A program made the translations under genes and the position numbers. Shown here piece by piece: positions 1 through 64,000 of a stretch of 64,000 nucleotides of DNA. The number at the start of each line of letters is the position of its first letter. Position 1 is the first letter of the stretch. The notes beneath the pieces are model-generated. The model saw nothing but the letters and a program-made list of their open reading frames with translations. It did no database searches and was not told where the DNA came from. Origin of the DNA: Scenedesmus sp. PABB004 (Eukaryota); NCBI GenBank assembly GCA_014905635.1, contig JABVCE010000004.1, forward strand, positions 1,240,001 to 1,304,000. Direction: 5' to 3'.

Positions 1-488
1 CGGCGGCCGCGGCCGCGGCGGGGGCCCGCCCTGAGCAAGGGCGGCGGCGCGCGGCAGGGCAACGGGTCGCCGACGGGCGGGCGGACGCGCAGCGCTTACT
101 CGCGGCCTGGTAGCCGCTGCGTGGCACGCGCGGCCCGCGTACGCAGCACGCCCCGACCCACGCGCTCCCACCCACGCGGGCCCGGATCCCTCTCGCAGCA
201 GGCCCCGCACGCAGCGCGTGCGGCGCCGCCGCAGCAATCCTCAGCAGCAATCCGCTCCACGCACACGCGCACGCGCTACATCGGTCGGGCGCGCCCGCGC
301 CCGCCGAATCCGGCCGGGCTCCTCTCGGCGGCCTGCGAATGCGGCAGGCCGCCGCGCGGGAGGGCGCCCGCGCCGCCGCCCAGCAAAGCTATAAACAGGG
401 AGGCCGCCGCCGCCCGGCAGCCCCGCGCGCGCTCGGCGGCGCGGCGCGCGGGGGGCCGCCGCGCGGCCGCCCCGGGCGTGCCGGGGGC

Positions 489-1345
489 TCAGTGCACGAC
501 GCCCATCTTCTTGGCCAGGTGCGCCTTGTACTCCCGAATCGTGCCCTTCCACACGCGCACGGTCTGCGGCGCGCAGGGGGCGCGTGCGAGCGTGAGCGGG
601 GCGGGGCCGGCAGCCGGCCGCGGGCTGCGCCGCCGGGCGCGGGCTGCGCCGCCGGGCGCGGGCTGCGCCGCCGGGCGCGGGCTGCGCCGCCGGGCGTGGC
701 GCGGCGCGGCGCTGCGCACCTGGTTCTCGCACACCCAGATCTCCTTGGCCACCTGGTCGATGAGCCGAAAGTCGTGGCTCACCAGCACCATGCCGCCCTT
801 GAAGCCGTTCAGCGCCTCTGTGAGCAAAGCACCGCGCGGCGCGGGGCGGGGCAGGGCGGGGCGGGGCGGGGCGGGGCGGGTCAGCAGAGGCCGCGGCGCC
901 GGCCAGCGGGGGAGGAGTGGCGCGGGCCGGCGGCGGCGGCGCGCGTAAGTGCGGGCGGCGCGCGGGCGGGGCGCGGGCGCGCACCTGCGAGGGAGTCGAT
1001 GGCCTCGATGTCTGCGGGCCCCCCACACGCGCGCGCAGCGGGCGGCGCCGTCAGCACGGGCGCGGCATCAGCATGGGCGCGGCGCGGCGCGGCGCAGCGC
1101 GCGGCGGCGCGGCGCAGCGCGCGGCGGCGCGGCGGCGCACCGAGGTGGTTGGTCGGCTCGTCCAGCAGCATCATGTTGTGGTTCTGGCGGGGTTTTGAGG
1201 GCGGCGCGGTGGCGGCGGTTTGGCGGGGCGGCGGCGCGGCGCGAGGGGCGGCGCGGCGTGGCGCCGCGCGCGCCCGCCTCCAGTCGCAACGAGGGGCGCC
1301 GCCGAGGCCCGGGCCGCCCCTTCATGACCCCCCCCCCCCCCACCA

Positions 1346-1379
<34 letters not shown>

Positions 1380-2537
1380 CCAGCCAGCCAGCCAGCCCCC
1401 CGCACCTTCATGCACATCATGCCAAAGATCAGGCGGCTCTTCTGGCCCTCGCTCAGCATGCCAATCTTGTTGGTCTGAGCGCGGGGCAGCGGGGCAGGGG
1501 AGAGAGAGAGGGGGGCAGGGGGCGTGAGGCGGGTGATGAGGCGTGCAGGGGCGGGGGGCGGCGCGGGGCGCACGCGGCGCGCGGGGCGCCGGCGGGCGCG
1601 CAGGCGGGCACGGCGCATCGCCGCCGCGTGCCTGCAGGCGGCCGGTGATGCCGAAGCGTCCGAGGAAGGCGCGCCACTCGTCCTCCTCGCGCTTGAAGCC
1701 GGGGCCGTTGGGGTAGGTGAACTGCGGGCGTGTGCGCGCGCAGCGCGTGTGAGCGTGGGGCTGGGGCTCGCCGGCCCGCGCTCGTGCTGAGGCTCGCACC
1801 CACCCACCCACCCACCCACCCACCCACCCACCCACACCCACCCACCCACCCACCCACCCACCCCCCACACCCACCCACCCACCCACCCACCCACCCACCC
1901 ACCCACCCACCCACCCACCCACCCACCCACCCACCCACCCACCCACCCACCCACCCACCCACCCACACCCACCCACCCACCCACCCACCCACCCACCCAC
2001 CCACCCACCCACCCACAGACACCCCCCCCACACACACACACACGCACACAAACGCACCTTGAAGAACTCGAGCGGCGTCTTGTTGTCGTCCAGCACCTCC
2101 AGGCTGTGCTGGTGGTAGCGCCCGATGCTGAGGTGCGTGTGCCGCGTGACCGTGCCCTTGGTCGGCTCCAGCTCGCCCAGCATCAGCTTCAGCAGCGTCG
2201 ACTTGCCTGCGCGACCGCGCGCGGGGACGAGCGGTGCTCAGCAGCGCGCCGGCGGCCGTGCCGCGCTGCGCCGGGCACCACAGGCGCCGCACGCCGCGCG
2301 CGACGCCGCCCTCGCCCGCCCCCCTCCCCCTATCTCTCCTCCCTGCCCTGCCGCCCTGCCCGCTCTCCCCGCGCACCCGCGCCGTTGGGCCCCACGAGCG
2401 CGACGCGGCTGTCGCAGTCGACGCCAAACTCCAGGTCCTTGTACAGGTAGCCCTCGGGGTTGCCGCTGTAGCTAAAACTCACGTTTTGGAACGGCAGCAC
2501 CGGCGGCGGCAGCTTCTCGCACTCTGCGCGGGCGCAC

Positions 2538-2586
<49 letters not shown>

Positions 2587-5500
2587 GCCAAGCGCGCGGG
2601 TCGGCGGGCGCGAGCGCCGGCGGCGGCTGCAGCTCCCGCGGCTGCAAGCGTGGGGCCGGGCCTGGCACCGCGCCGCGGCGGCGCACCCGGGAACTGGAAG
2701 CTGAACGTGCTCTCGTGCACCACGGGCTGCGTGAGCCCCGCCTCGTACATCTTGTCCAGGATCTTCTGCTTGCTCTTGGCCTGCTTCACCAGGTTGGCGT
2801 ACGTGCCTGCGCAACGGCAGCGGGCGCGCGCGCGCGGGCGCGTGCTCAGCCGGCGCGCGGGCCCGGGCGCGGCGCGGCGGGGCCAGCGGCGGGAGGGCAA
2901 AGAAAGCGGCGGGAGGGCGGAGAAAGCGGCGGTGGGGCGTGTGTGTGCGCCGCTCACCGCAGCTCGCGATGAACTCCTTGATGTGCTTGATGTCGTCCTG
3001 CTCCTTCTGGTACTTCTTCATCTGTTCACGGTCAAACGGTCAAACAAACGGTCAAACGAGTCGACGGGCAGCGCAGAGGGGGCGGGGCCGGGTCAGTAGG
3101 GGCGCGCGCGGGAGGGGGCTCGCATGCCCGCGGCCGCCGCCGCCCGCAGCCGCCGCGCCCGCCCGCGGCCGCCGCACCTGGACGACCTCGTTCTCCTTGA
3201 CCTGCCTGCGCGCGCGCGGCGCGCGGAGCAAGGAGCACGGCGGGGCAGGCGCGTCGGCGCGCGTCGGCGGCCTGCGCTGGCGCCGCCCGCGGCCGCCCGC
3301 CCCCCGTGCGTCGCGGCGCGGCGCGGCGCGGCGGAGGTCGCCCCGCCCTCACTTTTGGAAGGAGTCGTAGTTGCCCGTGTAGTAGGTCAGCTTCTTCTGC
3401 GTGAGCCAGATGATGTGCGTGCACACGCCATTGAGGAAGTCCTGGCTGCGACGCGGCACGCGCGCGCGCGGGTGGGCGGAGAGGGGGGCGGCGGCGTCGG
3501 TCAACAAACACACGCGGCGCGGCGGCCGCCGCGCCCGCCCTCAGCTCCCCACCAGCCTGCCTCCCACGTGCGCCCGCGGCCGCGGCCGCGCCCGCCTCCC
3601 CGCGCGCCGCGCCGGGCGCGCCCCTAAACCCTGTACCCTAAACCCTGCCCGGGGCGCGTCGCGCGCACCTGTGGCTGACCATGATGAGGCACTTCTTGTA
3701 GGTCTTCAGGTACTCCTCCAGCCACACGCAGGCCTCAAGATCGAGGTGGTTGGTCGGCTCGTCCAGCAGCAGCAGCGTGGGCGCTGCAAACAGCGCGCGC
3801 GCGAGCGCGACGCGCATGCGCCACCCGCCTGCGACGCGCGGCGGGCGCGGCGGCGGCGGCGGCGCGCGTGGGCCCGCCGCGCGCATGGGCGGCCGCCTGG
3901 GGCGCGCCCGAGGCCCAAAGCAACACTGCTAAAGCAGCGCCGCGTGGCGCCGCCGCCGCCGCGGCCGCACCGCTCATGTCCTTGGTCTTGCGGCCCATCA
4001 TGACCTTGTTGAACCCCAGGCCGTGCAGCAGCTCCGCGGCGCGCACCTCAAACGTGCTGCGGGCGCAGCGGCGGCGGCGCGCGCGGCTCAGCCGCCCGCG
4101 CGCGCGTGCAGCTCGCCGCTGCCGCCGCCGCCGCGCCGCTGCCGCTGCCGCCGCGCGCCGCGCCGCCAGCGGGCGGCGAGTGCTGGCGGCGCGGCGAGTG
4201 CGTGCGTGGGGTTCACCTCTCGTCGATCTCGTCGAGGCGGTTGTAGATCGCCTCCAGCCGCTCGTCCTCGGGGCCAAACTCACTCATGATCGCCTCCTCC
4301 TGCGCGGCGTGGTGGCGACGCCAGCGCGTGGCAGGGCAGGCAGGCAGCAGGGGCGTGGGTGCGCGCCGGGCGCGGCGGGAGGGGCGCGCGCGCGGTGCCG
4401 GGCGGCGTGCGGCGCGCCGGGCGGCGTGTGCGGCGTGCGGCGCGCCTGGGCGTGCAGGCGGTTCATCTCGTTGCGGATGTGGTCCTGCGGCGGTGCGGCG
4501 GTGCGGGGGCGGCCGGGCGTCAGCGCCAGCCTGCCGCCGCTGCCGCCGCCGCTGCTGCTGCCGCTGCTGCCGCCGCCGCCGCCGCTGCCGCCGCTGCCGC
4601 CGCCGCCGCTGCCGCCGCTGCCGCCGCCGCCGCTGCCGCCGCGCACCACGACCGCCTCCAGCGCGGTGCGGTCGCTGGGCTCGGCCTCCTGGTGGAGGTG
4701 GAACATGTCGAGGTGCTCGGGGATGGGCACCTCGCTGCGGGGCGCGGCGGGGGGAGGCGTGTGGGTCAGGAGAGACCGCGGCGCCGCCAGTGCGGCGAGT
4801 CCCAGCCGCCGCCGCCGCCGCCGCCGCCGCGCCGCCGCCGCCGCCGCCGCCGCACCGGCTGGCGATGGCCTGCAGGAAGTTGGTCTTGCCGCTGCCGTTC
4901 TGCCCGATCAGGCCGTAGCGGCGGCCGATGGTGAGCTCGATGGAGCAGTCCTGCGGCGCGGCGTGGCGGCGCGGCGCGCGGGCGCCGCGCTCGCGCCGTG
5001 CGCCGGCGGCTGGCGTCGCACCGCCGCCCGCCCTGCTGCGAGCGCGGCGCGGCGGCGCAGGTGCGCAGGTGCGGGCCGTGCCCCCGCTGGCTGTGGCGCG
5101 GCAGTGCTGCTGGCCAGGCACCTGGATGAGCTCGTTGCCAGCAATGCCGAGGGAGAAGCCGTCAATCTTGATGTCACGCGCCGTGGGCCGGCTCGTCAGC
5201 ACGCCTGCGCCGCGGCGGCGGCGGTCAGCGGCGGCGGCCGGCGAGCGCGTCCGCGCCACGGCCCTGCTGCGCGCCGCCGCGCGGCGCCCACCCGTGACTG
5301 TGCGCGGGCTGAGCTCGTGCGTCGCGAGGTCGGGCGCGCTCGACTCGCCGCCGAGCGAGACCTCGCTCACGCTCTTGCCGAGGCTCTTCACGCTCGTCGA
5401 GCTCTGCGGCGGCCGGGCGGGCCAGCACGGTGAGGCGCACGCATCGCTCCTGGGCTCTCTCTGGCTGTGCGGGGCGGGCCGGCGGCCGCCGTGCGGCGCG

Positions 5501-5771
5501 CTCCGCGCGGCGCCGCGCCCTGCGCTGCGCTGCGCAGCGCAGCGCCGCGCAGCGCGCCTTGCTCTTCTCCATCTTCTTCGCTGCCTTCTTGGCCTCCTTC
5601 TCGGCCTTGAGCTCGGCCTTGGACTTGAACAGGGATTCCGCCCCTGCCGGCAGCAGCGCGGCGGCGGAGCGCGGCGGCGGAGAGGCTCGCAGCACGTGCT
5701 GCTTCTGGCCCTGGCGGCGCCGCCGGCGGCGCACCCGTCGCGCCGCGGTTCCACGCCTCCTTGTCGGCCAT
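489..5771 (-). CDS. ABCF-family soluble ATPase (ABCF2/Arb1/AtABCF1-like), about 20 exons
   Basis: Spliced exons give two NBDs. NBD1: [42 protein letters not shown]2: [36 protein letters not shown]. No TM segments. ATG 5771 (MADKEAW), TGA 489-491. Confidence 0.93.
619..694. repeat. 19-nt minisatellite x4 (CGCGGGCTGCGCCGCCGGG) in the last ABCF intron
   Basis: Four exact tandem copies read directly. Confidence 0.9.
1797..2016. repeat. (CCCA)n/(TGGG)n microsatellite, about 220 nt, in an ABCF intron
   Basis: Near-perfect tetranucleotide array, followed by a short (CA)n run. Confidence 0.97.
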
Positions 5772-6382
5772 CGCGCCTCCGCTCTGCGGGCGGCGCGGCG
5801 CAGCGGCGTGCGTGGGCGGGCGCGGCCGCACGCACGCCGAGTGCGCGCCGGCGCGGCGCATGGAGCCACTGGGGCGGCGCTGGGCGCCAGGGCGGGGGCG
5901 CCAGGCGCTGCCGGCGCCGTCGCCGCCGCGCGAGACGGCGCCTGCACCGCTCGGCGGCTGCGCGCCGTCGCCGCTGCTGCGCCTGCCGCGCCGGCCTGGC
6001 GCACGCGCCATCAGCAGTCAAACCGCCGCGCAGCGCGCCGGCGCCCGGCGAGGGCGCTGCGCCCGCCCGCGAACCTGGTTCGAGATGGGCGCTGCCGCCG
6101 GCGGCTGCCTCCCTGCGCTGCCCGCGGGCCGCGGGTCGAGTTGCAGTGACCGCTCCGAGCTCAGGAGCTCTGGGTGGCCCCCGGTTCGCGGGCCGCGCGC
6201 GAACAGACCGGACGGAGCGGCGAGCGCGCTTGCGAGCACCTCGGCGCGCCACGCGAGCGGGTGCGGTCGGCTCCGCGCGGCGAAAGGGGCGTCGTGGACG
6301 GCGCGGCGCGCTGCGAACGGGCGTTCGGTGGGGAAGACCAAGCGGCGCACCTCCAAGCGCCGCCGCCGCCGCCGCCGCGCGC

Positions 6383-8251
6383 TCACGCCCGCGCGGCGGG
6401 GCCGGCGGCGCCGCGCGCGTCGCCGCCGCCGCCGGCCTCGCCGCCGCCGCCGCCGACCGCGGCCTCGCGCTGCAGCCACGCCGCGAGGGGGACGAGGTCC
6501 TGCAGCCGCGCCAGCAGCAGGCGCGCGGCCGCGAACGCGGCGGTCGCGACGAGGGGGACCTCGATGACGTCCGTCCACCACCGCGGCGGCATTGAGAGCA
6601 GCACGACCTCGCGCACCAGCTCCAGCGCGCGGCCCGCGAGGATGAGCCAGACGTAGGGCCACGCGTACGCGCCCCGGAAGCCCGCCATGAGCCGCGCGCT
6701 CGCGCCGAGCGCGGCGCGGCCGCGCGCGCCGCCGAGCACCGCGGCGGGCAGCGCGAGCTGGATGTCGAGCAGCCGCGGGAACGCCCACGGCGCCGGCAGC
6801 ACCGCGAGGCACGCCGCCTGCAGCGGCAGCGACCAGGCGTTGAACAGCAGGTCGACGACCCAGAGCTCCCGCAGCCGCCCCGCGACCTGCCGCGCCCACA
6901 CGTCGCGCGCGAGCGCGAGCGCCGCGCGCGGGCCGAGCGGCGGCGGCGGCGCGCGGCGCGCGCCCGCCGCGGGCGCCAGCCACGGCAGCGCCGGCGCGGC
7001 CGGCAGCTGCGGGCTGCGGCTGCCGCTGCCGAGCCCGCCGCCCGCGCCCGCGCGGCGCGCCGGGCCGCCCGCCGCCGCTGCGCTGCTGCCGCCGCCGCCG
7101 CCGGCGCCGCCGGCGGCGGAGGGCGCCGCGGCGCCCGGCCTGAAGCTGGCGGCGCCGCAGCCGCGGGCGAAGCTCGCCGCGCCGGGCGCGCCCGGCGCGC
7201 CGCCCGCGCCGGCCGCGAACCGCTCCGCGGCGCTGCGCAGCATCGCCTCCACGCTGCCGTCGAGATCGACGGCGTCGAAGCTGCTCGTCGTCGAGCGGCA
7301 CTCCGCGAGCCCGACCTTGCCGCTGCCCTGCCCCGCGAACGACGCGCCCGGCACGGCCTGCTGCCGCGCCGCGCAGCGCCGCGCCGCCGCCACGAGCGCC
7401 GCCGTGGCCACGGCCGCTGTGTTCATCGCGATGTTGAGCGGCAGGCACAGCAAGAAGAACGCGGCGACCAGCGCCTGGTAGCCTGCGAGGCCCGGACGAG
7501 GCACGCCCGGTCAGCGGCAGCCCGCCGCCGCGCCGGCCGCCCCGCGCCTGCCTCCGCCTGCCGCGCGCGCGCACCCAGGTGGCCATCCATGAGGCTCGCG
7601 TCCGCCGTGATCCACCAGGGGTTGCCCAGCACCGGGATGCCCAGCAGCGACTCCGCGACTGCGGCGGCGGCGAGGCGTGGGCGTGCGCCGGAGCCGCGCC
7701 GGGGCCGCGCGCTGCGCCTGGCCGCGGGCGGCGGCGCCGCGCGCGCGCGCACTGTGGTTGGTCGCGCGGTGCGCGAGGCGGTGCAGCACAAAGGCGGCGA
7801 CGTCCTTGGCCAGGAAGACCGCGATCACGGCCCAGAGGTTTGAGTAGAGCAGCGCCGCAGCATCGCCGACGAGCGCCCAGCCCGCGCGGCTCGGCAGCCA
7901 GCCGGCGAGCGCCCCCCGCAGCCCGCCCTGCTGCCGCGGCTCCGCGGGGGCCGGTCCCGAAGCTGCTGCGGCGCCCGCGGCGGCGCGCCGCGGCGGCCGG
8001 CGGTGGCCGCGCGCGCAGCGCTGCTGCCGCCTGCGGAGCAGCGGCCGGCGGCGGCGGCGCGCTGCCTCAGGCGCGCGCGGCCTCAGACCCCACGGCGCCG
8101 TCACGAGGTCCAGATCGCGAGTCTCCCCACCCCCGCCGCCCCCACGCGCGGTGAGCACGCCGCACCTGCACGGCAGCAGCCCCGGCAGCGCGGGATGCTG
8201 CTGCTGCCGGGCGCCCAGCGCGCCACAGGGCGCGCCCGGCCGCGGAAGCAT
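6383..8251 (-). CDS. Hypothetical multi-pass membrane protein, possibly organelle-targeted
   Basis: Spliced exons with hydrophobic helices (LLYSNLWAVIAVFLAKDVAAFVLHRL; YQALVAAFFLLCLPLNIAM; LWVVDLLFNAWSLPLQ; YAWPYVWLIL) and GT-AG introns. The start is uncertain. Confidence 0.65.
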
Positions 8252-8621
8252 GTCGGGCGGGCCACTGCGAAGGTAGAGGCCCTGTCACGAGCGCCGCTCA
8301 GGACGGGAGCTGGCGTGGGGCCTGGCGCTGCGAGCTGCTGCTGCTGCTGCGGCAAGGGCGCGGCGGTCCACGCGCAGCGGCGGTCGGTTGCGCGCACGCC
8401 GTGGGGCATGTGGGCGGCGCCGGTCATGCACTCACGCACGGCCGTCACACGCCGCGCGCAGCACGTCACGTGGGGCTCAGCGGCGCCCTGCGCCCCGCGG
8501 CCGCCGCGGGCGCAAGCAACACCGATCCCCGCCGGCCGGATCACGCGGCGACCCACTCCGCCGAGTGCAGTGCTTACGACGCCCGACGCGGCGCCGAATG
8601 CCGGCGCGCGCGCGCGGGAGT

Positions 8622-8817
8622 CTAGGCCATCTTGACGAACCCGCTCTTCTCGCTCGCGCCGAGCAGGAAGCTCTTCACCTGCCACCCCTCCGCCGAGAGG
8701 TCGGCCATGAATCGGTCCACGCTGCGCTCCGCGCGCCGCCGCGCGCCGCGCCGCAGCGCGCTGCCCGCGACCGCGTCGGCCTCGGCCACGCGCAGCGGCG
8801 CCACCGGCAGCTCCGGT

Positions 8818-8855
<38 letters not shown>

Positions 8856-10060
8856 CGCTCGGCTGCCGCCTGCTCGGCTGCTGCCGCTGCTTTCCCCCCT
8901 CCCGCTGCCGCTCCCGCTCCCGCTGCCGCCGTCGACCGCGTCCTGCTGCCGCTGCCACGCGGCGGCCGCCGCGGCCGCGGAGTCGTCGCGCAGCGCGCGC
9001 CGCAGGTACGCCGCCTCGAGCACGGCGGTGAGCACGTCGCGCGGCGCCACGCCGCGCTGCAGGCTGACGGCGATGTGCTGCCCGCCGCGGTAGCGCTCCA
9101 GCCAGCGCTCGCGCAGCGCCCACCAGGGCGTCGCCTCGCCCGGCTGCAGCGCGAGCAGGTAGCGGCTGCGGCCGTACGTGTCGAGCAGCCCCGACAGCTG
9201 GCGCGGGTGCGACACCGCGCGCTCGAGCGGCAGGATGCGCATCGGGAGCAGGTTGTCGCCGATGTTGGGCGGCCCCAGCAGGCGCTCGCCGCTGCTGACC
9301 TGCTTGAAGCTCGGCACCTGCACACGCGCACGCGCGGGCGCGGGCCCGAGGGGCCGTCGGCGCCGCGCCGCCGCCGCCGCCGCGCCGCGCCGCCGCCGCG
9401 CCGGCGCGGCCGCCGCGCACCCGCCCGGTCGCGGTCCACGCCTCTGCGACCATCTCGGCGCGCTCGCGGTTGAGGCTGCGCAGCTGCACCGCCTTGAGCT
9501 CGTGGTAGATGCAGAACAGGTCGGCGACGCCGCAGATCGGAAAGGCGAGCAGCGGCAGCGCCATGCGCTGCGCCTCGCGGTGGCGCAGCAGGTAGTTGGC
9601 GGTCGCCGACACCGCGAGCGCGAGCGTGTCCATGACCATGTGCTGCGCCTGCGGCCCGCGGCCAGGGGGTGGGGGGGTGGGGGGGGGGGTGAGGACGGGC
9701 GCGGCGCGGCGCGCGGCATGGCGCGGCGCGCGGCGGGCGGCGCGCCGGCGGCGCCGCGCGCGCACCTGGGTCTTGGACGCGAGGTCAGCCATGTTGCCGC
9801 TCGCGCACAGCGCGGCCTGGAACGCGGGCTGCGTGCTCACAAACGTGGTCAGCCCGACCGCGCGGCCGACGTTGGAGACCGCGGTCAGCAGCAGGAAGTG
9901 GCTGGGGAAGCGGGGCGTGAGGAACTCGCAGGACACGCAGGCCGTGTAGAGCACGCTGGTCGTGAAGCGGAAGCGCTGCGCGGCGCCGGGCGCGCGCGGA
10001 GACAGGGCAGGGTCCAAGGGCAGGGCGGCGCGTCGGCGCGGGCGGCGCAAGCATACGCCC

Positions 10061-10130
<70 letters not shown>

Positions 10131-11385
10131 TGCGCCGCGCCTTGAGGTCGGAGTCAAACGCGTCGCCAAACTGCGTGGCCACGCCCATGCGCACGAGGCG
10201 GTTGATGCCGTCCTTGAGCATCCAGTTAATCGCGGCGCTCGCGGCGAGCGCCTTGCGCGCGCCCACGCCGACCGCCATCAGCAGGCTCTGCGTCGCAAAG
10301 TTCTGCAGCGTCGCGCTGAAGAAGCGCTGCGCGGCGGCGGCGGCGGCGGCGGTGGCGGCAGGCGGGCAGGTCGGCAGGGCCGCGCCGACAGGCGCCAGAC
10401 GCCCCGCCGCTGGCTGCGCCGCCAACGATGCCGCCGGCGGGCCGTCCCGTGCCGCCGCGCCGCTGCCGCGCCGCCGCCGCCGTGCCTGGCCGCAGCGCCA
10501 CTTGAGCCACTCCCAGTAGTCCTCAGTCACGTCCTCCCGGCGCGGCAGGAAGCTGGTGCGCACGTTCTCGCGCAGCCGGCTGAAGAAATCGTGCAGCCGG
10601 CCTGCGAGCCGCCGCGCCAGCGGCGGGCGCGTGTCGCGCCGCGCCGCTGCACGCCGCGCCGCTGGCCGCTGCGCAGCTGCCCGCCGCGCCGGGCGCCGCG
10701 CCGCCGCAGGCGCCCGGTCGCCCCGGCCAGCAGCAGCTTTGCGCGCCCGCCGCGCCGCTGCCCTGCCCCGCACCCGCGGGCGTGTAGCCCTGCTCCAGCA
10801 GGTCCTCGTTGATGGCCACCAGGCGGTGCCCGTCCCACGCAAACTGCTGGCTCTTGCCGCCTGCGCGCGGCAGCAGCAGCGCAGGGCAGGCACGCGGGCG
10901 CCGCACGGCTGGCACCGAGCCCAGGGCCGGCGGCGCTGCCTGCGCACGCTGGGCACGGCGCGCCCCGCGGCGCCGCGAGCACGACCCCGGCGTCGGCGCG
11001 CGCTCACCCCGGCGCGAGCCCACCGGCAGCAGCTGCAGGCCGTTGGCAGACGCCTGGCGGCGGGGCGGGGGGCGGCGCGTCGGCGCAGCCTGGCGGCCGC
11101 CGCGCGCGCCGCGCCCGCTGGCGGGGTGCTGCGACGGCGTCCTCGGGCAGCGGGCGCCCGGCTGCGGGTCCCCGAGGACCATGGCTTCCCGCTCACCGTG
11201 CTGGCCGCCGCAGAGGAGAGGCTGAGGGAGGCGAGCGGCGGCCGACGGCGGCGGCCGGCGCTGCCGCTGCTGCGGTCGGCCAGCGCGAACTGCAGGCCCG
11301 GCGCCGGGGCTCGCTGTTCGGACGGTACTGCCTGGAGCAGCACCAAGGCCGCGCCATCGCCGCCCGACGTCGTGAAGCGCGGCAT
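8622..11385 (-). CDS. ROOT UVB SENSITIVE (RUS/DUF647) family protein
   Basis: FLPRREDVTEDYWEWLKWR, ATQSLLMAVGVG, AAINWMLKDG, FDSDLKRFRF, GNMADLASKTQAQ and ELKAVQLRSLNRER are DUF647 hallmarks. The 5' end is less certain. Confidence 0.88.
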
Positions 11386-11710
11386 GGGCGCGCGCAGCGC
11401 CCGCGCGACCGCGCAGGGGCTGGCTGGGGGCGCGCGCGAAGCCTAAGCCATCATGCTCGTCACGTACCGGGCGTGCGATCTGGCGAAGCGCCACGCGCGT
11501 GCGTGAGCGCCGGCAGCCCCCGAAAGCCCTTGCGCCGCTGCCGTCACGCCGGCGCCGCCAGCGGGTGAACGAGCCGCGCGGAGCCCCCTGCCAGCGCGCA
11601 CTCCACCCCTCCCCGCTTGCCGACGCGCGCTGCCGCTGCTTGCTGCTTGCCGCTGCTTGCCAACGCGCTGCCGCCGCCGCCGCTGCCGACGCCGCCGCCG
11701 CCTGCGCGGC

Positions 11711-12490
11711 ATGGACGCCGACGACGGCGCGCCTCCGGCAGCGGCCGCGCCGGCCGCGCTGGCCCTGCTGATCTCGGCGGACGCGGCCGCGACGCTGTGC
11801 CTGGTGCTCTTCGCGTCAGACGGCCCGCTGCGCGACGCGCTGCTGCCCCGCACCGGCGACGCACGCCTGGACGGCGCGGCGGCGCTGGCCGACCTGCTGC
11901 TGCTCGCGCTGCTGCGCGGCGCGCTGGTGCTGCTGCCGCTCCTGCAGCCGCGCCTGCTGGCGTCGCGCGCCGGGCGCGCCGCCGCGGCCGCGGCGGCTGC
12001 GGCGATTTCGCTGTGGCTCTCCGCCAAGGGCGGCCTCGCACTGCGCCTGGCGCGCGGGCGGCACGAGCTGCCGGTGCCCGGCGTGGGCACAGTGCACGTG
12101 GCCGCGCTGCTCGCCGCCGAGCTGCTGGGCGTGTGCATGGCGTGGGGCCAGCTCGCGCTCGTCTGGGCCCACGCCGCCGAGCTCGGCGCGCCGGCGCCCG
12201 GCGGCGTCGCGCTGGCGCAGCAGCGCGCGCTGTTCGCGCGCGTCGCTAGCTGGGTGAGCAGCAGCGGCGAGGCGGCGGCCGGGGCGCTCGGGCCGGAGCT
12301 CACGGCGCCGTTACTGGACCTCGAACCCGACCCGGAGCGCCCGGCGTCGCCGCCGCTGTCGTTCACGTCGGCGCGGTCGCGCCCGCCGTCGGGGCTTGCG
12401 AGCAGCAGCAGCCTGGCCAGCGCGGTCACGTGCCGCTCGGCCACCCCACCGGGCGGTGGGGTGGCCGAGCCCGGAGAGGGCGCGCCGTGA
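11711..12490 (+). CDS. Intronless 4-TM membrane protein, possibly MENTAL/TMD0-like
   Basis: ATG 11711 (MDADDG), strong coding bias, four hydrophobic helices and a Ser/Pro-rich tail. Confidence 0.7.
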   Translation: MDADDGAPPAAAAPAALALLISADAAATLCLVLFASDGPLRDALLPRTGDARLDGAAALADLLLLALLRGALVLLPLLQPRLLASRAGRAAAAAAAAAISLWLSAKGGLALRLARGRHELPVPGVGTVHVAALLAAELLGVCMAWGQLALVWAHAAELGAPAPGGVALAQQRALFARVASWVSSSGEAAAGALGPELTAPLLDLEPDPERPASPPLSFTSARSRPPSGLASSSSLASAVTCRSATPPGGGVAEPGEGAP

Positions 12491-12810
12491 CCGGCCAGCG
12501 TGGCGGGGGTGCATGAGTCGGGTTGCAACTCCCTCCTGTGCGTCGCTCACTCCCCTGGTCGCAGCCGCTCACGAAACACCGGCCGTGAAGCCTGCGGACG
12601 GCGCACAGCAGCGGGCGGCGTCAGCCAGGGCTGGCAGCGGCGCAGCGCGCGGCGGCCCGGGCCCCCTGCCTCACCTGCAGCCTGCGCGCCGCGCGCTGCT
12701 GCTGCGCCGCTGCCGGCCGGTGGCGACCGCTCTCCGAGGCACGTGCCCCTCTGCTGCTAGCTAGCTGCGCCCCAGCCGCCTCTGCCTGGGACCATGCGCC
12801 GCCCGCCGGC

Positions 12811-13497
12811 TCAGCCGGGGGCGTCGGCGTCGGGGTCAAACGTCGCCGCGACCGCTTCGAGCACCGCCAGCTGCTGCTGCACGGCGCGCGGCAGCACCGC
12901 CAGCGCGCCCGCGTCCAGGGGGCGCAGCTGCGTCGCGCGCTGGTAGCTGTGCTTGGCCAGCGCGCCCTGGTGCGCGGCGCCGCGGGCGCCCGCCGCCGCG
13001 AGCTGGCGCCGCAGGTCAGTCGCGACCGCAAACGCGACGACCTGCCCCCGCTCCACGCCCGGCACGCCCGGCGCGAGGTCCTGCGCGCCAAACGTGAGGT
13101 GCGACAGCCGGCCGTCGGCGGGGTCAAAGTAGCGGAGCCAGCCGCTGCCGCGGCCGCCGCCCGCCGCCGCAAACTTGGCGATCAGGCCGAGCCGCTGCGC
13201 GCCCTCGTCCACCGCCACCAGCGCCGGCGCCGCGGGCGCGGCGCGCACGCGCGCCGCGGCCGCGCGCCCCGGCGCCGCGGCGTCGGGGCGCTGCAGCTCA
13301 AACGCGACCGCCGCGCCGGGCGCGAGCTGCGCGAACGCGAGCCCGCCCTCGCACGCCGAGGCGTGGAAGAACACGTCCTTGGCGCACGAGGGCGAGGCGA
13401 TGAAGCCGAACGCGCCCTTGAGCACGGAGACGCGGCCCAGCAGCGGCGGCGGCGGCGGCGGCGGCGGCGGGTCGCCCGGCTGCTGCTCCGCTGCCAT
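12811..13497 (-). CDS. Cold-shock-domain RNA-binding protein (two CSD/OB folds, CSDE1/UNR-like)
   Basis: GRVSVLKGAFGFI...KDVFFHAS matches RNP1/RNP2 of a CSD. A second degenerate CSD reads GLIAKF...GWL...VERGQVVAFAV. Intronless. Confidence 0.8.
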   Translation of the reverse strand: MAAEQQPGDPPPPPPPPPLLGRVSVLKGAFGFIASPSCAKDVFFHASACEGGLAFAQLAPGAAVAFELQRPDAAAPGRAAAARVRAAPAAPALVAVDEGAQRLGLIAKFAAAGGGRGSGWLRYFDPADGRLSHLTFGAQDLAPGVPGVERGQVVAFAVATDLRRQLAAAGARGAAHQGALAKHSYQRATQLRPLDAGALAVLPRAVQQQLAVLEAVAATFDPDADAPG

Positions 13498-13838
13498 CGC
13501 TGCCCGCCGCCGCGCACGACGCCGCGGGGGAGCTGTGATGAGCGCCACGGGAAGACGGGCGCGGGAGTAGGCGCAGCTTGCCAGGGCGGTCGGCCGGTGT
13601 GAGCGCGAGAGGGCGTCGCGAGCAGTGCTGTGCGTCGGCGCCGGCGGCAGCTCGGCGGGCGAGGTTCAGCAGCTGACGAGCTAGACCAGGGCTCGCTCTC
13701 GCTCGCGGACCAGAGACATAGCAGCGCCGCGCCCAGACCCGCAGCAGCCCGCGGCGCCGCGCGCTGGCCGCGCAGCGTGCTGCTGCCGCTGCTGCTGCCG
13801 CCGCCCGCCGCGCAGGCAGCGGCGGGGCCCCGCCTGGC

Positions 13839-14971
13839 ATGGAGTCGTCGCTTGACGCGACGGCGGAGGCTCAGGGATGCATCAGCACGCCGGCAGCCGG
13901 CGCGGCGCCGGCGTGGCAGCAGCAGCTGCAGCAGCCCGCGCCGCTCGCTTCGGAGCAGCCACCGCCGCTCCCGCAGCCCTACCAGCAGGCACAGCGGCTT
14001 CCGCCGCACCTCCAGCAGCGGCCGTGGGGGCAGCCGGCGCAGCTGCCGCAGCAGCGGGCGCCGCCGGCACCGCACGCCGGCGGCAGCAGCAGCTGGCCGA
14101 GCGCCGGCGGCCCGGGCGGCCAGCGCACCGCAGGCCCGGCGGGCTACGGCGGCGCGAGCGGCGGGCGCGGCGGTAGCGGCCCCCGCGACCGCGGCCCGGG
14201 CTGGGGCGGCGCGAGCGGCGGGCGCGGCGGGCGCGGCGGGCGCGGCTTTGGCGGCCCGTCGCGCCCGGGCTCCGGCCCGCCGCCGTGGGTCAAGCAGGGC
14301 GAGTGGCTGGTGCCGCGCCCGGGCAGCGTGGAGGACGCGGCGGCGCGCGCGGCCGCGGCCGCGGCGCGCTCGGCGGCGCTCGCGGCGGCGACCGGGGGCG
14401 CGGCGGCGCGGCCGCGCCGGGCCCCGTCGCCGCGCCGGAGCGCGTCGTGGTCATCATGCGGGGCCTGCCCGGGTCCGGCAAGTCGACGCGCGCCGCGGCG
14501 ATCGCGGCGGAGGCCGAGGCGCGCGCGCTGGCGGCGGGGGGCCCGCCGGCCGGCGCGGCGCCGGGCGGCGCGCCCGCGCCCGCGCCCGCGGCGGCGGCGG
14601 CCGTGCACTCCACGGACAGCTACTTCATCGACGCCTCTGGGGCCTACGTGTTCAACCCCGAGCTGCTGGGCGTGAACCACGGCAAGTGCTACGACGCGTA
14701 CGCCGCCTCGCTCGCCGCCGGCGTCGGCACGGTCGTGCTCGACAACACCAACCTGCAGCCCTGGCAGTACGAGAAGTACGTGACGGCCGCGTGGCGGCGC
14801 GGCTACCGCGTGCGCGAGGAGGCGGTCGGCGAGTTCACGCCCGACGCGGCGGCGGTCTATGCCGCCCGCAACACGCACGGCGTGCCGCTCGACAAGGTGC
14901 TGCTCATGCTCGACCAGGCGCTTGCCGGCGGCCTCGGCGGCGCGGCGGCGCCGGCGGCGCCGCGCTGGTAA
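13839..14971 (+). CDS. N4BP2-like P-loop (AAA_33/polynucleotide kinase-like) protein with Q/P- and RGG-rich N-terminus; frame break near 14390-14412
   Basis: VVIMRGLPGSGKST, HSTDSYF, YVFNPELLGVNH, VVLDNTN..WQYEKY and ARNTHGVPLDKV match N4BP2L/AAA_33. The N-terminal part is in a different frame. Confidence 0.75.
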
Positions 14972-15191
14972 AAGCGCGCGGGCGGGCGGGTGACGCGAGT
15001 GACAGGAGTCGTTTCCGGTCGCCGCCGCCGGCCGCGGCAGCCTGTTGCAGCTGCCGCCCAAGTCGCCCGAGTCGCGAGCGCGCCCGCACCGCCGCCCGCG
15101 CCGCGCCCGCCCAGCTGACCGGCCTGTGCCAAGCGCGCCCCTTGCGCCGCCGCCGCCGCCGCCGCGGCGCGTCCGCGTCCGCCCGTCGTCC

Positions 15192-18117
15192 TCAGCCCCC
15201 GGCATTGCGCGACGGGAAGCTGGGCATGAGCGCGGGCGCGACGGGGCGCGGCGCCTCGGAGAACCAGGGGTGCGCGAGCGCGTCGCGCGCGGAGATGCGC
15301 TTCGCGGGGTTGAGCGCGAGCAGGCGGTTGAGCAGGTCGAAGCCGGTCTCGTTCAGGAGCGGCTGGCTGCCGAAGAACGCGGGCGGGAAGCGCCGGCGCA
15401 GCGTGCTCTCCTGCGGCTTCCACGTGAGGTTGCGCGCGTCGGGGAGCTGGTCCCAGCCGGGCCAGTCGTCGGCGCGCGGCGTGCCGAGCAGGGCAAAGAC
15501 CTTTTTGATCTGGTCCAGCTCGCCCCGGCCCTGGAAGAGGGGTTCGCCCGCGATGAGCTCGCCCATGATGCAGCCGACGCTCCACATGTCCAGCGCGGTT
15601 GAGTAGAGCGGCTCGCCAAGCAGGCGCTCGATGGAGCGGTACCACAGCGTCACCACCTGGACGCGTGCATGTGCGTGTGCGTGTGGCGGCGGGGTTGGCG
15701 GGCGACGGGTTGGTGGGGCGCGCAGGGTCAGGTGTGGGCGACGGGGCTCAGGGGTGCGAGGGTTTACTGGGCGCCCGGGCGCGGGGGCGCGGCGCTGCGC
15801 AGCGCGGCGCGGCGCGCACCGCGGGCGTGTAGGCGCGCAGGGGCGAGCCGTACTGGCGGGCGAGGCCGAAGTCGCAGATCTTGAGCTGCCCGGTGTTGGA
15901 GTAGAGCAGGTTGGAGGTCTTGAGGTCGCGGTGGATGACCCACTGGTCGTGCAGGTAGGCGATGCCGGCGAGCAGCTGCTGCATGAGGCATTTGACCTGG
16001 TAGGGCAACCGCGCGGCGCCGCGCGCAGCGTCGGGCGGCGGCCCCCGGCAGGCGGCGGCGGCGGCGGCGGCGGGGGGTCGGGCGCCGGCCACGCGCGGCG
16101 CGCGCGCGCACGCAAGCGTGGTGCGCGCGCGGCGCGCGCACCTGGCCGATGCTGAACGGCGGCGCCTTCTTGGCGGCCTGCAGCTCGAGCACGTACTTGA
16201 GGTCATGCTCCACAAACTCCATGACCATGTACACCGCGTCGCGCGCGCCCACCACCACCTGGCGGCAGAGGGAGGGAGAGGGACAGGGAGCGTCAGGAGG
16301 GGGCGAGGGGCGAGGGAGCGGGGCGGGAGGGGAGGGAACGTGCGTGAGCGCCTCACGCGCGGCGGGTCGCGGCCGGCGGCGCGAGGGGGGCGCGCCGTGC
16401 CGCGCCGCGCCGCGGCCGCGCCGCGCCTCTGACACGTTGACGATGTTTTCGTGGTGCAGCGCGAGCAGCACGTTCATCTCGCGCACGCTCGTCTGCGGGA
16501 AGCCGTCGGGGCAGGCCTCGAGCTTGAGCTTCTTGAGCGCGTAGATCGTGCCGCTCGCCTTGCACCGCGCGCGGTGGACCACGCCGTACGTGCCCTCTGC
16601 GCGCGCGCGCGCGGCGGGCCGGCGGCGGCGGTGCCACGCGCCGCTCGGCCGCCGGCGCGCAGAGGGCGCGGCGGCCGCGCCGCGCGCCGCGCGCCGCTCG
16701 CTGCGCGCCGCTCCGACACCACGCGCGCCGGGGGGGGGGGGGGGGGTCGCACCTGAGATGCGGTTGAGCCGCTCGTACTCCTCCACACGGCGGCTCTCCT
16801 CGAGCATCGACTTGTTGAACGGCGCGCCGCCGCCGGGCCCCTCGTCCTCGCTCAGCGCCTCGCCGCCGCCGCCGCCGGGCGACTCGCTCGCGCTGGCCAG
16901 GCCGCCGGCCTCGAGCTCCGCGCGCTCGCGCCTGGGTGCGGCGGCGGCGGCGTCAGCGCACGGCGTCCGCCGCGGCGGCCGCGCGGCCTCCGCCCCCAGC
17001 GGCAGCCGGCGGCCGCCCCCGGCCGGCCCCCAGGCCCACCTGTTGAGCGCCTCCAGCTCCTCGTCGATCGCTGCCCCCGCGCTGCCCGGCGGCGGGGCCT
17101 CGCCCTCCTCCAGGCCGGCGGCCTCGCCCTCGTCGTCGTCGTCCACCGCCCAGCGCGAGCGCGGCGCCGCCTTGGGCGCGTCGGCGGCGCCGTCCTCCTC
17201 CTCCTCGGCCTGCCAGCGCCCGCCGGCCGGCTTGCGCGGCCGGCCCTCGCTGCTGCTGCTGCGGCTGCTGCTGCGCCGCCGGCCGCCGCCGCCGCCGCCG
17301 CCGCCGGGCGAGCCCTCCGAGCTGCTCGGCGATCGGCCGCGGCCGTGCTGCGCGCGCCCTCGGCCGCTGCCGGGCGCGGCGCCGCCGCCCGCCAGCTCCT
17401 GCTGGCGTTGCTTGAACTCGGCCGCCTCGCGCTGCAGGCGCTCCTGCAGGGTCTCCCCCGGCGGCCCGCCGCCGCCGCCGCCGCCATCGCCGCCGCCGCC
17501 GCGGCGGGGCGACTGCCAGACGATGGGCTCGTGCTTGGCGCGCTTGCGCGCGCCGCCGGCGGGCGCCTCGCCCTCCTCCAGCTCCTCAGCCGACGCCGCC
17601 TCCTGCGCGCGGCGCTTGGCCGCCTCCAGGATGGCGCTGCTGAACACGCTGCGGCAACGGCGGCGGCGGCGGCGCGGCGGCGGCACACGTGAGCCGTGCG
17701 GCCCGGCCGCGCCGCGGGCGGCCGCGTGCGTGGGGCCGCCCGCGCCACGCGCGCACCTGGCGCCCAGCACCGGCCCGCCGCGCGCCGCGCCCGCCGACGG
17801 CGGCCGTGGCTTCGGCGGCGTGGTGCTGGCCTGCCCAGCGCGCCCGCCGTCCTGCCGGGGCCGCTCGTCCCTGCCGCGGCGCGCCGGCGGCGGCAGCAGC
17901 GTGAGCGGCAGCAGCAGCAGCGCGGTGCGCGGCGCGGCACGGCGCCGCCACGCGGTGCCGTCGCCGGCGCAGCGGCGCTGCGGGCGGCCCGCCGGCCATC
18001 GCACCTGTCCCGCCCGTCGCGGGGCCCGTCCCGCGCGTGGCCGCCCTGCTGCTTGCCGTGGCGCTCGCCATCACGCGCCCCCCGCTCCCGGCTGTGCCGG
18101 TGGCCCTTGCCCGACAT
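15192..18117 (-). CDS. CDKG: Cyclin-dependent kinase G / CDK11-like
   Basis: [68 protein letters not shown]; long R/S/E-rich N-terminus. Confidence 0.9.
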
Positions 18118-18701
18118 TACGGGCGCGTTGCGGGCCGATCGAAGCGCCGCGAGGCGCGGGTCAGGCGGCCCGGGGCGGCGGCATGGGCCCGTCAGCAGCT
18201 GGCAAAGAGCTGCTGCTGCTCTCCGGTGCCTGGGTGGTGGCCGATGCAGCGCCGCCGCTACTCCAGAGAGTGGTCTGATCGCTGCTCTGCGGTGTGGAGG
18301 CTGGCGGCCTGCTCGCTGCCCGCGGCGGCAGGGGGACTGACAGTGCAGGTTCAGACTGACAGTGCTTTCGCCAGCCCCGCTCTGCGCCCCAGCGGCGTCT
18401 CCGCCCTTCCCGGCCTGCTGTCCACAGCCCCCGCAACCCGACCACTGCCTGGAGACCGTCCGCTGCGCTGCCAGGGCGCTCCCCGCGCCGCACGCGCTCG
18501 CAGCAGCAGGGGGCGTTTTCTTCCCTCCCCGCCGTTGGCACCGCCCGCAGCCGCATGCCCGTGCGCTCGGCGTGACGTCTGCGAGCGCGTGGGCGCGAAT
18601 CCGGCAGCGCCGCGGCGGCGCGCGCAGCGGCGGCGGCGCCGCGCCCCCGCAGCAGCAGCAGCAGCAGGGGCCGCAGCGGCGCAGCGCCGCGCCGCGGCGC
18701 G

Positions 18702-20155
18702 ATGACGCGCCGGCTGCGCGTCGCGTTCCTGCACCCCGACCTGGGCCTTGGCGGCGCGGAGCGGCTGGTGGTGGACGCGTGCATGGAGCTGGCGGCGCGG
18801 GGGCACACGGTCGACATGTACACCGCCTACTACGACCCCGGCCGCTGCTTCGAGGAGACGCGGAGCGGCGCGTTTGCGGTGCTCGTCGCGGGTGGCTGGT
18901 TCCCGCGCTCCGTCGGCGGCCGGCTCGTCGCGGCGTGCGCGGTCGTGCGCTGCGTGCTGGCGGCGCTCTTCCTCGCGATGCGCGTGTGGAGCGGCGCGGT
19001 GCCCGACTATGACGTGCTGGTCGTCGACCAGGTCGCCGCGGTGGTCCCGCTGCTCAAGCTGCTCCTCCCCGGCGCCCGCCTGCTCTTCTACTGCCACTTT
19101 CCCGACCTCCTGCTCAGCGGCGGGCGCGGCAGCCGGATCAAGGCGCTCTACCGCGCGCCGCTCGACGCGCTCGAGCAGGCCGCCACGGGCGCGGCCGACC
19201 TCGCGCTCGTCAACTCAAACTTCACTGCTGCCGTTTACGCGGCCACCTTCACGCGCCTCGCGGCGTCGGGGGCGCCCCCGCCGCGCGTGCTCTACCCCGC
19301 GGTCGCGGTGCCGGGCGAGGCCGACCTCGCGGCCGCGGCGGCGGGCTGGCGCGGCGCGCTGCCGGCGGAGCTCGCCGCGCGCATCGGCAGCGGGCCGACC
19401 TTTCTGTCCATCAACAGGCGCGGCGCGGCGCGGCGCGGAGGGCGGGCCCGCGCAGATGCGGCAGCGGGTGCGAGCGGGCCGGCGCGACCGCGCCGCCGCC
19501 GCCGCCGCCGCCGCCGCAGGTTTGAGCGCAAGAAGGGCATCGGCCTCGCGCTGTCGGCGCTGCAGGAGCTGCTGGCGCGCCGCCCCGACTGCGGCGCGCA
19601 GCTCGTGGTCGCGGGCGGCTACGACGCGCGGCTGCCGGAGAACCGGGAGCACCTGGACGAGCTGCGCGCGCTCGCGGCCGAGCTGGGCGTCGCCGAGCGC
19701 GTCGCGTTCCTGCCGTCGTTCACAGACGGGTGCGGGGGCGCGCGCGGCGCGGCCCGTCGCCGCGCGCGCGCGCGCGCCCGCGCGATGCCGCCGCGCCCGC
19801 ACCTCGCGCGCGCGCCCCGCGCAGGCAGCGCGGCGCGCTGCTGGCGGCGTGCCGTGCCGTGGTGTACACGCCGGCGCACGAGCACTTTGGCATCGTGCCG
19901 CTCGAGGCCATGGTCGCGGGGCGGCCCGTGGTCGCGGTCAACAGCGGGGGGCCCACCGAGAGCGTGCGCCACGGCGAGACGGGCCTGCTGTGCGAGCCGA
20001 CGCCGGCCGCGTTTGCCGACGCGATGGAGGCGCTGCTTGAGCCCAAGGCCGCCGCGCGCATGGGCGCCGCGGCGCGCAAGCACGTCATCGCCCGCTTCTC
20101 GCGCGCCGCGTTTGGCGAGCAGCTTAACGAGTACGTGCTCGCGCTGGCGGCGTGA
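18702..20155 (+). CDS. ALG2: Alpha-1,3/1,6-mannosyltransferase ALG2
   Basis: AFLHPDLGLGGAERLVVD, LFYCHFPD, FLSINRFERKK, YTPAHEHFGIVPLEAM, VNSGGPTE; two introns. Confidence 0.95.
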
Positions 20156-20571
20156 GCGGCGCGGGCGGGCCTGGGCGCGGCGCTGGCGCCTGCGCCGCGC
20201 GATTTTGAGCGGCGAGCTGCGCGGCCCCGGGGCCGCGAATCGGCGATTCGCGGCGACCATTTTTGTGCGAGTCCTGGCTGTGACGCCCTCTCTCGACCCG
20301 GCGGCGTGACTCGCTCGGGCAGGAAGCAAACCGCCAGCCCCCGCGCGCGGCGCGGCGGCGCGGCGGCGCAGCGCAAGCCCCGCCCGCGCCGGCCGGGGTC
20401 GCATGCCCGCCTCGCTCCTCTGCCGCCCCAGAACGCCGGATGCGATCACACCTGCTGCTCCTCGCAAGACTGCGCCAGCTCGCGAGCCCGTGCGCCGTGG
20501 CGGCCGCTCGCTGCTCCTCCCTCGCTGCGCCAGCCCACCGCCGCCGGCGCTCTCGAGCGCGGCCGCTCGCC

Positions 20572-21111
20572 ATGGGCAGCACGGGGGAGGTGCTTCAGCA
20601 GCAGCAGCAGCAGCCGCAGCAGCAGCTACACGACGGCGCGCCAGCAGCGGCGGCGGCACCGGCGCCCGCCGACGGCGGCGAGTTCATCAACACAGGTCCG
20701 GCGGGCCGCCCTGCCCCAGGTCCAGCTGCTCGGCCGCCGCTGCTGCTGTCGGCGGCGGCCGCCGACGCGCCGCGCTCCGCGGCACGCCGCGCGTGCGCCG
20801 CAGGGCTGCTGACGTGGCTGGAGCGGCGGCGGGAGTGGACGGCGCGGCGCGCGTCCGGCGACGCCAAGCGCAGCTCGCGCAAGCGAACCTACTCGCCCGC
20901 GGTGACGCCGGAGCAGGTGCTGTCGTTCGCGCCGTTCCCCAAGCCGGTGCCGCTCGAGGTGCGGGCGCGCTGCGGGCTGCCGCCGCCGAGCTAGCACCGC
21001 GCCCGCGCGCCGCCGCCGCTCAGCCGCCGCCCCGCGTCGCTCCGTCGGGCGCGCGCGCAGGACGTGGTCGAGGTGCTGACCGAAGTGTGGGAGCAGGAAG
21101 ACTTTTACTGA
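20572..21111 (+). CDS. DUF4050 (Gag1-like clamp) small protein
   Basis: EFINTGLLTWLERRREW...PFPKPVPLEDVVEVLTEVWEQEDFY*; three exons. Confidence 0.8.
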
Positions 21112-21269
21112 CCCGGGGGCCGCGCGCATGTACAGCAGCGGGGCGGGCGGCGAGCCGATCGGCGCTGCGCGCCGCCGGCGGCGGGGGCGGGGGCGGGCGC
21201 CCAGTGGCGCCCGCCACGCCGCGCTGCGCGGCGATGGTGCGGCGGCGTGAGTCGTCACTGGGGGTTGGC

Positions 21270-23416
21270 TCAGAATTCGTCGCTGTCGATCGCAAAGCCC
21301 GCGGTCGAGCGCTCGCCGCTGTCGTGCGACAGCCCCGTCGCCTCGCCCGCCGGCGCCGGCTGGGCCGGCAGGGCGCCTGGCCGCGCCGCAAACGCCGCCG
21401 CCGCGAGGCCGAGCTCGCCCTCGTCGCAGTCCAGGTCGTCCAGGCCCTGCGAGCGGCGGCGGGCGGCCGGCCGTGAGCACTGAGCACTGCGGTGACAGCG
21501 GGGCTGGCGGAGCGCGGCGGTCGGCTGCGGCCGGCAAGCGCCCCACCTCCAGCGGCAGGCTGATGTCCTCGGTGACGTCCCCCAGCTCGCTGGAACCCAG
21601 CTCCTCGCCCCCCTCGGCCGCCGCGCCCGCGTGCGCAGCGGCGGGCGGCGCCCACGCCGCCTGCGGCTGGCCCGCGCCCGCGCCGCCGCCGCTGCCGCTG
21701 CGCGGCAGCTGCCCTCGCGCCTCCTGCAGCAGCTGGCGCTGCTCAGCGATGGTAAAATCGTCGCTCGACTCGCTGCCGCCCTCCTCGCTCTCCGGGCCGG
21801 CAGCGATGCCAAACACCAGGGCCGCCGCGCCGGCAGGCGTGGCGGCCGGCGGCCGCGACGTCGGCGGCGCCGCCGCCCACGGCGCGCCGGCGCCGTCGGC
21901 CTCCGTGGCGGCAGCTCCGCCGCCCAGCAGGCCCGCGCGCAGCAGCTCGTCGCGGAGGCCCTCCGACGAGGCCCTGCCCGCCAGCCCGCCGGGTGCCTTG
22001 AGGGCGGGCAGCGGCGCGAGCTTGTTCGACCTGCGTGCGCGCGTTGGCCGGGCGGCGTGCACGTGCGTGAGCCGCTCGGCCAACCGCTGCCGTCGACGGC
22101 GGCTCGCGCGAGCTCACCGCAGGGGCGCCAGCGGCTCCAGCGCGGCCAGGCGGCCGGCAGGCGGCCCAGGCGCGAGCGCGCCTGCGACGGCGGACGGGCT
22201 GCTCGCTGCCGGCGCGGAGGGCACAGCGCTGCCGCTCGCCAGCTCCAGGCAGCTCTCCTCCTCCCCCTCCTCCTCTTCCTGCTGCTGCTGCTGCTGCTGC
22301 GCCGCCGCCACCGTCGCAGCCGCAGGCGCCGCGGCCGCGCCGCGCACGGGGCGCGCGGGGGGCGCGGCGCGCGGCGAGCTGCCGCCGCTGCCCCCGCTGC
22401 TGCTGCCGGCGCTGGCCTCGCGGCCGCTGCGCGCGTGCGCCTCCAGCTGGCGGGCGGCGCGGCCGCGGCCGGCGGCGGCGGCAGCGCGCGTCAGTCGAGC
22501 GGCCGCGGGCGGCGCGGCGCGCGCGAGGGCGCTGCGTGGCACTCACAAACAGGCGGGAGTACTCTGCCTCGGCCTCCTGGTCCTCCTCTGCCTGATCCTC
22601 CGACTGCGCACCAAACTCCTCCTCCTCGGCCGCCGCCGCCGCGTCGTCATCGCTGTCCGGCGCGTGCGCCGGGATCAGGCCGCCCTCGGCGCTCGCCTGC
22701 TCGGCCAGCGGCGCCGGCGCCGGCGGCGCGCCGCCGAGGCGCGCGCCGAGCAGCTGCGCCAGCAGCGGGCGGCCGTCGTCCTCCTCCAGCCCCTGCGCGG
22801 CGCGCGGCGGTCGCGGGGCGGCCGGCCGGGGCGCTGGCGAGCGGCGCGGCGCGGCGCGTACCAGCTGCTCCCGCAACGCGGCGCGGTCCCACGCCGCTGG
22901 CGGCAGCCCCATCTCGGGCTCATACACCTGCGGCGGCGCGGCGGTGCGGTGCGGTGCGGCGCGCTCCTGCGAGCTGGCGGCGGGGGCGCCGACGTCGAGC
23001 CCCTGCGCCGCGCACCTGCTGCGTGAAGCGCAGGCCTGCGCAGACCATGAACTCGCCCACCAGCGCCGCCGCCGCGGCGCCGGCGGGGTCGGCCAGCACC
23101 GCCTCGCCGCGCGCCGCCGCGTCGGGCCGGCCGCCGAGGCCCCCGCCGCCGAGCGCGACGTCCTGGTCGTGGATGGCGGCGAACACGTTTGCGCGCAGCT
23201 CCGCCTTGAGCCGCGCGAGCACGCCGCGGCCGTCCAGCGCGGCCGCCACGCGCTGCGGTCGGTGATGGGAATGGTGTGTGTGTGTGTGTGTGGGGGGGGG
23301 GGTCAGTCAGGGCGGCTCGACCGCGTGCGGACAAAGAGCAGCGGCCGCGCGCGAGCAGCGACCGACGCGGCGGCGGCGATCGCCCGGCGCGCCTGCTTGA
23401 CCAGCTCCAGGTCCAT
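21270..23416 (-). CDS. FOP/CEP43/TONNEAU1-like LisH centrosomal protein
   Basis: ALDGRGVLARLKAELRANVF (TOF motif), ALVGEFM...LRFTQQVYEPE (LisH), GRPLLAQLL; acidic disordered C-terminus. Internal exon borders are approximate. Confidence 0.75.
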
Positions 23417-23853
23417 GGCACCGCTCGCCACCCGCGCAGGCGGGCGGGGAACAGGAGAGAGCGCCGCGCGTCGGTCAGAGCGCTTCGCGCACGCCGGCGT
23501 TGGAGCGCTTGAGCTGTCGACCTTTGCGAGCGAGTTGCGGATGCACAGCGAAGGTTGCTGCGTCGAGAGCGGCATGGGAGGGCTGCCGGAGCGGCGGCGC
23601 TGAAACTCAAACCAAGCGTCGCGACGCGTCGCGTGCGCGCCCTGCCTGGACGGAGTCCGGAAGCGCGCAACGCTCCTGGAGATGCCCAGCTCAAGGAGCC
23701 ACCCCGCGCGGTCACGTCCGCCAGCGAAACGCCCGCCGCCGCCTGGCACCACCGCCGCTGCCGCGCTGCTGCTGCTGCGCCGCCGCCGCTGCCTTCCAGG
23801 GCCGGGCATGGGGGGGCAAGGCGGGGGCCTGAGGCGCAGCTGAGGCGGCCGCC

Positions 23854-24522
23854 ATGGCGGCCGGCGTGCTCCGGCGCTTCGCCGGCGTGGCGGCGCAGCA
23901 GCAGGGTCTCGCCGCGGCCGCCTTCTTCCTGCTGGGCCTGCTCAATAACGCGTCGTACGTGATCATGATCGCCAGCGCGAATGATATTCATCCGAGCGCC
24001 GTGGGGCTGGTGTATTTGGTGCGCCGCTCACGCGCCGGCTGGCCAGCGCCGCGCGGCGCGGCACTCAGCGCGCGCAGCGCTGAGCGGTGAGCACGCCCCG
24101 CGCAGGCCGCGATCGGCCCCACCATCCTGGTCAAGCTCAGCGCGCCGTACTGGTTCCACCGCGTGCCCTACGCGCCGCGGTTCTGGGCCGCCGCGGGGCT
24201 CATGGCGTCGAGCTTTGCGGCCGTCGCCCTCGGCGGCGGACCGGCGCGCCAGCTCGCCGGCGTCGCGCTCGTCGCGGTCCAGGGCGGCCTCGGCGAGGCG
24301 TCGGCGCTCGCGCTCTGCGCGCTGCACCCGCCCGCGCAGCTCTCCCTCACGGCGTGGGCCAGCGGCACCGGGCTTGCCGGCGTCGCCGGCTACGCCTGGG
24401 TCGCGGCGCTGCGCCGCTGGCTGCGCTGGAGCTTCCGGTCGACGCTGCTGCTCGCCGCGCTGCTGCTGCCAACCGCGTGGCTGCTCGTCTTCCATGCCCT
24501 GCTGCAGCGCGGCCGCCCACCG

Positions 24523-24576
<54 letters not shown>

Positions 24577-25650
24577 AATTACGAGCGGCTCCCGCTGTCT
24601 GCGTCGGACGACGTGCTGCAGGGTGAGAGGCTCCGGACCCGGGCGGACACAGCGCGGCGGCCGGGCACGTGCGTCAACACGCGCACGGGCGCGCGGCAGC
24701 GCCGGTCACGCCACTGACGCCGGCCCGCCCGCCTGCCCGCAGCCGCCGCGGCGGTGCTGGACGCGGACGACATGGCGCGCCCGCCGCGCGGCGGCGCCGC
24801 CGGCCACGGCGCCAGCCCGTGCGTGGAGCTGTGCGGCAGCGGCGCCGGCAGCGTCGCGGAGGACGCGGGCGCGCGCGGCGGCGATGGAAGCGGCGGCGGC
24901 GGCGGGAGCGGCGGCGGCGACGCGGCGGCGGGCGCGCTGCGCGGTCGCGGCGGGTCGCGCGGCGGGCCCCCGCCCGCCGGCGACCTGGGCGGCGGCGGCG
25001 AGCTGGGTGGCAGCTGTGCGGACGGCTCGAGCATGACGGCCCGCCAGCGCCTGGCCGCGACCGCGGCGCTGTGGCCCTACATGCTGCCGCTCTTCTTGGT
25101 CTATGCTGCCGAGTACGCCATGCAGGCCGGCGCCTGGACCGCCATCGGTGGGTGGCCCCGCCGCGCTGCGGCCGCCCCGGGGGTGCGCTCGCCCACCGCC
25201 GGCCGCGCCGCAGGCTTCCCGGTCACGTCGGCCGAGGCGCGGCACGCGTTTTATGTCACGGCCAACTGGGCCTACCAAGCCGGCGTGTTCGTGTCGCGCA
25301 GCTCGGGCACGCTCTGGCAGGCGTCGCGGCGCGCGCTGATGGCGATGCCGCTGGCTCAGCTGGTCCTCTTGGCGCTGTTCTGCGCCAACGCGATCACGCA
25401 CACGTGGTGGGACTGGGGCCTGCTCGCGCCGTGCTTCGCTGCGGGGCTGCTCGGGGGCGCAGTGTACGTGAACGCCTTCACGCTGCTCGCAAAGGAGGCG
25501 GAGCCGCGCCTGCGCGAGTGGGCGCTGGCCACGGCCTGCGTCGCCGACTCGCTCGGCATCGCCGTCGCCGACGCGGCGGGCGTGCTCATCCAGGGCTGCC
25601 TCTTCCGGGCGCAGCACCTGTCGGGCGCCGCGTTCGCGTGCGGCGGCTGA
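23854..25650 (+). CDS. CLN3: CLN3/battenin (BTN1) lysosomal/vacuolar membrane protein
   Basis: FFLLGLLNNASYVIMIASANDI, GLGEAS, AWASGTGLAG, LWPYMLPLFLVYAAEY, YQAGVFVSRSS, GLLGGAVYVNAF, REWAL...ADSLGI. Confidence 0.92.
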
Positions 25651-25902
25651 ACCGCGCCGTTGACTGAACCGCGCGCAGACCGCGGCTCAGCCGGCCAGTC
25701 ACTCCCGTGGCGAGCAGCAGGGACGGACGACACGCGCGCGCGTGAGCACGGGGCGGCGGCGGCAGGCCGCAACAGCGGCGGCGGCAGCGCTCCGCGCGCC
25801 GCGCACAGCGCCGTCGGCGCGGCCCAGCAGCAGCTGGCGCGACGGCTGCAGTCTAGAGCGTGCGACCACACCGCGCCGTCGGCCGAGAACCAGCGGATCA
25901 CC

Positions 25903-28900
25903 ATGAGCCGCCAGCGCGAGCAGAAGCTGGCGGCCATCTACGACGCCTTCGACGCGCGCAACTACAAGGTGCGGCGGCTCCGGGTCGCAACACGCTCGTC
26001 GTGACCCCGGCAACGCGCAGAGGCCGCCCGCTCGGCGCGGCGGCGCCCGCCGCCGCCGCGGCCGCCGCCGCTCGAGCGCCGCTGCTCGCGCCGCGCCGTG
26101 GCGCCCAGGGCGTGATCAAGCTCTCCACCGCCGCGCTGGCCAAGCACCCGGACGTGCATGTGTTCAAGGCGCTCAAGGCGGTCGGCCTGGAGCGGACGGG
26201 CCGGCTGGACGAGGCGCTGCAGGTGCGGCGGCGTTCGCAGTGCGCGCCGGCCGCGCCGCCGCGCGCGCCGCCCCACCACGCCGCGCCGCGCCGCGCCGCG
26301 CCGCGCCAGCTGACGGACGAGGTGCTGGCGGCGGCGCCGCCGGACGGCCACGTGCTCAACATGCTGCTGCTGGTGCTGAAGCCGGCTGGGCGCCCCGAGG
26401 CGCTGCTGCCGGCGTACGAAGCGGCGTGCGCCAAGGACCCCGGCAGCGACGAGCTGCTGCAGGGCCTCTTTGCCTGCCACGTCAGGTGGGGCACCGCGCG
26501 GCGGCGACGGGGCGCGGGGCGCGGGCGGGCGGCGCGAGAGCGCGCGCGGGCGGGGGCGCGGGCGCGGAGCCGCCGCTTCCGCCGTCTCGTGCGCAGGGCG
26601 TTTGCGTTCCGCGAGCAGCAGGCGGCGGCGATGCGCCTGTACAAGCAGCACCCCACGCCGCTCTACCAGTGGTGGGTGGTGGTCAGCCTCGCGCTGCAGG
26701 TGCACGCGGCGGCGGTGGCCGCGGCCCTCGCGGCGCCGCCGGGCGGCGACGGCGGCGACGGCGACGCAGCGGCGCCGCCGCCGGCGGGCCTGGGCGCCGA
26801 CAAGCTACTGCAGCTGGCGGAGGCCATGGCGGCGCGGCTGCTGGCCAAGGAGAGCAGCTGGGAGGCGGTCATGCTGTACCTGGGGCTGCTGCAGGCGCAG
26901 GTGGGCCGGGGCCGCGCGTGCGCGGCGCGGCAGGCGGTCGGCGGGGCGGCCGGCGGCGCGCCCGCGCGGCCGCCCACACATCCGCCCCCGCGCGGTCGCG
27001 CGCAGGGCAAGCACGACGTGGCGCTGGCGGCGCTGCGCGGCCCGCTAGGGGGCGCCATTTCGCTCGCTGCGGAGCGGCGCGAGGCCGAGGCGGCGCTGCT
27101 GCTGGCCAAGCGCGACCTGCCTGCGGCGGCGGAGCTCTACGCCGCGGCGCTGCAGGAGCAGCCGGACGACTGGGCGTCGCTGCTGCTCCTCCTCGACTGC
27201 GTGCTGCCGGGCACCGCGGCGAGCCGGCCCGCCATCACGAGCGCGGGCGTCGCGCAGATGCTGACCGGCGTGGAGGCGTGCACGCAGCCGGGCGCGCACG
27301 TCGGCGGGCTCGAGGCGCTGCTCGCGGACATGGCGCCGCCGGGTGCGGGCCAGGGCAGGAGCCGCGCGCGCGCACACACATGAGGCGCCCGCCCGCGCCA
27401 GCGCGCTCCGCGACGGGCGCGCTCTGACGGCGCCCTGACGGCGCCGCCCGCGCCCGCGCCCGCGCCCGACCAGGCGAGCCCGCCGGCCCCAGCGTCGAGG
27501 AGCGCCTGCGCGCGGCCGAGGCGGCCGTCGCGGCGCTGCCGGCCAGTGCGCCGGGCGGCGCCGCCAGCAAGCCCGCGCCGCTGCTGCGCGGCCCGGCGCT
27601 CGCAGCGGTCGAGCTCGCCAAGCGCCGGTTGCAGCTGGGGCTCGCCGACCAGCAGGCGCTGGCGGACGCGCTGCTGAGCTACCACGAGCGGTGCGGCGGG
27701 CGGCGGCGGGCGGCCCGCCGCGCGCGCGCCAGGCGGCGCCCTTGCGGCCGACGCGTGCACGCGCCCGCCGCAGGCTGGGGCACGTGATGAGCTGCGCAAT
27801 GGACGTGCGGGGCTACCTGCCGCTGCTGACCGGGGAGCGCCGCGCCGCGCTCGCGGCGGCGCTGGGCGAGCGCGCCGACGGCGCGGCGGCGGAGCTCGCG
27901 GGCGCGGGGCCGCCGCGCGCGGGCGACCGGGCGCAGGAGCGGCTGCTGCGCCGCCAGATGGCCGCGCTGCAGGTCGGGACCGCGGCACGCGCACGGCCGC
28001 TGCTGCTAGCAGCTGCGCGCGCGCCTGCGCAGAGGGCCCCTTCCCCGCTCACCCCGCTGCCCGCCGCCACCCTTCCCCTGCCTCCCTCTGCCCCCGCCTC
28101 CCCGCGTGCCCCTCCGGCGCGCGACCAGATCCAGGCCGACCTGGGCGGCCCGCCGCTCGCCGACGCGGGCGCGGCCGCGGCGGCCGGCGGCGCGCTGCTC
28201 GCGCGCTACGCTGCCGCGGCGCCGATGTACGGCGGCCTCGACGCGCGCGAGCGCGGCCCCGCGGACGAGCTGCTCGCGCTGTCCGCGGGCGCGCTCGTGC
28301 GCGGCGCGGCGCTCGCGGCCGGCCCGCGCGCGGCGCTGTGCTGCGTGCTGCGCGCCGCGCTCGCGCTCGAGGCGGGCGTGGTGCGGCGCCCCGTGTGCGC
28401 GCCGGCGCGGCTCGGGCTCGCCGCGCTGCACGGCCTCGGCCTCGGCGACGCGGCCGCCGCGGCGGGCCACTTTGCCGCGCTCGATGTCAAGCACATCCAG
28501 CACGACACGCTCTCCAGCCACCACCTGCTGCCCGTCCTGCTCGGCCTCGCCGACACCGCGCGCGCCGACGCGCTGCTGGGCGCGAGCGTCGCACTCGTGG
28601 AGGACCACCTGCGCGACGCGGGCGACACGCTGACCGCGGCGCTCAAGGCCGGCACGCACACCAAGGCCCTGGAGTTTGCCTGCTTCAAGGAGCGCCTGCA
28701 GCGCTCGCACAGCTACGTGCTCGCGCGCGCGGAGGCCGCGCTGCGCGGCGCGGCGGCCGCCGCCGCAACGGCGGCCGCCGCCGCAACGGCCGCCGCCGCC
28801 GGCGGCGAGCCGGGCGCCGCCGGCGCGGCGGCCGCGGCGGCCGCGGCGGCCGCGCCGCTCGCGCTGCTGGGCGCCGCCGACTGGCGGGGCATGCGCTTCA

Positions 28901-30245
28901 ACGACGACCTCACCACACGCCCGCCCTGGCTGCCGCCCATCCGGGGGCCGCGCCACCTCGCGGTGCTGCTGTGGTGGGAGCAGCTCGGGAGCGGCGGCGC
29001 CGGCGGCGCCGGCGCCGCCGCCGACGAGGGCTGCTGGTGGCAGCAGGTCGCCGCAGCCGAGGCGGACCTGCCGGCGGCAGCGGCGCTGCGCGCGAGCACC
29101 AAGGCGGCCGCGGCGCAGCGCTGGCTGCTGCCGCACCTGCTCGCGGCTGCGCTGCGCGGCGGCGGCGCCGGCGCGGTGCAGCAGCAGCAGCAGCAGCAGC
29201 AGCAGGCGCCCGCCCCGGGCGTCGCCGCGCTGCTGCCGCGCTACGCCGAGGCGCTCCGCACCAGCCCGGCGGGCCTCGAGTCGGAGTTGGCCGCCTGCTT
29301 CGCGGCCCAGCAGGCCGCCGACGGCAGCGGCGGCGGCGCGCCCGCGTCGCGCCAGCTGCAGCTGCTGCAGGCGGCGCTGTTCTCGCTGGCGGCGCCGGTA
29401 CAGGTGGGCGGCGCCGGCGGCACGCGCGCGCGCACGCGCTGCTGCGCGCGCACGCGCTCAGCCGCCCCGCGCGCACGCCCGGCCGAGCGCAGGAGCTGCT
29501 GGATGCCGCGCACCCCTCGGACGCCGCGGCGGCGGGCGCCAGCGAAGCCGCGGCGGCGGCGGCCTCGCTCGTCGCCGCGCGCGCGCAGCGGCTGGCGGCC
29601 GGCGTCGCGCAGCTGCAGCGGCTGCTGTGCGCGGCGCTGCGGCCGGGCGGCGCCGTCGCGGACGTGCTGCTGCCGGGGCACGCGCTGTCGCTGGCCCACC
29701 TGCTGCTCGACGAGGGCTTGTCCTGGGTGGCGCTCTGCCTCGAGGTGCGCGGCCGCGGGGCCGCGCACGCCCCGGGGCGCCGCGCGCAGCCGCGTGGGCT
29801 GCCGCTCACGCTCACGCGCCGCCGCCACCGCCGCCGCCGCCACTGCTGCCGCCAGGCCTGGTCGCGCAGCGTCAGGGCCGGCCGCAGCAAGCGCAAGGCC
29901 AAGCGCGCGGGGGGCGCGCAGCCGCCCGCGCCCGGCCCGCCCGAGGAGGCGCTCGCTCCCGCGCTGGCGGCGCTCGGCGGCCTGCAGGCGAGCCTGGCCG
30001 CCGCCTGCGAGGCCGTGGCGTCGGCGGCGGCCGCGCACGCCGCGGCGCAGGCGGGGCCGGGCGCGGCGGAGGCGGTCCTGGCGGAGCTCGGCGCCGGGGA
30101 GGTCGAGGCGCTCGTCGGCTGGGAGCCGCGCTGCGACGCGGTGGCCGTGCTGCGCGGCTCGCTCGCGGCGCAGCGTGGCGCGCTGACGGCGGCTGCCGAG
30201 GCGGCGGGGCGGCTCGCGGCGCGCGCCGCGCGCGTGGCGTGGTGA
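25903..30245 (+). CDS. NAA25: NatB N-acetyltransferase auxiliary subunit (NAA25/MDM20)
   Basis: KLAAIYDAFDARNYK, KALKAVGLERTGR, FREQQAAAMRLYK, LLQLAEAM, QPDDW, LDVKHIQHDTLSSH, FKERLQRS. Confidence 0.9.
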
Positions 30246-30396
30246 CGCGGTGTGCTGGGCAGCGCCGCTGGCGCACTCGTGCGCGCGTTGCAACGTCAAC
30301 TCGACGCAAGGGTCGTACGCGATGAATGCTCCCCGCCGCCCTCCCGCTCGCTCCCCGCCGCCCGTGCCGAGGCTGGCTCCCATGCCGAACCTGGCG

Positions 30397-31181
30397 TCAG
30401 TGCCGCGCCGCGCGCCGCTTGCGCGGCGGGGGCTTTGCGTAGCGGTGGAGCGCGCCCTCCAGGCTCGCCACGGCGCGGTCGAGGGCCTCGTGCAGCCCCG
30501 CGCCGCGCGCGCGCGCCTTGAGCACGCCCATGCGGAGCAGCGTGGCGTGGAGCGCGCAGTTCGTGTGCGCCGGGCGGAGCGCGATGGCGACCTCGGTGTT
30601 CCTGCGGCGCAGCGCGGGCGCCGGTGGGCCGCGCGGCGCCGGCGTGCGACGGCGCCGGTGCGTGCTGCGCCCCCCTATCCAGGACAGGCCTGCCTGCCAG
30701 CCGCGCACATGAGGCGCACGTCGACGTCCGCCACACCGCCCTCGCCCTCCACAAAGCGCGCGCCACGCAGCTTGTCCAGCACGGGCGCGAGCCACGCGCG
30801 CACGGCCGCCTCGAGCGGCGGAGTGATCTGGCGCGACGTGCGCCGGCGGTGGGCCGGCGCGCTCTGCCGCGCGGGCTGCCCGTCTCAGGCAGCCGCGCAC
30901 CGTGACGTGGCGGCCGTGAATGGAGAAGCGCGCCGGCGCGTCGGCGGCGGCGGCGCCGCCGCGCTGCCGGGCCTTCGTGGCGGCGTGCGTCGCGCGGACG
31001 CGCGCCCTGGCCAGCACCCCATGGGGTGTGCGTGGCAGCGGCAGCAGCGCGCGCGGTCGGCGCCGTGCGCCGCCGCGGCGCGCCGGCCTGGTGTGCCCAA
31101 CGCGCGCCGACACCGCGCACGACACCACACGGGCGCGCGCAACCCCTGGCGCCGCACCTGCGGCGCCAGGCGTGCGTGCAT
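30397..31181 (-). CDS. Ribosome hibernation factor HPF/PSRP1 (S30AE)-like protein; start uncertain
   Basis: Spliced core reads FSIHGRHVT|ITPPLEAAVRAWLAPVLDKL...ADVDVRLM|...LHATLLRMGVLKARARGAGLHEALDRAVASLEGALHRY. The two core introns are GT-AG and keep frame. Confidence 0.65.
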
Positions 31182-31540
31182 GCTGCGCGCGTCGCGGCGG
31201 CGTGCTGGGGCGTCACGGCGGCGTGTGTGCCCGCGCTGGGGGCCTGATCTAATCATGCCCGGCGCGAAGCGCGGCGCGGCGCCGCAGAACGCGAAGCTCG
31301 CCAGGTGGTTCTAACACTGAAGCGCGGCGGCGCCGCTGCTGCGCGCCACTCGAGCTGGCGGCCCCTCGCGCCTCGCCACACCACCGCGGCTGAGGCCCTG
31401 CGCCTCCCGAGCGCGTGTGAACGGGTGTGCTCAGCCCGCGCGCCCGCGCAGCAGCAGTCGCGCCTGCCGGCCGCGCAGCAGCAGTCGCGCCAGACGCGCC
31501 CGCGCGCCGTCCCCGGCGGCCCGGAGCAGCCGCGGCAGCC

Positions 31541-33114
31541 ATGGCCAGCCACTCGCTGCCCCGCGGCGCGGCCGGCACGGCGCCCGCGCGCCGGGCGGCG
31601 TCGCGGCCGGCCCGCCCCGCGCCGCCCCGGGCGCTCGCGAGGCGCTGCGCCGCGGGCGGCGCGCCCGGGGCGGCCGCCTACTCGAGCGGAGCACCCCAGC
31701 AGCGCCGGGAGCTGACGCAGCAGCGGGGCGCGCTCGCGCTGTCCTGCACCGACCGCGCGCCGGCAGCAGACCTGCTCGCCAGCTTCCCCAGGGCCGCCCT
31801 GGGCCTGGGCGGGCCGAAGAAGCTGAGGATCGCCGTGGACGTGGACGAGGGTGCGGCGCCGGGGGCGCCGCGGCGCCCGGGCGGCGCGCGCAACAACAGA
31901 TTGGTTCGCCCATCGCGGGCGCCCGGCCCTGGCGCGGCGCGGCCGCCTCACGCGCCGCCCGCCCGGCCCCGGGGCTCCCCGCAGTGCTGGGGCGCTTCGT
32001 GTACGCGCTCAATGCGTTCTGCAAGGACGCGTACGGCATGGACTATGCCGTCTCAGACTACTGGGTCTACGAGTTTGCCAAGGCACGCCCCGCCCCCACG
32101 CCCGGGGCGCCGCCCCGGGACGCCCGGGCCCGCCGCCACGCACACCGCGCGCCGGCGCGGCGCCGGCCGGGCCCGCGGCTAACAGCCGCCGCTCGGCCCG
32201 CGCCGCCGCTGCTGCCGCGACTGCGCTGCCGCCGCAGATCTGGCGCTGCGACCAGGATCGCTCAAACTTCATCGTGCACGAGTTCTTCAAGTCGGACCAC
32301 TTCAACGACGGCATCCCCATCATCCCAGGTGCGCGCGGCCGCAGTTGCAGTCGGTGCCGCCGGGCAGCGTCGTCGGCGCGCGCCGACGGCGGCGCAGCGG
32401 CGGCCAGGCGGGCGCCCGACGCCGCCGCGCCCGCCGCGGCCGCGTCGAACCCCCGGCGCAGACGCGTTTGAGACGCTCAGCCGGTTGGCGCAGCACTGCG
32501 AGCTCGTGGTCGTGACGTCGCGGCAGCACGTCATCCAGGACGTCACGCTCGAGTGGCTCGACCGCCACTACCCGGGCCTCTTCACCGAAGTCTACTTTGG
32601 AAACCACTTTGCGCTGCAGGGCGCGAGCCGCAAAAAGTCCGACATCTGCAAGTGCGCGCGCGGCCGCGCCTGCGGCGCTGCGGGCGGCGGGCGGCGCGCC
32701 GGCGCCCCCGCGCGCGCGCGCGCGCGGCGGCGGCGGCCGACGCGCGTGCGTCCGCGCCCCTGCGCTGCGCAGGACGATCGACGCGCACGTGCTGATCGAC
32801 GACAACGTCGGCTACGCGATGGACTGCGCCGACGCGGGCATCAACGTGCTGCTGTACGACTGGGAGGACAGCTACCCCTGGAGCAAGCTGCCCAGCGGGT
32901 GCGGCGCAGCGCGGCGCGCGCGTGACGGCTGCGGCGCGCGGCGCGGCGCGCGGCGCGGCGCGCGGCGCGGCGCGGCGCGGCGCGGGGGCGGGGCGCTGAG
33001 CAGGCGCCGCCGCCCGCGCCGCGCAGGTTCTCGCACCCGCGCATCCGGGTCGTGCGCAGCTGGCAGGAGGCGGAGGCCGCGATACTGGCGCTGGCGGCCG
33101 TGGAGGCGGCGTGA
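31541..33114 (+). CDS. HAD-superfamily 5'(3')-deoxyribonucleotidase (NT5C)-like protein with transit peptide
   Basis: RIAVDVDEVL (motif I), LVVVTSRQ (II), KKSDIC (III), VLIDDN (IV), RVVRSW; six exons. Confidence 0.88.
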
Positions 33115-33589
33115 CGCCGCGGCGGCAGAGGCGGCAGAGGCAGCAGCAGAAGAAGCAGCAGCAGCACGGGGCGCACGGAGCGGCCGCCGCCGCGCTGGCG
33201 CGCCGCCCTCCGGCGCCCCACACACCTAGGCAGGCTCCCCGGCGCGCGCGGGCGCGGCGCTGCCGCAGCGGCTGCAGCGCGCGCGACCCGCACGGGGTGG
33301 ATCGGGGACGGGATGGGGTGATCGGGCTGGGGGTAGTTGTGCAGACGGCAGGGGCCCGGCGGGACGGCGCGCGGGCGGGCGCGCCGCGCTGGCGCCGCTG
33401 CGCCCGGCCGGCCGGCCCTCCCGGGGGGCGCCGCGCTGCGGCGCGGCCAACGTGTACACTAGTCGTCCCCTTGACCCGACGTGTGCGGGCAGGATTCGTG
33501 CACTGCGTTGCTGGACTATTTTTGCGCGCGCCCGCGCCGGGGGTTCCGCCATCGTGTGCCCCCGGCCGCGCGCGCGCGCGCTCGCAGGC

Positions 33590-33678
33590 GGCCGGCCCGC
33601 CGCGCCGCGCACAGTGCGTGCGCGGGCGGCGGCCGGCCCGCCGCGCCGCGCACAGTGCGTGCGCGGGCGGCGGCCGGC
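33590..33678. repeat. 41-nt exact tandem duplication in an intergenic region
   Basis: GGCCGGCCCGCCGCGCCGCGCACAGTGCGTGCGCGGGCGGC at 33590-33630 and 33631-33671, plus a partial third copy. Confidence 0.9.
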
Positions 33679-34303
33679 GCTGCGTGCGCTTTGCACTCCC
33701 AGCCGCCCCGTTGCGGGCGCTGGCGATCTGAGCCGCCACCTCGCGCCCGCCGTCGCTGCGGCAGAGCGCCGGCGGGGCGGCCTTGCGAACTTGCGGCTCT
33801 CGGCGCAGCTCTCGGCGCAGCGGCGACCCCTCCACCTTCGCCGTCGCCCCCGGGACCGCGCCATCTGGGCGGCCCGCGGCGCGACAGCGGTGCTGCAACT
33901 CAGCAGTCGCGCAGCCGACGGCGCGGGGTTCTCCGTCGGTGTCACGGCAGTGCCGCAGCAGCTCCCAGCGACCCAGCCTGGCCGGGACACCCGCAGCGCC
34001 CGCCCGCAGCGCGCCACGCCGCCCGCAGCGCGCGATCCTGCCCGCCGCCGCTCGGCAGCGCCCGCCAGCTGCCGCCGCCGCACGCCGCGTCGGCGCCGCT
34101 CGACAGCGTGCCCCGGGTGACGTTCTTGAGTGGAGGGCAGTGGCCACGTGCGGCTCGCGGCGCGCCTGGAGCCGCGGGCGGGCTGCTGCGCGGAGCAGCG
34201 CGCATCATAGATGGGCGCTTTCCCTCACCCGCGGCCCCAGCCGGGCGGCCCCGGCCGGCCATAGCGCTGAAGGAGGGCCAGGCGGGCCGGAACGAGCCGC
34301 GCC

Positions 34304-36074
34304 ATGCCCAGCTGGACGGCGGCCGGCTGCGCCGCGGCAGCGTGGCAGCAGGTGCCGCCTGCTCCGCCAGATGCCGCGGCGCTGGCGTTCGCGCTGCCGC
34401 CGCCGACGGCGCGGCGGCGGCGCCTGAACCCCCTGAGCCAGCGCGGGGGCCGTGCTGCGGCGCCGCTGCTGCTGGCGTCGCTCACAACCGCCAGCAGCGC
34501 GGCGGCGTGGGGCGCGGCACCGCAGCAGGACGGCGCCGGCGGCGCGCGGCCGCGCGGCGGCCTGCTCGGCACGCGGCCGGCGCCGCGGCAGCGGCAGCAG
34601 TCGGAGCGGCAGCACCAGGAGCAGCAGCAGCAGCAGCAGCAGGAGGAGGAGGAGGCGAGCGAACGACGGCGGCCACGCCACGCCGAGCAGCAGCAGCCTC
34701 AGCAGCAGCACGGCGGCGGGCTGCCGGGCCTGCTCGCGGCGTTTGCGCAGGGCAAGCTGCTGCTCGCGGGCGCGATGGCCGCGGTGGTGTCGCGCACCGC
34801 GATGGCGCCGCTGGAGCGCGTGAAGATGGACCTGCTGCTCAAGGCCAGCAACCGCTCCGCGCTCGCGACCGCGGCGTGGGTGCTCGAGCGCGAGGGCATC
34901 GGGGGGTTCTGGAAGGGCAACGGCCTCAACCTGCTGCGCACCGCGCCATTCAAGGCGCGCGGCGGCGCGCAGCGGCCCGGGGCCAGCGGGCGCGCGCCGC
35001 GGCGCCGGCGCCGCCCGCTCGGCCCACAAGGCCGCCGCGCGGCCGCCCGCCCGCCCCGCAGGCACTGAACTTCTTTTCCTTTGACGTGTATAGCAAGCTC
35101 CTCGCCGGCATCACGGCCGACGGCAACAACTCGGCGCGCTTCCTGGCGGGCGCCATGGCGGGTGCGCGGCGCGACGCGGCGCGTGGCGGCCGCCCAGGCG
35201 CCCCCCCCCCTCCCGCAGCCGCCCGCCGACGCTCCGCCCCGCCGCGCCGCCCCAGGCATCACCGCTACGCTCGTGTGCTTCCCGCTGGACGTGCTGCGCA
35301 CGCGCCTCATGGCGCCGTTTGGCCACAACTACGGCGGCCCGCTGCGCACGCTGCAGGGCATGGCGCGCCACGAGGGCCTCGGCGCCCTCTACGCAGGTAC
35401 AGCGCCGCCGCCGCGCCGCGCCGCGCCGCGCCGCGCCGCGCCGCGCCGCCGCTCGCGTGCCGCGCCGCCCGCGCCCGCGCCGCACCCCCCGCGCCCGCGC
35501 CGCGTTGACGCCGCGCGCGCGCCTCCCGCGCGCCTCCCCAGGCTGCGTGCCCGCGGTGATCGGCATGGCCCCGAGCGGCGCCGTGTTTTACGGCGTGTAC
35601 GACCTGCTCAAGACGCGGCACCTCGCCGGCGGCGCGCACGGCGGCGAGCTGCCCGTGCCGTACACGCTGCTCTACGGCGCGCTCGCGGGCGCGGCGGCAG
35701 AGTCGATCCTGTACCCGCTGGAGGTCGTGCGGCGCAAGATGCAGCTGCAGAGCATGGCCGCCGCGGGCGCGGCGGCCGCCGCGGCGGCGCGGCCGCCGCC
35801 GGGCGGCGGCTCGCCGCTGCCCGGCGCCGCGGCGGCGGCCGCGCTGCGCGGGCACGCGCTCAAGGCCGCGGGCGGCGCGCTCGCGCCCGGCGGCGCCGGC
35901 GCCGGCGCCGGCGCGGCGGCGCGCATCGCGGCCGCGTGCGCCGCCATCCTGCGCGCCGACGGCGCGGGCGGCTTCTACGCCGGCCTGCTGCCCAACATGC
36001 TGCAGGTCCTGCCCAGCGCGGCGCTGAGCTACGGGACGTACGAGGGCATGAAGTCCGCGCTCGGCGCGGTGTAG
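34304..36074 (+). CDS. Mitochondrial carrier family adenine nucleotide transporter (BT1/BTL3-like)
   Basis: Three carrier signatures (APLERVKM, FPLDVLRTRL, YPLEVVRRKMQ) plus GFWKGNGLNLLRTAPFKALNF. Confidence 0.88.
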
Positions 36075-36510
36075 CAGCGGCAGGCCGGGCGCGGCGCGGG
36101 GCCGCAGAGATGCGGCGCGGCGGCGCGCAGCTGCTGTCACGGCGCGGTTGCGGGGCGCGAGTTGCGCGGCGCGACCATTGGGGGGGGGGGCTGTCTGCCG
36201 CGGCCGGGCGTCGCATGCGCGGCGGCGCGGGCTGGGCGCTGAGCACTGCTCGCAGGAGGCGGTCAGCGGTGTTTTGGTGCGATGGGTTGGCGGCTGGGAC
36301 GGCGCGCCAGCATGCGCTGGTGCGCGTGCAAGCGATATCGGTGCTCGCGTCAATCCGTTACGTGCCCCGAGCCCCGCCGCCCCACGCTGCAGCCCGCACC
36401 TGCCCCACCCACACACAGCCCCACGCGCTCGCCGCAGCGCCCCCGCGCCGTCCGCTGCGCCTGCAGCGGCCGGCGCGGCCGCGCCGCGCGCCGCGCGCCG
36501 CGGCCGCCGC

Positions 36511-37772
36511 TCAGGCGGACGCGGGCGCGGCGGCCGGCGCGTGCGCGGCGCGCACGGCGTCGAGCGCGCCGCGCTCGAGCACGATGGTGTCGGCGTTGAG
36601 CACGTCATACACCTGGATCGCGTCGGCGGTGTTGATCGCCAGCCGCGCGACGTTGCGCCCCGCGAGCGAGACCGCCTCGTTGGCCTCGGACAGCACCAGC
36701 AGCGTCTTGCGCGCCGGGTCGGCGCCGACCGCGGCGAGCGCGGCGACGAGCGACTTGGTGCGGCCCTTGTCGCCGCTCACGGCGGCGGCGAGGCCGTCCA
36801 CGACGACCATGTCGCCCGCCGCGCTCTGCAGCGCGGTCGCGAGCGCGAGGCGGCGCTCCTTCTTGTTCATCTTGATGCTCCAGTCCTTGGGCTGCGCGGC
36901 GGCGCGGCGGCGGCGGGCAGGGGGGCAGGAGCGGCGCGTGAGCGGCGCGCGGCGCGAGCGGGGGAGGGGGCGGCCCGGCGGCCGCCGCGGCTGCGTGGCG
37001 GCGGCGGCGGCGGCCCGCTGCCCCGCAGCTGCTGCTGCTGGAGCCTCTGCTGCAGCTGCTTGGGGTTCAGGGATTCCAGAAGCCAAGGCCCAAGCAGCTG
37101 CAGCAGAGGCTCAAGCTGCAGCTCTCCCGCCGCTGCTGCTGCTGCGCCCGCTGCCGCCGCCGCCGCTGCGAATCCTGCCGCCGGCGCCGCCGCCGCGGCT
37201 GCTGGAGCGCGCCGGTCCCATCTGTCGCCCCCTGCCGCCCCTGCCGCCGCGACGGGCGGCAAGGACGCTGCCACAGGCGGCAGCCGCCGCACCTTGGGGC
37301 CGAACGTCACGCCGCCGCCCGGGAAGAGCGGGGAGGTGCTGCTGCCGCGCCGGGCGTTGCCGGTGCCCTTCTGCTTGTATGGCTTCTTGCCGCCGCCGCG
37401 CACCTCGCTGCGCGTGAGCGTGCTCGCGGTGCCCTGTGGCGGGCAGCGAGGCGGCTCAGCCCGGCCGCCCCGGGGCCGCGCGGGCGGCGCGCGCGATCCC
37501 ATTGGGCGACACCTCACCCGCCGCGCGTTCTGGCGCACGTAGACCAGGTAGCGGTGCACCAGGCCCTTGGCGGTGGCGGGGCCGGCCGTCTTCAATGCCA
37601 GCTGCTCCTCGCCCGCCGCCGCGCCGTCGGCCGACTTGACCGCCACGGACGCGGGCGCGGCCTCCACCGCCGCGCGCACCGCCACCACGGGCCGCGCGGC
37701 CGGGCGCGCGGGGCGCACGCCGGCGGCCCCGCCGCTCAGGGCCCGCCCCGACAGGCGCTGTGCCGCCTGCAT
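36511..37772 (-). CDS. RPL4: Nuclear-encoded plastid 50S ribosomal protein L4
   Basis: Transit peptide, then [44 protein letters not shown]...[29 protein letters not shown]. Confidence 0.95.
37031..37122 (-). ncRNA. Candidate intronic miRNA-precursor-like hairpin
   Basis: Perfect 24-bp inverted repeat (37041-37064 vs 37089-37112) with a 24-nt loop, extending about 10 bp outward with 2 mismatches, inside RPL4 intron 36892-37292. Function is unproven. Confidence 0.55.
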
Positions 37773-38096
37773 TGCGTGTCACGGGCCTGCTGCTCAGCCG
37801 CTGCGCCGTGGGTGTGGAGTGGCGGGCGGGCGCGCCGCAGCGACGAGGGAGCGACCGGAGAGATGCTTGGGGCTCAGGTCACGGCCCGGCAAGGCACAGG
37901 GAGGCAGCCGCACCGGGCGCGACCGACCGACCGCGACTCCCTGTGCTCCCAGGCGGCACGCGGGGGCCTGCAGCCGCCGCCGCCCCACCCGCCCGCGCCG
38001 CCGCTGGCCGCGCGCGGGCAGCGCGGCCGGGGCGCTGTGATGGCGCACTCAGAGCTCGCAGGTTGCACCCTTGCCGCGCCGACTCACGGCCTGCAG

Positions 38097-39062
38097 TCAA
38101 CGCTCGCGTGCAGGTGCGCCTGCGGGCGCGGCGCGGACGTGCGCGCGTGAGCGCGCGCGCGCGTGCCGGTCGGGCGGGGCGCGCCCCGCCCGCCCGCGCC
38201 GGCGCAGCAGGCGAGCGCCGCGCTCGCGCACCACCGCCTGCAGCAGGTGGCGCTGCTGCTCCGCCGGAGCCGTCCCGTCCAGGAGCAGCTGCTGCATCGC
38301 CGCCGCCTCGCACGACGCGCCCGTGAGCCACCGCGCCGCCTCTGCCACGCCCGCCGGCGGCGCCCAGCCCGCCGCCGCCGCCGCCGCCGCCGGCCCTGAC
38401 GCTGAGGCTCCGCCGCGCGCGCGGGGCGCCTGGGCGTGCAGGGCCGCGGCGACGCTGGCCAGGCCCTGCACGCCCTCCGCGTCGGAGCGCATAACAAAGA
38501 GGTCCAGGCAGACGTGGCACGTCACGAGCGTGAGAAATTCCCGCGACGCCGCCGGGTCCGTCGGCGCGGCGCCGCTCGCCTCGACCAGCAGGCAGCCCGG
38601 CGCGGCGCAGGGCGCGGCGGCGTCCGGGGGGCAGCAGCGCGCCGCGGCGCGGCGGTGCACCGCGGGCGACGCGACGAGCTTGAGGAGCGCCGTCGCGTCC
38701 AGCGCAAACGCGCTGCCGCCCCAGTCCAGCACGACGCGGCCGCCGGCGCCGCCGGCGTCCAGCTGCTGCAGCCGCACGCGCGCCGGCAGCGTCGACGACG
38801 GCGGCGCGCCGCCGCCGCTGGCGGGCGCCGCCGGCTGCCGCAGCTTTATGAACACCGCGTCGCCCGCGCGCGCGCCGCGCCACTCCTTTTGCTGCGCGTC
38901 AAACTGCTCGGCGAAGGACTCGTGGAAGGCGGTGCTGCAGTCGAACGCCGCCGCCCGATCTTCCAGCTTCGCGCGCTTGCCGGCGGGCGGCTCGCCGCCG
39001 TCCGGCGCCGCAGCCGGCGTGAGCAGCGTGCGCAGCGCGGTAAAGAAGAGGGGAGCCTCCAT
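38097..39062 (-). CDS. Hypothetical protein; 3' end uncertain
   Basis: ATG 39062 (MEAPLFFTALRTLL), about 300 codons of globular-looking coding-biased sequence, NLS-like GKRAK. Confidence 0.6.
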   Translation of the reverse strand: MEAPLFFTALRTLLTPAAAPDGGEPPAGKRAKLEDRAAAFDCSTAFHESFAEQFDAQQKEWRGARAGDAVFIKLRQPAAPASGGGAPPSSTLPARVRLQQLDAGGAGGRVVLDWGGSAFALDATALLKLVASPAVHRRAAARCCPPDAAAPCAAPGCLLVEASGAAPTDPAASREFLTLVTCHVCLDLFVMRSDAEGVQGLASVAAALHAQAPRARGGASASGPAAAAAAAGWAPPAGVAEAARWLTGASCEAAAMQQLLLDGTAPAEQQRHLLQAVVRERGARLLRRRGRAGRAPPDRHARARSRAHVRAAPAGAPARER

Positions 39063-39248
39063 GTTGGTGCTATGATGATGGGCAAGCACGTTGCGGTCAG
39101 TGCACGCGCCGGGCGCCGGGCGGGTTTGCGCGCCCGTGCCGCCGTCACATCGCCGCCGGCGCCGCCGGCTGCGGGCAGTCCCTCAGCCGACCCCGTGGCA
39201 CCTGCACGTCCAGGAAGCCGGCTCACGGCCCAAGGCGCGCGCGGCACG

Positions 39249-40707
39249 ATGAGGCGGGCGCTGCCGGCCCTGCGCCAGCTGCAGGCCGCCGTGGCAGGTG
39301 CGGGGGGCGCAGTGACCGGCTCACGGGCTGCCGCGGGGGGCGGCGGGCGCTGCGGGGGCCTGGCCCGGGCGGCAGCCACCCCACCCCAGCGAGATCGGCA
39401 GCAGCCGCCCGCCCCCGCGCCCCACGGCCGCGGCGAGGCGAGCCCGCGGGGGAGTGCGCTGGGCGTGGCGTGCGCGCCCCCGGGAGCGCCCCACGCCCTG
39501 CGCAGCGGGGCGGCGCCGGCAGCAGCGGCCGGGGCGCGGCGCGCCGCCGCGCCCGGCGGCGGCCGCCGGGGCGGGCGTGATCTGGCGCCCGGCTGCGGCG
39601 CCTGGCGCCGGCCGAACGCTCGGACGCCGCCGCCGCTGACGCACGCACGCGCGCGCCCGCGTCCGCGCGGCGTCCGCGCGGCGCCCGCAGGCGGCAGCCG
39701 CGCGGCAGAGGCAGGCTGCCTGCAGGCGAGCCGCGGCCTGAGCAGCCACAGCTTTGCCGGCTTCGCCGACGCGCCGCCGCCGGCGGGCAGCAGCGCGATC
39801 AGCATCAAGGCGTCGGGCGACGGCAAGACCGTGAGCGTGGACGTCACCGCTGGCCGCGCGTCCGCGCGGGCGAGCTTCGCCGCGAGCGCCGCCAAGAAGT
39901 GCGCGCGCGCGCGGGGCGGGGGGCGCGGGGGGCGCGGCAGGCTCGCTGCCCCGCGCGGCAGGGGCGGCGGCGGCGGCGGCAGGAGCGGCAGCGGCGGCAG
40001 GGGCAGCGCCGGCACCGCGGGCGGCGGCGACGCCGCGGGGCCGGCGCGCGACGCCCGCCCGCCCGCCCGCGCGCGCGCGCAGGCTGCAGGCGTCCCCGCT
40101 GACGCTGCACGAGGCGGCGCGCGTGAGCGTGCTGCACGCGTCGCTCATGGAGTACCTGCTGCGCCTCGCGCACGAGCGCTACGCGCTGCTCGCGCAGTGG
40201 CCAGACTTCACTGCCATGCTGGGCAAGGACTACTACTACCGGTGCGCCCCCGCACGGCGCCGCCGCCGCCGCCGCCGCGGGCGCCGGCGCCCAGCGGCCG
40301 TGAGCGCGCTGCCGCGCGAGCGCCGCCGCCGAGGCTCGCGCGCCCGCGCGCCGCCGCTGCCGCGGCGCAGGTCCCACCCCGAGGAGGTGCGCAAGTTCTA
40401 CGCGCTCGTGGACGAGTTCCACCGCATGTGGGACGTGGTCACCGAGTTTGACTCGCTCAGCCACCTCGCGACGCAGATGGTGCCGGTGCGTGCCACGACT
40501 CCCGCGGCGCGGCGCGGCGCGGCGGTGCAGCGCACGGGCCGCGCCAAGCCGCCGCGCCCGCCACGCGCGCGCTCACGCCGCGCCGCCGCCGGGACGGTGG
40601 ACGCGCAGGGCTACCGCCGGCGCCGCATGAACGTGCTGGGCCCCGCGGTCAGCCCGACCGTGGCCAACGGCGTCGTCACGCAGTTCCTGCTCGCCAAGGC
40701 GGCGTGA
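39249..40707 (+). CDS. Mitochondria-targeted protein; tentatively an alga-specific complex I accessory subunit (NUOP3-like, from recall only)
   Basis: Presequence MRRALPALRQLQ; five exons with clean GT-AG junctions (LLAQWPDFT..GKDYYYRSHPEEV..FHRMWDVVTEF..GYRRRRMN..VVTQFLLAK); TGTAA downstream. The CDS is solid, the name is not. Confidence 0.7.
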
Positions 40708-40781
40708 GGCGGCTTGACAACCTGGGCGGGCGGCGGGGCGGGGGGAGACGGGGCTGCGCGCAGAGCAGGGGCGGGCGGGGC

Positions 40782-40786
40782 TGTAA
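40782..40786 (+). terminator. TGTAA polyadenylation signal
   Basis: Canonical chlorophyte signal about 75 nt after stop 40707. Confidence 0.6.
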
Positions 40787-41013
40787 CACCAGGGCGTGCG
40801 GGCGTGCGCCGCGCCGGCGCGGCGTGACAGCGGCAGTGCGACGGCCGTGGCGGGGTTGAGCGCGCCGCGGCAGCTGCTGCCGCCGCCGCCCGGGACGCCC
40901 GCCATCATCAAAACCCGAGTCGCAGGCCCCCGCGCGCGCTGCGGGAGCTGCCGCGCTCGGTCAAGCTGTTGTGAAGCCAGCGCGCTGCCCCGCCACGCAG
41001 CTCGGTGACCGCG

Positions 41014-44000
41014 ATGTTGGAACCGCACTGGGCCAGCTGGCCCAACGTGCGGCACTCGCGCGGCGCGGAGGGCGAGGTGCGCGAGATGCCGCGGCAGTTT
41101 TTTGCTGTTCCCGCGCCCTCCGGGCCCGACCGACCGCGTCTGCGCGCCGTCCGTCGCCAGCAGGAGGAGGAGGAGCAGGAGGAGGAGGCGCCGGACCATG
41201 AGGCGCTGCAGCGCTGGCTCGCGGCGCTGCCGGGTGCGGCGCGGCGGCGCCGGCGCTGCTGTAGCGGGCGGCGGGGCCCTGCGCAGCCGCCCCCGCCCGC
41301 CCGGCAGCTGGTTGCTGTGCCCGCCCGACGCCCGCCGCCGCGGCGGCCGCCGGCGCCGCAGTGAGCGACGAGGGGCTGCTGGTCGTCGCGTCGGACTCGC
41401 TGCGCCTGCTGCCGCCGGGCCTGCCCTACGCGCTGCTGGGCCCCATGCTGCTGGCGGCGCTGGACGGCGCGCTCGGCGGCGGCGGCGGCGGCCGCGGCCG
41501 CGGCCTCGCGCTGCGGGGCGTCGACCTGTGCGAGCCGGTCGTCGGCGCGCTCGCGACGGCGGCCGCCGCGTACGGTGCCGCGCTGCGCGGCCTCAGCCTG
41601 GCCGAGCTCAACGTGGACGTCCCGGCCGCGCGCGCGCTGGGGCGCGTCGCGTGCCTGCGCAGCCTCGCGCTGGACGGCGTCTTCCTGTGCGAGCACGCGT
41701 GGCGGGGCCTCGCGGCGGGCCTCGCGGCAGGCTGCCGCCTGCGCGCGCTCGCCGCGCGCGGCTGCCTCACCCTCGCCGGCGCGGCGGCGCTCGCGGCGGC
41801 GCTGCCGGCGGGCTGCGGGGAGCTGCAGGAGCTGGACCTCGCCCGCACCAGCCTCCTGCCACCGGCGGCGGCAGCGTGGCAGGGCGACGGCGAAGCTGCC
41901 GCCGCTCGCGCGGCCGCCGACGCAGCATGGGCGGGCCTGATCCAGGCCGTGGCGCGGGGGTGCCCCGCGCTGCAGTCGCTGGTCCTGGCCGGCTGCGCCT
42001 GCCTGGGCCCGGCGGGCGCGGGCGCGCTGGCCAAGCTGCTGCGCGCCAAGGGCTGCAGCCTCACCGCGCTCGACCTCTCGCAGTGCGGCGGCCTGGGCGC
42101 GGTGCGTGCGCGGCGGCGGGCAAAGCGGCGCCCGCGCGCCGGGGGCACGCCGGCAGCGCGTGCGCCGCCCGCCGCGTCGCTCACCCACCCCCTGGCCCCG
42201 CCCGTGCCTGCCCCCCGCTGCCGCGGCAGGCCGCGCTGGCGGCGCTGGCGGGCGCCGCCGCGGGCTGCGCATCGCTGGAGCTGCTCGACCTCAGCGGCAC
42301 GGGCCTCACCGACGCCGCTGCCAAGCCCCTGGCAGCCGCGGGCGGCTGGCTGGGCCGCGCCGGCCCGCGCCGGCTCGCGGAGCTGAGGCTGGGCGCCAAC
42401 CGGCTGAGCGGCGCGGCGGCGGGCCAGCTGGGGCGCTGCCTCGCCGCCGGGGGGCTGCCGGCGCTGCGCCGGCTCAGCCTCGCCGGGTGCTGCGAACTCG
42501 GCGACGCCGGCGCGACCGAGCTGGCCGCCGCGCTCGTGTCGGCGCGGTGCGCCCTGGCCGCGGTGGACCTGTCCGGCTGCGAGCTCACCGACGCCGGCGT
42601 CGCGGCGCTCACCGCGCTGCTCGCGCCGGGCGCCGCGGGCGCGCCGCGCGGCGTGGCGCTGCGGGAGCTGCGGCTCGCCGACAACCAGCTGACGGAGGGC
42701 GCCATGGAGATGCTGGCGCACTGCGTGGCCGCGCCGGGCTGCGCGCTGAGCCTGCTGGACGTCAGCCACAACTGGACGGGCCCGCGCGGCATGGCGCCGC
42801 TCGCCGACGCGGCGGCGGCGGGCGCGGCGTGCGGCGGGGGCGAGGTGCAGCAGCGGCCCGGGCTCACGCTGCTGCGGGAGTGCCTGCCAGAGTACTGGCG
42901 GGTGGAGGCCTCCAAGGCGGCCGCAGCGGCAGCAGCGACGGCAGCGGCGGCAGCGGCAGCAGCAGCCAGCCCGGCGGCGGCGCGGCCACCCCGCGCGGAG
43001 TGCGGCTGGGCGCCACGCAGCCTAGCCGGCAGCAGCAGCGCGTGCAGCGTCTGCTCCAGCGGCAGCTGGCGCACGCTCGCGGGCTCCGCGGCCGGCAGCG
43101 AGCCGCGGTCGGCGGCGGCGGCCGGCAGCGAGCCGTGCGCGGCGGCGGCGCTGTCGCCGTGCGCCGCCGCCGCGGCGCCGCCGGCGCTGCCGCCGCGCGC
43201 CGGCAAGGCTGCGCTGGAGGAGGGCGGCACGGTGTGGCTCGTCAACACGCTGTATTCAAGCGCCGAGTGCGGCCCGCTCTCGCGCGCGGCGTCGTCGGCC
43301 ATCGCGGTCGGCCTCGACCCGGCGGCGGGCGCCGGCGACGGCGGCGGCGCCGACGCGGCGAGTGACATCTGCGAGCACTATGCTGACAGCGCCAGCGACG
43401 ACAGCGATGCCGGCGGCAGCCCGCTTGGCAGCGCGGGCAGCGGCGGCCGCGGGCCGCTCGCGCCCGCCAGCAGCGGCGGCAGCAGCCTGGGGCTCGCGGA
43501 CGGCGCGTGGCTGCTGCGGGCCGGGGCCGACGGCGCCGCGCCGGCGCAGGAGGCGCGCGCGCAGCAGGCGAGCCCCTACAGCCTGCGCACGGCGGCAGAG
43601 GCGGCTGCGGCGGCCGCCGCCGCCGCGCGGCGCATGCAGGCGCAGGCGGGCCCCGGCAGCGCGGCGGGCAGCCCTGCCGCGCGCGAGGCGGCCGCGGACG
43701 CCGCCGCGCGGCGCTGCGGCGACGGCCGGCTGAGCGCCAGCCCCATGCGCCAGTTCGCGCCGCGGCCGCCGGCGTCGCTGCCGGGCAGCCCTGCGAGCGC
43801 GGCGGGCGGCGGCGTGCCCACGCCGGGGCTCAAGACGCTGCGCAGCATGCGGCGGCGCGTGAGCGGTGGCCCGGCGACGCCGCCGGCGGGCGTCGCCGCG
43901 GCCGCGACCGACCAGCGCGGCGGCGTGAGCCCGGCCCGCGGCGGCGCCGCCGCCGCGGCGCCGGCGGCTGGTCACGGCGGCAGCCCAGGGCAGCAGCGGC

Positions 44001-44095
44001 AGGTCAAGGCGGTCGCGCGCTCGGTCACTGACGGCGCGGCGGTGCGCGACAGCGGCAGGCAGCACTGCGCCGCGCTGCCCCGGGTCTGCGACTGA
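41014..44095 (+). CDS. Leucine-rich repeat protein (RNI/NLRC3-like repeats)
   Basis: Repeats LQELDLART, LTALDLSQC, LELLDLSGTGLTD, LAELRLGANRLS, LRELRLADNQLT, LSLLDVSHN; disordered C-terminus. Confidence 0.85.
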
Positions 44096-44498
44096 GCGCC
44101 GGCGGGGGTTGGGTTGCGCGCTGGCCGTGTCGTCCTCATGAACTGAGAGCGAGTGGGAGTCAGTGGTTGACCGCCCGCCCGAGGCGGGATTTTTGCGCCT
44201 GCCCATGCATGCGCAGGTCGGGCACCGCAGGGTCGCTTCACACACACTAGCGCATGCCGCGGCATTCTTTGCTGACCCGCAGCCGGGCGTTTAATCGGCA
44301 GACCCTTGCCGCCGCGGCGCCGCTGGCGGTTTGGCTCCGGTGGTTCGGCGCGCCCTTGCCGCTGGGCTGCGACTGTGCGCCACCCCCCCAGTCGCACAGC
44401 ACTTGCGCGCGGCGCCAGCGGCGGCAGCGGCAGCGGCAGCGGCACCAGCCGCCGGCAGCAGCGGCGGCGCGCGCCGCCCGGCGCTCGGCGGCCGAACG

Positions 44499-47400
44499 AT
44501 GGCCGCGTTCGACGAGCTGGCGCATCTTGCGCTCAGCTTTGGCCTGGAAGCCGGTGTGGCGCCGATCGACGCGCGCGCGCGGCGTGGCGGCCGCATCGAT
44601 GCCGAGCGCTCGCCCCGCCCGCCCGCGCGACAGGCGAAGAGCAGCCGGCCAGCACCGGGCGCGACGCCTCATGCGCGTCGGGCACAGCGTCTATGCGTGC
44701 GCTGCTGGCGCCCAGCGGGCCGGGCGGCGGCGCCGCGGCCTACTTTGCACAGCTGCGCGCGCGCGTGGCTGAGCGCCTGCAGGCGGGGCTGCCGGGGGCG
44801 GTGGAGGTGCTGCAGGTCGGCTGCGACTGCCTGGATGCCTTCGTGACACGAAACCTCTGCGGGTGCGCCGGGGCGGGCGCCGGCGCAGCAGCTGTTGCCG
44901 CCAGCCGCCGCAGCCGCCGCCGCCGCTCACGCGCCGCTGGCACGCGCTGCCTGCAGGCCCATCAGCGAGCAGCAGGCGCCGCCGCCGCTCTGGGAGCTGC
45001 AGCAGGGTGCGGGCGCGCCGGCCGCGGCCAGGCCCGCCGAGCCGGCCGCCGCCGCGGGGCTGTGCGCGGACCGCCTGTCGCCGGACGAGCGGTGCGCGGC
45101 CGGCGCGCGGCGCGGCGCGGCGGCCCCCGGCCTTGCGGCGGCGCCGCCGCTTGACGCCGCGCGCCGCTCGCGCGCGCTGCTCGCAGCTGGGTCATCGCGC
45201 AGCTCGAGGTGGACGGCGAGGAGGTGGTGGGCCTGCTGCAGGGCCTGGACCGCCTCATGGCCGCGCTGGTGTGCCTCGCGGAGCCCGCCGGCCACGCCAC
45301 GACGGCCGGCGACGCCGCGGCGCAGCAGGCGCCGCCGGCCGGCGGCGCGCGCCCCGCGGCGCCCGGCTTGCCCGGCAGCTGGGCGTGGTGGGCGCTGCGC
45401 GCGGTGATGCTGCAGCAGCACGTCCTGCAGGGGCGCAGCAACACGCTGCAGCAGGCGTCCGCCGCGCTCGCCGGCGAGGTGCTCGCCTGGGCGGCGGCGC
45501 TGGCGCAGCGCGGCGGCGCGCTGCCGCGCGCGCTCGCCGCCGGCGCGCAGCTCGAGTGTGCGCTGGCGTCGCAGCACTTTGGCCGCGTCGCGGAGGCGCA
45601 GGAGCGCCTCGCGGCCGCCGCGGCGGCGCTGGGCGTCGAGGTGGGCGTGACGGGGGCGCTCGGCTTCCGCACCAAGCACCAGCGCGACGCCAAGCCGCAG
45701 CTCGTCGCCGAGGTGCGCAGCGGCGGCGGCGTCGGTGGCGTCGGCGCGAGCGGCGGGGACGGCGCCGCGCTGCCGCTGGACGGCGTGGACGTCGCCGCGC
45801 TGGGCTTTGACGAGGTGGGCCTCACCAAGGAGCTGGAGGGCATGGCGGACGAGTCGGCCGTCTTCCTCGCGCCGCGCCTCGCCGCGGCCGGCGGCGCCAG
45901 CGGCGGCAGCAGCGACGGCGAGGGCCAGGCCGGCGAGGACGGGGGCCAGGCCGGCGGCGCCGGCGCCGGCGCGCCCGCGGCGGCGCGCGCGCCGTGCATG
46001 GTGCAGGCCCTGCTGCTGGGCTGGGCGGCGCAGGTGCGGCGCGGCAGCTCGGCGGACGAGCTGCAGCAGTGGCAGATGGCGCCGTACGTCGAGGCGGTGC
46101 TGCAGCAGCCGGCGAGCGAGTTCATGCTGCACGCGACGGCGCGCCTGCTCAAGTGCCGCCACGAGCGCGAGCGCGGGCGCACGCGCGAGCGGGCGCTCAT
46201 GCAGCTCGAGACGCTCTGCGGCGCGCTCGGCGCCGCCGCGGACGCGGCCGCGCGCGGCGCGGCCGCGCGGCGGAGGGCGTACGCGCACGCCGTGCGCTTC
46301 CCGCTCTGGCCGCTGCTGCGCAAGGAGCTGGCGGAGCTCTTCATCGCGATGGGCTTTGTCGGTGCGCGCGCCGCCCGCGCCGCGCGCGCCGCCGCCGCCG
46401 CGCGCGGCCTCCGCCGACGTGCGCCGCGCCGCGCCGCGCTGCCGCCGCGCAGGCGCGGCGCTGCGCATCTTTGAGGGCCTTGAGATGTGGGACCCCCTCA
46501 TTCTCTGCTACCGCCTGCTGGGCAAGAAGGCGGTCGCGCAGGAGCTGGTCCTGCGGCGGCTCGAGGTGCGGCGTCAGCCGGTCGGCAAAGGGAGGCGGTT
46601 GGGGGCGGCGGGCGCGGCCGCGCCGCGCGTCGCGCCCACGCGCGGCGCCCGCGCGCCCGCGGCGCGCGCAGGCGTCGCCGGACGACGCGAAGCTCTGGTG
46701 CGTCCTCGGCGACATCACCGGCGCCGACGCACACTACGAGCGGGCCTGGGCCGTGAGCGGGCGGCGCAGCAGCCGCGCGCAGCGCTCGCTCGCGCGCTCC
46801 GCGCTCGCGCGCAAGGACCACGCGGCCGCGGCGGCCGCGTTTGAGGTCGCGCTGGCGCTCAACCCGCTCTACCCCGACGCCTGGTTCTCGCTCGGCTACT
46901 GCTGCCTGCGCACGGGCGACAACGCGCGCGCGCTGCAGGCGCGGCGGCGCCCGCGCCGTTTCGTGGCCGCGCCCACCCGGCAGAGGGGCCGAGCGCGCCG
47001 CCGCCGCGTCCGCCGCCGCGGCAGGCGTTCTCCAAGGTGACGCACCTGGAGCCGGAGCAGGGCGAGGCGTGGACCAACCTCGCGGCGCTGTGGCTGCAGC
47101 AGGGCGGCGCGGCGGAGGCGCTGCACGCGAGCGAGCAGGCGGTCAAGTTCAAGCGCGACAGCTGGCAGACGTGGGACAACTACGCGAGCGCCGCGGCGCG
47201 CGCGCGCGCGATGCCCGCGTGTGCGCGCGCGCTCGCGCAGGTGTTTGAGCTCACGCGCGGCGAGCGGCTCTCGCTCGAGACGGCGGACGCGCTCATGGGC
47301 CAGCTGGAGGCCGAGGCGGACGCGCTGCGCGGCGGCGCCGGCGCGGCCGACGGCGACGCCGGACGCGGCGCCGGCGGGGCGCCGGAGCTGCAGGAGCAGC

Positions 47401-48056
47401 AGCAGCCGGGGCAGCAGGCGGGGCAGCAGCCGGGGCAGCAGCCGCAGCAGGGCGCGGCCGACGAGGGCGAGGCCATGGCGGCCCCCGAGCAGCTGCTCAG
47501 CCTGCTCGCGCTGTCGGACGGCCTCGGCGGCGAGCGCGACGCGGGCGAGCGCGACGCGGCGGCCGCGGCGTCGGCGGCGGCCGCGGCGTCGGCGGCCGCG
47601 CGCAGCCACGCGCAGGTCGTGGCCAGCCTGGGCGCGCTGCTGAAGCAGGCGGCCAACGCGCCCGCGTGCGGCGCGGGCGTGTGGGGCCTGCTCGCGCGCT
47701 GGTACGCGCTGCGCGGTGAGCTGCTGAGCGCCCAGGAGGCGTGGCTCAAGCAGGTCCGCGCGCTCGCGGGCTCGCCGTTCCGGACGGAGCCCGAGGCCTT
47801 TGGCGCGATGGCCGCCGCGAGCACGCGCCTCGTCCGCGCCTACCTCGCGACCGCCGCGGCCGGCCCGCCCGGCGGGCTGCGCGAGCTCGCGGCGGCGCGC
47901 ATGCACCTGCGCGGCGTGCTGCGCGGCTGCGAGGAGGCGTTTGGCGGCACCGCCGCGTTCGCCGGCCTCGCCGCGCTCGCGGAGGAGGTGGAGCGCGCGC
48001 GCGCTGCCGCTGCCGAGGGCGGCGCGGGCGGCGCGGGCGGCGGCGGGGCGCAGTGA
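44499..48056 (+). CDS. TTC27: TPR protein TTC27/EMW1-like
   Basis: LDAFVTRNLCGP, VTGALGFRTKHQ, RERALMQLETL, ALRIFEGLEMWD, SSRAQRSLA, ALNPLYPDAWFSLG, EAWTNLA, WQTWDNY. Confidence 0.85.
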
Positions 48057-48373
48057 GCTGCGCGGGCCGTTGAAACGATTGCACAGCGGCGGCCGCCGCC
48101 ACCGCCCCGCCGCCGCCGCCGCGCGGAGGCTCAGCGTGCAGACTGCAGCAGTCGCCGGCGGGTGACGCCCTCGCTGCCCGCCGCGCGGCGGTCGAGCGCG
48201 TAGTGGGTGCTTTGAGGAGTGACAGCGCTGCTCGCGGCGCCGGGCGGCGAAGAGGAGAGGAGCTCAAGCGTCGAGTTCCGCGTCGGGCTCTCGCGGAGCC
48301 CAATGCGCGCCCGTCTGGGGACCCGGCACTCCGGCCGCCCGCGAAACGCAACCGCCTGCTGCTGGCAATCGCC

Positions 48374-50648
48374 ATGGCCACCTCCGGGGCTCGCGCGCGC
48401 GGGCTGCTGCTCGCGGCGGGCCTCGCGCTCTGTTGCGTCGGCGCCAGGTGCGCGCGCTGCGGCCGCCCGCGCGCGCGCAGGGGCTTGGTGCTGGAGCGCC
48501 GGCGCATCATTCGGCCGGCGCGGAACGCATCAGCGGCTCTCCTGCGTGTGCACGTGCCGGTGTGACCCGATTCTGCTGCTGCTGCTGCTCCGGTGCGCAG
48601 GGCCGAGAACCGGACGTCCTTCGTCATCAGCGTCTATCACCTGGTCGCGGGGAGCCAGCCCTACCCGCGCGGGGCAAACAGCAAGATGGTCACGGTGCGG
48701 CGCGGGGAGCGTGCAACCAAAAAAACGCGCGCTGCGCGCCGCCGCGCGCCGCCCGGCCACCGCCGACGCGCCGCCTGCCGCCTGCCACCGGCGCGCGCCG
48801 CCCGCAGATCGGCGTGGGCGGCGTGTCGTCGCCGCGCGTGCTCTACAACTTCACCGTCGACAGCGGCAGCGGGCTGCTCATCGCGACGTGCAAGACCAAC
48901 GCGTCGACCGCCAACTGCGGCGGCAACCTGCCGGCGGCGACCAACTACGTGCTCACGCCGCAGGCCACGCTCAGCGGCCCCGCGGCGTGCAACGCGACGG
49001 GCGTGAGCTGCATGCTCAGCAACAAGCAGTGCTTCTTCACGCAGCTCCTCACCGGCAGCCCGGGGACGGGGAACATCAACAACGGCAAGTTTGCGCAGGA
49101 CACCGTCACGATCGCCAACGTGCGCGGCGGCCCGCTGCGGTTCAAGGGCATCGCCGCGTGCGCGGAGGCCTACTTCTCGTGCCAGAACCCGGCCGACCCG
49201 AGCTGCCTCACCAACAACTCCTACTGCCCCGCGCCAAACCAGCCGTACGAGCAGCTGCTGACCGGCCCCTGCCCGGGGTCCAACTACGGCATCGAGGCAG
49301 GGTGGACGTGGAGCACGGGCGGCGCCGTCGCCGGCGCGAGCGTGCAGTCCGTGCCGGAGCAGGTGTTCAACGCGGGGCTCATCCCCGAGAAAGTGGTGCG
49401 CCGCGACGCGACGCGACGCGCGGCGAGGCGACGCGCCGCGACGCCCCGGCGGCCGCCGCGCGACGGCGCGCACGCAGGCGCCCGCGTGCCCCTCGGCCGC
49501 GCCCCGCGCGCCCCGAGCCCGCCGCCGCGCCGCGCCGCGCCGCCGCCGCCGCAGACGGGCTTCTGCTTCCGGCAGCCCCAGAAGGACGCCAACTGCGCGA
49601 ACGAGCTGCGCTCCAACAGCTTCGTCGTCCTGGGCAACAAGCGCCCGCTCGAGGTCGACGCCCCGGGCGCGCCGCCGCTCCAGTCGGCGCCGCTCGTCTA
49701 CGCCGTCTTCCCCTTTCCCACACAGCAGGGCGTGCCGCAGACGCAGACGTTCCGCAGCAACGTCGAGGCCACGGCGGTGCCGAGCTTTGGCGGCGGCAAG
49801 CCGGCACGCGCGAACTACAGCGGCACCGGCGTCAGCGTGTTGTGGGACACAGGCGCGCGCCGCGGCCGCGCGGCCCGCGCGCCCAGGTGACCCCCCCCCC
49901 CCCTCACGCGCACGCTCCGGCACGCGCTGCCGCGCGCCGCGGACGCAGGCGCGTACGGCCAGTCCACCGTCCCGCCGCCGACGTACAACGCGTTCGTGGA
50001 TTACTACACCGCCGGCTACGCCGCCGCCGCCAAGCAGGCGGCGGCAAAGGGCTGGAGCATCACCGCCTGCCCGTCGGCGTTTGCGATGTGCGGCAGCAAC
50101 GTCCCAGCCGCGGCGCACGCGTGCCAGCAGATCCTGCTGCCGTCCAACGCGACCGGCGCGACGATCAAGCAGGCCAAGCTGCTGCTCGAGAGCATGTACC
50201 CGCCCAAAATTGACATCGCGCTCCAGGGCGGCGCCGTGGCCAGGCTCCCGACCGCTTTCCCGCTGTCCATCTGCACCACCGGCCCCGAGCCGGGCGCGCA
50301 GCCCTTCACCAACACCGCGGGCGTGGCGGTGTGCAGCTACGTGCAGAACGCCACCGTGGGCAGCTACTTCTGGCTCGCGGGGCCGTGGTTCTTTGGGCGC
50401 TTCGTGCAGGCGAGGCCGCGCGCTGCGGGGACGCGCGCGCGCGTACCCGTCTGAGCCGGGCGCGTGCGCGTGCGCTGCGCGAGCTCACCGCGCCGCCCCC
50501 CGCCCGCCCGCCCGCCCGCCCGCCCGCCCGCCCGCCCGCCCGCGCTCCACAGTTCAACGCGTCCGGCCCCATGCCCGGCTACGCCGGTTCCGTGGGGACC
50601 GTGTCCTTTAGCGAGCGCCTCTCGAGCTGCAAGTTTGACTATCCCTGA
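48374..50648 (+). CDS. Secreted pepsin-like (A1) aspartic protease
   Basis: Signal peptide (LLLAAGLALCCVGA); catalytic motifs FTVDSGS and VLWDTGA; C-terminal WLAGPWFFGRFVQFN..GTVSFS..C; Cys-rich with N-glycosylation sequons. Confidence 0.72.
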
Positions 50649-50673
50649 TCAAGTTTGACTATTCCTGATCAAG
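50630..50673 (+). repeat. 20-nt tandem duplication spanning the protease stop codon
   Basis: CAAGTTTGACTATCCCTGAT followed by CAAGTTTGACTATTCCTGAT and CAAG. Confidence 0.9.
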
Positions 50674-51073
50674 GCTCGCGAGCCACGACGCCGCAGCCAC
50701 CTGGCCCTCCCTGCCCCGGATCTGTCTTCGGATGCTTCGCATGCTTACGCCCGAGCTGCCGGCCGCTTCTGTGCGTGCCCTTCCCACGAGTTTACGCACG
50801 GCGACGCTGGGACCAGCGCGTCGGGCCCGCGGGTTTTGCGTTAGCTGCTAACGGTCCACCTTGCCGCCCGGCAGCGCCAACTGCGGCCTGCCGCGTGTGT
50901 GCTCAACATTGCAGCCGCTCTCAACGAGCTGGCGCCTGGAGCGGCCGCTCTGGCACTTCCTTCTCCAATATCAGAGAGCTGTCGGCGCCACAGCCTGCAT
51001 TTTGACCTGGCCGCGCATCCGCGTGGCGGCATCGAACGGGGTCATCGATTGACGGTGTTAACTACGCGGCGCC

Positions 51074-51078
51074 TGTAA
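51074..51078 (+). terminator. TGTAA polyadenylation signal, probably for the aspartic protease gene
   Basis: cctgtaacg lies at the end of a lower-GC 3'UTR-like stretch. Confidence 0.5.
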
Positions 51079-51131
51079 CGCGGCGCGTCTTGCAGCGCTG
51101 CACCCACCCGTCCGCCGCCCCGGCCGCGCCG

Positions 51132-51448
51132 CTACCGCTGCCGCCGCTGCTGCTCGCCTGTCATCTCGCCGCCTGCTCGGCGGGCCTCCGGTGCAGCCAG
51201 CAGGCTGGGGTTGGCCACCACCGCCGCTGCCACGTCCGCGGGCGGCAGCCCCGACTGCGCCTGCATGCTCGCGAGGCGCGCCAGCAGCAGCTCGGGCGGC
51301 CGCAGCAGCAGTTGCGGGTTGGCGAGCGCCAACGCGCGCACAGCAGGCGGCGCGGGGGGCGGCGGCTGCCACGCGGCGCCCGACCGCTCTCGCCGCAGGC
51401 GCTCCTGCGCCGGCGGCAGCTGCCGCCGCCCGCCGCCGACGCCGTTGT

Positions 51449-51480
<32 letters not shown>

Positions 51481-52414
51481 TGCGCCGCGAGCTGCTGCAG
51501 CTCGCCCAGTAGCTCCAGCGTCCGCTGCCAGTGGCTGCTTGCGGGCAGCAGCGCCGGCTGCTGGGCGACCAGCGCGGCCAGCTGCGCGTGCTCCAGGCCG
51601 AGGGTCGCCGCCATGGCCTGCAGCCGCCGGCGCAGGTGCTTGGCGCCCCACGACAGCAGCAGGGGCTCCTGCAGCACGAGCTGGCGCCGCGACGGCGGCG
51701 GCGGCGGCAGCGACTGAGCTGGCGCGCAGCTGCGCCCTGCACCGCGCGCGGGCCGCGCGCCCGCCGCACCTGCGCCACGTCGGCGCCCGGCCCGAGCGCG
51801 AGCCGCAGCTCGCCCACGCGCGCCTCAAACTCGGCCAGCGACACGCCCAGCAGCTTGGGCCGCGCCGCCAGCGCCGCCGCGAGGCGCGCCGGCGGCACGG
51901 CGAGGAGGCCGGCCATCTCGCGCAGCTTGTCCGCCAGCCGCGCGTGGTGAAAGTTGGCCAGCGGCGGCCACGCGCGCAGCATCGCGGCCGCCGCCGCCGG
52001 CGTCACCCCCAGCGCGGCCGCCAGGCTGGCGGGGCGGCTGCGCGCGTGCCGCGCCGCGTTGGCGCCCGCCGCGCCCGGCGGCGGCAGCGGCGCGCCGTCG
52101 CCGGGCTGGGCGGGCGGCGCCGGCGGGCGCGCCGGCTGGGCCGGCTGCGCGCCTGCGTGCGTCAGCGCGCAGGGGTGAGCGGCGTGCGGCCGCGTGCCGG
52201 CGGCGGCGGCAGCAGGAGCGGCAGCAGCGGCGCCGACGCTCGCACCCGCCCACTGGCTGGGCCGGACGATCAATGGTCGCGCCGCGCCGTCGGGAGATCG
52301 GAACGCCTTCGAGCGGGCGCCGCGAGCTCCGCCGCGTGCGGGGCGGCCGCTGGCCGGCGCGACGCCGCGGCTGTCGGCGTGCGCTGCTGCCGCCGGCGCC
52401 GCCGCTGGACGCAT
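51132..52414 (-). CDS. mTERF-like helical repeat protein, probably organellar
   Basis: About 35-aa repeats ending in xPxLL (RAWPPLA, ARPKLL, QEPLLL, QQPALL, ANPQLL, ANPSLL); R/A/S-rich N-terminus; in-frame intron 52153-52245. Confidence 0.7.
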
Positions 52415-52479
52415 GGGCGCTGATCCCCCTGCACGGAACCGCTGCGAGAGTGCCGTCGGGTGGGCCGTGAGAAGGCGAG

Positions 52480-54291
52480 TTACACGTCGTCACTGCCGCC
52501 GCCGTCGTGCGGCTGCTCGCCGCCCGCCTCGTCGCCGGCGGGGCGCAGCGCGAGACGCACGGGCAGGCCGCCGGTCTTGGCGAGCAGGCCGACCAGGTAG
52601 TTGACCACGAACACCATGCCCGGCAGGTGCCCCTTGCCCACGACCGCGACGACGGGCCCGCTCCGCCCGCGCGCCTTGACGTGCGCGTCCATCGCCCACG
52701 TGTTGGTCGCGAGCACCTGGGCGCAGCGTGCAGCGGCGTGGGCGCGGGCCGGCGGCACGCCGCAGCCTGCCGCGCGCGCGCCGCAGCCTCGCTGCGCGCG
52801 CGCGCGCACCCAGTTGCGGTCGTGCAGCAGGGGGCGCATGACCTCCGGGTATGCCTCGCTGAACTCCTCCAGCAGCAGCTCCACCACGTCCTGGTCCGCG
52901 AGGCTCGCGACCGTCTCCTCGTCGATCTGCCGGCCCGACGGCGCGCCGCGGCGCGGGGCGGGCGTCGGCGCGCGCGGGCCGCGGCCGGCGCGGCCGGCGC
53001 GGCCGGCGCGGCCGGCGCGGCCGGCGCGCGGCGCTGCGCTGCACCCCCGCGAGCAGGCCCGTGACCAGGTCCCAGAGGAAGCGGAGGCGCCGCCACGGCG
53101 CGAGCGCGCCCCACAGCCCGAGCAGCGTGTCCACGACCGCGCGGTCGCCCGGCACGCAGTGCGCGAGCCACGTGTCGCCCGCGCCGGCGTCGCCGCCGCC
53201 GCCGGCCTGCTCGCCGCGCGCCGCCGCGCGCGCCGTGCACTGCTCGATGAGCACCTCGCGCGCGGCGATAAAGTCGATGCCCGCCCGCACCTCCAGCTTG
53301 CCTGCGGGCCGCGGCCGGGCACGGGGGCGGGCGTGCGGGCGCGGGTGTGTGCGGGCGCGGGTGTGTGCGGGCGCGGGAGCGCGCGCCGGCCCCGCGGCGC
53401 GCGCGGGCGGCGGCGCCGCCGCCGCGGCGGCGGCGGCGCGGGCGGTCACCCTCGAGCTGGCTGTAGAGGCCGCCGAAGAGGGACTGCAGCACGTTGTGGT
53501 CGCGCGCGGCGCCCGCGGCACGCAGCACGTCGGCGACGCCCCGCGGCCGCGCCGCGGCGGCCGCGGCGGCCTTTTCGGGGCAGGGCGCGAGGTCGTGGAT
53601 CGGGTCGGCGTACGGCTCTATCAGGATGCCCCGCAGCCGCGGCTCGCACAGCTCCAGCACCACCATCGACGGCTGCACCGCCTGCGCGGCCGCGGCCGCG
53701 AGGCAGGGGCGCGCGTGGGCGGCGGGCGGGCGGCGGGGAGGCGCGGGCCGGGCGGGGCGGGCGGCCGTGCGCCGCCTGCCGGCGGGCGCGGGCGCTGCGG
53801 CGCTTGCGCGCGTCAGGCGCGGCGCGCACCCGCAGCACGGCCTTGACGTCCGCCGCGCTCTGCTTCGACACGTGCACGGTGCCCACGAAGAAGAGCAGCT
53901 CCGGCGGCGGCGCGCCCAGGCAGGCCTGCAGCGCGGGGCTCTCCAGCATGGCCCGCACGTCGGCGTCATCGAGCCCCGGCGGCGCCGCACCGCGCTGCGC
54001 CGCGACCGCCTCGGCGACGAGCGCCGCCGGCCGCAGCGCGAGCAGCACGCCCGAGTCGACGAGCGGCAGCAGCTCGGGGTGGCGCTCCGCGACGAGCGCG
54101 CGCGTCGCCGCGGCGGCGGCGGCCGGGCGGAAGTCGTTGGGCGCGATGCAGTTGTGCGCGACCGAGCGACTGCGGTCGACGCTCGTGAGCACGTGGTGCA
54201 GCCAGCGGGCGACGCGGTAGAGCAGCCGCGCGAGCAGCAGGCCCACCGCCGCCGCAATGACCCGCCGCCGCGTGATCGTCGGCGCCTGCAT
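52480..54291 (-). CDS. TraB/PrgY/GumN-domain protein
   Basis: FFVGTVHVSKQSAADV, QPSMVVLELCEPR, GIDFIAA, GDR, YPEVMRPLLHDRN, VVAVVGKGHLPGM; N-terminal TM helix. Confidence 0.88.
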
Positions 54292-54734
54292 CGCGCCGGC
54301 GTGGGCCGGGAGCCGGCGGGCGGCGCGGCTGCGGGCACCGGGCACGGCTGCGGGCACGGGGCGCGGGCGGGGCCCCGCTGGGCGCTGGTGCGGGCCGCGC
54401 TGGGAGCGGCGGCTCGAGCGCGCGAAGCAGCAGCAGCGGCGGTTGGCGGCGCCGGCGATCGGGGGCCGGGGGGCGCGGGAGTGGCGGGCAGGACGGCAGG
54501 CGGCCGGGGGGCTCACACACAGCGGCTCTGCGCCGATCAACCGCGGCGCAGAGCCGCGGCGTCGCGACGAGCGCCGAGACCTGAGCTCCAGCGCGCCGGC
54601 GGCGCTGGCCGGTCCAATTGTGCGTCGCGTCGCGGCCGTCGGCCGACTGCGCTGCTCCCCGCGCGCCCAACGCGCGTTCAGTCGGCGGCAACAGCAGCGG
54701 CGGCAGCAGCGCACTCGAGCCTCCTGCAGGTCGG

Positions 54735-56075
54735 ATGCAGCGCCTGCGGCTCCGCCTCGCCGACGTCGCGCCGGGACAGCTCCGGCCGGGGTCCAGCCTC
54801 GGCCAGCGCGTCGCGCGGCGCGCGCGCATGGCGGTCGCAGCAGCGGCGCGGGCGCCGGCACCGAGCAGCCTGGCGGCGCGCTTCGGCGCCGCCGACGCGG
54901 AGGGGCCGTTTGCCGTGTCGGTGCTGGGCGACCTGCACCTGGAGCCGGCGCAGATGCACCTGTTTGAGGACGCGCGGCGCCACCTGGCCGCCGCGATGGC
55001 CCCGGCGGGCGCGGGCGCGCGCGTCGTGCAGCTCGGCGACCTCGGCGGCTACCAGCACCAGCCCGGCTCGCGCGCGTGCTTCGAGACGGCGCGGCAGTAC
55101 CTGTCGGGCTTTGGCGTGCCGGTCAGCCTCATCCTGGGCAACCACGGTGCGGCCGCGGGGCGGCGCGCGCGGGGCGCGCTGCGCCGCGCCGCGCCGCGCC
55201 GCCGCGCCGCGGCGCCCGACCCTGTGCGGCGGCAACACCCTGCACACGCGCAGACCTCGAGGGCGAGGAGTTTGAGTCTGACCCCGAGAACCTGGCGGCC
55301 TGGCAGGCGGCGTTCGGGCAGCACCACTTCTGGGCGGAGCGCCTCGGCCCAGTGCTCGCAATCGGCCTCAGCACGGTGCGCTTCCGCTCCAACGAGCACA
55401 GGTGCGCGTGCGAGGCCGACGCAGCCGCAGCTGCGGTCCCGTTGGACCCTGGACCCTGAGACCCGCCTCCCGGCCCGCCCCGCAGCGTGCACGAGGTGCA
55501 CGTGGACGAGGAGCAGCTCGCGTGGTTTGAGGGCGTCCTGGCCGCCAACGCGGACCGCCCCGTGGTGGTCTTCACGCACGCGCCGCCCATGGGCAGCGGC
55601 CTCAAGGCGTGTGCGCGCGCTTCGGCGGCGGCGGCGGCCGGCCGCGCGCGGGCGGGCTGCGGCGCAGTTTGCGGCCCGCCGAGGCCCCGGCAGACGCACA
55701 CCTGCGCCGCCGGCCGCCGGCCGCCGCCGGTGCAGGTGGTTGAGAACGTGCACGTCAAGAACCGCTGCGCGTGGCTCAACCACAGCGACCGCCCGGAGCG
55801 CTTCATCCGCGCGGTCGAGGCGCACCCCAACGTCAAGCTCTGGTTCAGCGGCCACTTCCACCTGTGCGCCCCCGCCGCCGGGAGCAGCAGCAGCGCGCTG
55901 GGCCGGCGCCGGCAGCAGCGTGCGCGCGGCCAGCGTGCACCACCCGGGCTCACGCGCCAGCCCGCCCGCAGGTCGCAAAACTACGTGGACAGCATCAGCG
56001 TCGTGGGCGGCTGCGCCTTTGTGCAGACGGGCGTCATCGGCGACTGCAACCGCGACGGCAACCGGTGCGCCGCCG

Positions 56076-56106
<31 letters not shown>

Positions 56107-57366
56107 GCCGCGCTCGCGCGAGCCCCACTGCCGCCGCCGCCGCCGCGTGCTGCGTGCCGCGCCACACACAGGCAGTCGCGGCTGCTGCGCTTTGACGCAC
56201 AGGGCTACCAGCTGCTGTCCGTGGACCACGGCAACGGCGGTGCGCGCCACGCCCCGCCCGCCGGCAGCGGCGCGCCAGCCCCCGCTGCACGCCCCGGCGC
56301 GGCCCGGCCGCGCGTGCGCCTCATGCCGCGCCCCACGCCGCGCGCGCCCCACGCCGCGCCCCATGCCGCGCCCCACGCCGCGCCCCACGCCGCGCCTCAC
56401 GCCGCGCCCCATGCCGCGCCCCGCGCCGCGCCTCACGCCGCGCCCCACGCCGCGCCGCACGCCGCCCCCCCCCCCCCCCCGCGCCAGGCAAGCTGCGGCT
56501 CGACCTCGCGCACGCGTGGGCGTCGGCGGCGCCGCCTGCGCCGCTCATCCCCGAGCACGACCTCATCCCCGACCCCAGCGCAGGCTGGCTCTGCAGGTGC
56601 GCGCGCGGGCACGCACGCGCGGGGCCGCGGCGCCGGCGGCGGCGGCCCTGCTCGCGCGCGCGCGGCCCGTGTGACGCCCCTGCACGGCGCGCCCGCCGCC
56701 GCCGCGCAGCCGGCTGGAGTGCGGCGTGACCGCGAGCGCCGACGAGGAGCTGCCGGCTGTCAAGTGGCTGCCCGCGGGGCCCAACTGCCTGCTCGCTGTG
56801 CAGGTGGGGGCCGCTCTCTCTCCCCGCCCGCGCGGCGCGGCGGCGCGCGCCCGCCGCTGCGGCGCTTGGGCGTGTGCCGGGCGCGCCGCCGACCGCCGCC
56901 CGCCGCCCGGTGCGGCTGCGCAGGACGGCATGGTGGTCGAGTACGACATGGCGATGCGCGCGCCGGTGGGCGTGGTGGCCTTCCTGGAGGAGGGTGAGAG
57001 GGAGGGAGGTCGATTGGGAAGGGGGGGGGGGGGGCGGCGCGCGCACACAGGGCGCGCGCGCGCTCGCTCGCGGTGGCGGCGGCCGGGCGCCCACCGCGCC
57101 GCGCTGCGCCGCGCCGCGCGCGCGCAGGCCAGGAGGCGAGCCTCGTCGCCGCGAACGGGGGGCCGCCGGCCGCCGCGGACGGCAGCGACGCCGATGCGGT
57201 GCTGCTGCGCGGCGGCGCGGGCGGCGAGGTCGCGCTGCCGCGCAACGGGGCGGGCGGCTTCTACCGCATCTTCCAGGCCAACAAGTGGAAGGCCAAGCGC
57301 GCGGCGGCGGCCGCTGCCGCGGCGGCCGCTGCCGCGGCGGCCGCGGGCGGCGTGCTCGTGTCGTGA
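54735..57366 (+). CDS. Calcineurin-like metallophosphoesterase with transit peptide
   Basis: Metal-binding motifs LGDLH, QLGDLG, ILGNH|D, VFTHAP, WFSGHFH; about 10 exons. Confidence 0.88.
56323..56465. repeat. 12-nt minisatellite (GCCGCGCCCCAC-like), about 11 copies, intronic
   Basis: Degenerate tandem array in a metallophosphoesterase intron. Confidence 0.85.
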
Positions 57367-57663
57367 GCTGGCGCCGGGCGGGCGGCGGGAGGGAGGTAGC
57401 GGGACGCGAGCGCTCACTTGCATTCTTGGAGCGGCGGCAGCACTGCTGCGAGAGAGGGCTGGGCGCGGGCCGGGAACGAGAGAGAGAGAGAGCTCGCGGC
57501 GTCACTTGAGCTCGGCTGAAGCGCGAGCGCGCGCGGCGGCGCGGCCCGACGCCGCCGGCCGCAGGCGTCCGCTGCGCGCTCGCCAGCGCCGCAGTTTCCA
57601 CTGACCTACGCACGTCCACATCAGCCAGCCAGCTCGCGTCCAGGATGCCACCGAGTTGAGAGG

Positions 57664-60600
57664 ATGGCGGGCGCCCGGCCGCTGGCCGCCCGGCTGAGCG
57701 GCGCGGACGCTGAGCGTGACGTCCCCGATGATGCCGGCAGCACGTGGAAGTCGCCCGCGGGCGCGTTGGCCGCGGGCAAGCGCGCCAGCACCGCGCTCCT
57801 CGAGCCCGTCCCGCTCAGACGGCCGTCGGCGTCCGGCGACGGATGCCCCGTCGACGCCAGCCCGGCGCCGGGCAGCGAGCGGGCCGAGCGGTGGGTGGGC
57901 CCGGCGGCGCCAACAGCAGCGGCGCGCCGCGCCGCCGGCGGTTGCGCGCCGGGCCGCGACGCCGCCGCCGGGGGCGCCCGCGGCGCCGCCTGGCCGCCCC
58001 GCACCTCCCACGGCGCGCCGGGCCTGAGCTGCCGCCGCTCGTTCAAACGCTCGCGCAGGCGCAGCAGCGGCGGCGCGGGCCTCGCGGGCCTGCGCGCGGC
58101 GCTGAGCAGCGAGGGCGTGCGCCTGGCGGCGGCCGGCGGCGGCGGCTCGTCGCTCGACTTTGCGCGCATGGCCGCGGAGCTGCAGGAGCGCACGTCGCGC
58201 ATCACGAGCCTGCAGCGCCGCCAGGAGCAGATCGACGCGCTGCGCTCGTCTCGCCTCGCGCTCGCGGCCGGTGCGCGACAACCGGCGCGGCGGCGGCGCG
58301 GCCAGCCGGCAGCGGCGCTCTGTCGGCCGCGACCGGGCATCGCCGCCAACGGCCGCCGCCGCCGCCGCCGCCGACCCGCAGGCGGACCGCGGCCCGACAG
58401 CAGCGTGGACGGCGGCGGCGCGGCGACGCCGTCGGCGGCCGCGGCGCCACCGGGCAGCCCGGGCGGCGCGCTCGGCAGCCCTGCGGCGCGCTCGGGCAGC
58501 AGCCAGATCGCTGCCCAGCTGTTCAGGGTGCGCCACGCGGCCGCGCGGCGGCGGCCCCGGCCCCGGCAGGCGCCGCAGCGCCCCCACCGCGCGCCGCACC
58601 TCCCGCGCCCTGCTCCCTGCTGCCCGCCCCAGGCCGCGCCCGACATCGTGCCAGAGCTGCAGGCCAAGCTCGCGGCGTTTGAGGGCAACCTGCGCCAGCT
58701 GCGCGCCGCGTCGGCGGCGGGCGCCGCGGGCCGCGCGGCGGCGCTGAGCACGCACAGCAGCACGGAGCAGCCGCCCACGCCGGCGCGCGCGCTGGCTGGC
58801 GCGCCGCCGCCGCAGCCGGCGCAGGCGCCGCCGCAGCCGCCGGCGCCGGGGCTCGCGGCGGCGGCGGCGCTCGCGCAGGCGGGGCTGGTGCAGCTGCAGG
58901 AGGTCACCGCGGTGTCGGCGGCGCTGCGCCCCGTCGTTGCGAGCGTGAGCGGCGCGGCGGCGGACGTGCAGCGGCGGCTGGTGGAGCTGGACAGCTTCTT
59001 CAAGCAGCACCCCCAGTTTTACGACGCCGCGGCGCTGCGGCACCTCGTCGCGGCGCACAAGCAGCTGCAGCAGGAGCTGTTTGCCAAGGAGCAGGCGCTG
59101 GACGCGGCGCTGGGCGCGGTGCGCGAGGCGCGGCACACGCCCGCCGACAAGCGCGCCGCGGCGCTGCAGGGCGAGGTCGCGCTGCTGCGCGAGCAGCTGC
59201 GCGCGCGCGACGCCGCGCTCGCGGCGGCGGAGGAGGACAACCGGGGCCTGCGCGAGCAGCTGGGCCTGCCGGCGCGCAGCGGTGGCGAGCGCGGCGAGCT
59301 GTCGCCCGCGCCCGGGGGTCAGCACTTCTACGGCAGCCCGGGGAGCAGCGCCGGCGGCGGCTCGCCGTGCGTCGGCCGGCGCCTGTGGGCGGCGAGCGAC
59401 GACGGCGACGGCGACGGCGCCGAGGCGGGGCAGCACAGCAGCACGGCCAGCCTCGCGAGCAGCTGCACCGCCAGCAGCCGCGGCGGCGGCGCGGCGGCGG
59501 CGGCGCGCCCGGCCGGCGGCGACGTGCGGCAGCTGGCGCTGCACCAGGCGGCGCTCGCGGCAAAGGACCAGGCGGTGCAGCAGCTCACGGCGCAGGTTGA
59601 GGAGCTGCAGGCGGCGCTCGACGCCGCGCGGCTGCAGCGTGAGCGCGCGGACGCGGGGCGGGTGTGGGGGCGGGGGGGGGGGGGGGGGGTCGTACCCGCA
59701 CGCGTGCTGCTCAGCGGCGCGCCTGCCGGCGGCGTTCGCGTTCCTTGGCCCTCTCCCCCATCTAACGCCCCGCCGCCCGCGCCGTGCCCGCACCGCGCTC
59801 GCAGCGCCGCGCGCGGCGTCGCCGCCGGCGGGGCCGCCTGCGCGGCCGCTGCCGCGGCCGCGCAGCATGCCGGAGGCGCTGCAGCAGCTCGGCGAACTGC
59901 AGCAGCTCGTGGGCAGCCTGCAGGCGCAGCTCGCGGACGCGGACGCGCGCGCGGCGGCGCGCGCGGCGGAGCGCGAGGCGACCTTCCGGCGTCAGCTGGA
60001 GGTTGAGAAGAAGCAGCACGAGTTCACGCGCACCGGCGCCCAGCTGCTGCAGGACCAGGTGGACCAGCTCGGCGAGCGCCTCGCGCTCGCGCGCGCGGCG
60101 GAGCTCTCGCTGCAGGCGCAGCTCGAGCGGTCGCAGCGCGAGGCGGCGCAGGCGCGCGCGGCCGCGCAGGGCGGCGGCGCGGCGAGCCCCGGCGCCGGCG
60201 ACGGCGACGGCGACGCGCGGGCGGCACACATGTTGCAGCTGCAGGCGCACGTGCAGGAGCAGAAGCAGGCGCTCGCAGCGCTCGGGGCCTGCCTGCAGGG
60301 CCTGCACGCGCGGCTGCGCGGCGCGGGGCGGCTGACGGGCCCCTGGCCGCCGCCGGGGCCGCAGCAGGCAGCGGCGCTGCGGCAGCTGGAGGAGGGCGTG
60401 CAGCACCTGCTGGAGCAGGCGGCCGCCGGCAGCAGGCGCAGCAGCAGCGCCGGCGGCGGCGGACGCGACCGGCCCGAGCAGCGGGCGCAGCCGACGGGCG
60501 CCGGCGGCGAGGCGGCCGCTCCGGCGGGCGGCGACGACGCCGCGGCGCTGCGCGCGGCGCTGGCAGAGGCGCGGGACGCGAACGAGCAGCTGCTGGCGAA

Positions 60601-62195
60601 GCTGTCAGAGCTGGAGGGCCGCGCCGACGAGTACGAGGCAGAGGTGGCGGCGGCGAACCGCCACCTGCAGGGCTGCGAGGCGGCGCTGCGCGAGCACGCG
60701 GCGCTCAAGCGTGACAAGGCGGCGGCGGACGTGCGCGTCGCGGCGCTGGAGGGCGAGGTTGCGTCGCTGCTGTCGAGCCTCGAGGGCAGCCGCACGCAGC
60801 TCGACCGCGCGCTGCAGGGCCAGGCGGCCACGTCGGCGCACGTGGAGGCGTGCCGGCAGCAGCTCGCCGAGGCGCAGGCGGAGCGCGCTGCGCTCGTGGC
60901 GCGCGTGCGGGAGCTCGCGGACCGCGCGAGCGCGGCCGAGGAGGCGGGCATGGCGCCCGGCGGCCGCGCGAGCAGCCCCGTCGTGAGCGCCGAGGTGCAG
61001 CGCCGGCTGTCGGGCGCGTGCGCGGAGCTCAACCAGCAGGTCGCGGCGCTGCGGCAGCAGCTTGCCGGCGCGCAGGCCAAGGAGGAGCGGCTGCAGGTGG
61101 CTAACGCGGCGCTGCAGGAGCGCCTCGGCGCGCTGCAGGCCGGCGGCGGCGACGGCGAGCAGCTGCGGCGGCAGCTGGCCGACGCGCGGCGCGCCCTCGA
61201 CGTGGCGCGGCGCGACGCCGCAGCGGCGGCGGCAGCGAGCGCCGGCCACGAGCAGGAGGCGGCGCGGCTGCGCGCGGAGCTGGAGGAGCGCACGCGCGAG
61301 CTGGGCGAGTGGACCACGCACGCCGACGTGCGCGCCGGCCGTCGGCCCGCGCCGCAGCACGTGCATGCGCCGCCCTGCCTCCCGCGCGGGGCGCCGTCGC
61401 GGCGCTCATCGCTCCTCGCTGCCGCGCCCGCCGCTGCCGCGCCGCGCCGCCTGTGCAGGCGCTTGAGAAAGACCTGGACGACCTCAAGGCCCGCTCAGAG
61501 GCGGCGGACGCGCTGCAGGAGCAGCTGGAGGCCGCGCAGGCCGCGCTCGAGGACGCGCAGGCGCAGCTGGCGCGCGCCGCGGCGGCGCAGGCGGCCGCGC
61601 AGCGCCAGCTCGCTGCGCGCGGCTCCGAGGCCGCGCAGCTGCAGACGGAGCTCAGCGCCGCGCGCAGCCGCGCGGCGCACGCGGAGCGCGAGCTGCGCGG
61701 TGCGTGCGGCGGCCCGGGGCGCTGCTGGGCAGCCCCGCCCGCCCGCCAACGACTGTCGCCGCTCCCCCTGTCGCCGGCACCGCAGGCGCAGCCCAGCAGC
61801 AGGCTGAGCTGCAGGCGCGGCGCAACGAGGCGCTCGCCGAGCTGGCGCGGGCCACCGAGGCGGCCGCGGACATGCGCGCGCGGCTCGACGCGCTCACCGG
61901 CCCCGTGGGGCCGCACGCGCGGCTGCGCCAGCTGGAGGCCTCGCTCGCGAGCGTGAGCTGCTGCCGCGCCGCGCCGTGCCGCCGCGCGCGCGCGGGCGCC
62001 CGCCGACGCGCGCGCGCGCGCGCCGCCCCGCAGGCCCAGCGCCGCGCCGAGGCCGCCGAGGCGCGCGGCGCCGCGGCGGCGGCCGACGCGTCCGCGCTGT
62101 CTGCCAAGCTCGCTGCGGCCGAGGATGAGGTGATTGGGCTGGAGGGCCAGATCTGCATCCTGGAGCAGGAGCTCGCGCGGCTCAGCGCGGCGTGA
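57664..62195 (+). CDS. Large coiled-coil protein of unknown function
   Basis: Multi-exon, long E/Q/L/A/R heptad-rich stretches (e.g. TFRRQLEVEKKQHEFTR, AEDEVIGLEGQICILEQELARL); TGA 62193-62195. Confidence 0.75.
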
Positions 62196-62579
62196 GGCGC
62201 GCCGCGGCGGCGGCGGCCGCGGCATTTCATCTCCAAGCGGGAGGGCGGGCGGGGCGGGGGCTGACCGACGACGCCGCGCGTTGGGACGACTGATCACGAT
62301 CCGGGGACTCGGGGAAGGGGGGGGGCTTCTGAGCTCGCTTGACCTGACCAGCACGCGGCGCCCCGCGCGCCGTGACGCCCCCCACTGCACAGCAGACACT
62401 CGCAGGCATCGTGCACGCACATTTCGTTGGCGCGGCGCATGCGCCGCCTGTGAAACGCTCATCGGCCGCACCTCGGCCCGCCCGCGCCGCGCAGCGACGC
62501 CACCCCTGCACTCCCCTCGCCCCCTCCGCAGCTGCGCCAGAGGATCTTGCAAACAGGTCAGCGCCAGGGCACGCCCTCG

Positions 62580-63823
62580 TCAGGACGCGCCTTCCCAGCG
62601 GGAGCGCGCACCACCGCGCTCAGCGCGCAGCAGGTCCTGCAGCTGCGGCAGCTCCAGGTCGGTCTCACCGCCGAGGTCGTCGTCGTCCGGCCAGGGCCCT
62701 GGGCCGCCGCGTGCCAGCAACGCCAGTGGGCTGACGCTGCCGGGCCCGTCCGCCGTGAGCCAGCTGGCGGGGATGCGCAGCGCGGGCGAGCCCGGCGCTG
62801 GCGCCAGCGCCGCGGGCGGCTGCTGCGCTGCCGCAGCTGCCGGCGCCGGCGCCGGCGCCACCGCGGGGTGGCACCAGGTCAGCCGCAGCTTCCGGCGCTG
62901 CCCGCGCGGCACCGGCGCCCGCGCCGGCGCCGGCGGCACCAAGCCGACGGCTGCCGCTGACGCGTAGAAGGTGCCCGGCGGCAGCGCCTGCAGGTTGCGC
63001 AGCGGCGCGAGCACGGGGCTGCCGCCGCCACTGCCGCCGCCAGCACCGCTGCCAGCGCTGATGGGCTGCTGCTCGTCGCCTGCGGCGCCGCCGCCGCGCT
63101 CGCCGGCCGTGGACGCGCTGCTGCGCTTGCGGCGCTTGGCCTGCGAGGCAGGGCGCCGGCGTCGGCGGCGGGGCCGCGCAGCGCTGGGAGCGGCAGGCGG
63201 CGTGCGCGCAACCCGTCCTGCAAGTGGGCGCTTGCCCGCCAGCTGGCGCGCGCTGCAGCGCGCGCTCGCCCGCGCGGGCAGCCCGCGCTGTGCGGTCGCG
63301 GCCGCGCAGCAGGGCGGTCCGGTCAGCCCGTCCTGCAAGCGCGCACCGGCGCTGCGGCGACCGGTGCGGTGTCGGCGCCGCTGTCAGAGTAGTCAAAGTT
63401 GGTCACCGCGCTCGCGCCGCGCGCCGCCAGCGCGGCCGCGTCGTACGCGCGCGCCGCGTCCGCGGGGGCCTCAAACGTGCCCAGCCAGCGCCGTGTGGTC
63501 TCGCCGGGGAGCTTGATCTCTGCGGACCACTTGACGACCCTGCGCGGCAGCGGCGGCGGCGGCGGCGGTGAGGCGCGCGCCGCGCGCGCGCTCTGGCGCA
63601 GCGCGCTGCGGCGCGCGGGTGCGGCGCGCAGCGCGCCCCCCTCACCCGCCGTTGATCTTGCGGTGAACGCCGCGGTAGCCGGAGGTGTTGTGCTTGGGCA
63701 GCAGGACGCGCTGCTCCGCCCCCTGCTCCGCCGCCTGCGCAGCGTGAGCAGCGCGCGGCGGCAATTGCTCGCCGCGTGGCGCGTGCGCGCGGCCAGGGCG
63801 CGGCGCCGGCGCACCTGGTCCAT
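62580..63823 (-). CDS. AP2/ERF-domain transcription factor
   Basis: NTSGYRGVHR..KWSAEIK..RRWLGTFEAPADAARAYDAAA..RGASAVTNF. A 59-nt intron joins this to a C-terminus with NLS (KRRKR) and an acidic end. First coding exon is 9 nt. Confidence 0.85.
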
Positions 63824-64000
63824 GGCGCAGCCCACGCGCGGCCGCTCGCTGCGGCGGTGGCCCGCGTGGCCGCGCGCGCCGCTGCGCCACAGTCGAGCGC
63901 CGCGCACGTGCGGTGCCTGCTGCGCTGCGTGCACGCACGCTGAGGCGACGGGAGCAGCGTGTGGCATCCGGGCGGGCGCGGACCGCTGCGTGTCCCGCGC

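Follow-up and report, generated by a model that had tools for sequence, protein, structure and literature searches.

What is a perfectly paired hairpin doing inside an intron of a plastid ribosomal protein gene? The hairpin in question lies in a 64-kb stretch of DNA with a GC content of 79.3% (the whole stretch analysed, hereafter the window), within the second intron of a nuclear gene for plastid-type ribosomal protein L4 (uL4c) that is read from the minus strand. It belongs to a known class of element, the intronic perfect hairpin. The initial annotation had called it miRNA-precursor-like and had inferred a small-RNA gene hosted by the L4 gene.

The L4 gene model around the hairpin is now solid. 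Exon 1 (37518-37772, minus strand, with the ATG at 37772) codes for the beginning of L4, preceded by an N-terminus that resembles a transit peptide; this N-terminus can be aligned with the N-termini of relatives, and tblastn searches with exon 1 match the relatives' loci. Intron 1 (37434-37517, minus strand, 84 nt, GT..AG) corresponds to the 84 nt skipped in one relative's RNA contig, which joins 37432 to 37517 (CT..AC on the plus strand), and an intron at the same site is read through in two relatives (P0018 and P0019). Exon 2 (37293-37433, minus strand, 47 codons) matches positions 31-77 of the Pfam Ribosomal_L4 profile with an E-value of 1.3e-18, and relatives' RNA contigs span exactly 37293-37434/5, stopping at the exon borders. 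Exon 3 (36511-36891, minus strand, 126 codons plus the stop) encodes the C-terminal part of L4 and matches profile positions 78-188 (E 1.1e-22). As the two Pfam segments abut, the borders of intron 2 (36892-37292, minus strand) are exact.

The 401-nt second intron of plastid L4 that had been proposed for this locus is thereby upheld. It carries GT at 37292-37291 and AG at 36893-36892 on the minus strand, and once the proposed introns are removed the Ribosomal_L4 domain is contiguous, which identifies the product as L4 by Pfam. The best named relatives of the host protein are chlorophycean uL4c proteins; over exon 3, identity is 76% to Scenedesmus sp. NREL 46B-D3, 75% to Tetradesmus obliquus, 66% to Monoraphidium minutum and 59% to Chlamydomonas reinhardtii, which places the alga among the Chlorophyceae, near the Sphaeropleales. 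ORF callers run straight across introns in algal DNA of 79% GC.

Comparison with related genes bears on the age of intron 2. Among the ORFs of 35 relatives, seven (P0076, P0081, P0085, P0088, P0094, P0103 and P0036) break at the same site, between Q and P(K/R)DW. These include P0076, at 81% exon 3 identity the closest relative found, which has an intron at this position, and P0036, whose frame reads through an intron of ~240 nt there. Twelve of the 35 continue uninterrupted through GPKPKDW, some of them possibly being transcripts, and the other 16 begin at MNKKERR and are uninformative on intron 2. In a metagenome scan, exons 2 and 3 were both found in 78 of 80 loci and were contiguous in all 78, mostly distant intronless genes of 29-45% identity. 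An intron-1-like gap is present in 18 of these 78 loci, marking them as nuclear genes that lack intron 2; the empty site in these 18 intron-bearing relatives fits either loss or an older gain. One of these 18 is the best metagenome match (L001), whose sequence at the site is CCCAAG^CCCAAGGACTGG. On these comparisons, the position of intron 2 is old and patchily retained.

The CCCAAG repeated at the exon ends belongs to the codons of the conserved GPK-PKDW peptide and is not a target-site duplication. A recent gain of the introner type is ruled out by the old position shared with the seven relatives' ORFs, and the rest of the 64-kb window contains no similar intron. Old as the position is, the 28 residues available from the 3′ end of the P0076 intron show no likeness to intron 2 of the window, which argues that the intron sequence turns over fast and that sharing of the hairpin among relatives is not to be assumed.

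Reading of the sequence and a repeat finder (pair I3) both reproduced the coordinates of the perfect 24-bp inverted repeat that had been described: its arms, 37041-37064 and 37089-37112, enclose a loop of 24 nt. The extension of pairing to 37031 and 37122 with two mismatches was borne out as well, so that each arm reaches 34 nt, at 94% complementarity. Read along the L4 pre-mRNA (minus strand), the 5′ arm is 37089-37122, the loop 37065-37088 (54% GC) and the 3′ arm 37031-37064. The stem is unbranched and consists of 24 perfect base pairs, eight of them A:T, and eight more pairs interrupted by two symmetric 1x1 mismatches.

The hairpin is real and exceeds chance expectation. For loops of up to 150 nt, no other perfect inverted repeat in the 64 kb is as long, the runner-up being 18 bp long and 100% GC, and the longest such repeats in simulated sequences were 21 bp (25 order-5 Markov sequences) and 18 bp (25 triplet-block shuffles). 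A 116-nt core on the L4-sense strand folds at -76.2 kcal/mol (z -4.8), a value equalled by none of 200 shuffles. The opposite strand folds at -74.4 kcal/mol (z -4.9), and structure alone therefore assigns no strand. The raw energy of the hairpin is merely among the best 5% of windows, because stretches of 90% GC reach about -90 kcal/mol; after correction for GC content, it is the top outlier among 2556 minus-strand windows of 100 nt (z -5.5, the next being -3.2). A search of the 64-kb window for the arm at up to three mismatches returned only its own two sites, with none expected.

In composition, the hairpin stands apart from its surroundings. The less GC-rich island noted in the initial annotation was confirmed: the 72-nt core is 62.5% GC, within the lowest 2.4% of 72-nt windows, and the 100-nt flanks of the hairpin are 87-91% GC in an intron that is 80-90% GC overall. 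Tandem Repeats Finder reports degenerate trinucleotide arrays on both sides, at 36896-37014 (GCG)n, at 37028-37060 (GCT)n and at 37148-37196 (CCG)n. Read as RNA, intron 2 has a G-rich 5′ half containing (GGC)n and (CAG)n and a C-rich 3′ half containing (GCC)n, and the sign of the GC skew switches across the intron.

The explanation that we favour, and to which we give an even chance, sees in the hairpin a young palindrome, specific to this lineage and of mutational origin, that sits in a repeat-rich old intron and is spliced out with it. A piece of roughly 72-92 nt with atypical composition (62% GC) would have become an inverted repeat within the GC-rich intron by inverted duplication, by template switching or through the arrival of a small foldback insertion. 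The hairpin would then be transcribed within the L4 pre-mRNA, where a near-perfect stem of 32-34 bp would be predicted to sit atop a looser (GGC)n:(GCC)n stem formed by the whole intron, and it would be removed together with intron 2, having no dedicated function. Should a nuclear Dicer-like enzyme exist in this alga, any small RNAs cut from the hairpin would be a by-product.

Several features point this way. The arms are fully complementary over 24 bp and decay at once outside, with two mismatches in the next 10 bp, the pattern expected of a recent event. Both arms and loop are compositionally foreign to the intron, which fits an inserted piece. Taken together, the perfect stem, the foreign composition and the repeat-rich, fast-evolving intron are best fitted by a young mutational palindrome, whose mode of origin, youth and lack of function we infer. 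The simple repeats around the hairpin are mutationally unstable, which we count in favour of this reading, as we do the imperfect direct repeat that flanks the unit at a 104-nt spacing, the frequent (GCC)n/(GGC)n inverted pairs elsewhere in the window, the fast turnover of the intron sequence and the lack of surplus complementary sites in the window. A protein-collection search with the in-frame translation of the hairpin region brought up no related ORF, all 26 candidates lying above E 10; covering one frame and one length class, it weighs little.

Perfect hairpins are documented to arise by template switching (Monttinen et al., 2023; PMC10710096). Such hairpins are likewise short perfect inverted repeats with small loops that originate in one step in non-coding DNA, and they are potential raw material for new miRNAs. 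The odd composition of arms and loop at the present locus, by contrast, fits a foreign insertion better than a local copy of intron sequence at 85-90% GC; neither a target-site duplication nor a second copy that would prove insertion was found in the window. Against the palindrome reading stand the top GC-corrected fold, a host gene that is expected to be highly expressed, and a setting that resembles the one in which Chlamydomonas miRNAs are born. A perfect stem with eight A:T pairs in DNA of 79% GC could equally be explained by selection for pairing.

A rival reading takes the hairpin for a putative intron-hosted precursor of a miRNA or hairpin-siRNA, which we regard as possible but doubtful. 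The 32-34 bp stem would be excised by a Dicer-like enzyme, from either the L4 pre-mRNA or the spliced-out intron, to release one ~21-nt duplex, whose strands would be loaded into Argonaute. A regulatory function would take up only the smaller share of the probability that we allow for small RNAs of either sort. The fuller claim, of a gene, co-expressed with plastid L4, for a miRNA or hairpin-siRNA in an extremely GC-rich relative of the Sphaeropleales, seems to us rather unlikely. To our knowledge, an intronic miRNA or hairpin-siRNA locus would be the first described in that green-algal order.

The shape of the hairpin argues for this possibility. The Axtell & Meyers 2018 criteria reportedly ask for a single unbranched foldback of <=300 nt whose duplex has <=5 mismatches, of which <=3 lie in asymmetric bulges; they are also said to demand a miRNA/miRNA* pair of 20-24 nt with 2-nt 3′ overhangs, >=75% precise reads and replicate libraries. 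With 92-116 nt, 32 bp, only two symmetric 1x1 mismatches, a 24-nt loop and no branches, the structure lies well below 300 nt and has the form of a plant-type miRNA foldback and of a Dicer substrate, and its fold is exceptional for its GC content. It is transcribed in the sense direction within an expressed gene, relatives' L4 mRNA being present in a metatranscriptome. Moreover, a newborn miRNA or hairpin-siRNA locus would show the same features as a young palindrome.

Precedent from Chlamydomonas also supports it. The statement that miRNAs of this alga often come from introns or UTRs agrees with the literature: of its high-confidence miRNAs, 61.1% are reported to derive from introns (nine) or UTRs (two) of mRNA precursors (Valli et al., 2016; PMC4817775). 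The closest parallel described there is cre-miR1157, a near-perfect stem-loop in a chlorophycean spliceosomal intron (that of Cre12.g537671) with the same orientation as its host, as at the present locus, and from which a functional small RNA has been demonstrated experimentally (Valli et al., 2016; PMC4817775). The present hairpin differs in being known from sequence alone and in coming from a different organism, a Sphaeropleales relative of ~79% GC. Chlamydomonas miRNAs are described as phylogenetically unconserved (PMC5511227), and missing conservation would thus not weigh against small-RNA production here.

Other lines of evidence fail to support a small-RNA precursor. Public RNA over intron 2 comprises only low-complexity (CTG)n/(GCC)n matches from other organisms; its source is one poly(A) biofilm metatranscriptome with 5% of the sampled words, represented by contigs, which is uninformative on small RNAs and speaks neither for nor against expression of the hairpin. 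The contigs of this collection include relatives' exon 2 at 85-95% likeness (with a cut-off of 85%). Contigs from other organisms, with short sides or foreign filler, account for the joints at 37015>37150 and 37044>37127. Rfam returned ten hits to nine unrelated miRNA-precursor families on both strands, all far below their gathering scores, the best being MIR862 at 40.5 against 100 bits. Since any perfect hairpin scores in this way, we regard these hits as generic and reject them as evidence; no homology to a known miRNA family was found. The near-equal folding of the two strands (-76.2 and -74.4 kcal/mol) likewise counts against a miRNA reading.

The proposal that the CAG/CTG-rich arms could target polyQ- or polyA-coding mRNAs found no support in the window. 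At up to three mismatches to any 21-mer of the hairpin, only two near-complementary loci occur in the 64 kb (51654-51677 and 59053-59079), as compared with a median of 26.5 for 60 random 92-nt segments; low-GC controls gave 0-3 loci in eight of nine cases and 40 in the ninth. Near-complementary sites are therefore not enriched, and the hairpin is instead unusually unique.

Nor does what can be gathered about the required machinery and about related algae lend weight to the small-RNA reading. A literature search on Dicer and Argonaute in the Sphaeropleales gave no relevant paper, and Pfam matches for 95 ORFs at 30-44.5 kb of the window included neither a Dicer-like protein nor Argonaute. The identifier of Chlamydomonas L4, Cre11.g479500, is absent from the nine supplementary files searched, of ten, that accompany the Chlamydomonas study (Valli et al., 2016). 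The sphaeroplealean Mychonastes homosphaera has a genome of 72.4% GC with 20% simple repeats and a mean intron length of 359 bp, and its annotation gives 'miRNA number 0' (PMC7354681); this zero weighs little, being homology-based.

If small RNAs are produced at this locus, intron-derived miRNA biogenesis, which in green algae has been worked out mainly for Chlamydomonas, would be extended past that genus and its near kin, and the locus would offer a clean example of a new hairpin gene born in an old housekeeping-gene intron. If the fuller claim above were true, plastid ribosome production would be linked to the silencing of transcripts with CAG/CTG-rich codons of the KQLQQ type. If no small RNAs are made, the hairpin is just another young palindrome within an intron full of repeats, and serves mainly to warn that perfect hairpins, together with generic Rfam miRNA matches, arise without function in such genomes.

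We consider it improbable that the hairpin belongs to a dispersed family of miniature foldback or MITE-like elements, one copy of which landed in the intron, with or without siRNAs. Insertions of this type do occur in introns, and some become hairpin-siRNA or miRNA loci. They resemble the present element in forming a compact intronic inverted-repeat unit whose composition is distinct from its flanks, here with a terminal-inverted-repeat architecture of ~92 nt and a composition foreign to the intron. An imperfect direct repeat (family D1) also flanks the hairpin, with a left copy at 37017-37043, of the form GCTNNCCCGCNGCTGCTGCTGCTG, and a right copy at 37121-37147, spaced 104 nt from the left one. 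When the copies are extended, 37121-37163 agrees with the reference copy 37017-37059 at 77% identity, and 21 of the first 27 positions match by eye. Both copies are of low complexity, and the repeat may be a weak hint of insertion or duplication or may be a coincidence.

The uniqueness of the sequence within the window counts against a dispersed family. No second copy was detected in the rest of the 64 kb with the arm at up to three mismatches, and the best other match found by blastn-short is 16 nt long; the viral contigs likewise contain no match to the arm. This comparison excludes only very abundant families, of more than ~2,000 copies by our own estimate for an assumed genome of ~50 Mb. 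In addition, the inverted repeat reaches the loop and is not confined to the termini, and no clean short target-site duplication is visible in the window.

Equally little credence attaches, in our view, to a role in splicing, in which the apical hairpin and a (GGC)n:(GCC)n basal stem would zip intron 2 and so shorten the distance from the 5′ splice site to the branch point and 3′ splice site. Shortening of the splice distance by stems has been proposed for long ribosomal-protein introns in yeast. As in the yeast zipper stems, a long intron is predicted to have its ends joined by internal pairing: the minimum free energy (MFE) fold of the entire intron on the minus strand is one long rod of -292.4 kcal/mol (z -6.5 relative to shuffles), and only three of 424 windows of 401 nt are lower. 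The first ~14 nt pair with the last ~15 nt, in line with the suggestion in the initial annotation that the flanking (GGC)n/(GCC)n tracts lengthen the basal stem, and the centre of the hairpin (~37076) is close to that of the intron (37092).

The single long stem follows, however, from a G-rich 5′ half facing a C-rich 3′ half, and at 79% GC nearly any 400 nt folds strongly: the window mean is -240 kcal/mol, and the GC-corrected z of the intron is -2.8. Unlike the pairing of the yeast stems, that of intron 2 is mostly simple-repeat complementarity, and such inverted pairs of G-rich and C-rich simple repeats, (GCC)n/(GGC)n, are frequent elsewhere in the window, which makes the basal stem a habit of this genome and not a special feature of the intron. 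In the predicted fold, the 5′ splice site would lie buried in the basal helix instead of being presented, and bridging does not require a perfect 24-bp apex. Finally, relatives cope without intron 2 (the 18 intron-bearing loci) or with a shorter one (P0036).

Four further candidates were set aside. The hairpin (37031-37122) is not a mirtron, as 170 and 139 nt separate it from the 5′ and 3′ splice sites, respectively. For an intron-hosted snoRNA, there is no Rfam snoRNA match with E <= 1 in 35000-39000 and no UGAUGA box recognizable by eye in the island. Autoregulation by binding of L4 to its own intron was discounted on general grounds, the protein having a transit-peptide-like N-terminus and acting in the plastid. 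An origin by inverted duplication of a target gene was rejected because the 16-nt exact match at 59058-59073 does not extend: the site agrees with the arm at 20 of 24 positions, without homology beyond. This match lies in coding sequence (HKQLQQEL) and is explained by the preferred codons for K-Q-L-Q-Q.

The introns of the plastid-type L4 gene differ strongly among relatives, both in presence and in length. Among the metagenome loci scanned with the L4 exons, L001 is the best match and the nearest relative at the genomic level, and it lacks intron 2 altogether (L001:575-590). Its intron 1 is 365 nt long (L001:76-440), compared with 84 nt in the window of Scenedesmus sp. PABB004, and this longer intron carries no notable inverted repeats.

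Gene calls based on open reading frames are unreliable in algal DNA this rich in GC. On the minus strand of the window, a frame of 303 codons (36870-37778) runs uninterrupted across the first two exons of L4, the intron between them and the whole of intron 2, and read-through of introns is also found in three L4 proteins called from relatives in the database (P0018, P0019 and P0036).

Just two loci in the window lie within three mismatches of any 21-mer of the intron 2 hairpin, a count not above that obtained with random segments of the window. One, at 59053-59079 on the plus strand, has an exact 16-nt match to the hairpin and falls within sequence coding for HKQLQQEL; the other is at 51654-51677.

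A mitochondrial-carrier gene identified by Pfam (Mito_carr, 34271-36071, plus strand) is convergent with the L4 gene. As its final repeat ends near 36071 and the L4 stop codon is at 36511, leaving approximately 440 nt between them, the 3′ UTRs of these two genes may overlap. Also on the plus strand, a long open frame with Pfam matches to leucine-rich repeats (LRR_6) occupies 41009-44092.

Tracts of (GCC)n and (GGC)n are common across the window as long imperfect inverted pairs spaced 50-250 nt apart, examples being located at 10057-10395, 28784-29039, 39900-40289 and 51422-51733. Given this frequency, strand-switching simple repeats appear to be typical of the Scenedesmus sp. PABB004 genome as a whole. 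Besides the L4 intron hairpin, the sole notable hairpin of the 64-kb window that is not a simple repeat is at 12435-12470, where a perfect 16-bp stem encloses a 4-nt loop (GCTCGGCCACCCCACC / GGGC / GGTGGGGTGGCCGAGC).
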